Assembly: GCA_030295235.1 (NCBI GenBank)
Contig: AP026149.1
Coordinates: 434,001-498,000 of the forward strand
Direction: 5' to 3'
Length of the DNA stretch: 64,000 bases
Source of the DNA: Fistulifera solaris
Taxonomy: Eukaryota
Position 1 is the first letter of the stretch. Each line of letters begins with the position of its first letter. Below, piece by piece: positions 1 through 64,000 of the stretch. The position numbers were made by a program, and so were the translations under genes. Under the pieces are notes generated by a model. The model worked only from the letters and a program-made list of their open reading frames with translations, did not search any database and was not told the DNA's origin.

Positions 1-68
1 ATCTCGGCGCCTTCCCTATGTTTCACGGCATCTTTTTCAGACCCATGACCTTCAAGTTTCGACGTCAT
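1..68 (-). CDS. Possible 5' start of a gene running off the left edge (MTSKLEGHGSEKDAVKHREGAE...)
   Basis: ATG at 68 with an open frame to the window edge, preceded by a TCATGACTC motif like other gene starts here; too short to identify. Confidence 0.25.
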   Translation of the reverse strand, partial: MTSKLEGHGSEKDAVKHREGAE

Positions 69-451
69 GGTTGTTTCTGGTTAGTCATGACTCGGAGTTG
101 AGACTTCAGTCGTGAGTCATAAAGATTTATTATGACGACTACTGTCCGTTCGGTACTAACGTCATTTTACAAAACGTCCGGATGCAATTTTCCGAACTAT
201 TTTTCGCTGAAAGCTTCGACCTTCGAAGTGGAAAAACCTTCTTGTTCTTTGCTTTCGTCGTCAATTCCAGTGCCCATCAATGTTCTGCAAGCTGCCTTTC
301 ATGTTTTCTTGCGATGCTAATATTAACACGTTGCTCCTTGCACAAGCCAGTCCTATACATTATTCTTTTTTTTGAGGTGGCGACATAATCGATGAAGACC
401 AAGTATTACCGATATTCTAAAAAGTAAGTTTGATACTTTAACCAACACATC

Positions 452-1380
452 TCAGGACCAATTTCGAGGTTTTCCAGCAACGAAGTCGGTCGTCCGTGAA
501 TTCTGAATACCTTCAAAGTCTGGCCATGTCTTGAGTGCTAGTGCCTGATCCCAAAACATGTATTCCAGTTTGCAAGCAGTGATGAAGTGGTTCGACATTT
601 CGTTGAACATTTCCGACGAAGCAGTCGAGCACGCGATATCAACCAGTTGAATGTATTCGTTGACGCGCTGTTCGAATACTTCTCCTGCGTACATATCAAT
701 CCAAGCGTCAAAAGCAGGCATACGCCTTACACTGAAAGCCACGAATTGTAAAGCTAGTTAGGTTTGACGAATCGGGCGCTTTTTCATCCTATCCGCTCTT
801 CACCTCTTACCTATCACCAAGCTCTTCGCGAAGCCTTAGCATACATTTGCCAACATGAAAGTATACCCAGTAACAGGGAAGTAATGCCACAAGACCCTCC
901 GGATGAGGACGCGTCGCAACGACTCGTTTCAAATAGCTTGTGTACAGTAGGGTATCGGGCATTTGCTGAACGCCGGCAGCATCGATACCCCACTCTCGAA
1001 AGAAGCCCGTGTGCATATCCGTTTCAAAGGCTATGACGCCTTTTGAAAATCGCGCTAGGAGCTCTGCATCTTTTATTGGTATACCGCAATTTTTGCTCAG
1101 TATGTGAAGGCAATCGCCAAAATCACGTAAATACAGCTGTAATGAAAACTATTAGTGGCGGCTAAGTTTTGGTCTCCCAATGTATGATATGAGTCACAAA
1201 GATATAACTTACAGCATCCTGGATAGCATAGTACTTGAAGCTCTCCACATCCAATTTCCCATACACCATATCAACGAGAAAGGGGTGTTTTTCGAGCCTA
1301 CGAATTATCGGAGCAGCAGCGTTCCATAAATCGTGGGATGTTCTCCTATTTGATTCGGCTGTCATTGCTACGGCTGTCAT
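452..1380 (-). CDS. tenA: TenA/thiaminase II (aminopyrimidine aminohydrolase) family, 3 exons
   Basis: Motifs HPFL..M..G.L....FKYYAIQDALYLRDF, YTSYL, LLPCYWVY, WIDMY, LEYMFWD; GT-AG introns 1137-1212 and 732-810 join the three ORFs in frame. Confidence 0.9.
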
Positions 1381-1711
1381 TGCTAGTATAGGAGTGTTTG
1401 TCTTGGAAGAAAGATGATTAAGATATCAGATGATGGAGTGCCTGTCAAAAATGAGAGGTGCGGCCATCACAAAATTCCACTGTCCAAGCCAAAATCAAAA
1501 GCGGCAACAAGTTCTGATCTGACGACAGCAAGACGTGCTGCGACTCGGACGTCAAGTGATGTAGCAAAGAGATACCTGGTAGGTCAACTAACTATTGTTA
1601 TCACTAAGCAGAGTAATTTATTAATAATCTATTTGTTTGCGGTAAATGCTGCACCGGTGTTTATGCTCTTGCTACAATAATGGATTGCCAAAACGTTTTT
1701 CGATCCGCCGC

Positions 1712-2920
1712 TTAGTCCGTTTTTGCTTCTTCCGTCGCGTCGTCGCCATCTTCATCCTCCGCGGCTTCTAAAACATCTGCAGGAGCGGCAATGTCGGGAA
1801 GACCGTTCCCATCGTCGGCTTCATTATTCACCTCCATAACTGCTGGCCTAGCCAGCGCTTCGGGTCTCCACATGGGGAATATCGAAAGAAAGAAGCTACC
1901 GATGAAAAGCCCTACATCTCGCAACCATTGCATCCCCCTGTCTTGTTCAATCTGTGGAGCTGGTTCAATGACTCCACCAATGAACGTGTCCCTCCATCCC
2001 GGATCTTCCGCCTCTACATTGTCGGTACCATTGGGTTCATTCCGCGGTCGCGGCGGCAAACGCTGACCTTGCGGTTGCATCCTTTGCGCATATCGCTCCA
2101 GCGCGTCATTGACTTCTTGCTCCATATCTCCCAAACTTTCCCCTTTCCATAATATTCGATGAAAATACTTTTCTTGGACGTAGAATATGTATATGACTTT
2201 TAACATTCCCGTTTGATAGAGAAATCCACCGACCACAAACACCACGAGTAAGTGCAACCGATAAAAGTGCCATATCCAGTCATCGTCATCGATCGATTGT
2301 TGTCTCCGACTGAGTCGAGTGAACAAGATCGACAATATAAAAACCACTTTAATGATGAGTCCCGCATCAAAGTTGGGGGCCAATCGACGACGCAAAGCCA
2401 AGAATATTTGCAAAACTTGATACAGATGAGACACAAACGATCGTCCTGCATTTGGAGGGGATGCTGTTGTAGTAAAAGTCGTCTCCGCATTTTGTTCGTA
2501 AATTTGAACTTTGTGGAACAATTCATCAATTTGGCGATTCAACTCTTCCCGCGATGTGGATTGCTGCTGTTGTTGTTGATTATTGTTTTGTAGAACATGT
2601 TCTGTGAGATAATCCATCCGTTTGTGTAAATCCAGTATCATTTGCGTTTGTTGTTGCATCATGTGCAACAAGCGTTCTTCTGTAGACGATGAAGTTGCGA
2701 CGGGAAGCAAAGACGCATTCGTATTCTGTTCCGTTGCAAGAATCATCGATGTTTCTGTGGAATTTGTTGGAAGGTTTGTTGTTTCATTGGCGTCTTCCTG
2801 ACGCAACAGCTCCAACAAGGCGTCACGCGACACTGGATCCATGGGAGAGTTCTCATCGACGCCGGCTTGTCGTAAAAATTGACGAATCCTTTCATCATTC
2901 GGTGGAAGTATAGCCGACAT
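1712..2920 (-). CDS. Hypothetical membrane protein (coiled coil plus 2-3 TM segments)
   Basis: 402-aa ORF with hydrophobic segments and a C-terminal SFFLSIFPMW motif. Confidence 0.75.
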   Translation of the reverse strand: MSAILPPNDERIRQFLRQAGVDENSPMDPVSRDALLELLRQEDANETTNLPTNSTETSMILATEQNTNASLLPVATSSSTEERLLHMMQQQTQMILDLHKRMDYLTEHVLQNNNQQQQQQSTSREELNRQIDELFHKVQIYEQNAETTFTTTASPPNAGRSFVSHLYQVLQIFLALRRRLAPNFDAGLIIKVVFILSILFTRLSRRQQSIDDDDWIWHFYRLHLLVVFVVGGFLYQTGMLKVIYIFYVQEKYFHRILWKGESLGDMEQEVNDALERYAQRMQPQGQRLPPRPRNEPNGTDNVEAEDPGWRDTFIGGVIEPAPQIEQDRGMQWLRDVGLFIGSFFLSIFPMWRPEALARPAVMEVNNEADDGNGLPDIAAPADVLEAAEDEDGDDATEEAKTD

Positions 2921-3459
2921 TTTGGAATACTACAGTAATGATAATGAAAAGAAATAGTCGGCAAGTTTGTTTTTGTCGAGGGATGGTAGGTGCCTTTTGC
3001 TCGGGCAACCACCGCCGCGTGCGAAAAAGTATCGCAAATAATAATGATGACCACGTGATGATGACGATGAAAAAATTACGCGCGAAAAACAAATACTAAC
3101 TCACTTCAAGTTAGGGTTGGGGATCACCGAAGAACGGATCTTGCCGATCACGGATTGCAGATAAGGCTCACTTTCACTATGACATAAGGTGTTGACCCTC
3201 TTTTTTTTAGAATTTCGAGAAGGGTTTCGCCGTTGAGTACTGGTTGGTACCGGTACCGGTACCTGGTACTGGTAATAATGGATTGAAGGAATGCGCGCAC
3301 ACGACAAAAAAAATAAATTCTGTTGCATTTTGCATTGCTTGCATATTACTAGTATTTGAGAAGAGACAAAAGGTTTGTTGTTTGGCTCCCTTCCTTTCAT
3401 TTCTTTGTGTTCTTTCATTTCGATTCATTACCTCAAGACAGCAACAACAAGCAAGAAGC

Positions 3460-5097
3460 ATGTCACAAAACGAGGAGCCTGTCGATCCACCGTCCGCGCC
3501 GCGACGACAAGTCAGTACGGTCGTCGAACCCAAAGTCCAAGCCGGATTGCTAGGATCGACGAGTAATTTAATCAATTCCATCGTCGGATCCGGTATTATT
3601 GGTTTACCGTACGCTTTGAACGAGTCCGGAATCGTGGCGGGTATTCTCATGATTGTGCTCGTGTCGTATTTTACCGACAAGACGTTGCGGATGATTGTCG
3701 AATTGGCGACCTATCATCCTGATTTGTACGGAATGGGAGTTAAAACGTACGAAGATATGCTTGCGATACCGTTCGGAATGGCCGGACGACGTTTTATTAT
3801 GATTGCCATGTTCATTATGGCGTACGGGGCCATGATAAGTTATATGATTATTGTCAAAGATACGGTCCCGACCGTTCTCGGATTGGGAAATTCGTGGATC
3901 GAACGAGAAGGTGTTATGGTCGTCCTAACCACATGTACCATGTTACCCTTGAGTATGATGCGGGATATTTCGCAATTGGCCTGCACAAGTGCATTGTCGG
4001 TCACGGCCGATGTCATTCTCGTCATTGTGTTGGTCGTTGAAGCCCCGATTCGACGATCCGTGTCGGAAGCGGGAGGATTGGGTGCTGTCATTTCCGAAAA
4101 TGTGATCAAACAAGGTTTCTTTGTCGGATTGGGGGTATTGAGTACCGCCATGGCATGTCAACATTCGGCATTTTTGATTTCGGGAACCTTAGCGGATTCC
4201 ACCGCCTCACGGTGGGCGATCGTCACCAAACATTCTCTCTTTGTGGCAGGAACTCTGTCATTGACGTTTGCGGTCATGGGGTACTTGGGTTATCTTGATG
4301 AAACGCAAGGCGACATTTTGAAAAATTTTGATCCGGAATCCACTGCCGTCAATGCGGGTCGAATTTTACTCGCCATCACCATGGTATTTACGTATCCCAT
4401 GGAATCCTTTGTGTGCCGGCATATTTTGATGCAACTGGTATTTTCGGGTGATATGGACAATTCGTCGGTCGGGCCCAATGGTGAATCAATACCCGAGTCC
4501 AAGGTCTTGGGTTTCTTGGGTCGTCGCGAAACGTGGACGCTCTATCTGTATTTGGCGGCATTGATCCCAGCGATTCTACTCCGCGACATTGGTCCAGTAT
4601 TATCGATTACAGGGTCATTAGGGGCAAGTTCGGTAGCCTATATCGCGCCTGGCTTGGCCTATTTGGGTTTGCATGGTTCCGAATTTTTGATTTGGTCATC
4701 GCAGTCGATACCCAGCCATGACAAGGTGGACGGCGGAGGCGAAGTCGAATTGCCCGTGGCCGGCGATGCGACGGCCGAATTGCAAACCGAGTCAAAGACG
4801 AGTGCATCCTTTGCAAGAAGCCGCACGATACATCCGTGGTGGTGGTACCCGACATTGATGCCTATTTGGACGGCTGTGGCCAGTAAGGGCGCTTTGGGGA
4901 CCAAACAATTTGTGGATACATATCATGCCGGGCATACCGAAGATACCAAGTCTCTTTCTGTTCCGGTGATAAGAGCGCGGAAACGTGATTTGATCTGGAG
5001 TATTGTATTTATCGTGTTTGGTGTAATCGCTGCAACCTTGGGGTTAGTGAGCAACATTATTTTCGAGACGCGGGATATCTTTTTCTCACCGCACTAA
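3460..5097 (+). CDS. Amino-acid transporter, AAAP/SLC38 (Aa_trans) family
   Basis: NLINSIVGSGIIGLPYA motif, AMACQH, FTYPME, ~11 TM helices; likely start MSQNEE at 3460 (ORF track extends upstream to 3244). Confidence 0.92.
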   Translation: MSQNEEPVDPPSAPRRQVSTVVEPKVQAGLLGSTSNLINSIVGSGIIGLPYALNESGIVAGILMIVLVSYFTDKTLRMIVELATYHPDLYGMGVKTYEDMLAIPFGMAGRRFIMIAMFIMAYGAMISYMIIVKDTVPTVLGLGNSWIEREGVMVVLTTCTMLPLSMMRDISQLACTSALSVTADVILVIVLVVEAPIRRSVSEAGGLGAVISENVIKQGFFVGLGVLSTAMACQHSAFLISGTLADSTASRWAIVTKHSLFVAGTLSLTFAVMGYLGYLDETQGDILKNFDPESTAVNAGRILLAITMVFTYPMESFVCRHILMQLVFSGDMDNSSVGPNGESIPESKVLGFLGRRETWTLYLYLAALIPAILLRDIGPVLSITGSLGASSVAYIAPGLAYLGLHGSEFLIWSSQSIPSHDKVDGGGEVELPVAGDATAELQTESKTSASFARSRTIHPWWWYPTLMPIWTAVASKGALGTKQFVDTYHAGHTEDTKSLSVPVIRARKRDLIWSIVFIVFGVIAATLGLVSNIIFETRDIFFSPH

Positions 5098-5203
5098 TCA
5101 TTCACAGCAAGCGAAAAGGAATGTTAACTATCAAAATGCAAGAAGCCATTTTATAAGCAGCCTGTTATATCATTGCATAGTAATAACTTCATGGTCAAAC
5201 ATT

Positions 5204-6351
5204 TCATTGCGATTGCGTCACTCCGTCTGACAAAGACATCGTCGCTTGAGACGTACTATGTATGGATTCCTCATTGGTGGCTTCGGGAACGGGGGACATC
5301 GATGGCCTGGGCTCCGTCGTGCTTTTGGATACCGTCGATGGAGGCGACTTGTTGGTCACATCTTTCGTTACAGCAACTTTGAATTCTGCTTTCTTCGAGG
5401 GTGTCACTTTCCGCTGCTTGGGCGTTGTAGAAGTGACGGCTTTTTTGCGGACTTTTTCTCCAGTCGACGATGATGTAGGCGCATCGACATGACACTGTCG
5501 CAAAGCCGTCATATACACCGGATCTTGCTGAATTTCGGGATAATCGTGTAAGAGTTTCTGCAATACATCTTTGGGATTGGAGTTGTCGTCTTGCAATGCC
5601 GTTTGCAGTAGTTTTGTACGTTCAAACGAACGATTGGCTTGCCGGTGTGCCGCCAAGATCTCGTGTTGCAAGACGGGTAAATTAACGGCGTCCGCCCGGG
5701 GAACACCTCGATTGACGCAGTAGCGAGGCGTTTTACTTTCGTCTTCCTCTTGCACTTTTGAACTAATCCAATGCAGACCAGCACTTCGAGCACATCTTGT
5801 ATTAAGGAGGGGCTGTTGTTGACAGGCAAATTGTATTCAAGTTGTCCGGCTGTGAGAGCTCCGTACAGTTGAAGTAGTGTCAGCAAGTCTCGGACAGTTT
5901 GCGGAATGATGGAGTAATCTTCCAAGTCAAAGGAATGTTGATTGGATTGCGTTTGTGGTGTTTGTTGCGCTGGCGGTGGCGGAGTATGCGTTGAGGATCG
6001 CTGTAGAGTTTGTTTCTGTATTTTTTGCGAGGATGCTGGTTCCGTAGGTTTCTTGACCGCCGGATTGTTGGTTGCACTCGCATCCGAGAGCTTGCGCTTC
6101 TTCGAGACCGTCTCGGCAACGATGGTAGGTACCGTTTGTGCTGCCGCAGTAGCAGGTGGAATCGGGTCGCTCTCTTTTTCTTGTATAGATTTCTCACTGC
6201 TGATAGTGGTGCTTTCAGCGGGTAAGTCTTGCACTTTCTCTCTTTCGTTTGTCTTCTGGTGCTGCTGTTGTGGATTGTCGATATTAAGTGCTTCGGTGAT
6301 CTTTGCAACATCCTGCTCTTCGACTATCTTTTCAGCTGCCTCTTCCGTCAT
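5204..6351 (-). CDS. Hypothetical protein with possible winged-helix segment; one homopolymer frameshift
   Basis: ORFs 5509-6453 and 5204-5755 fuse if one A is added to the run near 5757 (GLVQK-VQEED); LLQLYGALTAGQLEYNL...DVLEVLVCIGLV is wHTH-like. Confidence 0.65.
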
Positions 6352-6973
6352 ATTTATTATGTCTTTGTGAAACACTATTTCAATAGCCGCGGTTGTTGTA
6401 AGTAAGGAATGCAAACAGAATGATAAAAACTGGTAGCAAGTAGCAAGTAGCAATAAGAATAAAGTCTTTATGAGCGGCGTTTTCTGTTCCGTAGTATTTT
6501 TATAACGTTAGTGTAAACCAGCGGACAGCGGACAGGCGACAGTTTTCATTAGTTCGTAGTACTCTCTAAAGTGTAGCCGCCTTTTTTACTCTACTATGGG
6601 ATAAAGTGTTCCTTCTCGACTTCCACGACAGAATTCAGTCATGAAAACGGATGAATTTTGCAACATCGTTTACTGATCAATTACCGGTACCTGGTAGTGT
6701 AAAAGCTGTAACAACTTTTATTGGCAATGGACGAATACGTTTAAGCATGATCTATGTAAGAACGTCACAGGAAAATGTAAGCATAACACTACCAGGTACA
6801 TGTACTGCTGACGATTACGGCACATTTTGTATCCTTAGTTTGTGAAATGGTACATGAAGTTTTCGCTGATTCACCGACTGATAAAAATTTGTGACCAAGG
6901 CTAAAAAGCCAAGATTTGAAAAAGGTGCAGCTTTTTTCTAAGTCTAAGTCGATTTCCGGACCATTCAACCACC

Positions 6974-7174
6974 TCCAGAAATTCTGGACGAGTCACAGAA
7001 TTTCTGTATGACTAACAACCTGGTCCAGAAATTCTGGACCTCTCCCAGAATTTCTGTATTACCAACAACCTGGTCCAGATATTCTGGACCTCTCCCAGAA
7101 TTTCTGAATGAGCAACAACCTGTATGACCAACAACCTGGTCCAGAAATTCTGGACCAGTCACAGAATTTCTGTA
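6974..7174. repeat. 50-bp minisatellite, ~3.7 units, each with two palindromes
   Basis: Units start at 6974, 7024, 7074, 7140 (TCCAGAAATTCTGGACC..CAGAATTTCTGTATGACCAACAACCTGG); a 16-bp sub-duplication lies in unit 3. Confidence 0.95.
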
Positions 7175-7408
7175 AGTTTTATTACTTATGTTCAGTCATG
7201 AAGGGTTGATTACGTCATCGCGCCGTCGCATTTCGCGTTTCTTTTTTTCTTCCTATTTTCAACGATGATGGATTTTGGTATACCTGGTAGCGAATATCAA
7301 TCTAAACTCTCAAAGCCCTCTCCTCGAAAGTGTTCTAGCCAACTTGTTCTATTTGTAAGTGATAGTGAGGCAGTCGATCTATCAATACTTCGCAGATTGC
7401 TACAAATA

Positions 7409-8929
7409 ATGATACGGACCCGTCGGGCCGCACAATTGTTACATTCGCATCATCGTGGTCTCTCGGCATGTTCTTTTTTCTTCCGCCGTCACTCCGGAGA
7501 GCATCAACCAGGATGACACAGCTTCGTCGTTACTTCGAATGCAAGGAGTACATGTAGGGAATGGACTGCCTCCTCTGCATGATTTTACCATTCAATCTCC
7601 GGCACACGGGGGACACATTGTTCTCGGTCGCAATGGAACAGGAAAAAGTCGACTCTTGCAAGCCGTTTTACGTCAAGACACTTCCACTACTTCTATCGAA
7701 CACGTCTCCTTCGAATCGCACCTTGCTTTGTTGCAAAAGGTGGAACCGTGTACAAAGCACTCGCCCAAGGTAATCTCAACAAAGCCGCCCAATTTCTAAT
7801 AGTCCGCTTTGGGTTGTTTCCACTCTTGCATCAAGATGTACGGACCTTATCGAATGGACAAATCAAAAAGTACTTATTGTGCGGGCGTTATCGCATCGAC
7901 CAGCACTGCTCTTACTCGACAATGCCTTTGATGGCTTGGATGTCGCTAGTCGTGACGTATTGAAGCAACTCGTGTCGAAAACCTTGCAGGGATTTACACG
8001 TGATATTCTCGTGCAAGGCGTCAGTGCCCGGAATACGGCTCGGACGCAAGTGGTGCAGGTCACTCAGCGTGCGGAAGAAATTGTGGATGAATTCCGTATC
8101 ATGACCTTTCTAGATCGAACGGCAGAGATTAATGGGAAGTGGAGAACGACAGCTCGAGATACCATGTCGTCTACAGAATTGCTGCATTTGGCATTGCATT
8201 CTCCCTCTGCGGAACCGCCACTGCCGGACCGTAACACTTTAGAAGGGTGGTGGCAATCATTGCACCCCGTCGATACGAATCATCCTATTGATGATGATTC
8301 GGCTCTACTCGTCAGGTTGAATCAATTAACCATTGAACGGAACGGAAAAGCACTCCTCAAAAATTTAACATGGCAAATTCATAAAGGCGAACGGTACATT
8401 GTCGGTGGGTTAAACGGTGCAGGCAAGTCTACATTGAGCCGGTTGCTGGCACATCGGGAAGAGGGAAACCACAATCGTTCACGGAACGATACAAGCCGTC
8501 GAAGCGGATCAAGTCGGATGGGTGTCCACAGAACGGCACATGGCGTTAGCGAATTCCAATGTTTGTGTCAAGGACATGTTTCCGGTGTGTCAATTACCAG
8601 CCGTTTGGCTGGGAGTGGATCACTTGATGGAACGGTCATTTGCGGAAATTTCACAAGGCGAACAACGGTTGGTGCTCATCGCGTCCGCGATCGCGATGCG
8701 TCCGCAGCTGTTGGTATTTGATGAACCGTGTCAAGGACTGGATTTACTCCATCGACAACGTGTGTTAGATCTCGTAGAACGGATCTGTGAAGCCACTGAC
8801 ATGAGTCTCATTTACATTACGCATCATATGGAGGAACGAATAGAAGCGGTTCAGCATGCGTTGCATTTGGTGGAAGGAGAGATTGTTTTTTCGGGGGGTG
8901 TCGCCTCGTATGATCCAGATAAGTTGTAA
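7409..8929 (+). CDS. ModF-like ABC ATPase with two nucleotide-binding domains and no TMD; ~4 homopolymer frameshifts
   Basis: Walker A GRNGTGKS and GLNGAGKST, signatures LSNGQ and ISQGEQR, Walker B LLLLDNAFDGLD and LLVFDEPCQGLD, YITHH; frames switch at runs near 7475, 7737, 7867, 8464. Confidence 0.85.
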
Positions 8930-9082
8930 ATCAGGGTAATGACTGATGTTTGGTCCGGTCGACACAAAATAAAACACTTTACAGTCAACTGTGATACTCG
9001 GCTACTTTACAACATACAAATTCTTTTTCTAATTGTTACAGTTCATCTCTACTAGCTCTTTCTTTTGTGTTTCTTCCCATTT

Positions 9083-9544
9083 TCAATCCATGGCCCTCCA
9101 AAGCGGTCGGCACGTCGAGCACTTTCGAATCTGAAGGCAACGGCATCCGTTCTGTGCGCGAACTCTGTCTTGTGCTCTTCGAGCTTCTCGAAAAAAGCAT
9201 CGGATATCATGACCATTGTACCACATGGCTCTCTTTTGTTCCAAAGATAATGAGTAGCGGTTCGGAATTTCCACGACAGTAACGGACGGGGGTCCTTCGA
9301 GATCATCGGCATCTGGCCCGAAATGTACTCTTCGTTGATGACGCCGTCTGGGTTGAGTTTCATATCGTGTGTATTTGTGAGGATGGAAGGAGGAGAATGA
9401 ATAAGGGTATTGCGCTGTGTATTCCCAGGCCCGCTTGGATCTTGGCGGAAGAAAGGCGTCGTGTGATGTTTTGTCAAAGAAGGAAACGGCATCCCAAGAA
9501 TCGCCTGCCGCATGCATATGCAGTAAAGGATCGAACCATAGCAT
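9083..9544 (-). CDS. Small diatom-type hypothetical protein
   Basis: RRVHF...VTVVEIPNRYSLSLEQKRAMWYN pattern resembles a common diatom small-protein motif (recognised from memory, not searched). Confidence 0.55.
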   Translation of the reverse strand: MLWFDPLLHMHAAGDSWDAVSFFDKTSHDAFLPPRSKRAWEYTAQYPYSFSSFHPHKYTRYETQPRRRHQRRVHFGPDADDLEGPPSVTVVEIPNRYSLSLEQKRAMWYNGHDIRCFFREARRAQDRVRAQNGCRCLQIRKCSTCRPLWRAMD

Positions 9545-10057
9545 TATTATTCGGCGTAAGAAGAGTAATTGCTCGTGCTATAGTTTGTTATAGCGAGCAG
9601 AAAAATGAAAGACCTTGGTGGCGTTTGACAATTTTTATTATTTTGTGAGCGAAAAGGTATCCAGCGATTTTGTTTTTCAAATTTGATGGGCTTGAGCGAC
9701 GAGTGAGCGTTAGGCCTGTCGCATTTGTACTAACGTTGTGAGTGTCGAAACGTGGAACCGCAAGACATCGCGCACGCAATCCTTGTATTTGAAACGCGCT
9801 TCCGTTGAGGCGTCTATAAGAAATAAAGTACAACGACGTCACGTCGCGTGTCGAACCGCTTATAGATGTCTCAACGTTCCTGTGTAGGTTACGTTGACAG
9901 TTGAAACTATGTTTGACATCCACATGCATCATTCTCGATTTATTCGACGGTTCCAAGACTTTATTAAAAACCTAGCAAAACGTCTTTGTAAGCTAAAGCG
10001 CACGTCGCAAATCGCGAGTGGCGAAGAAATGAACGCCTCATCCAAACTAACGTCAAG

Positions 10058-10809
10058 TTATTCGTCTTCATCTCGCGTGACTAGAACTTGGCCGAACGTT
10101 TGTGAACCAAGAAAAGTTAGATACGACGGAACCTGGTCGGAGACAGGAAGGAATCGATTGCGAGCAGCGCACCAGTAATCGGGATGAACCCATGCTGCCT
10201 TCATTTCGGCCACAACAAGCCAATGATCTTCGTCTAAGATGGGACTATTCTGCAGTATCTGATGAATTTTGCAAGCAATAAACGCCACGCAACCTTCCAC
10301 ACCGAAAAGCGTCGAAGAAGTTTCATGGGTGGTATCAATATCACTTAATGAAATAGCTCGCAAACCGGGGATTCCTTCCGGAAAACGCGGCCTTTTTGCT
10401 TTCGTGTGTGTGGCGCGGAATCTGGCTCGTGATTCTTCGACACATGATCCGGAAATTTACTTCCGTAGGCTCCTGACACGGAACCCACTTGACGCAACAA
10501 TTTTTCCATTCCGTGTACGGGGACACTCAAAACAAAGTGTTCCTGACGCAACAAAAGAGATGCAGAATGCCGGTGTTTGTGAATACTGAACAGAAATTTT
10601 CCTTCATTATTTGTAGCCGTAAGCCAGGATAATACCATGACATTGCGAATGTCGCCACCGCCCGAACACAAGAAACAAACCGGATTGGGGTACAAGAGTC
10701 GGCTGAGTTGTTTTCCTTGTGTGAGTTTTCTCCAAGAGGTGTCTGTGTGTTGTGGTACATCGCTTTGTCGTGCGGCCTCCCCAAGTTGATCGCTTGTTGA
10801 TTGATTCAT
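10058..10809 (-). CDS. Flavin reductase-like FMN-binding split-barrel protein; one frameshift
   Basis: LLYPNPVCFL, NVMVLSWLT, FVLSVP, VEGCVAFIAC, DHWLVVAE; ORFs 10345-10809 and 10058-10363 join at the T run near 10395. Confidence 0.75.
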
Positions 10810-11212
10810 TCGTTTAATCTTTTTGATGGATATTTACCGAAACAAGTACGGTAGCTCATAAATAAGTGCGCTTTTCATTATAGTTGTAATTATGTCATCA
10901 TGCGCGGTCGGCGTTTTCGTTCTATGACTCGTGACCCAGAGTCACGAGCTAAGCGGGTCTGACTTACGGGTCTGCATTGACTTTTAGTCGCCCGCCTGCT
11001 TCACCTTCAACTCATTGAAGCTTACACTTTTAGATACAGTCAAATTGAGGATGATTCACTATTATTATTATTTCATCTCGCCTCGCAAAACTCACAACAG
11101 CTCGTTTTTTTCTCCTCGAACTCGTCGTGTCTATCGACGATCATTGGCAATCAATTGCTACGTGTCATTCATCACGTGAACTACCGTACAATCTTCTAGC
11201 ATCCCCCTCAAC

Positions 11213-12247
11213 ATGAGATTCCTTCTTATACCCCTTCACTTTATATTGTTAGTCTCACCGATTGGGGCGCTGCAACAACCTGCTCCGACAACATTCACCA
11301 AAGCGTGCGCGTCGGTCGCTTTGTGCACCACAATCCTGGCGCAGACGGCTCCACCTGTTGCGGCGGACGATGGAGCATCCATTCGCGTCGAAGTCAACCG
11401 TCCTTATATTATCGAACTGCTTCGCAACAAACAAGAACGGCAGGCCTATGTCGAGAAGCTACAATTTTTAGCGGACAGTGCCAAGTATGTCTTGGAACCC
11501 ATTCTGAAGGTAGAATTGCCGACCGATACGAAAGATTTCGTCAAAGACGCTCTGCGTGGGAAGGCTGACGTCAAAGTCAATGGTTTGGATTTTGCGGTAA
11601 AAGTCGTTGCCTCGGAAAAAGGATCCGTGACGGTCCAACTGTCCAGTGATTTATTGCCGCGATTGCCGGTGGTAGGACTGCCCGGGACGTCTCCGGTCGT
11701 CAACGCGGCGTCGGAAGCAGTTTCCGAAGCGGTTTCCGATTCAACACCAGTGGTGTTGGATTTCATGCAACGCGTTCAGGCCGCACGGCAACGACAATTG
11801 CAACGACCGCCTTTCTGGACGACGCCCATCAATACCGAAAAGGTGCGATTGGATCTTTCCTTGGGAACTAAAGAAATTCATCGGGCTATAACACCACTTG
11901 ATATTGCGGGAGTTACTTCATTGGGAGTAGGAGCAGCATATGGGGCTTCATATTGGTATTATTTGGAGCTACAAAGTGCGGAAGAACGAGCATCGGCAGA
12001 GAAGAAACAGAAAGCTGCCGAAAGGAAGAAGGTAGCGTCTGCAGCAGAAGCTATTGTTGAAGGAGCAAAACCACCAAAACCCGCTGATGTTAAGAAGGCG
12101 CCCAAGAAAGTTGTGAAAAAGGAGAAAATCGAAGTCGTTGCTGCTGCTACTAGCACCGTCGAACCACCACTCCTACAAACGCGAGTCCGACGATCATTTG
12201 GTCAAAAAAGACTAGGATTTATGAGAAGATTGCTTAAACGATCTTAA
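11213..12247 (+). CDS. Hypothetical signal-peptide protein with one TM helix and a Lys-rich tail (possibly plastid)
   Basis: 344-aa ORF with hydrophobic N-terminus and TM near GVTSLGVGAAYGASYWYY. Confidence 0.7.
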   Translation: MRFLLIPLHFILLVSPIGALQQPAPTTFTKACASVALCTTILAQTAPPVAADDGASIRVEVNRPYIIELLRNKQERQAYVEKLQFLADSAKYVLEPILKVELPTDTKDFVKDALRGKADVKVNGLDFAVKVVASEKGSVTVQLSSDLLPRLPVVGLPGTSPVVNAASEAVSEAVSDSTPVVLDFMQRVQAARQRQLQRPPFWTTPINTEKVRLDLSLGTKEIHRAITPLDIAGVTSLGVGAAYGASYWYYLELQSAEERASAEKKQKAAERKKVASAAEAIVEGAKPPKPADVKKAPKKVVKKEKIEVVAAATSTVEPPLLQTRVRRSFGQKRLGFMRRLLKRS

Positions 12248-12626
12248 TCCATATAATAATCAATTTTATTAATTCATGAAGTAGATTGAAATGCACCTTA
12301 ATTGAATTCGTCCAAGGGAGACTCGGTCAGGAACCGCGGACTCTGAAGTAACTCCTATTTTACGCAAGTACTTACACCCCGATGTTCAATTTTCTTACCT
12401 CATTCACAGCTAGTCAAGGTAACAAAGCGCTGTCACTGCGTTGCTGACGAAGACTGTTCCAATACACTATCTTCTCGACAAAAGCCTTCGAATGTGTTGG
12501 CTTAGTATTTCACTATAGGCCGAAGTGTAAGCTACCTTGCATCACGACTGCATTTTAGTCATGAGTGACAATAACTTTTGGCAAAAAAATGTAGCCGCGT
12601 AAAATGGAATTGATCACGAAAGGCAA

Positions 12627-13775
12627 ATGTTTTGCCTCGTTGACTATGAAATGCGCCGACTTTCTACATTGTATTCCGTTTTATGGCTATTCTTCAGCAA
12701 TTTTCCGCTCATATTCGCAAATAGGGGCTTGAATCCGTATCGCGTTTTAGGTGTTTCGGAGAATTCTTCGCAAGATGAAATTAAACGTCAGTATCGAGCG
12801 TTGTGTCTAAAGTATCATCCCGATAAGAATACAAAACGATCTACGTCCGAGCGAAAGGCTGTAGAAACTAAATTTAAGCAGCTTCAAGAAGCTTATTCAC
12901 TAATTGGGACCGCTGAGGGGCGTCGAAAATGGAATCTCCGGCAAGCCACGCCGTTTGCCTCCTCATTTTCTTCGACTGCGCCAAGCCAGAATCAGTATTT
13001 CAAGAACTATCAAGACGATGACTTTTTCGCACAAGCCTTTCGATCGTATCCATCACGAACTGGGTACGGACCCACACATCGATTCTATACGACACGTGCC
13101 TTTGGACGAGAATTAGGTGGAGAGTTTTGGAGCCCCTCGGGGTTGAAATCGGTATACGAGCAGCGTGTTCCTATGTCTCTGTACGATCTTTACAACGGAG
13201 TTTCCAAAGCTAAGTTTCGTTTACGAGAAAATGCTTTTACGCGCAGTTGCGCCGCATTTCGGGGTGGTATCGGTTACGCCATTTTGTATCAGAGCTTGCT
13301 TTTCGTCATTCCACTGTGGCGGATGACGAATCGGTGGATTGCGCTACCGACAGCATTAGCAATTTTTTACCAGCAACTACCCAAGCCATTTGAGCACAAG
13401 CCATTTGAAGCGGAGATACAAGCTGGATATAAAGCTGGTACGAGACTCACTTTTCAACCAACAGACCCTCGTATACAAGTCGTTTTTATTCTAGAAGAAG
13501 AAAAGCACCCCTTGTATCGAAGAATGGGTGATGATTTGTATGCCGAGTACACACTTTCGCATACCGAGGCGAAAAATGGCTGCACAGTGTCAATAGAAAC
13601 GCTTGGCGCCACGGAATCATCCATCGAGATTGTCTTGGAACCGGATGCGATTCAGAGGACAGGGCAGACGCTAGTCATCAAAGGACAAGGATGGCCACGT
13701 CGCAAAACAGCTGATTTCGGTGATTTGGTGGTACATTTCACTTTAGTTAAGTCAAAAAGGAAAACGAGGACTTAG
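12627..13775 (+). CDS. DnaJ/Hsp40 protein (J domain plus DnaJ_C)
   Basis: NPYRVLGV, KYHPDKN, FKQLQEAYSLI, G/F-rich linker, GDDL...IKGQGWP...GDLVVHF. Confidence 0.9.
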   Translation: MFCLVDYEMRRLSTLYSVLWLFFSNFPLIFANRGLNPYRVLGVSENSSQDEIKRQYRALCLKYHPDKNTKRSTSERKAVETKFKQLQEAYSLIGTAEGRRKWNLRQATPFASSFSSTAPSQNQYFKNYQDDDFFAQAFRSYPSRTGYGPTHRFYTTRAFGRELGGEFWSPSGLKSVYEQRVPMSLYDLYNGVSKAKFRLRENAFTRSCAAFRGGIGYAILYQSLLFVIPLWRMTNRWIALPTALAIFYQQLPKPFEHKPFEAEIQAGYKAGTRLTFQPTDPRIQVVFILEEEKHPLYRRMGDDLYAEYTLSHTEAKNGCTVSIETLGATESSIEIVLEPDAIQRTGQTLVIKGQGWPRRKTADFGDLVVHFTLVKSKRKTRT

Positions 13776-13796
13776 AGATGATTTGCAAAGAGATGT

Positions 13797-13985
13797 AAGA
13801 ATGGCTGCTCGATTCCAATCGAAACGCTGAGTGCCGCAAACTCGTTTGTAGTCGTTTTGCAGCCTGATGATACATGATACCAGGTATTCTTTGAAAAATG
13901 GGTCAGACGCTGGTAATAAAAGGATACCGAGTAGGGGTAGCCGCATCGTAAAACAGCTGATTTCGGCGATTTGGTCATGCAGTTT
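13797..13985 (+). pseudogene. Decayed direct duplicate of the last ~170 bp of the DnaJ gene
   Basis: Matches 13575-13740 (AATGGCTGC..GAAACGCT..CAGACGCT..AAAACAGCTGATTTCGG.GATTTGGT) with indels and stops. Confidence 0.85.
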
Positions 13986-14522
13986 GAAGCTGGTAGATCA
14001 GTAAATAAATGATTCTTGGGGCAACGATACGCTCTGACTTGTAGGCGAAAGCTTTTTGTTGAAGCAATCTCTCGCTGTGGCTCTTGCAAGTTTCGTAGGT
14101 AAACAAATAATCCGGAAAGAGTTTCGAGGTAAACTGAATGCAAAACTGCGATGTGAGTTGCACATCCTTTTAAATCAACGGATCAACGGACAATATGCCC
14201 GGATCGAGATCGATACATAAACTGCGATGAGAGTCGCACAGCCTCCAATCAACGGAATAGGGCGAAATGTCAACGATGCCATTTCCCTTCTTCCTGAACA
14301 TGCCTCACTCAGCACGATTAGTCTATGCTTCTTCAAATTTTCTTTATCGAGTCTTTGTGAGTGGTCAAGGCTGACAATAATGACGACGAAGCTACTTGGT
14401 ATAGAATTAGAACGACTTATAATTGTGGCACAGCATTACTTCTTCATATGAAAATGTGCAAATGTTCTCACTGATTACACCTTTCAGACATAAATTGACA
14501 TAAACAACGACATGAGTTCCTC

Positions 14523-17500
14523 CTATTCATCATCTTTATCTTCGGCATCGGTCCCATCCTCAACTTCCCCTTGGGTGTCTCTTGCAGCATCATTTTCATC
14601 TTGACTGGGGGTCACTTCCTCACTTTCAACATCTTTGACTTCATCACTTTGTGGTGCCGCCTCGGTCGAATCTCCCATTTTTAAGATGTCAAAATCCAAG
14701 TAGCACAGAATAACCGGCACGAACCAGCAGCCCATAAAATATGTGACGAACATGACGATTAGAAGTGGCTTGAAGAAAAATTTCAAGTTGAACTCGAATT
14801 CCGTGAAAGCCAAGCAGATTACCCCTATCGTTGATGAAACAAAAGACATGAACATGGGGAGCATGAGTGCCTTCATTGCGTGCTCTACTCGATCAACGCT
14901 TGACTTGATCTTGTTGGTTGCGCGCATCCAGCGAGAGACGGTGTGCACAGAGTATTCGACAGCAAAGCCGACCGATAGAACGAACGACATCATCGAAAAG
15001 CCCGTCAAGTTCACCCCAATCAGGCTTGAAATACCAACGACTGGAACTAGCGTAAAGATAATGGTGGTGAGAATCAGCAACGACCCGACGAGGCTAGCAA
15101 CGAATGCCTTTCCCGCAGAATGTTGACTATGCAAAAACGTTCCAAGGAGAAAGAAGAAGGCAATGACAAATCCTGCAGCCGACGCATATCCCCCCAATTC
15201 GCACAGTACTGGGAAGAGCTCTTCGTACTGAGACCAGTAGTCGTAAGGAATGCCAGTCATCCAGCAATGAATATCTTCATTCTTGTCGCAAATCTCTCGA
15301 GTCTGCTTGATCATGCTCAACGTATCCTCGTGGCTGAACAAGTTAAAAGCAAACATAGAGGGACCAAAAGTCATAGGAAGAGGGTAGATGAGCTCGGCGT
15401 CGTTGAAAAGACACCGTCACAAGGCTTCGATGTCGCAGTATCGGGTTCAGCAAGAAGATTTCCTCCGTCGCCAGTGATATTGCGCCATCTTGTGAGACAG
15501 AACACCCACTTGTCGTCTGACCACCCATCTATGACCGGACAAAAAGTCTGATTTCCGGCAGAGTCTAGCGAAAGCCCTAGTTTTTCCAGATCAGACTCAA
15601 ACATTTCTTGACCTGGACGACAGATTCCGCCCTCATACGAAACACATGAATCGTCGATCAAAGGCCGGATGTTCTTTACACGCAAACCGAGATCATTTGG
15701 AACCCATGTACCAGAGCAAGTACTTTCTGCATCACCATCCTTGAATACTTGATCTGAACCACAAGCGCGAATATCGAAGTCTTGACGGTCGAAATTGTCA
15801 CTACAGTGACCTGTTGTCCAAAGAGCAAAATCTGCCATCCAAAGCTGTTTGGTGTCGATCTGGGCCACGTACTGCGAATCGACAACATCCTCGAACTGCT
15901 TGATCATGCCCATTTGTATGTTCGGATTCTTGTAATCGATAGGACCCCATCTAATTCCAATGGACCAAGATGCCAATTCTTCGGTTCGTAGCTCAGCCCA
16001 TAGACCTGCTGGATTAGACTTCGGAAAGAAGTCCTCAAGACCTAGTCCTATGTGTCTATCCTGAACACCCCATATCCCAATGGCAAATGTCGCCAAAGCC
16101 ATGCCGACAATGACGGCGTGCACAACAGAGCGAACGCCGCGGTTTGTCGAGAACAGAATTTTCTTGTAGAAGGAGTCATAGAGCACAGTTTGACGGAAGT
16201 CTTCATGCGCGACGTGACTTTCTTGACCCGACTCGTTTTTTATGCAAAAAGAATGTCTGCCCTGCCCTCTTTTTGTCGCATCATGTCGTAGTAGCAATAT
16301 GCAGGAAAGCAAAACATCACAGATATATACAACGCAATGATACAGTAGCAAGCTACTCGGGCAGTTAGGTAGACCGCTGGAATATCGGAGACGTTAAGTA
16401 TGGCAAACATTGAGGCATTCATCAAGGAAGTCATGGTAACTGGAATGGTCACTTCATGCATTGCGGCAAGCCAGTTTTTGTCTTTGTAACCACGCTGCTG
16501 TTTTATCGCAAGGAGAATGATGTAGACATCATCTACTCCAAGCCCTATGATAACAAAAGGCAGGGTCCAAGCGATTGACTACAACAAGGAGAAATATTTA
16601 GTGGTTTGGACTTTCGAGAGAGTTCACAACATTTCGATTTTCCAACTTACCACATTGATTTTAATACCGATCAATAAACTGAATCCGAGCGCAGCAAAAT
16701 AAGAAAGCACGACAAGCGTCACGCCGATGAGCGTGACCAGAACTCGCGACTCTACGGCGTCCGATGAAATTAGGCAAAATGCCGAAAAGACGGCGACCAA
16801 AACAATAGCAATGAAAGTCAGCCGAGTGTTGTCGAGACTGATATCTTCTAACATGCGACCTGTTGATCCAACCACATCTCCGCTATCATCAAAGAATCCC
16901 ACAAACTGAACGTCTCCTGCTTGGCTGTCGTCCCAACCCTCTACCCACGACTCTTCCATGGCCTCTTTATACATGAAAAGTATCTCTTCGGCATCTTCCT
17001 TGGTGATATCAACTGTGCCACCTGGACGATTACAGTTCTTGACTCGCTGAACAATATCCTTAGGAAGGAGAGCAGCATAAATTGACTGGAGAACTCGTAC
17101 TTCCGTCAAAGGATTCTCTTGGTCATACTCTCCGACGCCAGGCGTAGCACCCCCAATCAGAAGGTTTCTGTCGACGGGCCCTAATGAAGTTCCCTCATCG
17201 ATATTGAACACTTCTCGTGACGCTCCTTTCAGGATGCTTTCGTCAGACTGATTTGTAAACGAGAACCTTGACCCGCCGAGTGTATATCCACAGCCGGCTC
17301 CTGTCGTCCAAGAATAGGGGTCGTCTTCACCTTGTTTGACATCCAAGAAGGCTGGAGAAGAAATCAGCAGATCGTACCACATTCGTGCAAAATGTTGCTT
17401 ACTGTACTCTGTACCGGAAGCACCAGGATTTTGAAAGCTTGGAACATTAAAAGGAGTGCACCAGGATTGCGAAACTTGCGTTGCTGCTCCAGCTGATTGG

Positions 17501-19105
17501 GTATCAAACGCCTCGCTAGGAGTGTCGGATCCTGGAAGAGGCTCGTTTGCGCAAACTGCGTACAAACACTAATTAGCAACAGTTCGGCTATGATCGACAT
17601 CCCAATGTATACCCTTACCTGTTCCCTCATTAGCCGGAGTCAGACTAGCCATGAACCACGAATAGACCGGATCAACAGCAACCATCGTCTGCCATTCCGC
17701 TGAGTCGGGGTCGGCAAATCCATCCTGCGTGAATACGGGACTCCAAGCTGCATCTTTGCCGTAATTTGCAGCATCAATGTACATCGAAGAGCTGAATGGC
17801 TCTCCGCTCATGTCAACACCCGAGCCCGAGACAGGAAACAAAGAATCTGAATTAGTCTGGCCGAACATGCTACCTCCTGTAGCGGCGTTTGACCAGAAGG
17901 GGGAACGGAGCGCCTGCTCCATTCAGAGAACTAAAGGGACCGTCGGCATGGTTCAAAAGCGCCTGTTTGGCAACGTCTTCGGTAACGTCTGCGGCACGAG
18001 ACGGGCAAGTTAAGCCTAGCGTATCTGCAGCTCCTTGACACGCTTCGATGAGCGGATCAAAGAGAGCATAGTTTTCCACGTAACCACTAGCTCCGAGCTC
18101 GCTGTATAAACTACGTAACACGAGGTACTTGTAAAACTCGGCCACATCGTCGGCGGTGACGCTCGAGGCAAGCTCGTCAAGCTTTGCTGAGAGATCGTCG
18201 AGTTCAGCCTTCTTGGCAGCATTTCCCTCCCCCAAAGAAGCGCTGTGACGTTTTAATTCTGCACTTAAGACAGTAAAGGTAGGCTGCACAAGTGCGTGCA
18301 TACCTGCAATCTTCTCGTCGTAGGTTGCTTCAATGCACATGCGGCATGGGTGATTCATTTCCATATTTCCGATATCAGCGAACAGAGCGAGAGGATTAGT
18401 GGCACGACCGAGCAACACCGTAAAGCACTCGGAACGGCAATCTTGTGTCATAACTCCAAAGCGAGGGACACGCGGAGAGACAAGACCTCTCTGAATGGCG
18501 AGATACCAAGCAGCTCGATCCAACGGAGTGAACGTCCAGCGAGCTTCTTCAAACAAATCCATGGGGGACAAGCGGAGGCAGGGAAATTGGTAGGGAGCCT
18601 CATTGACAGCGCACAAGTCGTCCCACGTATACTCAACGCCCTTGTAGGTGATCTGTGGTGATTTTCAGCATAGCATTAGTATACAATGGCATTCGTCGTT
18701 TCCATGCCTCACAAGTACTTACTGTCGTGTTTTCGGTGGCTTCCATTCGGGCACGAATCTCTTCCAGACGATCTTTCGTCAATATATTCTTGTTGTCACG
18801 CGAAACAGATAGTGCTGCAAATGTCGATGCGCCCAAGTCGTCTGCCCCGTAGCTTTTCGCATAATCTTGATCTTTTGCGTAGTCGCCGTTTCGTGGAATC
18901 CAGATGTTAGCAACCTTGTCTTCAACACGATCCTCCACCGTCCATCCAAATCCAATCAAGAACGCAAAGGCAATGGGAACCATAACCAAAAGGGAATGGG
19001 GTACTTCAACATGAAGTGAAAGAACCGATTGCTTTCTTTACGTACATCCTCATTTTCGTCGACAACTTGCTTCACCGAGCTTTCTTCTTGTGAAGACGAC
19101 GACAT
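14523..19105 (-). CDS. Patched-type sterol-sensing-domain RND membrane protein; multi-exon with several homopolymer frameshifts
   Basis: PCLRLSPMDLFEE, LPFVIIGLGVDD, VTMTSLMN, GLGLEDFFP, GIPYDYWSQY, GFAVEYSVH; introns 18653-18722, 16579-16650 and one near 17560-17618. Confidence 0.85.
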
Positions 19106-19833
19106 GCTTCGGTGCCGGCAAACTACGATCAATTACTTCTTTCTTTTTTACTTGCTTTCAGTCTAATGCTTGGGTTCAGCAAAGGCTGCTTGCGTTTTAT
19201 GATAAAGGAAAAGATATCAAAGTGAATAAAGTTTCACAGAAGGTAAAGTGTCAAGTGTCAAAAAAAGGTAAAGCAAAGACGACGGCACGAAAGGTCGAAG
19301 CCAAAAACTGTAACCAACAGTAGTTTTTATTACTTTGTGTAGGATAGTAATCCGCAAACGCTATTTGGACATAGGCAGCGAATGCATTCTTTGCACCTCA
19401 TATTGTGGTAGTACTCAATGTCCTATACAGCTTTTTAATCACGTATCCATGCCGCATACTGATTCACTATGAATTGGAAGATCCAAACACGAGTCGAGTG
19501 TTGACTGCCAAACCGGTCCCGGTTCCCGGTTCGCTGCCAGATGTCCACATGGGACTCAGACCTTTAACGAGCAGAGTGACGCAACTCAGTATACGACTTA
19601 AAGTGAAAAAGCGGTTAACGTGCAGTTACACTAAGAGCGTTGGATTGGAAGCATTTGGCAAAACCCGATGAAAAGAAATCGAGCATGGTGAACGAGACGA
19701 TGAGGGGAAGGGCGGAAAATTCTCGAAGAGAAATGATTCGCGATAGTCGGTCAGAATAAACGGACCCATTAGGCAGTGATCGATTACTCAGGCAGAAGGA
19801 TAGACCCATTTTTCGACACTTCTCGGAATAATA

Positions 19834-20376
19834 ATGACGTTTGAACTCACGGACGAGATGCACATTTTTATCCCGCGTTTGGTAGCAAGAGAGACTATGA
19901 TCGCTATAGTCAGTCTCGTCAATGATGTGTACGATGTTGCGGAAGAAAATATGTGGAAGGAAAATGGCGTCCGCACAAATCTCTTGGAAATCGAGTCTTT
20001 AATCCAAGAAAGACGACTCATGGTCGTCGAACGAGACAAGAAAATCATCGGACTTGTGAAATTAAGCAAGATTGACGAAGAAACGGGTGAACTGGGAATG
20101 CTCGTGGTGGATCAGAGCGCGAGAAGGCAAAACTTGGGTCGAAGACTGGTCGAATCCGCCGAGGTGTGGGCGAAAGGTGAAGGCTTCCACACATTGCAAT
20201 TGCAACTTCTAACACCACGAACTTGGAAGCACCCAACGAAAGAATTTCTCAAAGAATGGTATTCCAGAATGGGATATACTCCTCAATGCACCGCTTCTTT
20301 TGAAGAAGATTATCCTTATCTCGTCGATTTATTGGCGTGCGAGTGCGACTTGACAACCTGGACCAAAGCTCTCTAG
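19834..20376 (+). CDS. GNAT-family N-acetyltransferase
   Basis: ELGMLVVDQSARRQNLGRRLV acetyl-CoA motif A and WYSRMGY; intronless. Confidence 0.88.
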   Translation: MTFELTDEMHIFIPRLVARETMIAIVSLVNDVYDVAEENMWKENGVRTNLLEIESLIQERRLMVVERDKKIIGLVKLSKIDEETGELGMLVVDQSARRQNLGRRLVESAEVWAKGEGFHTLQLQLLTPRTWKHPTKEFLKEWYSRMGYTPQCTASFEEDYPYLVDLLACECDLTTWTKAL

Positions 20377-20480
20377 TATTTACGGTACGATACACAACTT
20401 ACAAAAGTCACCATTTACCAGCGAGTATATAAATCTAAAGAAAGTCGTCTTTACGGCATTTAACAAAGCCTGTATGGTCC

Positions 20481-21547
20481 TTATTGTTGATAATTTAGTT
20501 GCTGCCGCTCTATGGCAAATCGCGACAGTCCTTTTGATTGGGGCTTATTGTTTCCAGCCCCTACAATAGGTCGTGAAGAATTTCGTGCGAGGGAAGCTAC
20601 GGAACTTTGGCCGATGCGAGGTATTTCTCGGATTTCATTCGCATTGTCACCAAACCGCACCCGTGGAGTCGTCGCCACCTTGTTTTGCGACTCCTCGACT
20701 TTGTCTCGTGTACCGTGTTCCTGAATGACACCCGAAAACACGCTTTTGGAAATGGGTTTTGCAGGGACTGGTGCGATCCTCTTATCCTTGTTGGTATCGG
20801 TTGATTGGATAAGTGTCTCGGATAAATCATTGCGTCCTCCTCCGTCTGACTTATCTGCCGGAGCGACGACTGGTTTCTTTTTAGTTTTGGAGGTTGTATT
20901 CAGAAACCCTTTGTTCCAACCACTCTTTTGATTGCTCTTCTTCATGACTTTGGATGCGGGCGGTCTAGATTCGTCCTCTTCTAAACGAGCCAGTTCTTCC
21001 AATCGAGCCGCCAAGGCATCGTATTCTCCATCCGACAAGGGTTTGAGAGAAGAAACGGGGATTTCTTCGACCGATTCTCCCGCGGAAGAGGATGCTGTTG
21101 TCACGGCGGGTGGTAACGTCTCCTCTTGAACGACTTCGGGATGTTGACGGAGATACTCCAAATGTTGTGATACATTGACGGCTTCGGCTTTGAGTTCATT
21201 TCCGGATGAATCGATTTCTTCACGAATTTCGAAATATGGTAAAATGTTGTTGCGATGGCTAGTTGGCCGGGTTCCCTTGGAAGGTGGAGCCTTTTGCGGT
21301 TTGAGATTTGATCCATTTCGTCTTGCAGTCGATCTAACGCTTCTGTTCTCGATATAGTGATAGCATCCGTTACCCCGCTGCTTTTTGCTGGAACGAATGT
21401 GACGATTTCCTCTTCTCCATCGGGTTGTAAAAAACCTGGAACAAAGGCTTTCGGTCCCAAAGGCACCAGCACGGATCGACCCGATAAAGGTTGACGCAGT
21501 TGATCACGAACATCACGTAGTTGTTCGAACGTTAAGGGATTTGTCAT
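20481..21547 (-). CDS. URI1/Bud27-like unconventional prefoldin; one frameshift
   Basis: VLVPLGPKAFVPG prefoldin-alpha hairpin, LPYFEIREE motif in the second frame, C-terminal LSRFA; frames join at the T run near 21293. Confidence 0.6.
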
Positions 21548-21829
21548 AGCTGTGGCGATTCACTACACACCCGACGAGCACTCGCTACGATAAAATACAA
21601 GAAGAAATAATGGCTTGAAACAATCAATTAGGATAGGGCATAATTCTCGTAATGAAGGAATGAAATGAATCAATGGTGATAAGGCAGGGAAGACTGTATT
21701 TTTGGGACAGGCGGTTCGGGACTGATTGGTCGTGACTGACGTCGGTCGAAACAAATAATGGTTGATAGCGTTCAGATGAACGCCATATTGTTTAAATTGA
21801 AAACAAAAGGCTTTCAAAAATATTGGAAT

Positions 21830-22756
21830 ATGCTCGTGCATCATGCAAGACTTTTGATTTTACAGCTGCTTCTTCCCGGAGCCGCTTGTCTTTCATCAAT
21901 CCACGCCGGAGGGGTATCCTCTCGGATACGATGTTCTTGTGCGAAAGCATTCTTGCAAACAATCCTCGTACCCTTGGCTGCCACTTCTGTCGCCATCCCG
22001 GTACACGCCGAAGTAGTAGTAAAACAACCCACGGTTTATGCGTGGCAATGGGAAAACGGTGCCGTGGTCATCCCTGATCCATTACTTTTTGCGGATAAAG
22101 TGTTACACCAGCCACGTCTGTTGGGAAGCGGAGGAGGGGGAGCTGTCTTTGCTGTGACACAGGACAGTAGCCAGCGATCGTATGTGGTCAAGACGAGTTG
22201 GGCCTCGAGTACGGAATCTATTGAAAACGAATGTCGCGTATTGCAACTGTTGGAGGAAAAACACGTGACCAATGTCGAACGATGTTTGGGAATACAGCCT
22301 TACGTTCGTGACGTCCGAACGGATGCTCGTCGCGTTATGATCTTGCTGGAGCCGGTGATGAAAGGGCCTATAGCAGCATCGCTCGCTGATTTATCACCTC
22401 ATCTGCAATCACGCTCCGTGGAAATGATCCTGAAAACGATGCTAGAGATCCTATCGGCGAATGTGGCTGTCACGGATGTACAAACTTTAGTCTCACAAGA
22501 GACTGGCGATATATTATTCATTGATTTCAGTGAAGCGCGGATACTTTCTCCCTCCACTGAACCTTTGTCATTTATGGAGCAAGCTCTTCTTTCTAATTTC
22601 GTCCAGGAAGTTTCCGCCATGATTCCAAAAGGTCAAGAGGCTCTTGTCTCTAGGGTTGTTTCGCAATTTGTAAAAGAACAGGAGTCATCTGGAAAGCACC
22701 TGAGTGCGCATACGTTGATTTTATTAGAGGAACAATTTCTGCTAGACGAGATTTGA
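21830..22756 (+). CDS. Atypical protein kinase-like protein with signal/transit peptide
   Basis: LGSGGGGAVF glycine loop, VVKTS, ENECRVL, FIDFSEA; catalytic loop reads VAVTDVQ. Confidence 0.7.
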   Translation: MLVHHARLLILQLLLPGAACLSSIHAGGVSSRIRCSCAKAFLQTILVPLAATSVAIPVHAEVVVKQPTVYAWQWENGAVVIPDPLLFADKVLHQPRLLGSGGGGAVFAVTQDSSQRSYVVKTSWASSTESIENECRVLQLLEEKHVTNVERCLGIQPYVRDVRTDARRVMILLEPVMKGPIAASLADLSPHLQSRSVEMILKTMLEILSANVAVTDVQTLVSQETGDILFIDFSEARILSPSTEPLSFMEQALLSNFVQEVSAMIPKGQEALVSRVVSQFVKEQESSGKHLSAHTLILLEEQFLLDEI

Positions 22757-23339
22757 CGTTAGTCGTCCCGCCGCACGGAGCCGTGATCTTACGACACGCA
22801 CAATTGTCATGTTGCAACTTCGCGGGCGGTCCTTGTATTTTTATTTATCACGTGCGCCCGAGAAACCCCTCTGATCACGTAGCAAGTCGTCAGTATATCG
22901 ACTTCAACACTGGTGAAAAAGTAACATCTCTGTCGATGCGTACTTTCGACGGGTCATTCACTAAAGTAAGGCTTTGATGCGTGGTGTTTTAAACGGCTCG
23001 GCCATAATAACTGACGCGATATGAGTCGTTGAATGATGGCGTGGTAGTCACTAATCTTGGAAACATTTAAGAGGTGTTTACATTGACGTAAGATGATGAG
23101 GAAGGCAAAAGCGACCAATCGGATGCGTCCGAAACGAGATGACCCCGGGCGGGAACAGGGGTATCGTTGATCGATTGCGCTCTGAAAAACAAAGAAGTCG
23201 AGCGTCCTTTCGCCAACTATTCTTTCATTACGCGCACAAAACATAGGCAGGATAATCAGGTTACTTTCTTAATATTAATGTCTTCGATATCTTACTGCAA
23301 GGAGTTTTATCTTGCTAGACCCTTTTTCTGTTTTCCTCG

Positions 23340-23560
23340 TAAAGACGCCGCGATTTCATTGTCAAGGTCGTTTACCCTTGCATCAAAGGTGTCAAGGACA
23401 TTCTTTCCTTCCAACTTTGGCGAAAGCAAACTCTCGATCACGTCGACTTGCAAGAGGTATTTCAAATTGCTGCGTTTCAACCCCATTCAGTGAACCAAAC
23501 GATGAATTGACAAAGGCGATGCCCTCACCTTCGAATTCACTACCATACATTCTTTGCGAC
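23340..23560 (-). pseudogene. Degenerate third copy of the RNI-like tandem family
   Basis: Manual translation EFEGEGIAFVN-SSFGSL / LKRSNLKYLLQVDVIESL...FDARVNDLDNEI aligns with CELEDEGTAF / LNRDNLQRLLQLDMIERL of the neighbouring gene. Confidence 0.7.
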
Positions 23561-23762
23561 CTTTTCCGTCCGAGATCATCGCATTTCTTTCAGCATTGTG
23601 TGTGTCACATTCGTCGTGAAATTGCAATGAATCATTGAAGGCGACAAAACTTTCCCAGATCGTTCGCATGATCGTCTACAGTCCAATAAAACGGTGGTCA
23701 ATTAGGACTGCATTTTTTCGCTCACTACTTGGTGCCTCTACCATCCGCGTTATACGGTCATT

Positions 23763-25187
23763 TTAATATATTTCATATTCACACAATAGATCAGCATGTT
23801 TTGACAGTAGCAACGAAGAGCACTGAAAATCATTCAAAGCACGTCCCATCAAAGCAGTTGTCACGAGTAATAGTCGTTCAGACGTTGGCTTTACCGCTAA
23901 ATCCGAGCAGCACCGAACAAAGCGATTAAGCGAGTACAGCTCATCAACAAGACCTCCATCAGAATAAATGGATCCGTCTTCTCTGGTCACAATTATGTTG
24001 CAGTTGTGAGTTAGAAGTTGTCTAAGATCGGCAAAGTCGGGACCGAAAGAGGTATCAGGAACCGACAGTTGCAAGACGCGAAGGTTGATGTGATCTTTTA
24101 GACCTTGGAGAAGTGCGCCGACGTGAGAATCCCACTTCAGGTCACCCGCATCTGTACTTAAATCAAGAACCTGTAAGTTGATGTTCCCAATCGCGGCCTG
24201 AATCAGTGATTGTACAACACAACCGGGAATGTAGCCATAATTATCGTAAAAGCAAAAACTAATTTTCAGCTCTTCGAAATGCCCCATTGCAGCGATGCGC
24301 CGGAAAAGTGCCACCACAGGTTCAGTCGGAAAATCATCACTTTCATGTTCTATACTAAGAGCCAGCTTGCTGGGAACATTGTGTAGGGAGTTCAGATCGG
24401 CCTTCAACAGAGACGATGAGGAAATATCATAATCGAGATACTTTGCTTTTGTAGAAAACGGAAGAATACCTTCGTCCTCCAAACAATGTATACACAAACG
24501 CTCTATCATATCCAGTTGCAAAAGGCGCTGCAGATTGTCACGATTCAAGCCAGTAATGTTGATAAATCTCACGGTACCAAACAACGTCGTTCGCTTCTCA
24601 AGATAATCGAGAAACGCTGTGCCCTCGTCCTCCAACTCACAGTTGCTGAATGTCAAATGCACGACATGCGGTCTAGTCGCCAGGGTGATAGACTGCTGCG
24701 CACTTAACTTTAAGTTCTGGAATCGCACATGCCGTGTCGGAGCTGCCTCAAAAATCCGCGACAAGCACTCCGATTGGGCAGCGCGAAAATCAAAGCAGCG
24801 ATTCGAAGCATCAACAGAAAGTAAATCACTCTCCACTATAGGCTTCACCAAATTTAGAAATAATGCAGCCGTTTGTGAAATTGCCTCGTGAGTTCGACCA
24901 GTGATTCGCAAGGTAGCTCCTTTATCACGCAATTTCAACGTCAAAATTCTTGTTCTGGAAGCTCGTTGCTTCCGTACGGTGTGACATACGTGAGAGTGTT
25001 ATTCTCCCGCCAAATAGCCATACGGTGACTACACGAAATAAAAATCCTCTAAATCAAATTGTGTTCGAAGTAGTTTGTAGGTGGACGTTTCGCCTCCTTG
25101 ACGCCATCGTGCTAGTTGCTCGGGCTTACAAAGGCGCACTGGCATCATTTCGAAGACAGCGGCCCTGTCCTCGTTTTGCCCCGGCAT
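23763..25187 (-). CDS. Lineage-specific RNI/LRR-like protein, copy A; two homopolymer frameshifts in the 5' part
   Basis: 393-aa ORF plus upstream MPGQNED...KPEQLARW...MAIWRENNTLTYVTP, which matches copy B. Confidence 0.8.
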
Positions 25188-25597
25188 TGTTTGATGAAGG
25201 GGAGAGAGTCGAGTAGTTAGTTTACCTCAATTGTGTGTATTATATATAATAATCCTCACAAAATTGTTATCAATGGAGCCGCGTCTCATCTTATGGAGAG
25301 ACACATCACTCGTCACTCATCACGCTACAAAGTTTTTAAACCGAAAAGAAAGTGTCGGTGTATCATGCTGTGAATCAATGCCTTTGCAGTCCCGCCTGCG
25401 ACCTCAACAAAAAATGTGCGAGTTGTTGGTGACCACCGCAATCTATTTATAATGGGCCGAGGCTGCGTGTTATAAATATATCGTCTAGAAGCAGTTCGAG
25501 TCACAATAATAGTGAGAGGACTGGTTCTTTGTGCTGTATAATGTTTACAGTAATCTTGTCACGGTTCGAAACGCAGATCGAGCGTCTTGTGGAAATT

Positions 25598-27053
25598 TCA
25601 TGCAAATCGAATAAAGTCGTACAAAACATCAGCGTAGTCCGACAGCAAAAGTGCATTCCGCTGGAAATCGTTCAAGGCGCTGTGCACCAGAGCAGTCGCC
25701 ACTAGTAAGGGCCGCTCCAATTGTAGATCTAGTTTCGTCAACAAAGTTTTCGAACCAACATAGAAGCGGTTCAGCGAGTACTGCGCATCAACTAGGGCGC
25801 CATCCGAATAGAGAGCGCCATCAGCATCAGTCACAATAATGTTGCGGTTGTGAGAAATAAATTGAAGAAGATCACAGAAATCGGGACCGAACGCGGAAGT
25901 ATCAACAGAGAACTGTAAGGTATCAAGGTTCTCTTTGTCCTTCAAAGCCTCGAAAAGTGTCCCAAGATGCGGGCACCATGCATCATCTCCGTAATCGCTG
26001 GACAAATCGAGAACCTTTAGGTTGCGGTTCGAAAGGGCGGCTGCAATAACAGCGTGCACCACATTATCTTGTAAAAAATCATTGAAGTAGCAAAGTCGAA
26101 CTCCAAGTTCCTCAAAATGGCCTAGTTCAGCAATCCGATGAAGAAGGGAAAGCAAAGGTTCATATCGAATGGGTCCACCTTCATGCTCTATTGTGATGAT
26201 AAGTTTCTTGGGCGCGATAATCAAAGCACTCAAATCAGCGCCAAGCAGTTTTGACGAGGACATTGTAGAGTCAAGCGACGCTGCTCTTGTTGAGAAAGGA
26301 AGTAGGACAAGCTCGTCATTCAAGTCATTTATGGGTAATCCCAAATGTCCCACCGTGTCGATCTGCAAGAGGCGCCGAAAATTGTTTTCGTTCAACGGAA
26401 TACTTCCATTAAACGTCAATGACCCGAATGTTGATTTGCGCTGGACAAGTTCATCTAGAAATGCATTACCGCCATCTTCCAGTTCACAATCGATTAAAAG
26501 CAAACCCGTCTGGTGACTTCTGGAGGCTAATACACTCGATTGCTGTAAACTAAACCTTAGGCCTTTGAAATGTACCGAAGTTGACGGTCGTAACTCGAAC
26601 ATACGTTGTATCCAGTGCGTCCCAGCTTCACGAAAATCAAAGCCTACGTTAAGATAGCCGATAAAAACGGATGGATTTTTCTTCTGTTGGTTGCTCGAAG
26701 CTTAGAAAGAATGCCACCGTTTGCGCTACTGCATCATCCGTACTACCCGTGATTCTCAAGAAAGGACCGTCTTCGCGGAGCTTCAGTGTCAGAAAAGATC
26801 TAGATGGACCATCATGTCGATCACGATCACAATGTGGCGTTACGTAGGTTAGAGTTCCGTTGTCCCGCCAGATCGCCATGCAGAACTTGTGCTGGTTAAG
26901 CTCCTCCAGACTGATTGGGTTTCGCAATAGCCTGTAAGTAAATGCTTCTCCCGCGCGCTCCCAGTGAGCGACTTGTTCGGGCCTACAAAGGTGGGGAGGA
27001 ATCACTTCCAGTAAACAACTAAGACTGTTCTCGTTCTCGTTCTCGTTTGACAT
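25598..27053 (-). CDS. Lineage-specific RNI/LRR-like protein, copy B; one frameshift near 26665
   Basis: Colinear similarity to copy A throughout (LRITG, FDFR.A, CELEDGG.AF, GHFEEL, NLKVLDLS, FGPDF, YSLNRF, ALNDFQ). Confidence 0.8.
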
Positions 27054-27355
27054 GATTGCTGCGTGTGAATAATTTGATGCGACGACAAAAAATCGGCCGC
27101 ACATCCTCTCAACAAAAGATGCGGAGCTGCGCCCTGGAAAACAGGACGTCTTTGTGGGAAACACATTTAGAGACGCAGCGGTACGCACCTCCGGACTACT
27201 TTTTTGCTCATGTCTCAAAGGAGGGAGTCATGCGACGAGACTGGGACGGCGCGAATGGAAGGGCGAAGCCGCGCAATACCAGGTACTTGTAGTTTGTAGT
27301 TACTTAATTGTCTCTTCGCTGCATAATCATCGACACGAGCAAATTAGTTGAGGCC

Positions 27356-28137
27356 ATGCCTATTTGGAAGCGCTCTCGATCGTTGTGGGAAAAGGCTCGT
27401 CAAGAAAAGACTCTTCGCGATTACGCGACAGCCATACTTTACGAGTTGCAGCCCGTGCGTTCTACCACCTTACAACATCTGACTCTGGATTTCCGACACA
27501 ATGTGCTCCCCCAATTGCCTTCTCAATCACGAAAATTAGCATTCTTACTGGTGAACTTGATAAAATGGATCATGGCGTTTCTTTTCGTAATAAGATACAT
27601 GTAATCGGCTTGTTACTTTATTACGGAATGGTGCGATTGATTCATGAGCGGTTACAGGCGGGGCCGGCCGTTCTAATTGTGACTGCGTTGATTTGGATAT
27701 TCACAGCAGGACTGAGTGATGCGCCACGAGAAGGTTTGTCGGCGTACGCTGCATTCAACCGGGGTTTTGAGCGTCTCATGGGAGATGTCGATGCGGAGCA
27801 GTTGTTGGCGCAACACGTTGGTGGAGGAGGATTCATGTTAATGAATCATCAGAATGGCAACAACAACCATAGAAATGAAGATCGAGAGCCACGTCGACAG
27901 CGTGCAGTAGAGCGACCGCCCGCCGAGATAATACAGGAGGAGGGAGACGCTGCAGAAGGGCCCGATAATGTTGTGCGACGCAGAGGGAAGAGAGGACGCA
28001 AGCAAAGGCGGACGATTGAGCAACGTCGTGAACTACAACTTCAAAGGCAAGCAGCCCGTGAAATGGGCTTTGGGAATGGAGATGATCAAGAAGCTAGATT
28101 GCGGTTGTTAGAAGATGAAGTGGCGCGCGAAGATTAG
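27356..28137 (+). CDS. SAYSvFN-domain membrane protein; probable frameshift at the C run near 27510
   Basis: TM pair followed by GLSAYAAFNRGFERLMGDVDAEQL. Confidence 0.75.
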
Positions 28138-28187
28138 GCAGTCTTGTAAGCAAGTACGGATTTTTTAAAACGTGTTGGGAGACTTTT

Positions 28188-29111
28188 TTACCCTATAGTC
28201 AAAGGAATACCCAAATATAGTCTGACAAAGTCCAGTCCGCAGAGGATGATCATCGAATACCCAAAGCTCTCGACTATCGTCTCCCACAACGTGCGAGGAT
28301 TTCCGTTATCGACTTGATCATCAAAGGCAAAGAATGCGGGGAAGCTCACCAAAAAGTATATGGCGTAGAAAGCAGAACCCACCGTGTAAGCCATATACCG
28401 GTCTAAACAGCAACAGTTAGAGTTTACCATAAATCGAGAGTCAACCTTGATAACTTGCGTACCTTCAAAATCCCAGTATGGATAAGAGGAAATAGTCAAA
28501 GTCTCCATGAATGCTGTAAAGTAGCTAAAGGCAATGACAACGGATGTAAAGAGGACTTTGCGCCAGAATCCTTGTTGATAGTTCTTCACAACATAGCGCA
28601 GCAGTACGTTTGAAAAGTAATGATACGATGAAAAATAGAAATGCGTCGCCCCAAACATGGCAATCGGAACATTGTTGAGTCGGTGCGCTGGCATCGTGTA
28701 CTTTGCTTTTAGCACCGAATAGAAATAATGCGTGTACCAGTAATTTCCGATAAATGAGTAAATAGCAATCCAGACATTTGCTTTGAAACTGTATCGATGC
28801 CAGATAGGTCTGCTCTTGTCGGGCCCCGTCGGCCAAACAATCGGTTGTAATATGAGAGGCAATGCTAGACCGAAACACAATTGACTGTAATGAGGTGCGG
28901 TAAATTGTTCATAGATTTTTGTTATCACAACGATCCCGAAAATTCCCATCCAAACAGGAGAATAATATGCTACAAATTTCTCGTAAGCTTGTTTGGAGGG
29001 AGGAAGGACGTAGTGGGTGTTGTCTTCGGGCGTGGCTAGTTGCGCCAGGCCGACAATGCCTGCTAGCATAGTGCCTAAGATCATTGTCATTGTGACAGCA
29101 ACGTCGGGCAT
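28188..29111 (-). CDS. CPI1: Cycloeucalenol cycloisomerase (cyclopropyl sterol isomerase)
   Basis: KANVWIAIYSFIGNYWYTHYF, RLNNVPI, TAFMETLTI, VGSAFYAIYFLVSFP; 60-nt in-frame intron 28403-28462 gives FEDRYMAY. Confidence 0.92.
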   Translation of the reverse strand: MPDVAVTMTMILGTMLAGIVGLAQLATPEDNTHYVLPPSKQAYEKFVAYYSPVWMGIFGIVVITKIYEQFTAPHYSQLCFGLALPLILQPIVWPTGPDKSRPIWHRYSFKANVWIAIYSFIGNYWYTHYFYSVLKAKYTMPAHRLNNVPIAMFGATHFYFSSYHYFSNVLLRYVVKNYQQGFWRKVLFTSVVIAFSYFTAFMETLTISSYPYWDFEGTQVIKVDSRFMVNSNCCCLDRYMAYTVGSAFYAIYFLVSFPAFFAFDDQVDNGNPRTLWETIVESFGYSMIILCGLDFVRLYLGIPLTIG

Positions 29112-29619
29112 GCTGAATCTTTATTTTTTAGTAAAAACGCTAGAAGAATTCGATTGTTGGGTTGTCAATATGTAAAGCGAAGGAGGATTGATGATTATGT
29201 GCTCTATTCGTCGAGATGAGTACCTGATGGCAGGAAAAATGACGCAAAAAATGAAACGACAACATACATGGTACTCGTGACTCACTACAAAAATTTAGTC
29301 GGGGAACAGCGTGAACGAACACATTGGGACTAAAGCGAATGCATCGGCTCGATTAAATTTCCGTTTTGATATATATATCCGTTGAAAAGAATCAACGGAT
29401 ATTAGTTATTTTTATTTAGCTAAAACGGGGAGGAGTTTCGAAACAGAAAAATGGCTGAAAAGTGAAGCCGCGTGCCGCCTTACCGACCATTATTCCTTCA
29501 TCGTGCTTGTATACTGCTCAAATACCAGGTAACGCAGAACATCTTACTGTTCTTCATTCTCGCTCGCACGAGTGCTCTCCTGCATTATTCAAATAGGTTA
29601 ACAATAAGATTATTCTATC

Positions 29620-31026
29620 ATGGGCTACCGCTTTCCGACAGAACACGGCTTGCTGGCTATGCTGATCTTTGCCGTCGCTACAATGGTCTTTGCCATGTTC
29701 GCCATCTACGCATTGTTGTTGCAAATGGAATATCAGAAGAGTCTATCTTTCTTTGTAGACGAGAAACTGGATTTGGAAGAGGAAATCGACAACACGAAAG
29801 GAGGAGAGAGTGATGCCGAGAAGCAGAAAAAGAACGAACAAGTCACGGCCCGCTATCGAGTCTCCAAATTGCGCCGCGTGATTCTGTTCAGCACCGTCTC
29901 TTTGATCACCCTTCTCACTTATTTGTTGCTCGTTCGCACGGACGCCCCCTCTTGGCTCGCGTGGATTGGTATGGGGGCGATTCTTCTGGTGTTGTTGAGC
30001 ACTTATCTCCTGGATGAGATTCGTCGCAAGCGATTCGACCGACTTTTCGCGATTCTGACCATGATTCTAGTCCTGGCTATGGCAATGCATTGGGCGGTCT
30101 ATGCACAACAGCAAGTAGCAAATGGTCAAATCCATCAAGGCACAGCACGGATTACTGGATACGATAGAACTGCTTACGATCAAACGAAAGGAGCAGAGAG
30201 TGTTTCTAGAACGGACTTGGTCGTCGCATGGGGTGGTTCCTGGGGATGCCCCAGCTCCCCTGATATCTTCTGTGAGGCAGAATTGAAAGGCGCACTTTGC
30301 GAAACAGGCAAAAATCGATTTCTGGAAGAAGGTAAGGATGTGCAGGAAGTGGAGGACGCCGAAGCAGCCGCAGAAGAAGACGTCGAGGGGGACGCTGCAG
30401 CTGGTGAGAATGTAGATGCAGGGGCAAATAGCAATAACGTGGACGCGGAACAAGACGAAGTAGGCAATGATGAAGGTGAGGGTGATGTAGCAGATGAAAT
30501 GGAACAACTTGAGCAGGAAAATGAAGAGCTTCGAGAAGAAAATTATGGCTATGAAGAAGAAGTTGAAGCTTATGAGGATTATGCAGAAGAAGTAACCGAA
30601 GCACTTGAGGATGAATACGCTAAGGAATACACCTATTACTACGACGATGACTATTACGAGGACTCATATTGGGACACACAAGATTGGAATAGCATCTGGG
30701 GAGACTACGCTTGCGTTGATGTCTTCACCTTTGAAAATTTCGATGAGGGTCTATACAACGCGACAACACCCCCTGGAGACGACGGCTGGCCATTTGTCAA
30801 CATATACGGAAATTGCAAGACATGTGAGGCTTACATTATTGACTATTTCAGCACCGCGCACTTTGAAGAAATCGAGTCGCGCAAGAAGGGTGCAAGAAAC
30901 TACGGACTCGCTGCAGGTCTTAGCCTTGTTATCACTATTATCTTCGCGATCAAGCAGCGCATCAGTCCTGCCACGGACAACGAGATCGAGCTCCTATCTA
31001 GGCATGGAACCACATCGTTTGCATAG
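29620..31026 (+). CDS. Hypothetical multi-pass membrane protein with an acidic, Cys-containing loop
   Basis: 468-aa ORF with 4 N-terminal TM segments, an E/D/Y-rich loop and a C-terminal TM. Confidence 0.75.
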   Translation: MGYRFPTEHGLLAMLIFAVATMVFAMFAIYALLLQMEYQKSLSFFVDEKLDLEEEIDNTKGGESDAEKQKKNEQVTARYRVSKLRRVILFSTVSLITLLTYLLLVRTDAPSWLAWIGMGAILLVLLSTYLLDEIRRKRFDRLFAILTMILVLAMAMHWAVYAQQQVANGQIHQGTARITGYDRTAYDQTKGAESVSRTDLVVAWGGSWGCPSSPDIFCEAELKGALCETGKNRFLEEGKDVQEVEDAEAAAEEDVEGDAAAGENVDAGANSNNVDAEQDEVGNDEGEGDVADEMEQLEQENEELREENYGYEEEVEAYEDYAEEVTEALEDEYAKEYTYYYDDDYYEDSYWDTQDWNSIWGDYACVDVFTFENFDEGLYNATTPPGDDGWPFVNIYGNCKTCEAYIIDYFSTAHFEEIESRKKGARNYGLAAGLSLVITIIFAIKQRISPATDNEIELLSRHGTTSFA

Positions 31027-31163
31027 AGAAAATTGTTTACATCAGTCACAAACCTTTTTGAGAAAACATACAAACTGATTGTAATGTTAATCTATGATAC
31101 CATGAAGCCTAGCATTTGCGAGTAGCCCGCGGCATGTACTTTATGTGCATCATTTGAAGCCGT

Positions 31164-32560
31164 TTAGCTCACATCCGACTCTACCATGCCAGAAACAAAG
31201 CCAAATGGACAGGACGACTTTGCCTTTTTGAAAGTTTTAGTCATCCGCTTTGAGTGAGCATTCTCCCAGTTTTGAAAGTACCGTTCGATCCTACTCCTAT
31301 GGAACTCTACCACCAAGGATCTGACAGGCGACCACGGTAAACTTGCCATTGTGTAGATGAAAATCACTGCGTTATAGATGGACATAAAGACACCCATTCT
31401 CAGACGACCAAGCCACGTAGGATGGTAAGGCAATTTCAAAGCATCCGCCAACGGATCGCCGATTAATTGCCGACATCGGGCAGCCCTAACATAGAACCAA
31501 TCATCTTCTCTCTTGGAGAATTTCTCGTTCTCTAATGTACGTCCAATATGAAGCAAGTGATGCGCGATTCGGATGGACGAATCGTCAGGTTTCATCAAGT
31601 GAAGCAGAATGCTACTAAAGACTGCTTTGCTGTGTTCCAGAGGGTCGGGTCTACTCCTATCCCAACCGGGTCCAAGTGGATCAATGTTTCTCTCCTTGTG
31701 CGTCTCGTTCACGTGCACACCGAGAAGCCAGCCTATATACCTCCAAAGCGCCGTGTAGTCCAACCGTTCGGCGTCACTCAGCGGTCTTCCTAAAGTGATT
31801 TCCACTCCTAAAAGACTATTGTGAGAAAATGCCAGTAGCGTAGCTGCCATATCTTCTTGATTGATCGGGATTCCATTCTTTTTTCGATCCCATCGTTGGC
31901 TTCTCATCAATCGATCTCGCACCTTGGCGTGTAGAAATCGAACCTGCAGACATGCTTCCCAGCCTTTGCCATTCGGCAGAATAGACTCCATGGAAAGCAT
32001 ACACGCCAATACCATCCCGGCTGTATCGGAAAGTCGATTCATGACACTTTCTCGACTTGAGGGGGGAGTCAAGTAACCTGTGGCTTGCAAGACAGCGGCA
32101 ATCTTGGGCAAGGAGAAACCTGGAACCAGAGATCGGTAGTAGAGACTCATACTCATGGCCGGTGTATAGGCAAGATAGACTCGCTGACCTCGTTCCAGTT
32201 GCTGGGTATCGACCCAATCAGGTACCTTTGAGTACTTCTCGACCAATTTTGACATTTTGTCATCCGCCATCGATGGTTCGACTTTCTTAATGTCAATGTT
32301 GTCGTGGGCTGATCGGGCCATGCTTAAAAGATCGTCGTACGGTCGGATGGGTCGCTGCTCTTTACGTAGCAAAGTGAATATCTCATCGACAAGAGGATCA
32401 CCTTCCATTCGAAATGGCTCCAGATCATCCTCAGTGAAATAACGCCCACCATCCAAGATACTATGAAAAGAACTTTCACACCATACAGATCGACCAGCTG
32501 TGATTTCGGTGGATAGTTTTTGGGGGGTTGAAGGGAAGCCAAATTAAGCGCATCAAACAT
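31164..32560 (-). CDS. MpaB/rubber-oxygenase-like (DUF2236) heme protein; N-terminal frameshift
   Basis: PDWVD..QLERGQ, VLQATGYL, RLSDT, QVRFLHAKVR, PINQEDMAATLLAF, WRYIGWLLGV. Confidence 0.85.
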
Positions 32561-32873
32561 GATTGCGATAAAGTAACGCTAGTGAAAAATGAATGGAAGG
32601 CGTTCATTGTTAATTGTTTCGAATCAATTCGTTGCAGTGATACCATTTGTTTTTTTTTCCTTGCTCTTTCGATTTCAATGAGTCATTCGGTTTATGGCTT
32701 CGCAACCTGAGAGAACGAAAAAAAAACACAATTCTAGCTCGTGACTCGCATTTAAGTCTTAGTTGGACGTTGGACAAAGGGCGTATAGACTATAGGGTAG
32801 GTAGACTTAGGTTGAATGTTAACCAGTAAAATAGATAGTAATATTCTAAATGTCTAACGTGTTCGCCGAAAAA

Positions 32874-33890
32874 CTAATATTCGGACTCTTTTCCAAGATA
32901 TTCTGTCATCAACGACATATCCAGTCGTCTTCCGTTCGATTTCCAAGGGAGCGCATCAATATGTTGGGGGCTGATTTCTGGATGCTCTTTTAAAATGAAT
33001 CGTTTCATATCTTGTCGATTAGGTTGACCTGTCCGACCATACCACTTCAAACATTTCACAATGACTTCGGGAGACGTGCCAACCTCGAACGGACTCGTCG
33101 ACGGATCGGGCAATGTACTGGCTGATGTACTGCAGGTAGAAGCGGAGCCCAGGTTGATTTTCTTGTTCATGCCAAAGTTCAAAGATGAATGAACTGTGAC
33201 CATGTTGCATTCGCTTTCACTATCCGCGAGGTCAAGAATACATATGCTTTCCTCATCGCAACTATCATTTGCCGTCAAATCAAGACTATCGAGTGTTCGC
33301 GGTGAATGATGTAGTTTCCGACTCCATTTTCCTTCCAGTGCCTCTACGTATGCATCGTCAAACGCTCCACGTACAATCCAGTACGTGCTATAGAAAGCGG
33401 ATATCTCTGCATTGAGAGTATGCAGCATGCCGTGCCTTTCGTGCCTTTCATGCATTTCAGGTTTCGCAAGGTTTCCCCCAAAATGAACCTTGATGGCCTC
33501 ATGCCAAGAGAAGAGCCTTTCACACAGGGTAAAATCATCGGCAACTAAAAAATAACTGATGATCTTTGGATCGCATTCATTGATGTCCTTGAGATAACGA
33601 GCCACTTGGCTCATTGTGTGGGAAAGGTTGTTGTCGAGTGGAGCAGTATTTCGGACACTAGTATTAGATGTGACAGCATTAGAAGCTGCCAAATATTGAA
33701 TTGCATCCGATAATGCTCGAGACAGGCAATCATATTTTGTTTGGGCAAGCCTTCTTGTTTCGTCGTCGAGTAAATGTCTAACATCGTCAAGGAATCCTTG
33801 GCGCCAACATCGGAATGACTCAAGCGATGAATTGCTCATGATTTTCCCGTGCATGGAATCGCTCATAGCTCTTTTTCGCAGCTCTTGCAT
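32874..33890 (-). CDS. Hypothetical protein
   Basis: 338-aa ORF; C-terminal WYGRTGQP.R..MKR...IDALPW resembles a diatom-type motif. Confidence 0.65.
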   Translation of the reverse strand: MQELRKRAMSDSMHGKIMSNSSLESFRCWRQGFLDDVRHLLDDETRRLAQTKYDCLSRALSDAIQYLAASNAVTSNTSVRNTAPLDNNLSHTMSQVARYLKDINECDPKIISYFLVADDFTLCERLFSWHEAIKVHFGGNLAKPEMHERHERHGMLHTLNAEISAFYSTYWIVRGAFDDAYVEALEGKWSRKLHHSPRTLDSLDLTANDSCDEESICILDLADSESECNMVTVHSSLNFGMNKKINLGSASTCSTSASTLPDPSTSPFEVGTSPEVIVKCLKWYGRTGQPNRQDMKRFILKEHPEISPQHIDALPWKSNGRRLDMSLMTEYLGKESEY

Positions 33891-34044
33891 TAATTGTTAA
33901 TTTTGGTTGATCGATATGCGGTAATAATGGACGAAGATTGAGAATTATGATCGTGATGAAACAAGAATCCTATCAATAAGATCGACAAATGGATGAGACG
34001 TGAGATTTCTATGCCTTTGGCGCGCTCTTCTGGCAACCCGACCG

Positions 34045-34072
34045 GGTACCGGTACCGGTACCGGTACCTAGT
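34045..34072. repeat. (GGTACC)n palindromic microsatellite
   Basis: GGTACCGGTACCGGTACCGGTACCTAGTAC; a related run lies at 3246-3275. Confidence 0.9.
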
Positions 34073-34710
34073 ACGTTACCCTTGCGTCTTTGACCAAGAG
34101 CCAAAGAGCTCGCGCTTCGCGTTCCTGTAGAAAGTTGAAGTTTCATACGTACTTTAAAGCATATATGCAAGTTTCAGTGATTGTTTTGTATCCGCTGATA
34201 AGTGATAAGTCGTCGACGGGAACGGAAAGTACACTCTAGAGATACAACGAGAAAATACGAAATCATTCATGAGTGAAAAGTGAAAATAAAATATGTTCTC
34301 AGTACAGACTTTGTTATAAATTTACCAGTGACGCTTTAATGCACAATAAAGTTACTGTATAAGTAAAAACCGGGTCTGACTATGTGTAGTTGTGTTGCGC
34401 TGTTCTAAAACCGTCCACCGTGTACCGTGTAACCTCTCGGTTGTGTGTGAATGGAAATCGGAATATGAATTAATGCAGAATGCAGAGTAGAGAGATACAT
34501 TAGGAATTAGGAAGGAAAAAGTCGCTTGACCAGAAAGGGTTGAGGTTGAAGGGAGAATAATACATCATCATGATTGGGCAAGACGTGGGAGTCATGAGTC
34601 ATGAAGCACAATGAGTTATGAGCATTCTCTTTGCTCTCATCATAACTGACCATCATGAAGACACATGATCTCGCTAAAGGCGTCGGTTTTAATTACCGTA
34701 ATATAAAACA

Positions 34711-36508
34711 ATGAATATGAAATGGCCGAATCATCTATTAGTGACGGCATCTTTCGCTCAATCTTTGGCGTTTCTTCCTCCTCCCTTAACCTCGACGACC
34801 TTGTCGCAAGAAATATCTTCCAGTTCACAACTCCATGATTCGATTGCCCTTACTCGATCAAAGCAAGTCCTAGAAGTAGTTGTTGAAGATGTACTGCGTC
34901 CTTTTCTCGTGTCAACGATAGCTCACGGAATACCACGTAGTTGGGAGCACTTCTGGACGGTCGAAACCTTCAATCGAACGAACGCTCAACATCTCGTTCA
35001 TGCACTCGAAAGACTGGGACCGACGTATGTTAAATTCGGACAAGCTTTATCAACGCGACAAGATGTTGTTCCTCGACCACTCGCGGATGCACTGGAAAAA
35101 CTTCAACACGACATGGCTCCGTTCGATAATGATGAAGCTCGAGATATCCTTCGGAAAGAGTTAGGCCAAGTACTTTCTACAGAGCAATTGACTGCATTTT
35201 TGTCAAGTTTGTCGAAAGAACCAGTCGCTGCTGCGAGCATTGGTCAAGTCTATAAGGGATATTTGCCAGACAGGGGGCATGTGGCTGTAAAGATTCAAAG
35301 GCCGCTTGTTCGGTCTGTCGTCGAACAGGATTCCGCCATGTTGAGACAAATAGCCACTTGGGTTGAAGCCATACCCGGAATACCCGCGTCGAATCAGGAC
35401 TCTTTGATTGCTACAAAATTGGTCGCTGCAGTAGATGAGTTCATGGCGAGAGTCATGGAAGAATTGGACTACCAGAATGAAGCCGGTAATATGGAAAAAT
35501 TTGCGGAGCTGTATTGTTATCGCAATGGGATTTTTCCAGATGTCAACGTCGTCGTGCCGATCCTCTATAGGGATCTGTGTACGAGCTCCATACTGGTGAT
35601 GGAATGGATTGAAGGCGAAAAATTATCAAGTGTTGGCAACTCGACTATTATGGACGAAAGCACCCGTGCAGAGAATCTGGCGATGGTGGAAGCAGGTATT
35701 GCCGCGACTCTCTCACAGCTTTTGGGGACAGGACTGATGCACGCGGATCCACATACTGGTAATTTGTTGAAAGTACAGACAGATGAAGGACTATTGCTTG
35801 GTTTCCTAGATTTTGGTATGCTAAGCACAGTGCCGGAGAATGTACGGGACGCTCTTGTGTGCGCGGTTGCACAGCTGGTATTCGCCCGTGATACACAGGC
35901 TGTTGCTGATCTATTTGGAGAACTCGATCTTATACCTGGCACTGTTATGAACGATTCTACCAAGCGCTTGGCTCTGGCTCAAGCGCTAGATGCTGTTTTC
36001 CGTGATATTCTTTTGTATCCCGATGAAGCCTCAACAGACGGAACCACTCTTGTTCCCGTGTTGCGTTTTGATAAATTACTCGCCGGGCTATCTTTGCTTG
36101 TTGCACGATTCCAATTCACATTACCCCCATACTTTTTGAATAATGCACGCGCATTAGGTACATTGGAAGGCTTAGCACGAAAGCTTGACCCATCATTCAA
36201 CTCCTTGCAAGCGCTATACCCTTATGCGTTGAACCGTATTCTGCGGAACCCGTCCACGAGCCCTATTGTCGAGCATACTTTGCTCAGTCTAATTCGAAAT
36301 CGCGTGTCAGGAAAGTTCGACCGCGATCGGATAAGAAAAGCTGCTTGCTGATACGTGTCTTCTCTCCGGTAAAAGTCGAAGGCAAGTGATCGCTGATGTA
36401 CTTACCTCCAAATCAGGCCGGAAAATTGCGCGAGCCGCTGCCAAAGAGTCAATTCTTAATGGCATGCATGAGAATCGGCGAAGGAGGCGTCTTTTATTTC
36501 AGTTATAA
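34711..36508 (+). CDS. ABC1/UbiB atypical kinase, probably plastid-targeted; 3' homopolymer frameshift
   Basis: LGPTYVKFGQALSTR, AAASIGQVY, VAVKIQRP, HADPHTGN, LDFGM; removing one A near 36338 extends the frame (RKLLADT...) to TAA at 36508. Confidence 0.9.
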
Positions 36509-36511
36509 CAT

Positions 36512-39181
36512 TTAGTTGCCTAGTAGACCGTATATAGTGTTGAAGCTATCGACAACCTCAAAAGTCTCTGCAAGCGTTGGAAGAACATCGGGTATTATGG
36601 TTTCGTCGAGATATGCAATCATGTTAATCTTGCCTTGTGAATCAATGAGGTTTTGATCTTGACCCAGCACCATATCATTCGTTGCAAATTTGCTACTCTC
36701 GAGTTCGTCTTTGAGGAAATTACCAAGATCCAAGCCCACAACTTTCATACTTTCGGTTGAACCACGGAGGCTGCATATGTAACTGAGAGTGCGTCCCAAG
36801 GACGCGGCCACGCGATAGGCTTGAGCTCGGACAAAATCGAAGTTTTCCTCCAGAAGACCGGGATTGTCTTCGTCTGAAGGGACACAGAAGTTTCCGTCGA
36901 TAAAATGGCCGTATTGAGTCCAAAATCGCACGTAGTTTTTAGCCATTTCCTTCATCACTCCCTTCGGTCCGAGTGGAGAATAGTTCATGACTTGCAGGAC
37001 AAGAGGTCGGCGTTGATACTGAACATCGCGTGGACTAGCGACCCCAAGGCATCCGCGGAGCTGGTGCTTTAGCAAGATTTCAAGGGCTTCGAGGCCACAA
37101 GCTCGTGCGTGGAAACTAAGCCCCAAGCGCTGTAGGGCGGCAGGAGTATAGCGACTTTCATCTCCAGCTATAGTGTAATACAGCGCCGAGGATTGATCCA
37201 TCACTTTAATAAGATAATCAGAGGCAAGACCCGAAACAATGTGGTCAGCAAGCCCGAGCTGAATGACGAGCATACGAAATGTCTTCATAGCATTCTCCAT
37301 GCGATTGTGATCAGGGAAGAAAGTCCTCGAAGTTGTTCCTGGACCATACGTTAGTAAATCCACTAGCCTCTTACAGTGATGTGCTGACGGAACTCGTTTA
37401 TGAAACATACATGTTACTGTCAAGAAACGTTTGCCGACAAAGCTTTCGGAAGAGTCCAGGGACGAAAGATAGACATCGCTCTCGGATTCGCCCATCTCTA
37501 CCACATCAGTAGCGAGCCCAAAGTAAGTGGGTTCACGACAAGGCCCTAATTTGATAACGGGATTGCCATCTCGATCTTTTGTACCGTACAATTTGGAAGC
37601 GGAATATCTAGCGGCTTGGGCCGTGGACGTTGATTTGTGTTTCTTGGTAACCAGGCTAGCATCATTTTCAGATTCAGCGTCGGAGGTACGTTGTCGAGGC
37701 ACCGCTTTTCGCTTTTTATTTGCTTCCGATTTGTTCGTTGATTTTGGAGTTTCAATAGGCAAAGCCCTTTCCTGCTCACTGCTCGAATCGAGAAGATCAA
37801 TTGTTGTTCGCCAGGCAGATCGCGTCTTCTTCGTGGCGTCCGGGCTCTTCTTAGTCGTTGCTGCATTTTGTTTTACCAAGTAGAAGTCTTCGTCGTCATC
37901 CGATTCCGCTTTGATCCTTGATATTTTTCGGGCTTGTTTCGTCTTTGTTGCTGTACCAGGAGTCCTAACGGGAGGATTATATTCAACCAAGTCACTCTCG
38001 TCAGTAACGACATCACTATCATATTCAACGTAAGAAACTTTTTTCAATGAGCCTCGAGACGATCGAACATCCAGAGCAGCGTTCAAAGACGAGCTATTTC
38101 GGGAAGACCTTGCCGCACCTATCTCTAGGGATGCTTTTGTATCTACGTTGCCCTCTGTCTTTGACTTCCCGGCGGAGAGCGAAGCAAGCACTCGAGACTT
38201 CTCCTTGCTCTGCAATGACTTCATAGATGTATTTGCTTTCGACTTTCCTGCGCAATTTTCCTCTGTCTTTAACGTGCTCATGGTGATAGTTGCGAGCACA
38301 GGAGACTTCTCTTTGCTCGTCAAAGGAGTCGTTATCACAGCACGAGGTGCAGGCCACGCAAGAATCGTCCGATCTGGCTGCATTCGAACGCTCAAAAAGA
38401 TTGCAGAGGCAATGGAAAAGTACGAAAACGCCTTTGTTTTCTTGTCTTCATAGATAACCACGACTCTGGCTTTCTTTTCGACCTTGTCGGCGACCCGACC
38501 CTTCTTCACTTGCCCAGAAGTGTTCGGAAAGCAAACGGGTAGTCCAGCCAACCATGTAGGGTTGTCAGCACCCTTGGATATCAACATGATGTGCTTGCGA
38601 ATGTTGACACCTGTTTGATACTCTCCATCATCATAGGCGACATCACAAGTCCCATTACTTGTATCGACGAACGCGACTCGACCGCGATACCACGTGCTGC
38701 CGTCGTAGTTGGCTTGCACAATATCCCCCGGTACTACATTAACAGGATCTAGCGTAGCCACAACTTTGTCGGGTTCGTCGGAAAGAACGATGTGATTCGG
38801 ATTCTTCTTGCTGGTTTCGACGAAACGTACTTCCTTGTGAGAGTATTCGCCTTCGCTCAAATCGTCAAAGCGCACGGCGAGATTGTTCTTTCCACAACGA
38901 TCCACCACTTCCCCAAGAAAGTAACCTTCGCCGGATTTCACGTCTTGTCCTTCTCGAAAGAAACAAGGTGCTAGCTCAAAGTAGACCGCACAGCGTCGTC
39001 CAATGAGACTGGCATTCGATTTCGTGACTTCGCGTTTTCTATTCATTGTGTTCTCCTTGTCGTGCGCTGAGATGAAACTCGGATAAGTCACTCCCATAGC
39101 TTCTAACCAGCCTTCTTTAATGTTGAGATGTGAACGAGAACAGAAAAGAGACGGGTAAACAGAGGAGACTTCTGGAAGCAT
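36512..39181 (-). CDS. Large protein with N-terminal Tudor/SH3-like folds and a disordered basic middle
   Basis: 889-aa ORF; WYRGRV...CDVAYDDGEYQTGV and FLGEVV...AVRFDD; KKRK NLS-like motif. Confidence 0.75.
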   Translation of the reverse strand: MLPEVSSVYPSLFCSRSHLNIKEGWLEAMGVTYPSFISAHDKENTMNRKREVTKSNASLIGRRCAVYFELAPCFFREGQDVKSGEGYFLGEVVDRCGKNNLAVRFDDLSEGEYSHKEVRFVETSKKNPNHIVLSDEPDKVVATLDPVNVVPGDIVQANYDGSTWYRGRVAFVDTSNGTCDVAYDDGEYQTGVNIRKHIMLISKGADNPTWLAGLPVCFPNTSGQVKKGRVADKVEKKARVVVIYEDKKTKAFSYFSIASAIFLSVRMQPDRTILAWPAPRAVITTPLTSKEKSPVLATITMSTLKTEENCAGKSKANTSMKSLQSKEKSRVLASLSAGKSKTEGNVDTKASLEIGAARSSRNSSSLNAALDVRSSRGSLKKVSYVEYDSDVVTDESDLVEYNPPVRTPGTATKTKQARKISRIKAESDDDEDFYLVKQNAATTKKSPDATKKTRSAWRTTIDLLDSSSEQERALPIETPKSTNKSEANKKRKAVPRQRTSDAESENDASLVTKKHKSTSTAQAARYSASKLYGTKDRDGNPVIKLGPCREPTYFGLATDVVEMGESESDVYLSSLDSSESFVGKRFLTVTCMFHKRVPSAHHCKRLVDLLTYGPGTTSRTFFPDHNRMENAMKTFRMLVIQLGLADHIVSGLASDYLIKVMDQSSALYYTIAGDESRYTPAALQRLGLSFHARACGLEALEILLKHQLRGCLGVASPRDVQYQRRPLVLQVMNYSPLGPKGVMKEMAKNYVRFWTQYGHFIDGNFCVPSDEDNPGLLEENFDFVRAQAYRVAASLGRTLSYICSLRGSTESMKVVGLDLGNFLKDELESSKFATNDMVLGQDQNLIDSQGKINMIAYLDETIIPDVLPTLAETFEVVDSFNTIYGLLGN

Positions 39182-39689
39182 GAAAAATGAAGGACGACAA
39201 ATGCGACGATCGTCGCGTTAGTTCATTATTTTTCCCGCGCAGATAAGGGTGAGCTAAATATTTCGAACCCTCTCAAATGCGCGCTCCACACTCTGGGCCG
39301 ACACGGTGCGCGCACGCCGACCTCCGCCGTCGAACGCTGATTGCTGGCTGCTGGCTGCAGGTTCTGAAAAAGAGCATGACAGTCTTATTGGTGTGGCTAT
39401 ACCCAATGTAACGGTAAGATGATTTTTAGCAAAACAAAAGGTTCTTACTCATGATTGATTTCCAGTCGTGAAAAGTTTGTGGTACAATTTCGCATTATAC
39501 GGAGTTTAATTTTTAGTATAGTCTTAAATGCAGCTTGCAGTGCTAGTACGACGGCGCTATGCTCAAATACTTCTCTCACGGAATTTCTGTAGGTGTTGTT
39601 CCTATTATTGACGTCATTTTATGAATCACTTCCCTCGATTCGAAAACTCATAGCCGATGAGACTACTGATACAGAGTTTAATCGCCTGT

Positions 39690-39969
39690 CACGCCAACTC
39701 ACGAAGTGTCATTTCTTCCGAAAACATGTTCAAAGTGGTGAATTGAAGATCAACAAGATTGACACTAGAGAACAGCTTGCGGATATCATGACGAAAGGTT
39801 TGCCTAGGGAAACGTTTACCTATCTTTGAGACAAGTTAATTGGTTGAGCTGAAAGTGGTCCCTCTTCGTCTGAAAGGGAGTGTCAAGGTATTGCGGATAG
39901 CAGGCAGACTACTAGGGACTCAACATCGCCGGATTTAGCCGCCGATGCGAACATACATTACCTTCAACA
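39690..39969 (+). mobile_element. Truncated Ty1/copia remnant (RNase H C-terminus, PPT, short LTR)
   Basis: HFFRKHVQSGELKINKIDTREQLADIMTKGL, an in-frame stop, purine tract GAAAGGGAG then TGTCAAGG at 39881; possible LTR end CCTTCAACA at 39969. Confidence 0.8.
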
Positions 39970-40088
39970 TACGAACCAGAGGATGTTTCGAAAGAAAGTA
40001 GCTGCAAATATGACTCTTGAAATAATAGGGCTGCCAAAACGAAAGATACAAACTTTCGGACACTAAAGCTTTAACAACTGATTCAAGA

Positions 40089-41879
40089 TTATTTATCAAG
40101 CTTCTCTGCTAGATCTTCGTCAAACGTGGGCAGATTTGGTCGAAATGTCAGATACGCGGCTAGGCCTAGGAATGGAACATACTTGGCGAATGCCACCAGA
40201 GTGTTATTCGTTTCCCCGGGACTACTGCGGCGTTTCCAGTCGTCCTCAACCAGCCAACCTTGAAAGAGTGCGAAAATGACATAATCGACCAAGAAGCTAG
40301 ATCCTACGCGATCAATACTCAATAAATCGACGAAACTTTGGTAGCGCGACGCAAAGTCGACGCCATATTGAATTTCGTCTACACGGCCGAACATAGTCCA
40401 TCCTAACGCTACTCCAAACAGTCCTGTCATCGCGATTCCCCACCACTTGGCTTCTCCAATTGCCCTTGTAAAGAATGACAGCTCGAATGGGGCGTCGTCT
40501 CTTGTAGCCGTTACCCGCGATCGAAACGCGAGATACGGCAACAGGAACGCCGACGTCAGAAATTGCATGCCGACAACGATGGGTCCGTATGCCAAACCCT
40601 TTCCAATCTTCTTGGGATCATCGTCTTCGACCAGAAAACCGGCAAAAAGACCAGCATACGCCAGTAATCCATTGAATACAGCTTCCAAGTAGGGATGCAC
40701 GGAGGGACTAAAGGGCAAATGCAACACTGGACTAACAAACGCAAAATTCAAACTCAATCCAAGTACTTCTTCCCACGTGCGCTGTTCCAGCGCCAAAGCG
40801 TTGGCACCCGGTAAGATACCATCCGAAAGGAAAACCACGGACAAATACAAGATCCATGCAGTAAAAGGAACCCATCGTTGCGGCTCTTGTGAGAAGGTAT
40901 GAAAAGGCACGGATTTGATGGGCTGCGAATCCACAAAGTCGAGACCCGAAAGTATTTGTTGCTTTTTCACATCCATCTGATAGACCGAAATGCCGTTCGT
41001 AAAGGGCAATTGCTGATTCGTATTTTTGTTAGTGACGTGCCAGCGAACCATGGCTGTTGTTTTACTCGCATTCTGAACAAAATCATCTACCACGAATTGT
41101 GTGAAAGACAAAGCCTGTCGGCATACTTCCAAATGTTGTGTGAGTGCAGCTTTGCCTTGTATCGGCTGAGGGAATGCAGTATCGTCGTATATGATAGTAT
41201 CGGCAAACAAATGGGATGCATCCTCATTCCGATTCCACGCTAAAAAATATTTTTCAGGCAAGGAGAATGCCATAGTGTCGTCAATGATCTCTTCGTTTGC
41301 GACTGAATTCGCGTCTTGACCTCTGGAAAGTACTTGGTTTGCACGTGCTAGCAACCTCAAAGAATCTGATCCCTTCTTTTGTGACGGTTCCGGAATCCAT
41401 TGGACAAAAGTCAAAAGATTGTCGGGTCGTCGCTTCATCCAAACGGCTCCCCTCCCAACTCCTGTTTGTTGATACGAAAAAGCTATTTGTGTTGCGTCGG
41501 AAATAGTGTCAATGATTTGCAAATCGAACGGAATGGGATTTTCTCGCAACCACGCGGCGACGGCGCCTTTGCCTGTGACGGGCTGATAATGAAAGCGCGT
41601 ATCTTGCCAGGTAATGTCATCGTGCAATAATTGTAAGATTCCCTCATAATCCTGACTATTCAATGCATCAACGAATGCATCGAGCAGCGGCGTGGATGGG
41701 GCTGTTATTGTCGATGCCGTTTGCAAAAGAGGAGATAAAGAAGTCTTCGTTCTCGACGCTGTTTGTGTTCGAGGCAAAAATGAAAGGACGTTTTGTGTAA
41801 GCCACGCTACACCGAACCATGCGAAGCACATCAAGCGCCTTCGGAGCATCATTGTTTTAATGTTTATAAGCCGCGACAA
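40089..41879 (-). CDS. Tandem SnoaL/NTF2-like domains fused to a multi-TM domain, plastid-type N-terminus
   Basis: LLHDDITWQD..PVTGK and LFADTIIYDDTAFPQPIQGK repeats; FLTSAFLLPYLAFR, SFLVD, DDWKRR, VPFLGLAAYL. Confidence 0.75.
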   Translation of the reverse strand: MSRLINIKTMMLRRRLMCFAWFGVAWLTQNVLSFLPRTQTASRTKTSLSPLLQTASTITAPSTPLLDAFVDALNSQDYEGILQLLHDDITWQDTRFHYQPVTGKGAVAAWLRENPIPFDLQIIDTISDATQIAFSYQQTGVGRGAVWMKRRPDNLLTFVQWIPEPSQKKGSDSLRLLARANQVLSRGQDANSVANEEIIDDTMAFSLPEKYFLAWNRNEDASHLFADTIIYDDTAFPQPIQGKAALTQHLEVCRQALSFTQFVVDDFVQNASKTTAMVRWHVTNKNTNQQLPFTNGISVYQMDVKKQQILSGLDFVDSQPIKSVPFHTFSQEPQRWVPFTAWILYLSVVFLSDGILPGANALALEQRTWEEVLGLSLNFAFVSPVLHLPFSPSVHPYLEAVFNGLLAYAGLFAGFLVEDDDPKKIGKGLAYGPIVVGMQFLTSAFLLPYLAFRSRVTATRDDAPFELSFFTRAIGEAKWWGIAMTGLFGVALGWTMFGRVDEIQYGVDFASRYQSFVDLLSIDRVGSSFLVDYVIFALFQGWLVEDDWKRRSSPGETNNTLVAFAKYVPFLGLAAYLTFRPNLPTFDEDLAEKLDK

Positions 41880-42162
41880 AGGAGTGAAATGATTGAGAAG
41901 ACAAAGAGTTTGTCGATGATGCGATTTTTGCTTTCTCGTTGTCGAATGACGAATGACGTGTCCTACACTCTTCGACAGTGCGACAGTCTGTGCTTTACTC
42001 CTTTGGTCTGTGTTGGGGTTGGGAGTTGGGAGCCTCCGTATTATTGTCAGATCGCAACTAGTCTAAGCTCTCGACCTTCATGCACAAAGTCGTCTCGCGT
42101 CAGCCTCCTAGTCAACATTTCTTTCTCCTAACATCTCTCTTGTCGCTATCATTTCTTTTCCT

Positions 42163-43560
42163 TTAGTCCTGCTTTTCTTTATTGGTAGCGCTACTTTCTT
42201 GCTTCTTCTTGATGCATTGTCGATAGCGTTTTATCTCCCGGAACAAACCGAAAAGGTTAGGAAGAAGCAAGGGTATCAACAACGGCACAAAAATTCCAAA
42301 GTAATGGTCCCGAGACAAATCAATGGGCGGTGATAGTGTAGGATTGCGTTCTAAGTGCACTTCAAGAAGACTCACAGCACTTTCAAGTAAACCAAGAGCG
42401 TTCGTTTCGTCATGACGAGCTTCCTCCAGCAATTGATATGCTTTCCACCAAACGGACGACATTTCTTCCATTATATTCATCGTTCGTGGTGATTCAAGTA
42501 GTAGCTGTCGGGAAATTTGCAGTTGCTCCGTCACTTGGGTAAACGCTTGTCGAATTTGTTGTTGTTGCGAAAGTTTCCTGTAGAAATGGGGCAATACGAG
42601 TGCTGTCTCTCTATCGTCATAAGGCATCCTCGCCAGGTCGATCGGAGCTGTAGGGCCCAGCGGAGGTATCCCCCAACATCGTGTCATTACAGTATTCAAA
42701 AGCGTTACAAAACGTTGGTAATTCTCCGAAGAATTGTTGTCATGCATGGTCAAAACTGCCAAGAAATACGAGTTCGGTTCCTCCACCAGCCACACATCGT
42801 CTTCTTCATTATCGCCTACGGTCACAAGGTCACGTCCTGGAAGATACAATGCCACCGTTGTTTCATGCATTACTGTATCGACGTTCGTAACTAGAGTATC
42901 TTTTACATTCGACAGAGGTATTCGCCATTCCGGAAGCGTGTTGTTGTTGTTGTCGTCGTTTGTTAACCTTCCTTTCTGGACCGCCGTCGGCAACCATTCC
43001 ACCGTAGTAAAAGACGTGCGATACGAGCATCGATGATTTACCATCATTTGAGACCAATCGTGCTCATACGATGAGGACCATTCCTGGATCTGCTGCCATA
43101 ATAGGCTAGTCGAATGATTGTTTTCGGCTTGACTCTTTTCTACCAAAAACTGAAAGTGAAGATTGTTGGGCCGTGCAGCTGCATCATGAGAATACAAATA
43201 CTGCCAGTCCACCAACTCGTTTCCAGGTCGCGGAAAGAAAAAGAGTAGGCCGTCGGAAGCGAAATACAAGCGTGCTTTTGTTTGCAGTGAGGATATGCAC
43301 ACAATCATATCGACACCTTCGGTTAATGTCTCCACGTTTGCATTGTTTTGGAGAAAACAAAGTCGCTGCAACGTTTCCTCCGACGTTCCTTTCCAGAAAA
43401 TAGTTGTATTCTTGTTCACGGAAGATGATTGCCACATATTTAATTGATGATCTGGTACGAGAACCGTCACGGCCATTCTTGAAAAAGAAAGCTTCGTGGC
43501 TAGCACTTCAGGACTTTTTTGGAGAGCTCCTCGACCATGTTGCGGTAAAAGGGAATGCAA
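42163..43560 (-). CDS. GPI transamidase subunit PIG-S-like; 5' end uncertain (frameshift near 43518)
   Basis: C-terminal DHYFGIFVPLLIPLLLP TM followed by REIKRYR and a lysine-rich tail. Confidence 0.55.
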   Translation of the reverse strand: MHSLLPQHGRGALQKSPEVLATKLSFSRMAVTVLVPDHQLNMWQSSSVNKNTTIFWKGTSEETLQRLCFLQNNANVETLTEGVDMIVCISSLQTKARLYFASDGLLFFFPRPGNELVDWQYLYSHDAAARPNNLHFQFLVEKSQAENNHSTSLLWQQIQEWSSSYEHDWSQMMVNHRCSYRTSFTTVEWLPTAVQKGRLTNDDNNNNTLPEWRIPLSNVKDTLVTNVDTVMHETTVALYLPGRDLVTVGDNEEDDVWLVEEPNSYFLAVLTMHDNNSSENYQRFVTLLNTVMTRCWGIPPLGPTAPIDLARMPYDDRETALVLPHFYRKLSQQQQIRQAFTQVTEQLQISRQLLLESPRTMNIMEEMSSVWWKAYQLLEEARHDETNALGLLESAVSLLEVHLERNPTLSPPIDLSRDHYFGIFVPLLIPLLLPNLFGLFREIKRYRQCIKKKQESSATNKEKQD

Positions 43561-44266
43561 GACATGTCATAGGAACGACACAATCCAAAATAAAACGCCG
43601 TTCCGGCCAAGACAAGTAATTGCGAAAGAAACGCACTCGCAATGAGTACACGTGTTCCTGCCATTGTATCGGGGTTAAAGGATTGAAAAAATATAGCAAG
43701 TGAAATGGAATGAATTAATACGTATTAGGTTAGAATGATCAAAGACGAAGAGGAAAAAAAATGAAAAGCAAAAGGGCAATAAAAAGCGTAGATGTTAGAT
43801 GCCCTATATGCCAATATGCCTATATGTACGGGCAGCAGACAAACCTCGGACTTTGAAATTGACTCAAGTCTCAAGTGTCATGTGCATGTTTCGCATCTTG
43901 GCTCCCCGAACCTCACCGAATTCTGTAAATCATGCTCTGCCTAGCCATACCTGGTATACTATCAAAACCTACATTTCAATTCTATTTCAGAGCCTAGACT
44001 TGCCGCATAGTCCCCCCAGATACACGTCTATTATTTAACTTCGACATCTCTAGCCCTACCGACCCGACTGCTTTCGATTAAGGTTAAAGTCCAATCTCTC
44101 TCTCTCTCGCCGCCGTACTGTACTTTGTACACGTGCAGCACACAGACCGCCAACTCATTAATTGGTACTCCTATAAAGACAGCATGACAACGATGCGAAA
44201 CCTTCATTTGTTACACTTTTAAGTCGTCATTCGCATGACTTATTCGTCTCAAATTGCGTCTTTCTT

Positions 44267-45274
44267 GTGTCCTTGATGCGAATAAAACTTGAAAAGACGC
44301 TGAGTGTTTGGTTGACGTTACGACCTTCTTCTTTCACGCGTCTCTTTGCGACAACCATGCCAACCGCATCGAATTATCAAAGCGGCATCGTCATGATCCT
44401 ATCACCCGCCAAGACACTCGATTTATCTCCGTTTGACAGCGATAGTACTATCATGAAAGATTTGGAAGTCACACGACCCAACTGTCATGATGAGCAGACC
44501 CGATGTATTGCACAGTACATGAAACAACGTTCCACCAACGAACTGGCCAAATTACTTTCACTGTCGACTACTTTAGCCCAAACAGCCGCCAGTTATTGGA
44601 AAGCGTATGATGACGAAACATCCTCGAACAACCCACAAGCGAAACCGTGTATATTTGCTTTCTCGGGTGCCGCCTATCAAGGCTTGGATATTTCTACTTG
44701 TGACAATGCGGCCTTGTCGTACATGCAAAGCTGTCTCCGCATTCTTGATCCATTGTACGGTGTTTTGCGACCACTAGATCTGATTCAACCCTATCGTCTC
44801 GAAATGGCTACGAAGAACGTAATACTAGATGCCAAAAAGAAGAGCGTGAAATTGAGTGATTATTGGAAACCAGCCGTAACGCGACGGTTGTCTGACGAAC
44901 TCTCGCAATCATCGATTATTCTCCTGAATTTGGCCAGCGATGAGTATTCGATTGCCGTCGATTCTTCCAACCTCCCTGAGCAAACGAAATATATCAAGGT
45001 GGTATTTCACGAATCGAACGGAAAAGTGGTTGCGGTTCATGCGAAGCGCGCGCGGGGCTTGATGGTGCGATATTTGGCTTCTGTACAAGCGACCACAGTC
45101 GAAGAAATTCAAAAATTTGACTTAGAAGGTTATGCATTTCAATCAAATGCTTCAGATGAAATAACCTTTGTTTTCCAGCGACAGTCCACGCCAGTGACCG
45201 CGTCGTCAAAACGCACAACTGCCACGGCAACGAAAAAGCCCGTCGCTAAACGAACGCGAAAGGCTCAAGACTAA
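44267..45274 (+). CDS. yaaA: YaaA/UPF0246 (DUF328) peroxide-stress DNA-binding protein
   Basis: ILSPAKTLD, GAAYQGLD, LYGVLRPLDLIQPYRLEM, LNLASDEYS, HAKRARGLMVRY. Confidence 0.93.
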   Translation: MSLMRIKLEKTLSVWLTLRPSSFTRLFATTMPTASNYQSGIVMILSPAKTLDLSPFDSDSTIMKDLEVTRPNCHDEQTRCIAQYMKQRSTNELAKLLSLSTTLAQTAASYWKAYDDETSSNNPQAKPCIFAFSGAAYQGLDISTCDNAALSYMQSCLRILDPLYGVLRPLDLIQPYRLEMATKNVILDAKKKSVKLSDYWKPAVTRRLSDELSQSSIILLNLASDEYSIAVDSSNLPEQTKYIKVVFHESNGKVVAVHAKRARGLMVRYLASVQATTVEEIQKFDLEGYAFQSNASDEITFVFQRQSTPVTASSKRTTATATKKPVAKRTRKAQD

Positions 45275-45333
45275 AACTTTACGAAACTTAAACGGAGCTA
45301 CATACTAGCACCTATTTGCTCGCAGTGCATACA

Positions 45334-46031
45334 TTACCAGGGCCACGATTTCTTTTTCGGGGGTTCTTCTTTCGGAGGAAGATCTTTCTTTTCTTTCTTG
45401 CCGCCAAAGAACGACGATAACTTACCCATCACATCAGAGTCGTCATCGACGTAACCCTGCTCGGCGTAAGGTAATCGTAAATCAAAGCGGCCGCCATTAT
45501 CGAACTTGCCTCCGACCTAAAAGAATAGAAGTTCTTGAGTTTAAAAGTACAAAAACTTTTAACACACACGACAAGACTCACTCCGAATTCTCCTCCGACT
45601 CCAAAACTAGCGATCGGTAACGGAATACCACCAATCTTTTTAGGATCACCGTATTGATTGTCTAGATCTGAGATTGATCCATCCGCACGACGCTTCTTCC
45701 ATTCATCCAACGGATCTTCGCCCTTGGCGTACGACTTTTTCTGCCAGGCCCACATTTGTTCTTGTTTTGCGGTAGCTTCCGCTCGGCGTTGCGCTACTTT
45801 GTTGAAGTATTGTTCACGTTCGGCCTGCGGCTTGCGGCGATTCTTTAAAATTTCTTGTTGCCGTTCCCATTGCTCGTCTAAATCGTCTTTACCGGAACCC
45901 ATGCCTTTGAAACCGTCGAACAAGCCCATGTGAAGCGCGGAAGACGACGAGCTGGAGGACTGTGCCGGCAGCATATAGGCGCTTCCTCCGCCCAAAAGAA
46001 CAAACAAAGAAGCACCTCTTGTCAGTTTCAT
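45334..46031 (-). CDS. Conserved-looking plastid-targeted hypothetical protein, 2 exons
   Basis: Signal peptide plus Ser-rich transit (SAY...ALHMGLFD); intron 45517-45581; exon 2 reads VGGKFDNGGRFDLRLPYAEQGYVD...KKSWPW. Confidence 0.8.
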
Positions 46032-46760
46032 CTTGCTCGTTGATATGACTCCTCTAGTCACTTGCTTAACCACCAAATGAGTTGATTCTGTTTTCCGCGT
46101 TTCATCGTTTTTTTTTCGTTCTTGAATAAATAAAAGTCGAGCTCTTTTTTGGGATGACGTCGGCACAGTTTCCCATGAATGAATCACGAGTGGTTGCCAA
46201 GGCTTGAGTCATGAATCCTCCAGATAACGTTAACTCTAATGATAGAAGAACGACGACTTTTTGCGCATTTCGAAAAAGTCCCAGTTTTCGGAAATTTGGT
46301 ACATCTTCATTGTATACTGAATGATGTGGCGAACAAGTATGACTCGCAAAAACATCAAAGTGCAGCTTTGATGTTCCCTGACGGAAAAGGTAAGATTTTG
46401 GCTGACCAGACTATCGATCGCAAAGTAGTCCGCCCCGGACACAATTTTGATTGGCTGGAGTTGACTTTCGTGGCGAAAAACGTCAGTGATTTTGGGACGA
46501 CGAGAACCACAAATTTTCCGGTCGCTCATTCGACTATAGTTCTTTGTGTAGAGGGCCTAACTCCAACCACTGCGTATGGATCGTACGAGCGCTCTACGAC
46601 CAAATCCTCTGCGTTGGTTGCATTTGCAAAGTGACAAAGATACGTCTGCGTTTCTTGCATTTCCATAACATCGTTCCTCCTAGAATACAATTAAATACAT
46701 CAACTCTACTTGTCTCCAATTACCTTGAATTGAACGAGAGCGAAAGTAGAAGTTCTTGAA

Positions 46761-47273
46761 ATGCCCCGGCTACAATCGCACTCTGTTCGGTTGACAAGAT
46801 GTTTCTTGTGCTGCGTGATCGCTCTTTGTATGTGCAGCACGGTTGTTGCATGGTCGCCAGCGACAGGGAAGGCCTTTCAATCCGTTCACAGCAAAACATC
46901 AGCTCGACGAGTAGGCTTTGTGGTCACTGATAAGAAAATTTCACAAAAACCGAACTTAACCGAACAAAAGATGTTGCGGAATCCAAGCAACCCCAATGTG
47001 AGAGACTCGAACAAAACGAGTACAACGAAACTCTCTCACTCCGTGCTGGCGGACTGTGATACTCTACCCTCTTTTCCAACTGCTCATGGACTCCTTTCTC
47101 CGGAAACAGTCATGCTACTAGAAGATTATTCGCATCGAAACGATGCCAGTGAAGCCCTAGTGACTTTTTTGGACCAATATCGACGAAACGGGCCGCTCTC
47201 ATGTCTGCACATGCTGAGTGACCCAGAGATACTACCCCATCTCACCCGAGCTATGCGAGAAATCACTGCTTAA
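46761..47273 (+). CDS. Hypothetical signal-peptide protein
   Basis: Hydrophobic N-terminus ending VVAW; ordered C-terminal domain PTAHGLLSPETV...GPLSCL.MLSDP. Confidence 0.65.
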   Translation: MPRLQSHSVRLTRCFLCCVIALCMCSTVVAWSPATGKAFQSVHSKTSARRVGFVVTDKKISQKPNLTEQKMLRNPSNPNVRDSNKTSTTKLSHSVLADCDTLPSFPTAHGLLSPETVMLLEDYSHRNDASEALVTFLDQYRRNGPLSCLHMLSDPEILPHLTRAMREITA

Positions 47274-47495
47274 GAGGCGCCTGGCCTCACGCGCGCAAGA
47301 AAAATGCTTACATCATCCTGTTTCCTTACCATCCAAGCCCACTGTACTAATAATGAATTATTAGAATTCAATACATGACCTCTATTTCATTCGCTAGTCG
47401 ATTCTTACTAGGGTATAGTTTGTGTTAACAAAGAGTTCGTGACGCGTAGAGGTGGAATTGGATCGAAGTCCATGCCCTGAGAAAGGCATTAGTAA

Positions 47496-49578
47496 TTAGT
47501 CATCGTTACCTGCTATGGTTCCTAGGGATAGCTTGCTTTGATACTCGCTAGATGTAGGACGTTTCATCAACTCTCTTAAGAAGATAGTCGCATAAGCAGA
47601 AGAAGGAAGAGTAAAACTGATGATCATACCAAGTAATCCTCTATCAGCCTCGCCGTCTGAAACTTCAATATCAACGTTGTTTATCTTCATCAAGTCGGTC
47701 TGAATTAACGGCTGCAAGGGATCATTGTAGCTTAGAATGCGAGACGTAACGTCACTCGGCTTGCATAAAATCTTCCGATAGTCCCCCGGACAAGTCAAGT
47801 CACGGTCTTCGATCCTCTTGAGCATATCGCGTGTGATTCCTTGGTCTGTCATGAGACGTTCTAGCAGTTCCCCCGAACTGTTCTTAGGAAGAACACTTTT
47901 GTAACCTATCAAAGGGAAAACCACATCCAGTATTGTGTAATGCGACGACTCGATGTCAGCTTGTGATAGCGCCTTCACGGTTGCATGCGTGTTGTCATCA
48001 GCCTTTTCACCCTCTGCCAAGACCAAATCACCTACTTGCACGTTTGCATCGTGCTTCAATCGAGCCGAGACGGCAGCATTCCACAAGAAGCTTTGAAACG
48101 CGTGAATAAACATCAGTCGAAGAGTTTTGGGTATGCACGAGAACGCCCTCTTATAATCAAGTGGGAACCGTGCGAGACTCTGTAGAATGGCCAGCTCGGT
48201 GGTAATACCGCGCTGAAACTGACATGCCAAACGATCCGCAACTTTCTTCTCCGCCGCTTCACGTCCATCGGACGGTACATTATCAAATCGATTTTGCCAT
48301 TCCTCTCGTGCTTTTTTAATGTTTTCCCTTTCACCAGCTTTTGGACTCATTATTATGTCAATAGCTTTCTCAAAACTTCCTTTAATAATCTCAATTCCGA
48401 TAAGATGCGTATCGTAATACTTCCCAAAGCGTTGCATGCCAAAGTAGTTGATGAATCCGTTGTTACGAATTGCGTCAACAGCGGATTCTAAAAGATCTTT
48501 GGGAGGTTTTTCAGTGCTCCCGTCTTTTGCCACAAGATTTCTCAGTGCGACTTCAAATCGATTTCCTCGTAAACTTCCAAGACGAAAATCGTTTTCTACA
48601 AACTGAAAATTTCCTACACGCAACACACTAGCGCCAGAATGTTTCGTATTTCCACCGCCCTGCGACTTATTGTTGTATCCGTTGCACTTACAAAGCACAG
48701 AGAGCGGCGTGTTGGCTGGTGCAGTGACAAACTGACTCGTGACACCTCTTTTATCTTTGTTACCCGCATAGCCGATACGAAGCCTGCCCTGCTTTCCACC
48801 CTGACGTTGTAGCTGATTAATCGCCATCCCCGTTTCCATATTTTCTTTGTACAGCACAAACTTGACAAACTTCATTCCTTTCGGAGGACGTTGATTGTTG
48901 TTGCTATCACGATGCATCGCGTTCCGACCGTTTTCAAAGGCTTTGTAGTTGGGCATTTCCTTTTCGAAACGGACATGCCAAATGCGAATGACCTTATCGT
49001 TGTTGCCTGAGCCAGAAATCGTATCAGCGCGCGCACAAAATCCGAGACGATCCCGAATCCACTGGTGCAAATCGCGTCGTTTGTCTTTATCATTGGCTGG
49101 CGGAAGTGACACATATCGCTCATCACCTACTTCTGTGTCGTTTGTGTTTTCTTGGTTTTTTTGTAAAAATAGGATGGCCACTTTCGCTGCACTATCATCT
49201 GTAAGAGCTTTTAGCTCATTTTCAAGATCTGACCAGACCGGTTCGCTTTGAACGTCGTCCGCCTCTTCTCGTTTCCTTTTGCGGCTCTCCTCGGCTGCCG
49301 TTTGTATTGAGTTGTCGACAGCACCTCCCGCCACTGTAGGATCTAACGACTCCAGCTGAGCTATAGAACCATCCAAGGCGACTACATGTTAACGAAAAGA
49401 AGTTTAGATTACTCTCATCGTAAATGGAAGAGAAAAAGCGAAACGTACCTTCATGGACGATAAAATCCGAAAATCGTCCTTTCGAAATTGCCGAGAAACC
49501 CGGAACTTGCGGCGACAGGTACGCGGTTAGCCCTAGACTTTGCTCTATCGGATCATAAATCACCTCATGGTCCGTCAT
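47496..49578 (-). CDS. PUS7: Pseudouridine synthase PUS7/TruD family, 2 exons
   Basis: KGRFSDFIVHE, LYKEN, YAGNKDKRGVTSQ, LRGNRF, GFINYFGMQRFG, HAFQSFLWN, FTLPSSAYAT; intron 49382-49448. Confidence 0.95.
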
Positions 49579-50149
49579 GATGAAGTCGCTTGGTATCAAA
49601 GTAACAAGAAGGGCAATTACAGGTTTGCAGAATTTATTCCGCGTTTGATTATTATGCGGATCTTTCCGATCAGTGAAAAAATTTTGGGTGGTGCTGAAGA
49701 CACGTGAATGATATTGAGTCACGAGACAGTAAGAGGATCTATACAAAGTATTCATGTCTCAATCTACCAGTAAAGTGTGCCTTGCTCTTCTGAATTCTAA
49801 GTTAAAAATGAATTCCGCGTATTAATACAATATGATATATTCGGGTATCGTAGTTACGCCGAAATGTGCTTCGAATATAAGAGGTAATGACAGAAAGAAA
49901 CATTGGTACTTCTAAATCAACTCGTTTAGGCAAAGGCGCTCTATGGAGTTTAAGCTAAAGGTAATACAAGAGAAGAGCAGCAACAAAACTTTATTTTCCT
50001 ATGAGCTGTTTTTGTTAGTCGATGTGCTAGAACTTATTTTCGTTCGTCTAAGCTAGACACCCGACTAGCATTGACATATTTTCCCTTTTTCCCTAAAGAA
50101 GGAGGTCATGGATAGCCACGAAGAACAAAATGATAAATCAATCTATCAA

Positions 50150-50800
50150 TCAACCTAGCATAAATATTCGGTCCCCAATATCTTGGACCATCCAGTCGAT
50201 TCCCTCTTTCAGCCCTTCTCCGGTGACTGCGCTACAGCTTTGTATACTCCAATGACGATTCGTAAAACGCTCGCTCTGGTTCATCTCCAAAGCTTGTTCG
50301 ATTTCTACAGAAGTAAGCGCCCCACCAATATCTTGTTTGTTGGCTAAAATCAAAAGTGATGCCCCCGCCAGGCGCTCTTGTGATAACAAATCCGCCAGTT
50401 CTTGGCGACAAATATCCAGTCGATACGGATCCGCACTGTCGACAACCCAAATGAGTCCATCTGTTTGCTCAAAATAATTTCTCCAGTACGCTCGTATTGA
50501 CTTTTGACCTCCCACATCCCACATGTGCAGCTGATAATGACACGACGATGAGGCGTTGTATTCGAGCGTCTGAATGTGAAAGCCCAATGTCGGTTCAATT
50601 TTGTCAATCGGGTCACCGCAGAGCCTCTTTAACACGGTTGTTTTCCCAGCATTGTCGAGTCCTAATATAAGAATGCGCATCTCCTTTTCTTTTTGTTTGA
50701 TCTTGTCGGAAGCGATGCGCGGTTGAGACGAAAAGGTGAACGTTGAATTGGGTGCTGTTCGTGAAACTCGTACCTTCCGTAATATCGTCAGCAGACCCAT
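50150..50800 (-). CDS. ARL2: ADP-ribosylation factor-like GTPase 2, 2 exons
   Basis: [58 protein letters not shown]; 72-nt in-frame intron 50702-50773. Confidence 0.95.
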
Positions 50801-51136
50801 GTTATTTCTCAGCGCTCCTGTAAAATTACGAATGAGTGAAGCGTAATGCAATGCAAACAAAAGAAGAAACATTGCAAAGATGAACGGATAACGGATCTTG
50901 ATCCTTTTTGTAGATTGAAACAAGTTTCTGTCTCCCAGTATTTAGATACGCTACGTTAGTGGACTTTTAGTACCAGGTACTGGTAAGTTACGCTATGCGA
51001 CATGTGACGATTTTCATGAGATTTGTTTTCCTCCGCGCCTTTTTGTTTCATACATGTCATTGACAATTAACAAAAGCAAAAGCTTTAAACAACACAAAAG
51101 CAAAATTCAAAGCTACGTAGATCGCTCAAGAACAGC

Positions 51137-52267
51137 ATGTTGACACTTCTTGATTTACCCGACGATCTGTTTTCGGAATCTATCTTCACGTATGTTCCCG
51201 TGACAGACTTGGGGCGTTTCGGCACCGTCTGTCGCAAATTCCACAACATGAGGCACCTCGTTGATGAAGAATTGAAAGCGAGAGACACCGCCTTGATTGT
51301 ATCACAGCAATATCCCGCCGAAAGTCCCATCCTGTCGATCTTGGACTACCGTGAACGGGTCCTGTCGTTCGAGCGTTGCAGCACCTTTGCGTGGGGAAAT
51401 GACCCGTCAAGCCATCGAACATGAAGCTTGCCCGAGTCACGAAGAAGAAACGGGATGTCAATGTAATCCTCTGGAGAGTTTCCCAAAATTACAGGACGGT
51501 CTTCGAGGTGGGAAGAACTACTTCTTTTTGTCCAGTTTACTGCTATGAATAAATTGCTATGGGAAGGATTTCTTCGGGATGCCAGAACAGAATCGGATGA
51601 TTATAGTCCTCTGATAAGCTTGTTCCGTAACGAAAACGTAGACATTTATCAAGCTTTTGATGGGGAAGAAATCAACAATGGTAGATCCATATTTGCCTCA
51701 GTAGACGAAATGTTCTCCTCTGATAAGCTTGTTCCGTAACGAAAACGTAGACATTTATCAAGCTTTTGATGGGGAAGAAATCAACAATGGTAGATCCATA
51801 TTTGCCTCAGTAGACGAAATGTTCCAATGGATGGAGTTCGTGCGGGGAGAGAAACTCAGTTTCACCTTGACGCTAGCAACATCACCAATCTGACAAAAGA
51901 ACATGTGACCTCGGACCTGCACGTGACAGTAGTCAGCCTGGATGTTCATCAACACAAAACGCCGCCACGAAAGCTGCATCTGCATTACTCGTCCCGGGGA
52001 CATATGCAGTCGCCTTCTTTTGAGGATGGGTCGGTGTCGTTTGACATTTTGCGTCATCGGCACTTGCCGAACTACCGTGCGACGGTCCGTGAGACTGATA
52101 AGACTTACACGCTCTCTGAATATGCTACGCCATACATGATTTGGACGTCACGAAATTGTCTCTTTAGTTTCTCTCTGCTTCACACGTTTGACTTGCGCAG
52201 TTTCTTTCCCGTGACAATGCATGTGGCGAGTTTGAGACTGGGACAGATTCATTTAGACCGTGAGTAG
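51137..52267 (+). pseudogene. F-box protein gene disrupted by a 109-bp tandem duplication and several frameshifts
   Basis: N-terminal LLDLPDDLFSESIFTYV...FGTVCRKF; four consecutive ORFs in different frames. Confidence 0.65.
51607..51824 (+). repeat. Perfect 109-bp tandem duplication
   Basis: 51607-51715 is identical to 51716-51824. Confidence 0.95.
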
Positions 52268-52614
52268 ATGGCTAGCCGTGGTCATTTGTTTTCGCGCTCC
52301 AAAGCCTTCCTTTCTGTTGTTGACGTATTCTTTGGCTTGAGTGACTTGATCATAAAGTTCTGGACATATCCTTCAGATACGTTTGATGCTGAGCGTATAT
52401 AATAAGATCTCAATAGAAAATAGATGATGTCCATCAAGTTGCCTATACATTTTTTGTGCGGCTGATGGGCCATGTCGTCATATATTGTGATCAAGGGCTT
52501 ACTACAATCAAAAGTTTCTTCAACGTTAAGGAATCCTTCATCCAGTTGAGAGGCTTGGGCTATCAGTAAAAGGCCCCTCCCAATGATTTTCGTCGAAATA
52601 CCGCAAGCAATCTC

Positions 52615-52678
52615 ATAAAGATGAGCGACTGAAGTGAAAGCAATGCCCCAATAAAGATGAGCGACTGAAGTGAAAGCA
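52615..52678 (+). repeat. 28-bp direct repeat
   Basis: ATAAAGATGAGCGACTGAAGTGAAAGCA at 52615 and 52651. Confidence 0.9.
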
Positions 52679-52779
52679 GTCTGTTGCGTCTTTCGATGTC
52701 CTTTCGATGAAACTGAGTGAAGCTGTTATTAAGCAATGTCCATACGCGACCCTAAATAACCCACACGTGCAATTGCGCC

Positions 52780-53418
52780 CTAGTGATTCTTCTTTTTCTG
52801 ATGAGGAAATGATATTCCTTTAAAAGGCGCCACAATTGTTGACAAGCTTTTCACCAGAAAACGCAGCAGTGGATTGTGCATGTGATAGATTTCAAACAAA
52901 TGCAAACGGCCTTGATCACAGACCAGATGCAGCATGACAACGGATACGATGTTGCCGAATTCGTATTCAAATCTTCGCTTAATAAAAAGCTCGGTTGTAT
53001 CCGGCCGTACCGACTGCACATGCGCCATAAGACGGTTTCGATCGAAGCCAAGCTCCAAGTTGTTTCGTTTTCCCGCTATTTCGGCTTGCAAACGATCCGG
53101 TAAAGGTAAATTGACATCTTCTTCACGGCCGATGAGAAAGTTGGTTCGACCGATAAGGGTCAAAAAACCGGTCCAGCTCACCAATACCAACAAGTAGTAA
53201 GAGAGCAACGTCAAACGCCCTGACGAAAACTCATATTTTTGTAAGGAACACGCTTGGAGATTCGCAGCGTCCGCCACTACTTTGGGCATGAAGAGAACTG
53301 AACCATCAAATGATTGAATGCATCTTGCCGCAGTTGCGGGCTGACATAGCATCCCGTGGAAATGGACATAATCTTCGAGCGTTGCTCGTGTGTTATGAGC
53401 AGCACTTTTGTTTAACAT
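52780..53418 (-). CDS. Hypothetical protein
   Basis: 212-aa ATG ORF with one hydrophobic segment; no recognised motif. Confidence 0.45.
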   Translation of the reverse strand: MLNKSAAHNTRATLEDYVHFHGMLCQPATAARCIQSFDGSVLFMPKVVADAANLQACSLQKYEFSSGRLTLLSYYLLVLVSWTGFLTLIGRTNFLIGREEDVNLPLPDRLQAEIAGKRNNLELGFDRNRLMAHVQSVRPDTTELFIKRRFEYEFGNIVSVVMLHLVCDQGRLHLFEIYHMHNPLLRFLVKSLSTIVAPFKGISFPHQKKKNH

Positions 53419-53711
53419 TCGTATTGTGCGTTTTGGAAAGGATAACAGTAGTGTGTTATACGTTTGACGTCAACAGGTGGACACAGAAATTGTTTATTGT
53501 TGTTGTGTTGCACCTTTTGTTTTATCTGCGTGCAAGCACGCGACCGCAATATTATATCTTGAACCACTGTGACTTCCTCCCTTGCCAGCTTATACTACTA
53601 CCTCCGGGGGGCGATAATGGGCCCACGGTGGCTCGTGTAATTTTTTTGTACTGAAATTCTACGTGATATTACGTAGGGGGCAAAAATTTCCCTCCGTCAC
53701 CAACGTGTTAA

Positions 53712-54222
53712 TGTTGAAATTTCTACCGCGGTCTGTAACTGCTCTCGGCTATCGGGGACTCCACACACCCCAGACGAAAGACTATTGAAACAACGAACTT
53801 TTGCTCCAAACACTCGTTTACAGAATTATAACGATTTCCTCACGATTACTTTCGCTTTCCTCTTTTTCACTGGTCTCCGATCTGATCTTGATCTGATCAT
53901 GATCCGATCTTGCCAAGTCCATTTCTCCAATAACAACTTTAGGATAAAATAGCCCTTTCTGCCAATCACCAGATTCTCCATTATTGCATGTTCCTTAGCA
54001 ACTAGCAACAGTCATCGTCCATAATTGCATACTGGATTCTTCCGTGATCCCAAATCCCCAAACATATAGTTCGAAACACTTCCGAGACTCCTTTCACGAG
54101 TAGAATGCTTTCCCAATAAACTAGGCGGTCATTTCGAACCATTCCGACATCCGATGACGTGTCAACTCATGACTGAATAAATCTTTCAGTCCGACACTCA
54201 ACCTCGACCTCGCTCTTTGACA
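53712..54222 (-). repeat. 3' LTR (511 bp)
   Basis: Matches 58585-59097 apart from two G-run length differences (compared by eye). Confidence 0.97.
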
Positions 54223-57200
54223 TCCTCCCTGTCGGCTGCTAAGATTAACTGCGTCATGAGTCCTTCTCTAACAACAGGCACCAAAAGATCATGGATTTTC
54301 TCTGTCACATTCTTGGTTTCCAGATCTGCAATATTCCTTTCCGATCGAATAAACTTCACAACCAGCCTGGCTTCTTCCTTCTCCGTTGCAGCCATCATCT
54401 CCCTTATAAAATGCTTTCGAATATCAATGTGTTTCGTCCTATTCCCCACAACTTGGTTTTTCCATCAAGAAGATTGCGCCCGTGTTATCTTCAAACAAGG
54501 TAGCCGGTCGAATCTTCACCTTCGGAAACAATTCTTCGAATAACATCTGCAAAAACTTGATGTCCGTCGCACACGTAGATGCCGCATAATATTCGCCTCC
54601 GTACTTGACAGTGTCACCGCCGGTTGCAACTTGCTTGAAAAACCACACAAACAACCTCCAATGGTAACAAAGTAGCCAGTAACACTTTTCCGCGTCTCCT
54701 TGTTCGTAGCAAAGTTTGAATCCACCCATGCGTAAACCTTCAAATTAACAGGCTCGCGCAACTTCAAATGAACGTCCGTACTCTCGAGATAGCCAACCAA
54801 TCTCTTCATCGCTCTCCAATGTTCTTCGCCTGGCGAATCCATAAACATTGCAAGCTCCCTGACTGCATTTCCACATTCCGGAGCTACTTTCCGCACCAGC
54901 CACATGAGACGTCCGAGAAACTTCCGATACTGATCCTTATTAACTGGATCGCCTTCGTTCTTCACAAGCGATTCCCCTGGATAGCCCGGTGTCTTCTCAG
55001 CTTTCAACGGTCCAATCAGCTCCTTCCAATCCTTTACTATCTCGTCTTTGTACTCATCCATTCGCACTTCGTAGAACTCTCCTGCTTCATCCGATTTTCT
55101 CTCGTACCAGACTCCCAAGTGTTTCTGAATCGAGCCCATTTCGGTAATGTTGAAGCGCTTCTTGATCTCTCTCTTGAACCAATTGATTTCTTCTTGGGGA
55201 CCGGCAAGGATACAATCATCGACATACACCACAATGATTAATACTGTCTCGCCGTTCACCACTTTAAACCATACACACGGATCCGCAGCACTCTGAATAA
55301 GCCCCAGCTTCCTCAATTCGGCACAGTAGAGCATGAAGTACTCTCGTGGACTCTGGACCAAACCGTACATCGCCCTCTCCAATAGGATGATGTAGTCAAT
55401 CAACTCTTCATGCGTGATGTACCCAAACTCATATAGCCCAAAGGGCCATTCAAGATACACCTCCTCTCTCAACTTCGCTTCTAGAAACGCAGCCTCAACG
55501 TCAATAACTTCAGTGACCCACATCTTCTTCCACATGTAAAGTACTACTGCCAAAACCATTCGAACCGACATGTCCGATGCAACAGGTGAATGCGAAAGAG
55601 TGAAGTCCACACCAGGGATTTGAACAAACCCCCGCGCACAAGTCCGAGCTTTGAAACGAATTCCCGTTGCCTCTTTCTTCTTTTTGAAAATCCACTTCGG
55701 CGTAACAGGCTTCCGTCCTCTCTCCTTCATCTGCTTTCTAGGAACCATCTTCCAAGCATCTCTTTTAATGAAATTTTCAATCTCCTTCTTCATTGCCTCT
55801 TTCCACTTGTCTGCATCCCGGACCAACCAAGGCTTCCTTGTAAGTTTTCGGCGCACCAGGATCCGACGCCAGCTCCGTATTCAAAACGTAGTGAAAATAA
55901 CCTTCCGACACATCGATTGTATTGATCTCTCCTTGAGCGTTCATTGTTGGGTTATATGAAGTGTCCAGCCTTGCCATTTCTCTATTCAGTCTTTTCATCG
56001 TCGATTGCGTCTCTTTCCGTTGATTCGGTGCTGGAGTATTGTCCGCCGTAGCCTCGGGTACCAGAGCTTCCGTAGGACCTTCCACAGCCACTTCGACAAC
56101 TTTCTCTGCCGCTTTCTCGTCCACAACTTTCCTCCCTGCTCCAGCATCGACATCTTCGAGCATCACCGGTTTGATTGCGACTTCCTCCCCAATTTGGTCA
56201 TCCTTTAAGTCGACTTCCATTCCAGCTGCAAACATCCTTAACTCTGATGCAACTGAAGCACTCGATCCATGCCAGTCTGCCCAAGTGACGTCACGTGAGA
56301 GAATGACAATATTTTCACCCGGCTTGTAAACACGATACGTATCGCCCGAATGCGAATCCGCGTACCCAACCATCACGCATTTCACTGACTTCTTCTCCAA
56401 CTTAGGCTGTTTGTTTCGTAGAGTCACATATCCGATCCGCCCCCACTGAACCAAGTGTTTCAGTATCTTAGGATGCTCGCCGTACCACGCATAATCAGGG
56501 CTCGATTCCACATTCCGATTCGGGACAGCGTTATCCAACTTCGTTGCCGTGTGAACAGCCTCGGGCCATAACTTTCCTTGATGCTCATCCGACAACTTCG
56601 CCGCCAACATCATCGCAAGGGCCTTATCGCGAATTGTCGTGAACTTCCTCTCAACAACACCGTTCATCTGCGGAGTATGCGGGGCAGTAAACTCCATAGT
56701 TATGCCCCTCGCCTCACAGATCTCTTTGAATGTTCCGTTCTCGCCTGCATTATCACACCGAATGTACTTTACCGTTACGTTCGGATCTCCTTTCAAGCGA
56801 TCAAGAAATAGCGTCATGACTTTGCCAATCATTGACTTCTTTGTAACGAAGTAACTCCAAGCTTTGCGCGTGTAATCATCCACCAATAAGATCCAGTAGC
56901 AACTCTGTCCCAACGATTTCTTGTAGGGCCCACTCGTGTCCACGTAGAATCGTTCTCCTTTCGCCGTTGCTTTGATAGCCGTCGACTTGCACACCGCCTT
57001 TGCTTTCGCCTTCGCATACGCGCACGCCTCGCATGTCTCCTTGGTTCCAGTTAACTCGATTCCCAACTGTTTCATGAGACTCTTCAACGGAATGTCGCTT
57101 GCGTGTCCGTACATATCGTGCGCAGCATTTATGTCCATCTTCACTTTGGTCTCCACCGCATGGACATCTGACTTAACAACGCTGGCCTTCAAGTAGTATA

Positions 57201-58531
57201 ACCCATAGTGTGACTGAGGTACCGTCAACACACTCTTTCCGGAGGGGTCAGTGATCTTCATCGCACAACTGGTTATCTCAATCTTGCACCCTTGCTTCAC
57301 TAAAGCCCCAGTACTGATGATATTCTTTGCGAACGTTGGCGCCACCTTGACTTCACTCAACTTCATAGTACCACCCACAGTAGCGAGCATGAGTGTACCC
57401 TTCTTGTGTACTTGGACTTCCTTTCCGTCGCCGACGACCAAATACTCCTTCGTCGAAATAACATCGCGCAAAATCGTTTCATCCAAAACAACATGGCACG
57501 TCGCTCCACTGTCGAGAAGAAACCTTTCCTTGTCGTTGACTCTCGACGTTTCGACCGCACCAACTTGATGAACGACGCCACAGAACTCTTCGCCGCCTTT
57601 GCCGACCTCATAGCACATGCCAACGAACATGTTCAGGTCCTTGTTCTCCGACTTCGGATCCTTGCCGTTCGACTTGTCCGGACACTCGCGAGAGAAATGG
57701 CCTTCCTTGCCACAGTTGAAGCAGACTTTCTTCTTGTCGCTCTTGCACTCCGCTGCCTTGTGTCCTTGTTTGCCGCAGTTGCGGCACTTTCCTTGAACTT
57801 CTTCTTAAAACCACCCTTGCCCTTTTCGACGTTTAATGCTAAATTTTTATTTTCTTTTTTGTCTTTTTCTTTTTCTTCGTTTTCTTCATCGTTCTTGGGC
57901 TTGAAACAGCGCTTCCACTTGTTCCGGATCTCCTTCTCGAGGTCTTCAATCGAGGTCTCGTTGATCTTTCCGCTCAACTTCGTGATCACATCCGAATACT
58001 CGTCAGGAAGGTTGGCCAAGTAGTGGGCCTTCAAAACGAAACTTGGCTTCACATACTGCGATCCGATTGTCTTCAAACGGTTCTGCAACCGATCGCACTC
58101 CAGGAAGAACTTGTCAGGGTCATCTTCCTTCGAGCCAACTTGCACCGTCCGAACTCCCGCCAACACCTCCGCCAAATCTTCCTCGCTGTTCCGGGCGTAC
58201 TTAGCATCCAAAAGCTTGAATGCGTCTCGCATCACCATCCGCTCTCTTGACAAGACCCAAAGGAACGCCTTCACACGCAATCACCAACAAATCGATGATC
58301 TCGAGATTGCTTCGATACAACTCCTTGTCCTTCGGCCGTCGCCGCCGGCCTCCCATCGCAACTTCCTTCGTGGGGATCTCGGCCTTCAGGTCATCGAACA
58401 CACTTGTCCAACCTCTCTTCGTGATCAGCGACATCGTCTTGAACTTCCAGTCATCGTGACGACTTCTCAGCGACCTTGTCGTCCAACGGGTAGAAGGTCA
58501 AAGCCCTCATCTTCTCTCCCTCGTCGGTCAT
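54198..58531 (-). CDS. Copia gag-pol polyprotein, split by ~8 single-base frameshifts
   Basis: Two CCHC knuckles (CRNCGKQGHKAAEC, CFNCGKEGHFSREC), protease LLDSGAT, HHCC plus integrase DDYTR/CDNAGE/NGVVER, RT KARTCARGF and YVDD, RNase H VDSNFA, EDNTGA, TKHIDIR; stop lies inside the 3' LTR. Confidence 0.95.
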
Positions 58532-58584
58532 CTTGTCTTGTCTCGTAAACTTTTTTTTTTTCTCAACGCCCACGCTTATAAGCG

Positions 58585-59097
58585 TGTTGAAATTTCTACC
58601 GCGGTCTGTAACTGCTCTCGGCTATCGGGGGACTCCACACACCCCAGACGAAAGACTATTGAAACAACGAACTTTTGCTCCAAACACTCGTTTACAGAAT
58701 TATAACGATTTCCTCACGATTACTTTCGCTTTCCTCTTTTTCACTGGTCTCCGATCTGATCTTGATCTGATCATGATCCGATCTTGCCAAGTCCATTTCT
58801 CCAATAACAACTTTAGGATAAAATAGCCCTTTCTGCCAATCACCAGATTCTCCATTATTGCATGTTCCTTAGCAACTAGCAACAGTCATCGTCCATAATT
58901 GCATACTGGATTCTTCCGTGATCCCAAATCCCCAAACATATAGTTCGAAACACTTCCGAGACTCCTTTCACGAGTAGAATGCTTTCCCAATAAACTAGGG
59001 CGGTCATTTCGAACCATTCCGACATCCGATGACGTGTCAACTCATGACTGAATAAATCTTTCAGTCCGACACTCAACCTCGACCTCGCTCTTTGACA
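58585..59097 (-). repeat. 5' LTR (513 bp)
   Basis: TG...CA direct repeat upstream of the gag ATG at 58531. Confidence 0.97.
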
Positions 59098-60377
59098 TGT
59101 TAACACACCAATGGAGGCATCACCATGGTGATTTTCATGGCAATACAAACCATTCAATATGAATAAATGCAAGTAAACATGACCTTAAAACCTTTTTTTT
59201 AGTACTTGTGCCCGGTTTTGTCCACTGGCGCGGTCTTTCTCTCTCGTTTTGACCGAAAGATGAAGCACAACACGGACGACAACGACCACGCCCGGATGCA
59301 GGTGTTTGTTGCTGTCCTCCATGCAAGCAATATATCCTGTCGTGACAAAATTCCTCATTAAAAAGTCGGCTCCGCCTATAGACACCCCTCCTATTGATTG
59401 TCGCTTCTCTCCCTCGCAATTACACGGACCTATGTAAGCCTCTATGGAAACCTTTCGTCAGCAATGCAATTCTTTGGAGGGCGAACGTTGATTGTTTTGG
59501 TGTTTGAAAAGCCTAGCGATTTCAACTTAAATACCCCCAATAAGAGCGATTTCTTCCACAATAAAGCATCTGATAGTTCAACTTGCCGAGACTGGGGCCT
59601 TTTTCGTGGCGAAGCATTAAAAGTCCATCGTCATTGGTTGTGCCGTCGTCATCGTTTTTTTGAATAGAGTTTTGCGGCACTAAACACTCCTTAATATCCC
59701 CAAAACCTGTTCACGCTGCTGATTGCTGCATTGTTACTTTTTGAGCCCTCGGAAGGCTGTTGGAAAAGGCAGAGAAGGCGTCTCGCGAAGCAAACTCTCT
59801 TTGCCCTCGCGATCGTCATTGCTCACCGTCGTTCACCGATAAACACCAGCGTTCGCTCTGTTCTTTTCGCAAAATACTTCCAAACAACCCTCAAGGAACG
59901 CCTCCAGTATCCCTTTGCTTCAATTGATAATCGTTATAATCCTTTGTTGTTGCTCCGTCTTAATTTTATGCATCCTTCAGTTGATTGTGTCATGGTCGAT
60001 CGAGTTCGTTGAGTTTCCGCGTGTCCTTGTTCCTCTACGTGGATGATTCACGTAGAAAGTCAGTAGGAAATGATTTACACGGGGGAATCGCGTAAGGGGT
60101 TTGGGCCAATTATCGCCCCCCGGAGGTAGTAGCAAGCACGCATGCAGGCCAGCCTGTCATTCCCGGACTTTTTACTAATACTAAAGTTTTCAACAGCGCG
60201 CAAGCCGGGTTCTTTCATACAACATCAAGCCGCCATTCGATCGCATCGAAATATCGTGGTAAGGGCGATGATGTCGAAGTATTGCTATTGAAGATTACAT
60301 TTCAATCTTTGTCGAAATAAACATAAAAAGAACGACAAACAACACTGGCAGTCGCGTAAGCATCGCTTAAAGGCATC

Positions 60378-62868
60378 ATGAGCTCTCCTACGCGACATTC
60401 GTCCCCCCTCAAAGAAAGTTAGTGTCAACCAGAAGGACGACGACCTGTTCCTCTGGAGGGAGGATGGTACGTCAGAACCAATTCCTCGTATCCGATCCAA
60501 AGGAATTCCTCCAAAGTCATTTCACGGGAATCGCCGTCAAAGACCTGGCGATGAATCGGTTCGCAGTCTGCACAACTCCGTCCAACAGTCACTACTCAAG
60601 GAAGAAAAAACGAAAAGTTGTTCAACACAACGAAATAAAACGATCTGCCTTCAAACAATTGACTTCGTTACGGACGTGGCCGCTTCAGAGTCGTGCTTTT
60701 CAACATTGGCGTGAACTGATGGACGAATACATGCACGACGGCGGAAAATGGCGGGCTGGAGTGAATGACGGAAATCCCGATAGCCAGGAGTCCGATACTT
60801 CCGACAAGTCTGGGGGTTCTTTGTCGACTGCTTCGTCGGGAATCTCGGTACAAGATCCAAAGCGGGTATTGCGCGATACCAAGCAGAGTCCGGCGAAAAG
60901 CAAGCTGAAAAATCAATATCGCAGCGAATTTGAATCGGAACGAAATCTCTGTGCTCCGCTTCTTCTCAATCATGACTTTGGATCGCCGCTCTGGTCCATG
61001 GAACCACGGATTTTCTCCAGTGAAAAGTCGGATACTGGAAAACGAAAATATATGGTGGGGCATCTGGGACGATTCATGGACTATTACTGGTGTAAGGTGG
61101 ACCCTCAGCATCGCTTTTACTACGAACTGATTCCTGAGAATACGCCTTGTCGATTGTATCTGGATTTGGAATTTTCGAAAACTGCAAACCCTGGGATATC
61201 GAATGATAATGCGGAAGTGTTGTTAGATGAACTTTTTATGGAGGTGAAGTTTGAATTGGAGGATCAACTCGGTATACAGAATTTCGAGCGCACCCACGTG
61301 GTGGACCTCGAATCGAGCACTGACACAAAGTTTTCACGCCATTGGATTGTTCATTTACCGGATCAACAACTCTTTGCACATACCGCCGCAGTGGGTCATT
61401 TCATGCAACAATTCATATCTCGGCTTGCGAACGACCAAGCAACTAATATGCTCAAAGAAAGAGGACGTCATTTGTTGCAAAAGTACTTTCTGGTTGATGC
61501 CGCGCCCTCGAAAACACAAAAGCAGGAAGCGGAACCGAAGAAGACGTGCTTCATTGACGCTGGGGTGTACACAAAAAACCGCTTATTCCGTATCTTGGGT
61601 TCACAGAAATTCGGAAAACCGCCATCCGCAGCGCTGCGCATCGCCGACAGAAACGAATTTTGCTTCCCAAACGGATTTTCGAATAAGCTTTTTTACCTAC
61701 CCGATATGCAGCGCAAGTCAGATGAGCAACGGAATGAAACCATTGACGAGTCCCAGGACAATCTAGATGAAATTGAAAATGCTGTGGAAGAATTTAAAAC
61801 ATCTACTGATTGGAAAAGCCACGCAGAAGCTTTGGCACAAACACTTGTAGTCCCTCTCAACTGGGCAAAAGTTGCATATCCTGTTTTACCGTTCGATCGA
61901 AATGTACTGAGAGATATCGGCAGGGGAGAGACGAAAATTTCGGGTCAAAATCGCGGAATGCCGTCCTCAATGAGCCTGTCAGTGGGAAAGTCCCCTATCC
62001 TCTTATAGACACCTTTGTGGAAAATCATCTTGGTGCCAGAGGTGGGATTCAGGGATATATTCGGACCTGGTCTGTAGCTGAGGCCCCTTCTAGAAGCAAC
62101 GGGAACGGCACAAGTGCACCCGCTTTCATAACCTACCAGATGAGTCGCAACCGTTGGTGTGAATGCATCGGACGCGCTCATCGAAGCAACAATATTCAGT
62201 GGACAGTAGATCTACGCTTATGGCACTGCATCCAGTCATGTCATGACCCAGACTGTCGAATGCTTGGCTTTCGAGGTACGCCAGTTCCACTCCCACAGGA
62301 TATTCGGGATCAGGTGGAAGATCAAATTTTCGAAGAACAACTTGCCCGAGTGGACGAAGACACTCTGATAGATCAGGCCAGATCGATGACAAAAGAGCTC
62401 ACTCCTAGTCAATCACTCCAAACTGCATTGTCTTCCTTAACCATCAATGGCGAGGCAGAAGAAAAAGCGAACGATCACAATTTCCTACCTTATTATGAGA
62501 AATCTGGAGAGGATTCATTCGAGCAGCAGCTACTGAACTTAGACACAGCCGGTGGTGACCTCGTATCAAAAGCAGAGGAAACCTCACTCCTTGCATGCGA
62601 CGGGCTCTCTGAAGAGGAATCGTTTGAGGCGCAGCTTCTGCGTTTAGAGGAAACTGTCACATCGACCCTGAAGAAAGCCTCATTGAAACCAGAAGACGTT
62701 GCCGTGTTACACCCACAAGAAGCGGAAGTGTCAAATGAAAAGATTAATACAATTGTTACCTCCAAATCAAAGACAGTCGAAGAGCACAAACCATTAAACG
62801 AACCCTACAGCGAAAGCAGTGACGATGACAATGATTTTGATCTTCTTGCATTTGTGAAAGAGAAATAA
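60378..62868 (+). CDS. PRIMPOL: DNA primase-polymerase PrimPol; ~3 homopolymer frameshifts
   Basis: YYELI, CRLYLDLEF (DxE), KFSRH, IDAGVYTKNRLFRI, zinc finger RWCECIGRAHRSNN...CHDPDC; frames switch at runs near 60405, 60608 and 61993. Confidence 0.93.
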
Positions 62869-62906
62869 GATATTTTTATAATATGATTACTTTCTTTTAG
62901 TTATGA

Positions 62907-64000
62907 CTATTGTTTGTTTGTGAAGAAGTTGTCCTTAAAACTAAACAGAGCTTTCAAGCCTCTATCTAGAGCAGACTTAACTTCTTCCGTGGTCAAATTG
63001 ATATTGTTACTTTCAATGATTTTTCTCATGACGAAGCGCTTACATCGTTTCTGCTGCAACCAGAGGCCGGTTGTATCGTATCTTCGCCCTGTCTTATCTT
63101 CAAACAAAATTTCGTATCCTCGTTTGCGGTAGAATTCCAAAGCAAGTTCGTTGTCGTCTTCCACTTCCAAAGTGATTTCATTCTTGTTCCACCGCGCTTG
63201 TACTTCTTCTTCACATCGTTGCGCTAAAGCAGAACCGACACCGGATCGCCGTGCAGAGTATTTGACTGACAAGTTGGTCAAGAATGGTCTCACCGGTGAC
63301 TGACTTTTCGCATCTGCGGTATCCTCTTGTTTTTGTAAGAAGGAAAGCAGATTCGCTGATTGACTTTTCTCTTTATAACTTTCATAGGGTCCCAAGCCGT
63401 AAGGTTTCTGCGTTACTTCCACAAACCCCACCACTTCCCCCCCGCACATAGTCATCTTGCGGATTGCCGATAAAGTTGTAAACATGATCGAAATCGAGCA
63501 ACAACGGTGCATTGTATTCAACATCTTTCGCCGGAACAATCGTTCGTGCCACTAGCATAAAGTTATTTTCCGCTTGCTGCTTCCTTCGTTGTTCCAAATC
63601 ACCCTGTTGCAAGGTTCTCAAGTACGCCAATTGGTATTCTTTCCACGGTGCCGTATTATCTTTCCGGCCTCCATCATTGAAGAAAGCATCGATGCACATG
63701 TCTGAAATTTCTCGATACACACGCGGATGTGGTTTGCTGGGAAGTGCTTCTATGACAAAGGGAATTCGGCCCGATCGTTGTTCCTCCAACGAAAATCCCG
63801 TTGATTTCGTCGCAATCGCGTCCAGAGACGACGAACGGCGGGGTGTTGTGGAGGCAAGTGACACTCTAAAAGCATCGACTTTGTAAGACAAAGAGAGAGT
63901 AACCAGCAGGAGTGAACACAGAGACAGTGTTACACAATGCCGCTTTCGTCTTCGACGGAAATTGAGAAGTGAAGAACGAAGGTCCTGATTATTTACACTT
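62907..64000 (-). CDS. GNAT acetyltransferase with plastid-type N-terminus; start beyond the window; frameshift at the G run near 63440
   Basis: DDYVR-GEVVGFVEV, PFLTNLSVKYSARRSGVG, LEVEDDNELALEFYRKRGY; signal peptide ending VDAF; frame open to the window edge. Confidence 0.85.

Follow-up and report, generated by a model that had tools for sequence, protein, structure and literature searches.

A palindrome of changing sequence may take the place of the tRNA primer-binding site in a probably diatom lineage of Ty1/copia retrotransposons

How does an LTR retrotransposon begin reverse transcription when no recognizable tRNA-type primer-binding site (PBS) follows its 5' LTR? This question is raised by a 5.4-kb Ty1/copia element on the minus strand of a 64,000-nucleotide stretch of Fistulifera solaris DNA (the window), in which a palindrome rather than a TGG-type site lies directly after the 5' LTR, as the original prediction had it. 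In LTR elements, minus-strand DNA begins at the LTR end and thereby sets the right edge of the LTR, so the 3' end of the primer must pair with the bases that immediately follow the LTR. Our analysis suggests that the palindrome may stand in for the PBS across a large and probably diatom Ty1/copia lineage, a reading that we hold to be evenly balanced between right and wrong. The argument is built on where the palindrome lies, on its conservation and the compensatory changes within it, and on the absence of tRNA-type and Tf1-type sites. The features on which it draws are as follows, in window coordinates:

58585..59097, minus strand: 5' LTR, 513 nt, TGTCAAAG...TTTCAACA, a direct repeat with the 3' LTR
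53712..54222, minus strand: 3' LTR, 511 nt
54223..54230, minus strand: polypurine tract AGGGAGGA, abutting the 3' LTR
53706..53711 and 59098-59103, no strand assigned: target-site duplication, TTAACA on the element strand
54516..58280, minus strand: gag/protease/integrase/reverse transcriptase coding region, from Pfam matches, in several frames in this copy
58529..58531, minus strand: presumed gag start codon ATG
58573..58584, minus strand: 12-nt perfect palindrome CGCTTATAAGCG, the conserved core, beginning directly after the LTR, in the position of a PBS
58571..58586, minus strand: 16-nt palindrome CACGCTTATAAGCGTG, the core plus CA/TG, as originally described
58586..58592, minus strand: TTTCAAC, LTR-terminal, 5' arm of the closing stem
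58561..58567, minus strand: GTTGAGA, 3' arm of the closing stem, complementary to TTTCAAC
58550..58560, minus strand: A-run, 11 A in the window and seven in other copies

The predicted copia identity of the element is borne out by the order of its Pfam domains (gag_pre-integrs, rve, SH3_retrovirus, RVT_2), which is that of Ty1/copia; Pol_BBD, gag_pre-integrs, rve and SH3_retrovirus match 55777-57630 and RVT_2 matches downstream, on 54516-55856 (E 4.5e-38). The LTRs are in direct orientation, have TG...CA termini and are accompanied by a polypurine tract and a short target duplication, as in Ty1/copia elements, and the GGGAGGA|TGT junction between the polypurine tract and the 3' LTR is also present in two of the relatives described below (L016 and L080). 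The nearest matches with a name are proteins of Cylindrotheca fusiformis (58%) and of Fragilaria crotonensis (46%), with a best unnamed match at 76% identity, and the names of these closest relatives suggest that the lineage is probably one of diatoms.

Contigs of four sequencing runs were placed on the element to compare its copies. Contigs from other insertions (runs X1 and X3) diverge from the window exactly at 58585 and, as loose ends on either side of the 3' LTR, at 54222 and 53712/53711, and the LTR ends are thus fixed independently of the repeat itself. One X1 contig corresponds to an empty site, in which 53705 is joined to 59098, with 5392 nt skipped and six letters shared, so that the insertion is polymorphic and recent. 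The two LTRs are 99.6% identical over 514 alignment columns which, together with the empty-site contig, confirms the young age that had been proposed. The other insertion sites and the empty allele indicate that the family is active, and the palindrome site would therefore be under current selection.

The minus strand reads ...GAAATTTCAACA|CGCTTATAAGCGTGGGCGTTGAGA, then a run of 11 A, GTTTACGAGACAAGACAAG and the ATG, with 58585 as the last base of the LTR; the coordinates given in the original prediction were all correct. It had described a perfect 16-bp palindrome straddling the LTR edge. The palindrome is indeed perfect, but the unit that is conserved is the 12-nt core. Over 34 distinct contexts from the window and its relatives, the symmetry stops at the LTR edge in 25, reaches 1 nt into the LTR in eight and 2 nt in a single one, the window itself. 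This is near chance expectation, and the 16 bp of the window are thus best described as a 12-nt core with a chance CA/TG extension. Nor is the length of the palindrome rare: perfect palindromes of 16 nt or longer occur on average 1.0 times per 64 kb in block shuffles of the window, and the window holds five palindromes of at least 16 nt, four of which are (GGTACC)n repeats. The significance of the palindrome rests instead on its position at the LTR edge and its recurrence in relatives, which together rule out chance. An Rfam search of 58300-59150 gave nothing near threshold (two matches, with E-values of 1.6 and 5.6).

Two further dimensions of the leader hold for the window and are altered in its sister copies. 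The 4-nt bulge between the palindrome and the stem is present in the window, but the GGG of the window (58569) is GG in the X1 and X2 copies, and their bulge is 3 nt; likewise, the 53 nt that separate the LTR from the ATG in the window become 48 nt in these copies, which have, in addition to the GG, seven A in place of 11 (a 4-base gap at 58551) and are thus 5 nt shorter. Within 58571-58586, no difference from the window was found among the matches listed, in which one contig each of X1 and X2 spans the site.

Conservation of the site across the lineage had been proposed in the original prediction as the test of its own reading. We used an alignment of reverse transcriptase (RT) sequences (the query and 21 matches) to scan metagenome contigs, which yielded 79 loci of 35-53% identity, and identified LTR pairs in these relatives by self-comparison. 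In 41 of the 79 loci, as in the window, a perfect palindrome of 12 or 14 nt directly follows an LTR-terminal ...[TC]AACA. In six of the relatives (L019, L028, L031, L046, L079 and L080) and in the window, the LTR end is fixed independently by the LTR pair, and in each of the six the 5' LTR ends in ...AACA and the palindrome starts at the very next base. In addition to the 41, one locus has a 12-nt palindrome at its contig end (L085), another has a palindrome of 10 nt (L090), and three have the site with one, one and two mismatches (L042, L044 and L029, respectively); at least two of these mismatches are of the CG-to-CA type that the decay of methylated copies would produce. The site was not found in the remaining 33 loci, most of which are too short to contain the LTR/leader junction; they include the two most distant relatives (L087 and L092, 36-37% identity) and L038, L054 and L064.

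These counts come from three screens. The first collected all perfect palindromes of at least 12 nt in the 79 loci, and the second took all 2879 AACA sites and allowed outer pairing of any length, whether or not a loop intervened. The latter identified 52 AACA sites with at least six outer pairs, 42 of which are uninterrupted palindromes of 12 or 14 nt. Each of these 42 comes after a T-rich LTR-type end in ...[TC]AACA, and the other 10 are looped hairpins in other contexts. The third screen, a count over the 41 loci and the window, gave 20 distinct palindromes, that of the window included. The constant perfection of the palindromes is partly built into this design, since two of the three screens took only perfect palindromes; the looser one was still anchored on AACA, and the loci are not independent samples. 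In viral contigs, a 15-nt site pattern matched 15 times, always in unrelated phage-like contexts without a tRNA gene, which is consistent with chance, and a protein scan with the integrase region found no relative.

The 20 palindromes differ from one another at every pair position, and yet each position stays complementary. The first pair is C-G in 17 and T-A in three; the second is G-C in 14, A-T in five and T-A in one; and the third is C-G in eight, T-A in seven and A-T in five. The symmetry runs uninterrupted through the centre in all 20, with eight different central tetramers that are all self-complementary (TATA, TTAA, TGCA, GATC, CTAG, AATT, AGCT and ATAT). RNAalifold, applied to 34 sites, returned five pairs, four of which have changes on both sides. 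In a maximum-likelihood RT tree of 39 sequences, from which ten loci were dropped because of stops in their matches (L022, L025, L046, L053, L082, L029, L044, L087, L092 and L032), elements with the site fall on either side of the midpoint root. The window clusters with L016 and L031 (support 100/99), and close relatives carry different palindromes, as in the pairs L016/L031, L033/L072 and L055/L078. What is conserved is therefore self-pairing and not a particular sequence. The test named in the original prediction thus turned out in favour of conservation, with compensatory changes, and of the two routes it had offered, an unusual tRNA fragment or a fold-back, tRNA-independent one, the latter is favoured by conservation of the site across the lineage.

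The palindrome also appears to sit on top of a stem closed by the end of U5 and the leader, for which the evidence is moderate. The terminal 13 nt of the LTR pair with the 35 nt that follow the palindrome better than shuffled sequences do. In the window, the duplex between the LTR end and the downstream arm has a dG of -6.0 (z -3.2); over 37 distinct contexts the mean z is -1.47, and 15 of the 37 fall below -1.64. A TTGA within 16 nt after the palindrome is found in 13 of 20 contexts ending in TCAACA and in one of 13 ending in xTAACA (Fisher p 0.0014). The association of LTR ends with three other stem motifs was non-significant (GTTG, p 0.069; GTTA, p 0.69; TTA[AG], p 0.46) and the contexts share ancestry, which is why we rate the evidence for the closing stem as moderate. 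The 101-nt leader of the window as a whole folds no better than shuffled sequences (z -0.55).

What could such a site do? The first bases after the LTR, with which the primer must pair, are the 5' half of the palindrome, and it is thus with the 3' half of the same palindrome that the primer has to end. The only RNA that meets this requirement in every family is the leader of the element itself. Furthermore, since the centre is always self-complementary, a property that the loop of a hairpin does not need, the structure under selection is the full duplex of two copies of 12-14 nt. A duplex of 12-14 bp would in general be far more stable than a hairpin of 4-5 bp. We propose that the palindrome does the work of the primer site without a tRNA, through the pairing of two RNAs of the element, likely by self-priming, a proposal that seems to us about equally probable to be true or false.

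We infer three steps, namely dimer pairing, RNA cutting and priming. Two genomic RNAs would first pair through the palindrome, presented to each other by the TTTCAAC/GTTGAGA stem. One of them would then be cut just 3' of the palindrome, by analogy with the cleavage of the transcript that releases the primer in Tf1-type self-priming. The new 3'-OH would finally prime the copying of U5-R on the partner RNA. As the partner keeps its own palindrome, plus-strand transfer could proceed as it does with a tRNA primer. In a less likely variant, the cut RNA would fold back and prime on itself.

The main remaining rival is that the palindrome is only a dimerization or packaging signal, like the retroviral DIS or PAL1/PAL2 of Ty1, with something else serving as the minus-strand primer. 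We consider this explanation unlikely, but it has real points in its favour. Self-complementarity over the full length, with variable sequence, is a hallmark of dimer linkage sites. Ty1 dimerizes through the self-complementary PAL1 and PAL2 sequences of its 5' UTR (PMC6844567), yet primes with tRNA-iMet, and it comes from the same major copia branch as GalEa and four diatom CoDi clades (Donnart et al., 2017; PMC5445492). Three observations argue for a role in priming as well. In every family the palindrome lies at the very first base after the LTR, where the 3' end of the primer must sit. No tRNA-type motif follows it, and the iMet-type motif TGGTA[GT]CAGAG is absent from all 79 loci. Lastly, the leader of one relative (L031) consists of the palindrome and only 14 nt more before the ATG, which leaves no room for a separate primer site.

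The second rival is a fold-back in cis, in which the RNA is cut after the palindrome, forms a hairpin of 4-5 bp and uses its own 3' end to prime U5-R on the same molecule. The geometry would place the 3' end beside the terminal A of the LTR, and the minimum-energy fold of the window leader does have a 6-bp hairpin with a 4-nt loop. However, such a hairpin needs no self-complementary loop, yet all 20 palindromes are symmetric throughout, with their eight central tetramers, and the cut template would be left without a site for plus-strand transfer unless a second RNA supplied one. For these reasons we think that priming in cis is quite improbable, and that pairing between two RNAs better explains the symmetry of the centre.

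The tRNA-fragment reading of the original prediction, that the site pairs with the anticodon half of a tRNA of Ile(UAU) or Ty5/iMet type, fared less well and is now very unlikely. It drew on the fact that CUUAUAA is a legal Ile(UAU) anticodon loop, and half-tRNA-Met and half-tRNA-Ile sites are confined to Ty1/copia lineages in the plant survey of Neumann et al. (2019; PMC6317226). It would call for a host tRNA complementary to TTATAAGCGTGG(G)CG and for matching tRNAs in the other families. The 19 other palindromes have centres such as TTTAAA, TGATCA, TTGCAA, TCTAGA, AAGCTT, TAATTA and others; most give no legal anticodon loop, the symmetry is kept throughout, and no single tRNA can match all 20 sequences. 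The flanking stem does not fit an anticodon arm, as had already been remarked, and a perfect palindrome of even length cannot complement a 5-bp stem with a 7-nt loop. The changing centres thus in practice rule out a half-tRNA site. ARAGORN found no tRNA in the window.

Similarly improbable is a canonical site displaced by 12 nt from the LTR, in which the 3'-CCA end of a tRNA would pair with TGGGCGTTGAGA and the palindrome would be a spacer. A TGG does follow the 12-nt core in the window, and a host tRNA ending in ...UCUCAACGCCA or ...CGCCCA-3' would be needed to pair with it. However, the other copies have TGGCG and not TGGGCG, and among the relatives only L090 has TGG after the palindrome. 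The first base after the palindrome is most often A (A in 20, T in nine, G in five and C in none of 34 contexts), pairing with the LTR end is the better explanation for GTTGAGA, and the 12-nt overhang past the terminal CA would have to be trimmed. These observations effectively rule out a displaced TGG site.

A Tf1/TAR-type mechanism, in which the transcript would fold its first bases, which lie in the LTR, back onto a site after the LTR, is scarcely credible and can be set aside even though self-priming has been predicted for one plant copia lineage, TAR (PMC6317226), since in the window the 54 nt that follow the LTR have no Watson-Crick match of at least 7 nt within it, and only one of 36 sites shares at least 8 nt, AT-only, with the 700 nt upstream.

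The closest known counterpart of the palindrome is found in the fungal GalEa copia elements. These elements have no PBS and carry instead a palindrome at the LTR edge, called a 'conserved hairpin site', which fits no known model according to the authors (Donnart et al., 2017; PMC5445492). As described there, the likeness to the elements studied here is extensive. Both belong to copia, and neither has a tRNA-type PBS. At the edge of the 5' LTR, in the position of the PBS, each carries a short palindrome, and in each a larger hairpin can be closed by complementary sequence that lies a few to tens of nt farther downstream. In both, the site is more conserved than the LTRs and its mechanism is unexplained. 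The differences lie in length, register, diversity and downstream partner. The GalEa CHSeq1 is 9 nt long, is palindromic only with the final A of the LTR and reads CTGATCAGT or CTAATTAGT in 85% of families (PMC5445492), whereas the palindromes described here are 12-14 nt long, start after the A of the LTR, with symmetry that reaches this A in nine of 34 contexts, and come in 20 versions. The GalEa CHSeq2 lies 12-41 bp downstream and is complementary to CHSeq1 with a fixed A/A mismatch (PMC5445492), whereas the downstream arm here mostly pairs with the LTR end; among our relatives, a repeat of a palindrome half downstream was found only in the CGTTTGATCAAACG families. The GalEa hosts are fungi, those of the present lineage probably diatoms. 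In kind, the palindrome site is comparable to that of GalEa.

Other systems share some of these properties. In Tf1-type priming, cleavage of the element's transcript releases the piece that serves as primer, and the plant survey distinguishes three primer types, namely the full tRNA, the half tRNA and the Tf1-type self-primer (Neumann et al., 2019; PMC6317226). Tf1, Tcn1 and TAR resemble our model in being independent of tRNA and in taking the primer from their own transcript. However, the primer of Tf1 is the 5' end of the transcript, which is complementary to a non-palindromic PBS, and no such complement exists here; in our model, a leader that has been cut behind the palindrome would serve as primer on a second RNA. 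The half-tRNA systems (copia, Ty5, Osser and Bryco with Met, Bianca with Ile) resemble the present one in that the site abuts the LTR and is a copia-specific departure from 3'-CCA priming, and the centre of the window palindrome resembles an Ile(UAU) loop. In contrast to the present site, in which the letters change and the symmetry stays, theirs is non-palindromic and fixed by the tRNA across the lineage. With PAL1/PAL2 of Ty1 and the retroviral DIS, finally, the site shares self-complementarity in the 5' leader, where the pairing of two RNAs is what matters. Those elements also have a tRNA PBS, whereas here the palindrome occupies the position of the PBS and no other site is present. Palindromes embedded in the PBS have been discussed for MMTV and HIV-2, those of MMTV having proved dispensable for dimerization (PMC8096270).

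A search of the literature, for the most part outside subscription journals, returned no description of diatom copia elements in which a palindrome replaces the PBS. The phrase 'conserved hairpin site' came up in Donnart et al. (PMC5445492) and in a paper that cites it for bivalve TRIMs (PMC6934838), and a term search of Maumus et al. (2009; PMC2806351) found no discussion of the PBS.

A mechanism for the GalEa site has been lacking since 2017, and the present elements provide a second large lineage, probably of diatoms, with a site of this kind. Its 20 perfectly covarying versions, in which even the centre covaries, are what the fungal data lacked, and they point to pairing between two RNAs; the resulting model is concrete and can be tested by mutation. 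It is possible, although doubtful, that self-priming in trans, with palindromes that act as private primer codes, constitutes together with GalEa a fourth general mode of priming in LTR elements. Private codes, which would keep families within one cell from cross-priming or parasitizing each other, would explain why the letters diversify and the symmetry stays. Elements of this kind would probably be missed or ranked low by LTR annotation programs that depend on a tRNA-type PBS, and host defences that rely on tRNA fragments would not reach them.

Among the differences listed, the other copies depart from the window outside the palindrome by single-base gaps at 58569, 58458, 58349, 58347, 58335, 58156, 55817 and 54457, by the 4-base gap in the A-run and by an extra C after 54593. 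The changes of frame in the coding region of the window lie near three of the single-base differences from the X1 and X2 copies (58458, 58156 and 55817), and are therefore either specific to the window copy or errors of an unpolished assembly; these frameshifts are no evidence that the family is dead.

Compared with same-family contigs from the sequencing runs X1 and X2, the copy in the window shows about a dozen single-base indels in the element interior (54457-58569). Most are additional bases within short runs, and several of the indels coincide with changes of reading frame in the window copy. Outside the element, the host ORFs of the window are long and open. The indels may be unpolished assembly errors limited to the repeat, or they may reflect genuine decay of the window copy. 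One X1 contig represents an empty site, joining the flanks 53705 and 59098 without the element, and the insertion is thus polymorphic between strains or alleles.

Among the related metagenome loci, three (L029, L042 and L044) carry decayed versions of the palindrome that occupies the PBS position:

L029:3406-3417, decayed palindrome TGTTTATAAACT
L042:3220-3231, decayed palindrome CATTTATAAACG
L044:3110-3121, decayed palindrome CGTTTATAAACA

The mismatches fall on the terminal CG dinucleotides, the pattern expected when methylated CpG is deaminated in copies that are no longer active. A different departure is seen in a fourth related locus, L090, where a shorter palindrome precedes a sequence that loosely resembles the iMet-type PBS of metazoan GalEa elements, TGGTAGCAGAGC, as quoted in PMC5445492:

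L090:21-45 and L090:5609-5631, 10-nt palindrome CAAATATTTG followed by TGGTAAGGAGAGC

This site may be a relic or an intermediate between the palindrome type and the iMet type of site.

Further repeats lie downstream of the palindrome in other relatives. In the CGTTTGATCAAACG families (L034, L035, L049, L050, L052, L074, L076 and L082), a partial direct repeat, AGTTTGAT, begins 4-6 nt past the palindrome and could pair with its 3' half to give an alternative fold, a possible pairing similar to that of CHSeq2, the downstream partner sequence in the hairpin site of fungal GalEa elements. Further downstream, some 290 nt from the main palindrome, three of these loci also have a second inverted repeat:

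L035:3767, L074:2934 and L076:3923, interrupted inverted repeat CGCTTTGAAAAGCG

The window itself holds other repeats and palindromes:

3246-3263 and 34045-34068, short arrays of tandem (GGTACC)n repeats
51607-51824, perfect tandem duplication with a 109-nt unit
59119-59132, perfect palindrome of 14 nt, ATCACCATGGTGAT, in the host flank, 22 nt beyond the 5' LTR

The (GGTACC)n arrays are the source of four of the five window palindrome rows of at least 16 nt, and roughly 1.9 kb separates the tandem duplication from the 3' LTR of the element. Since shuffled sequences yield about four palindromes of at least 14 nt per window, ATCACCATGGTGAT is probably due to chance.
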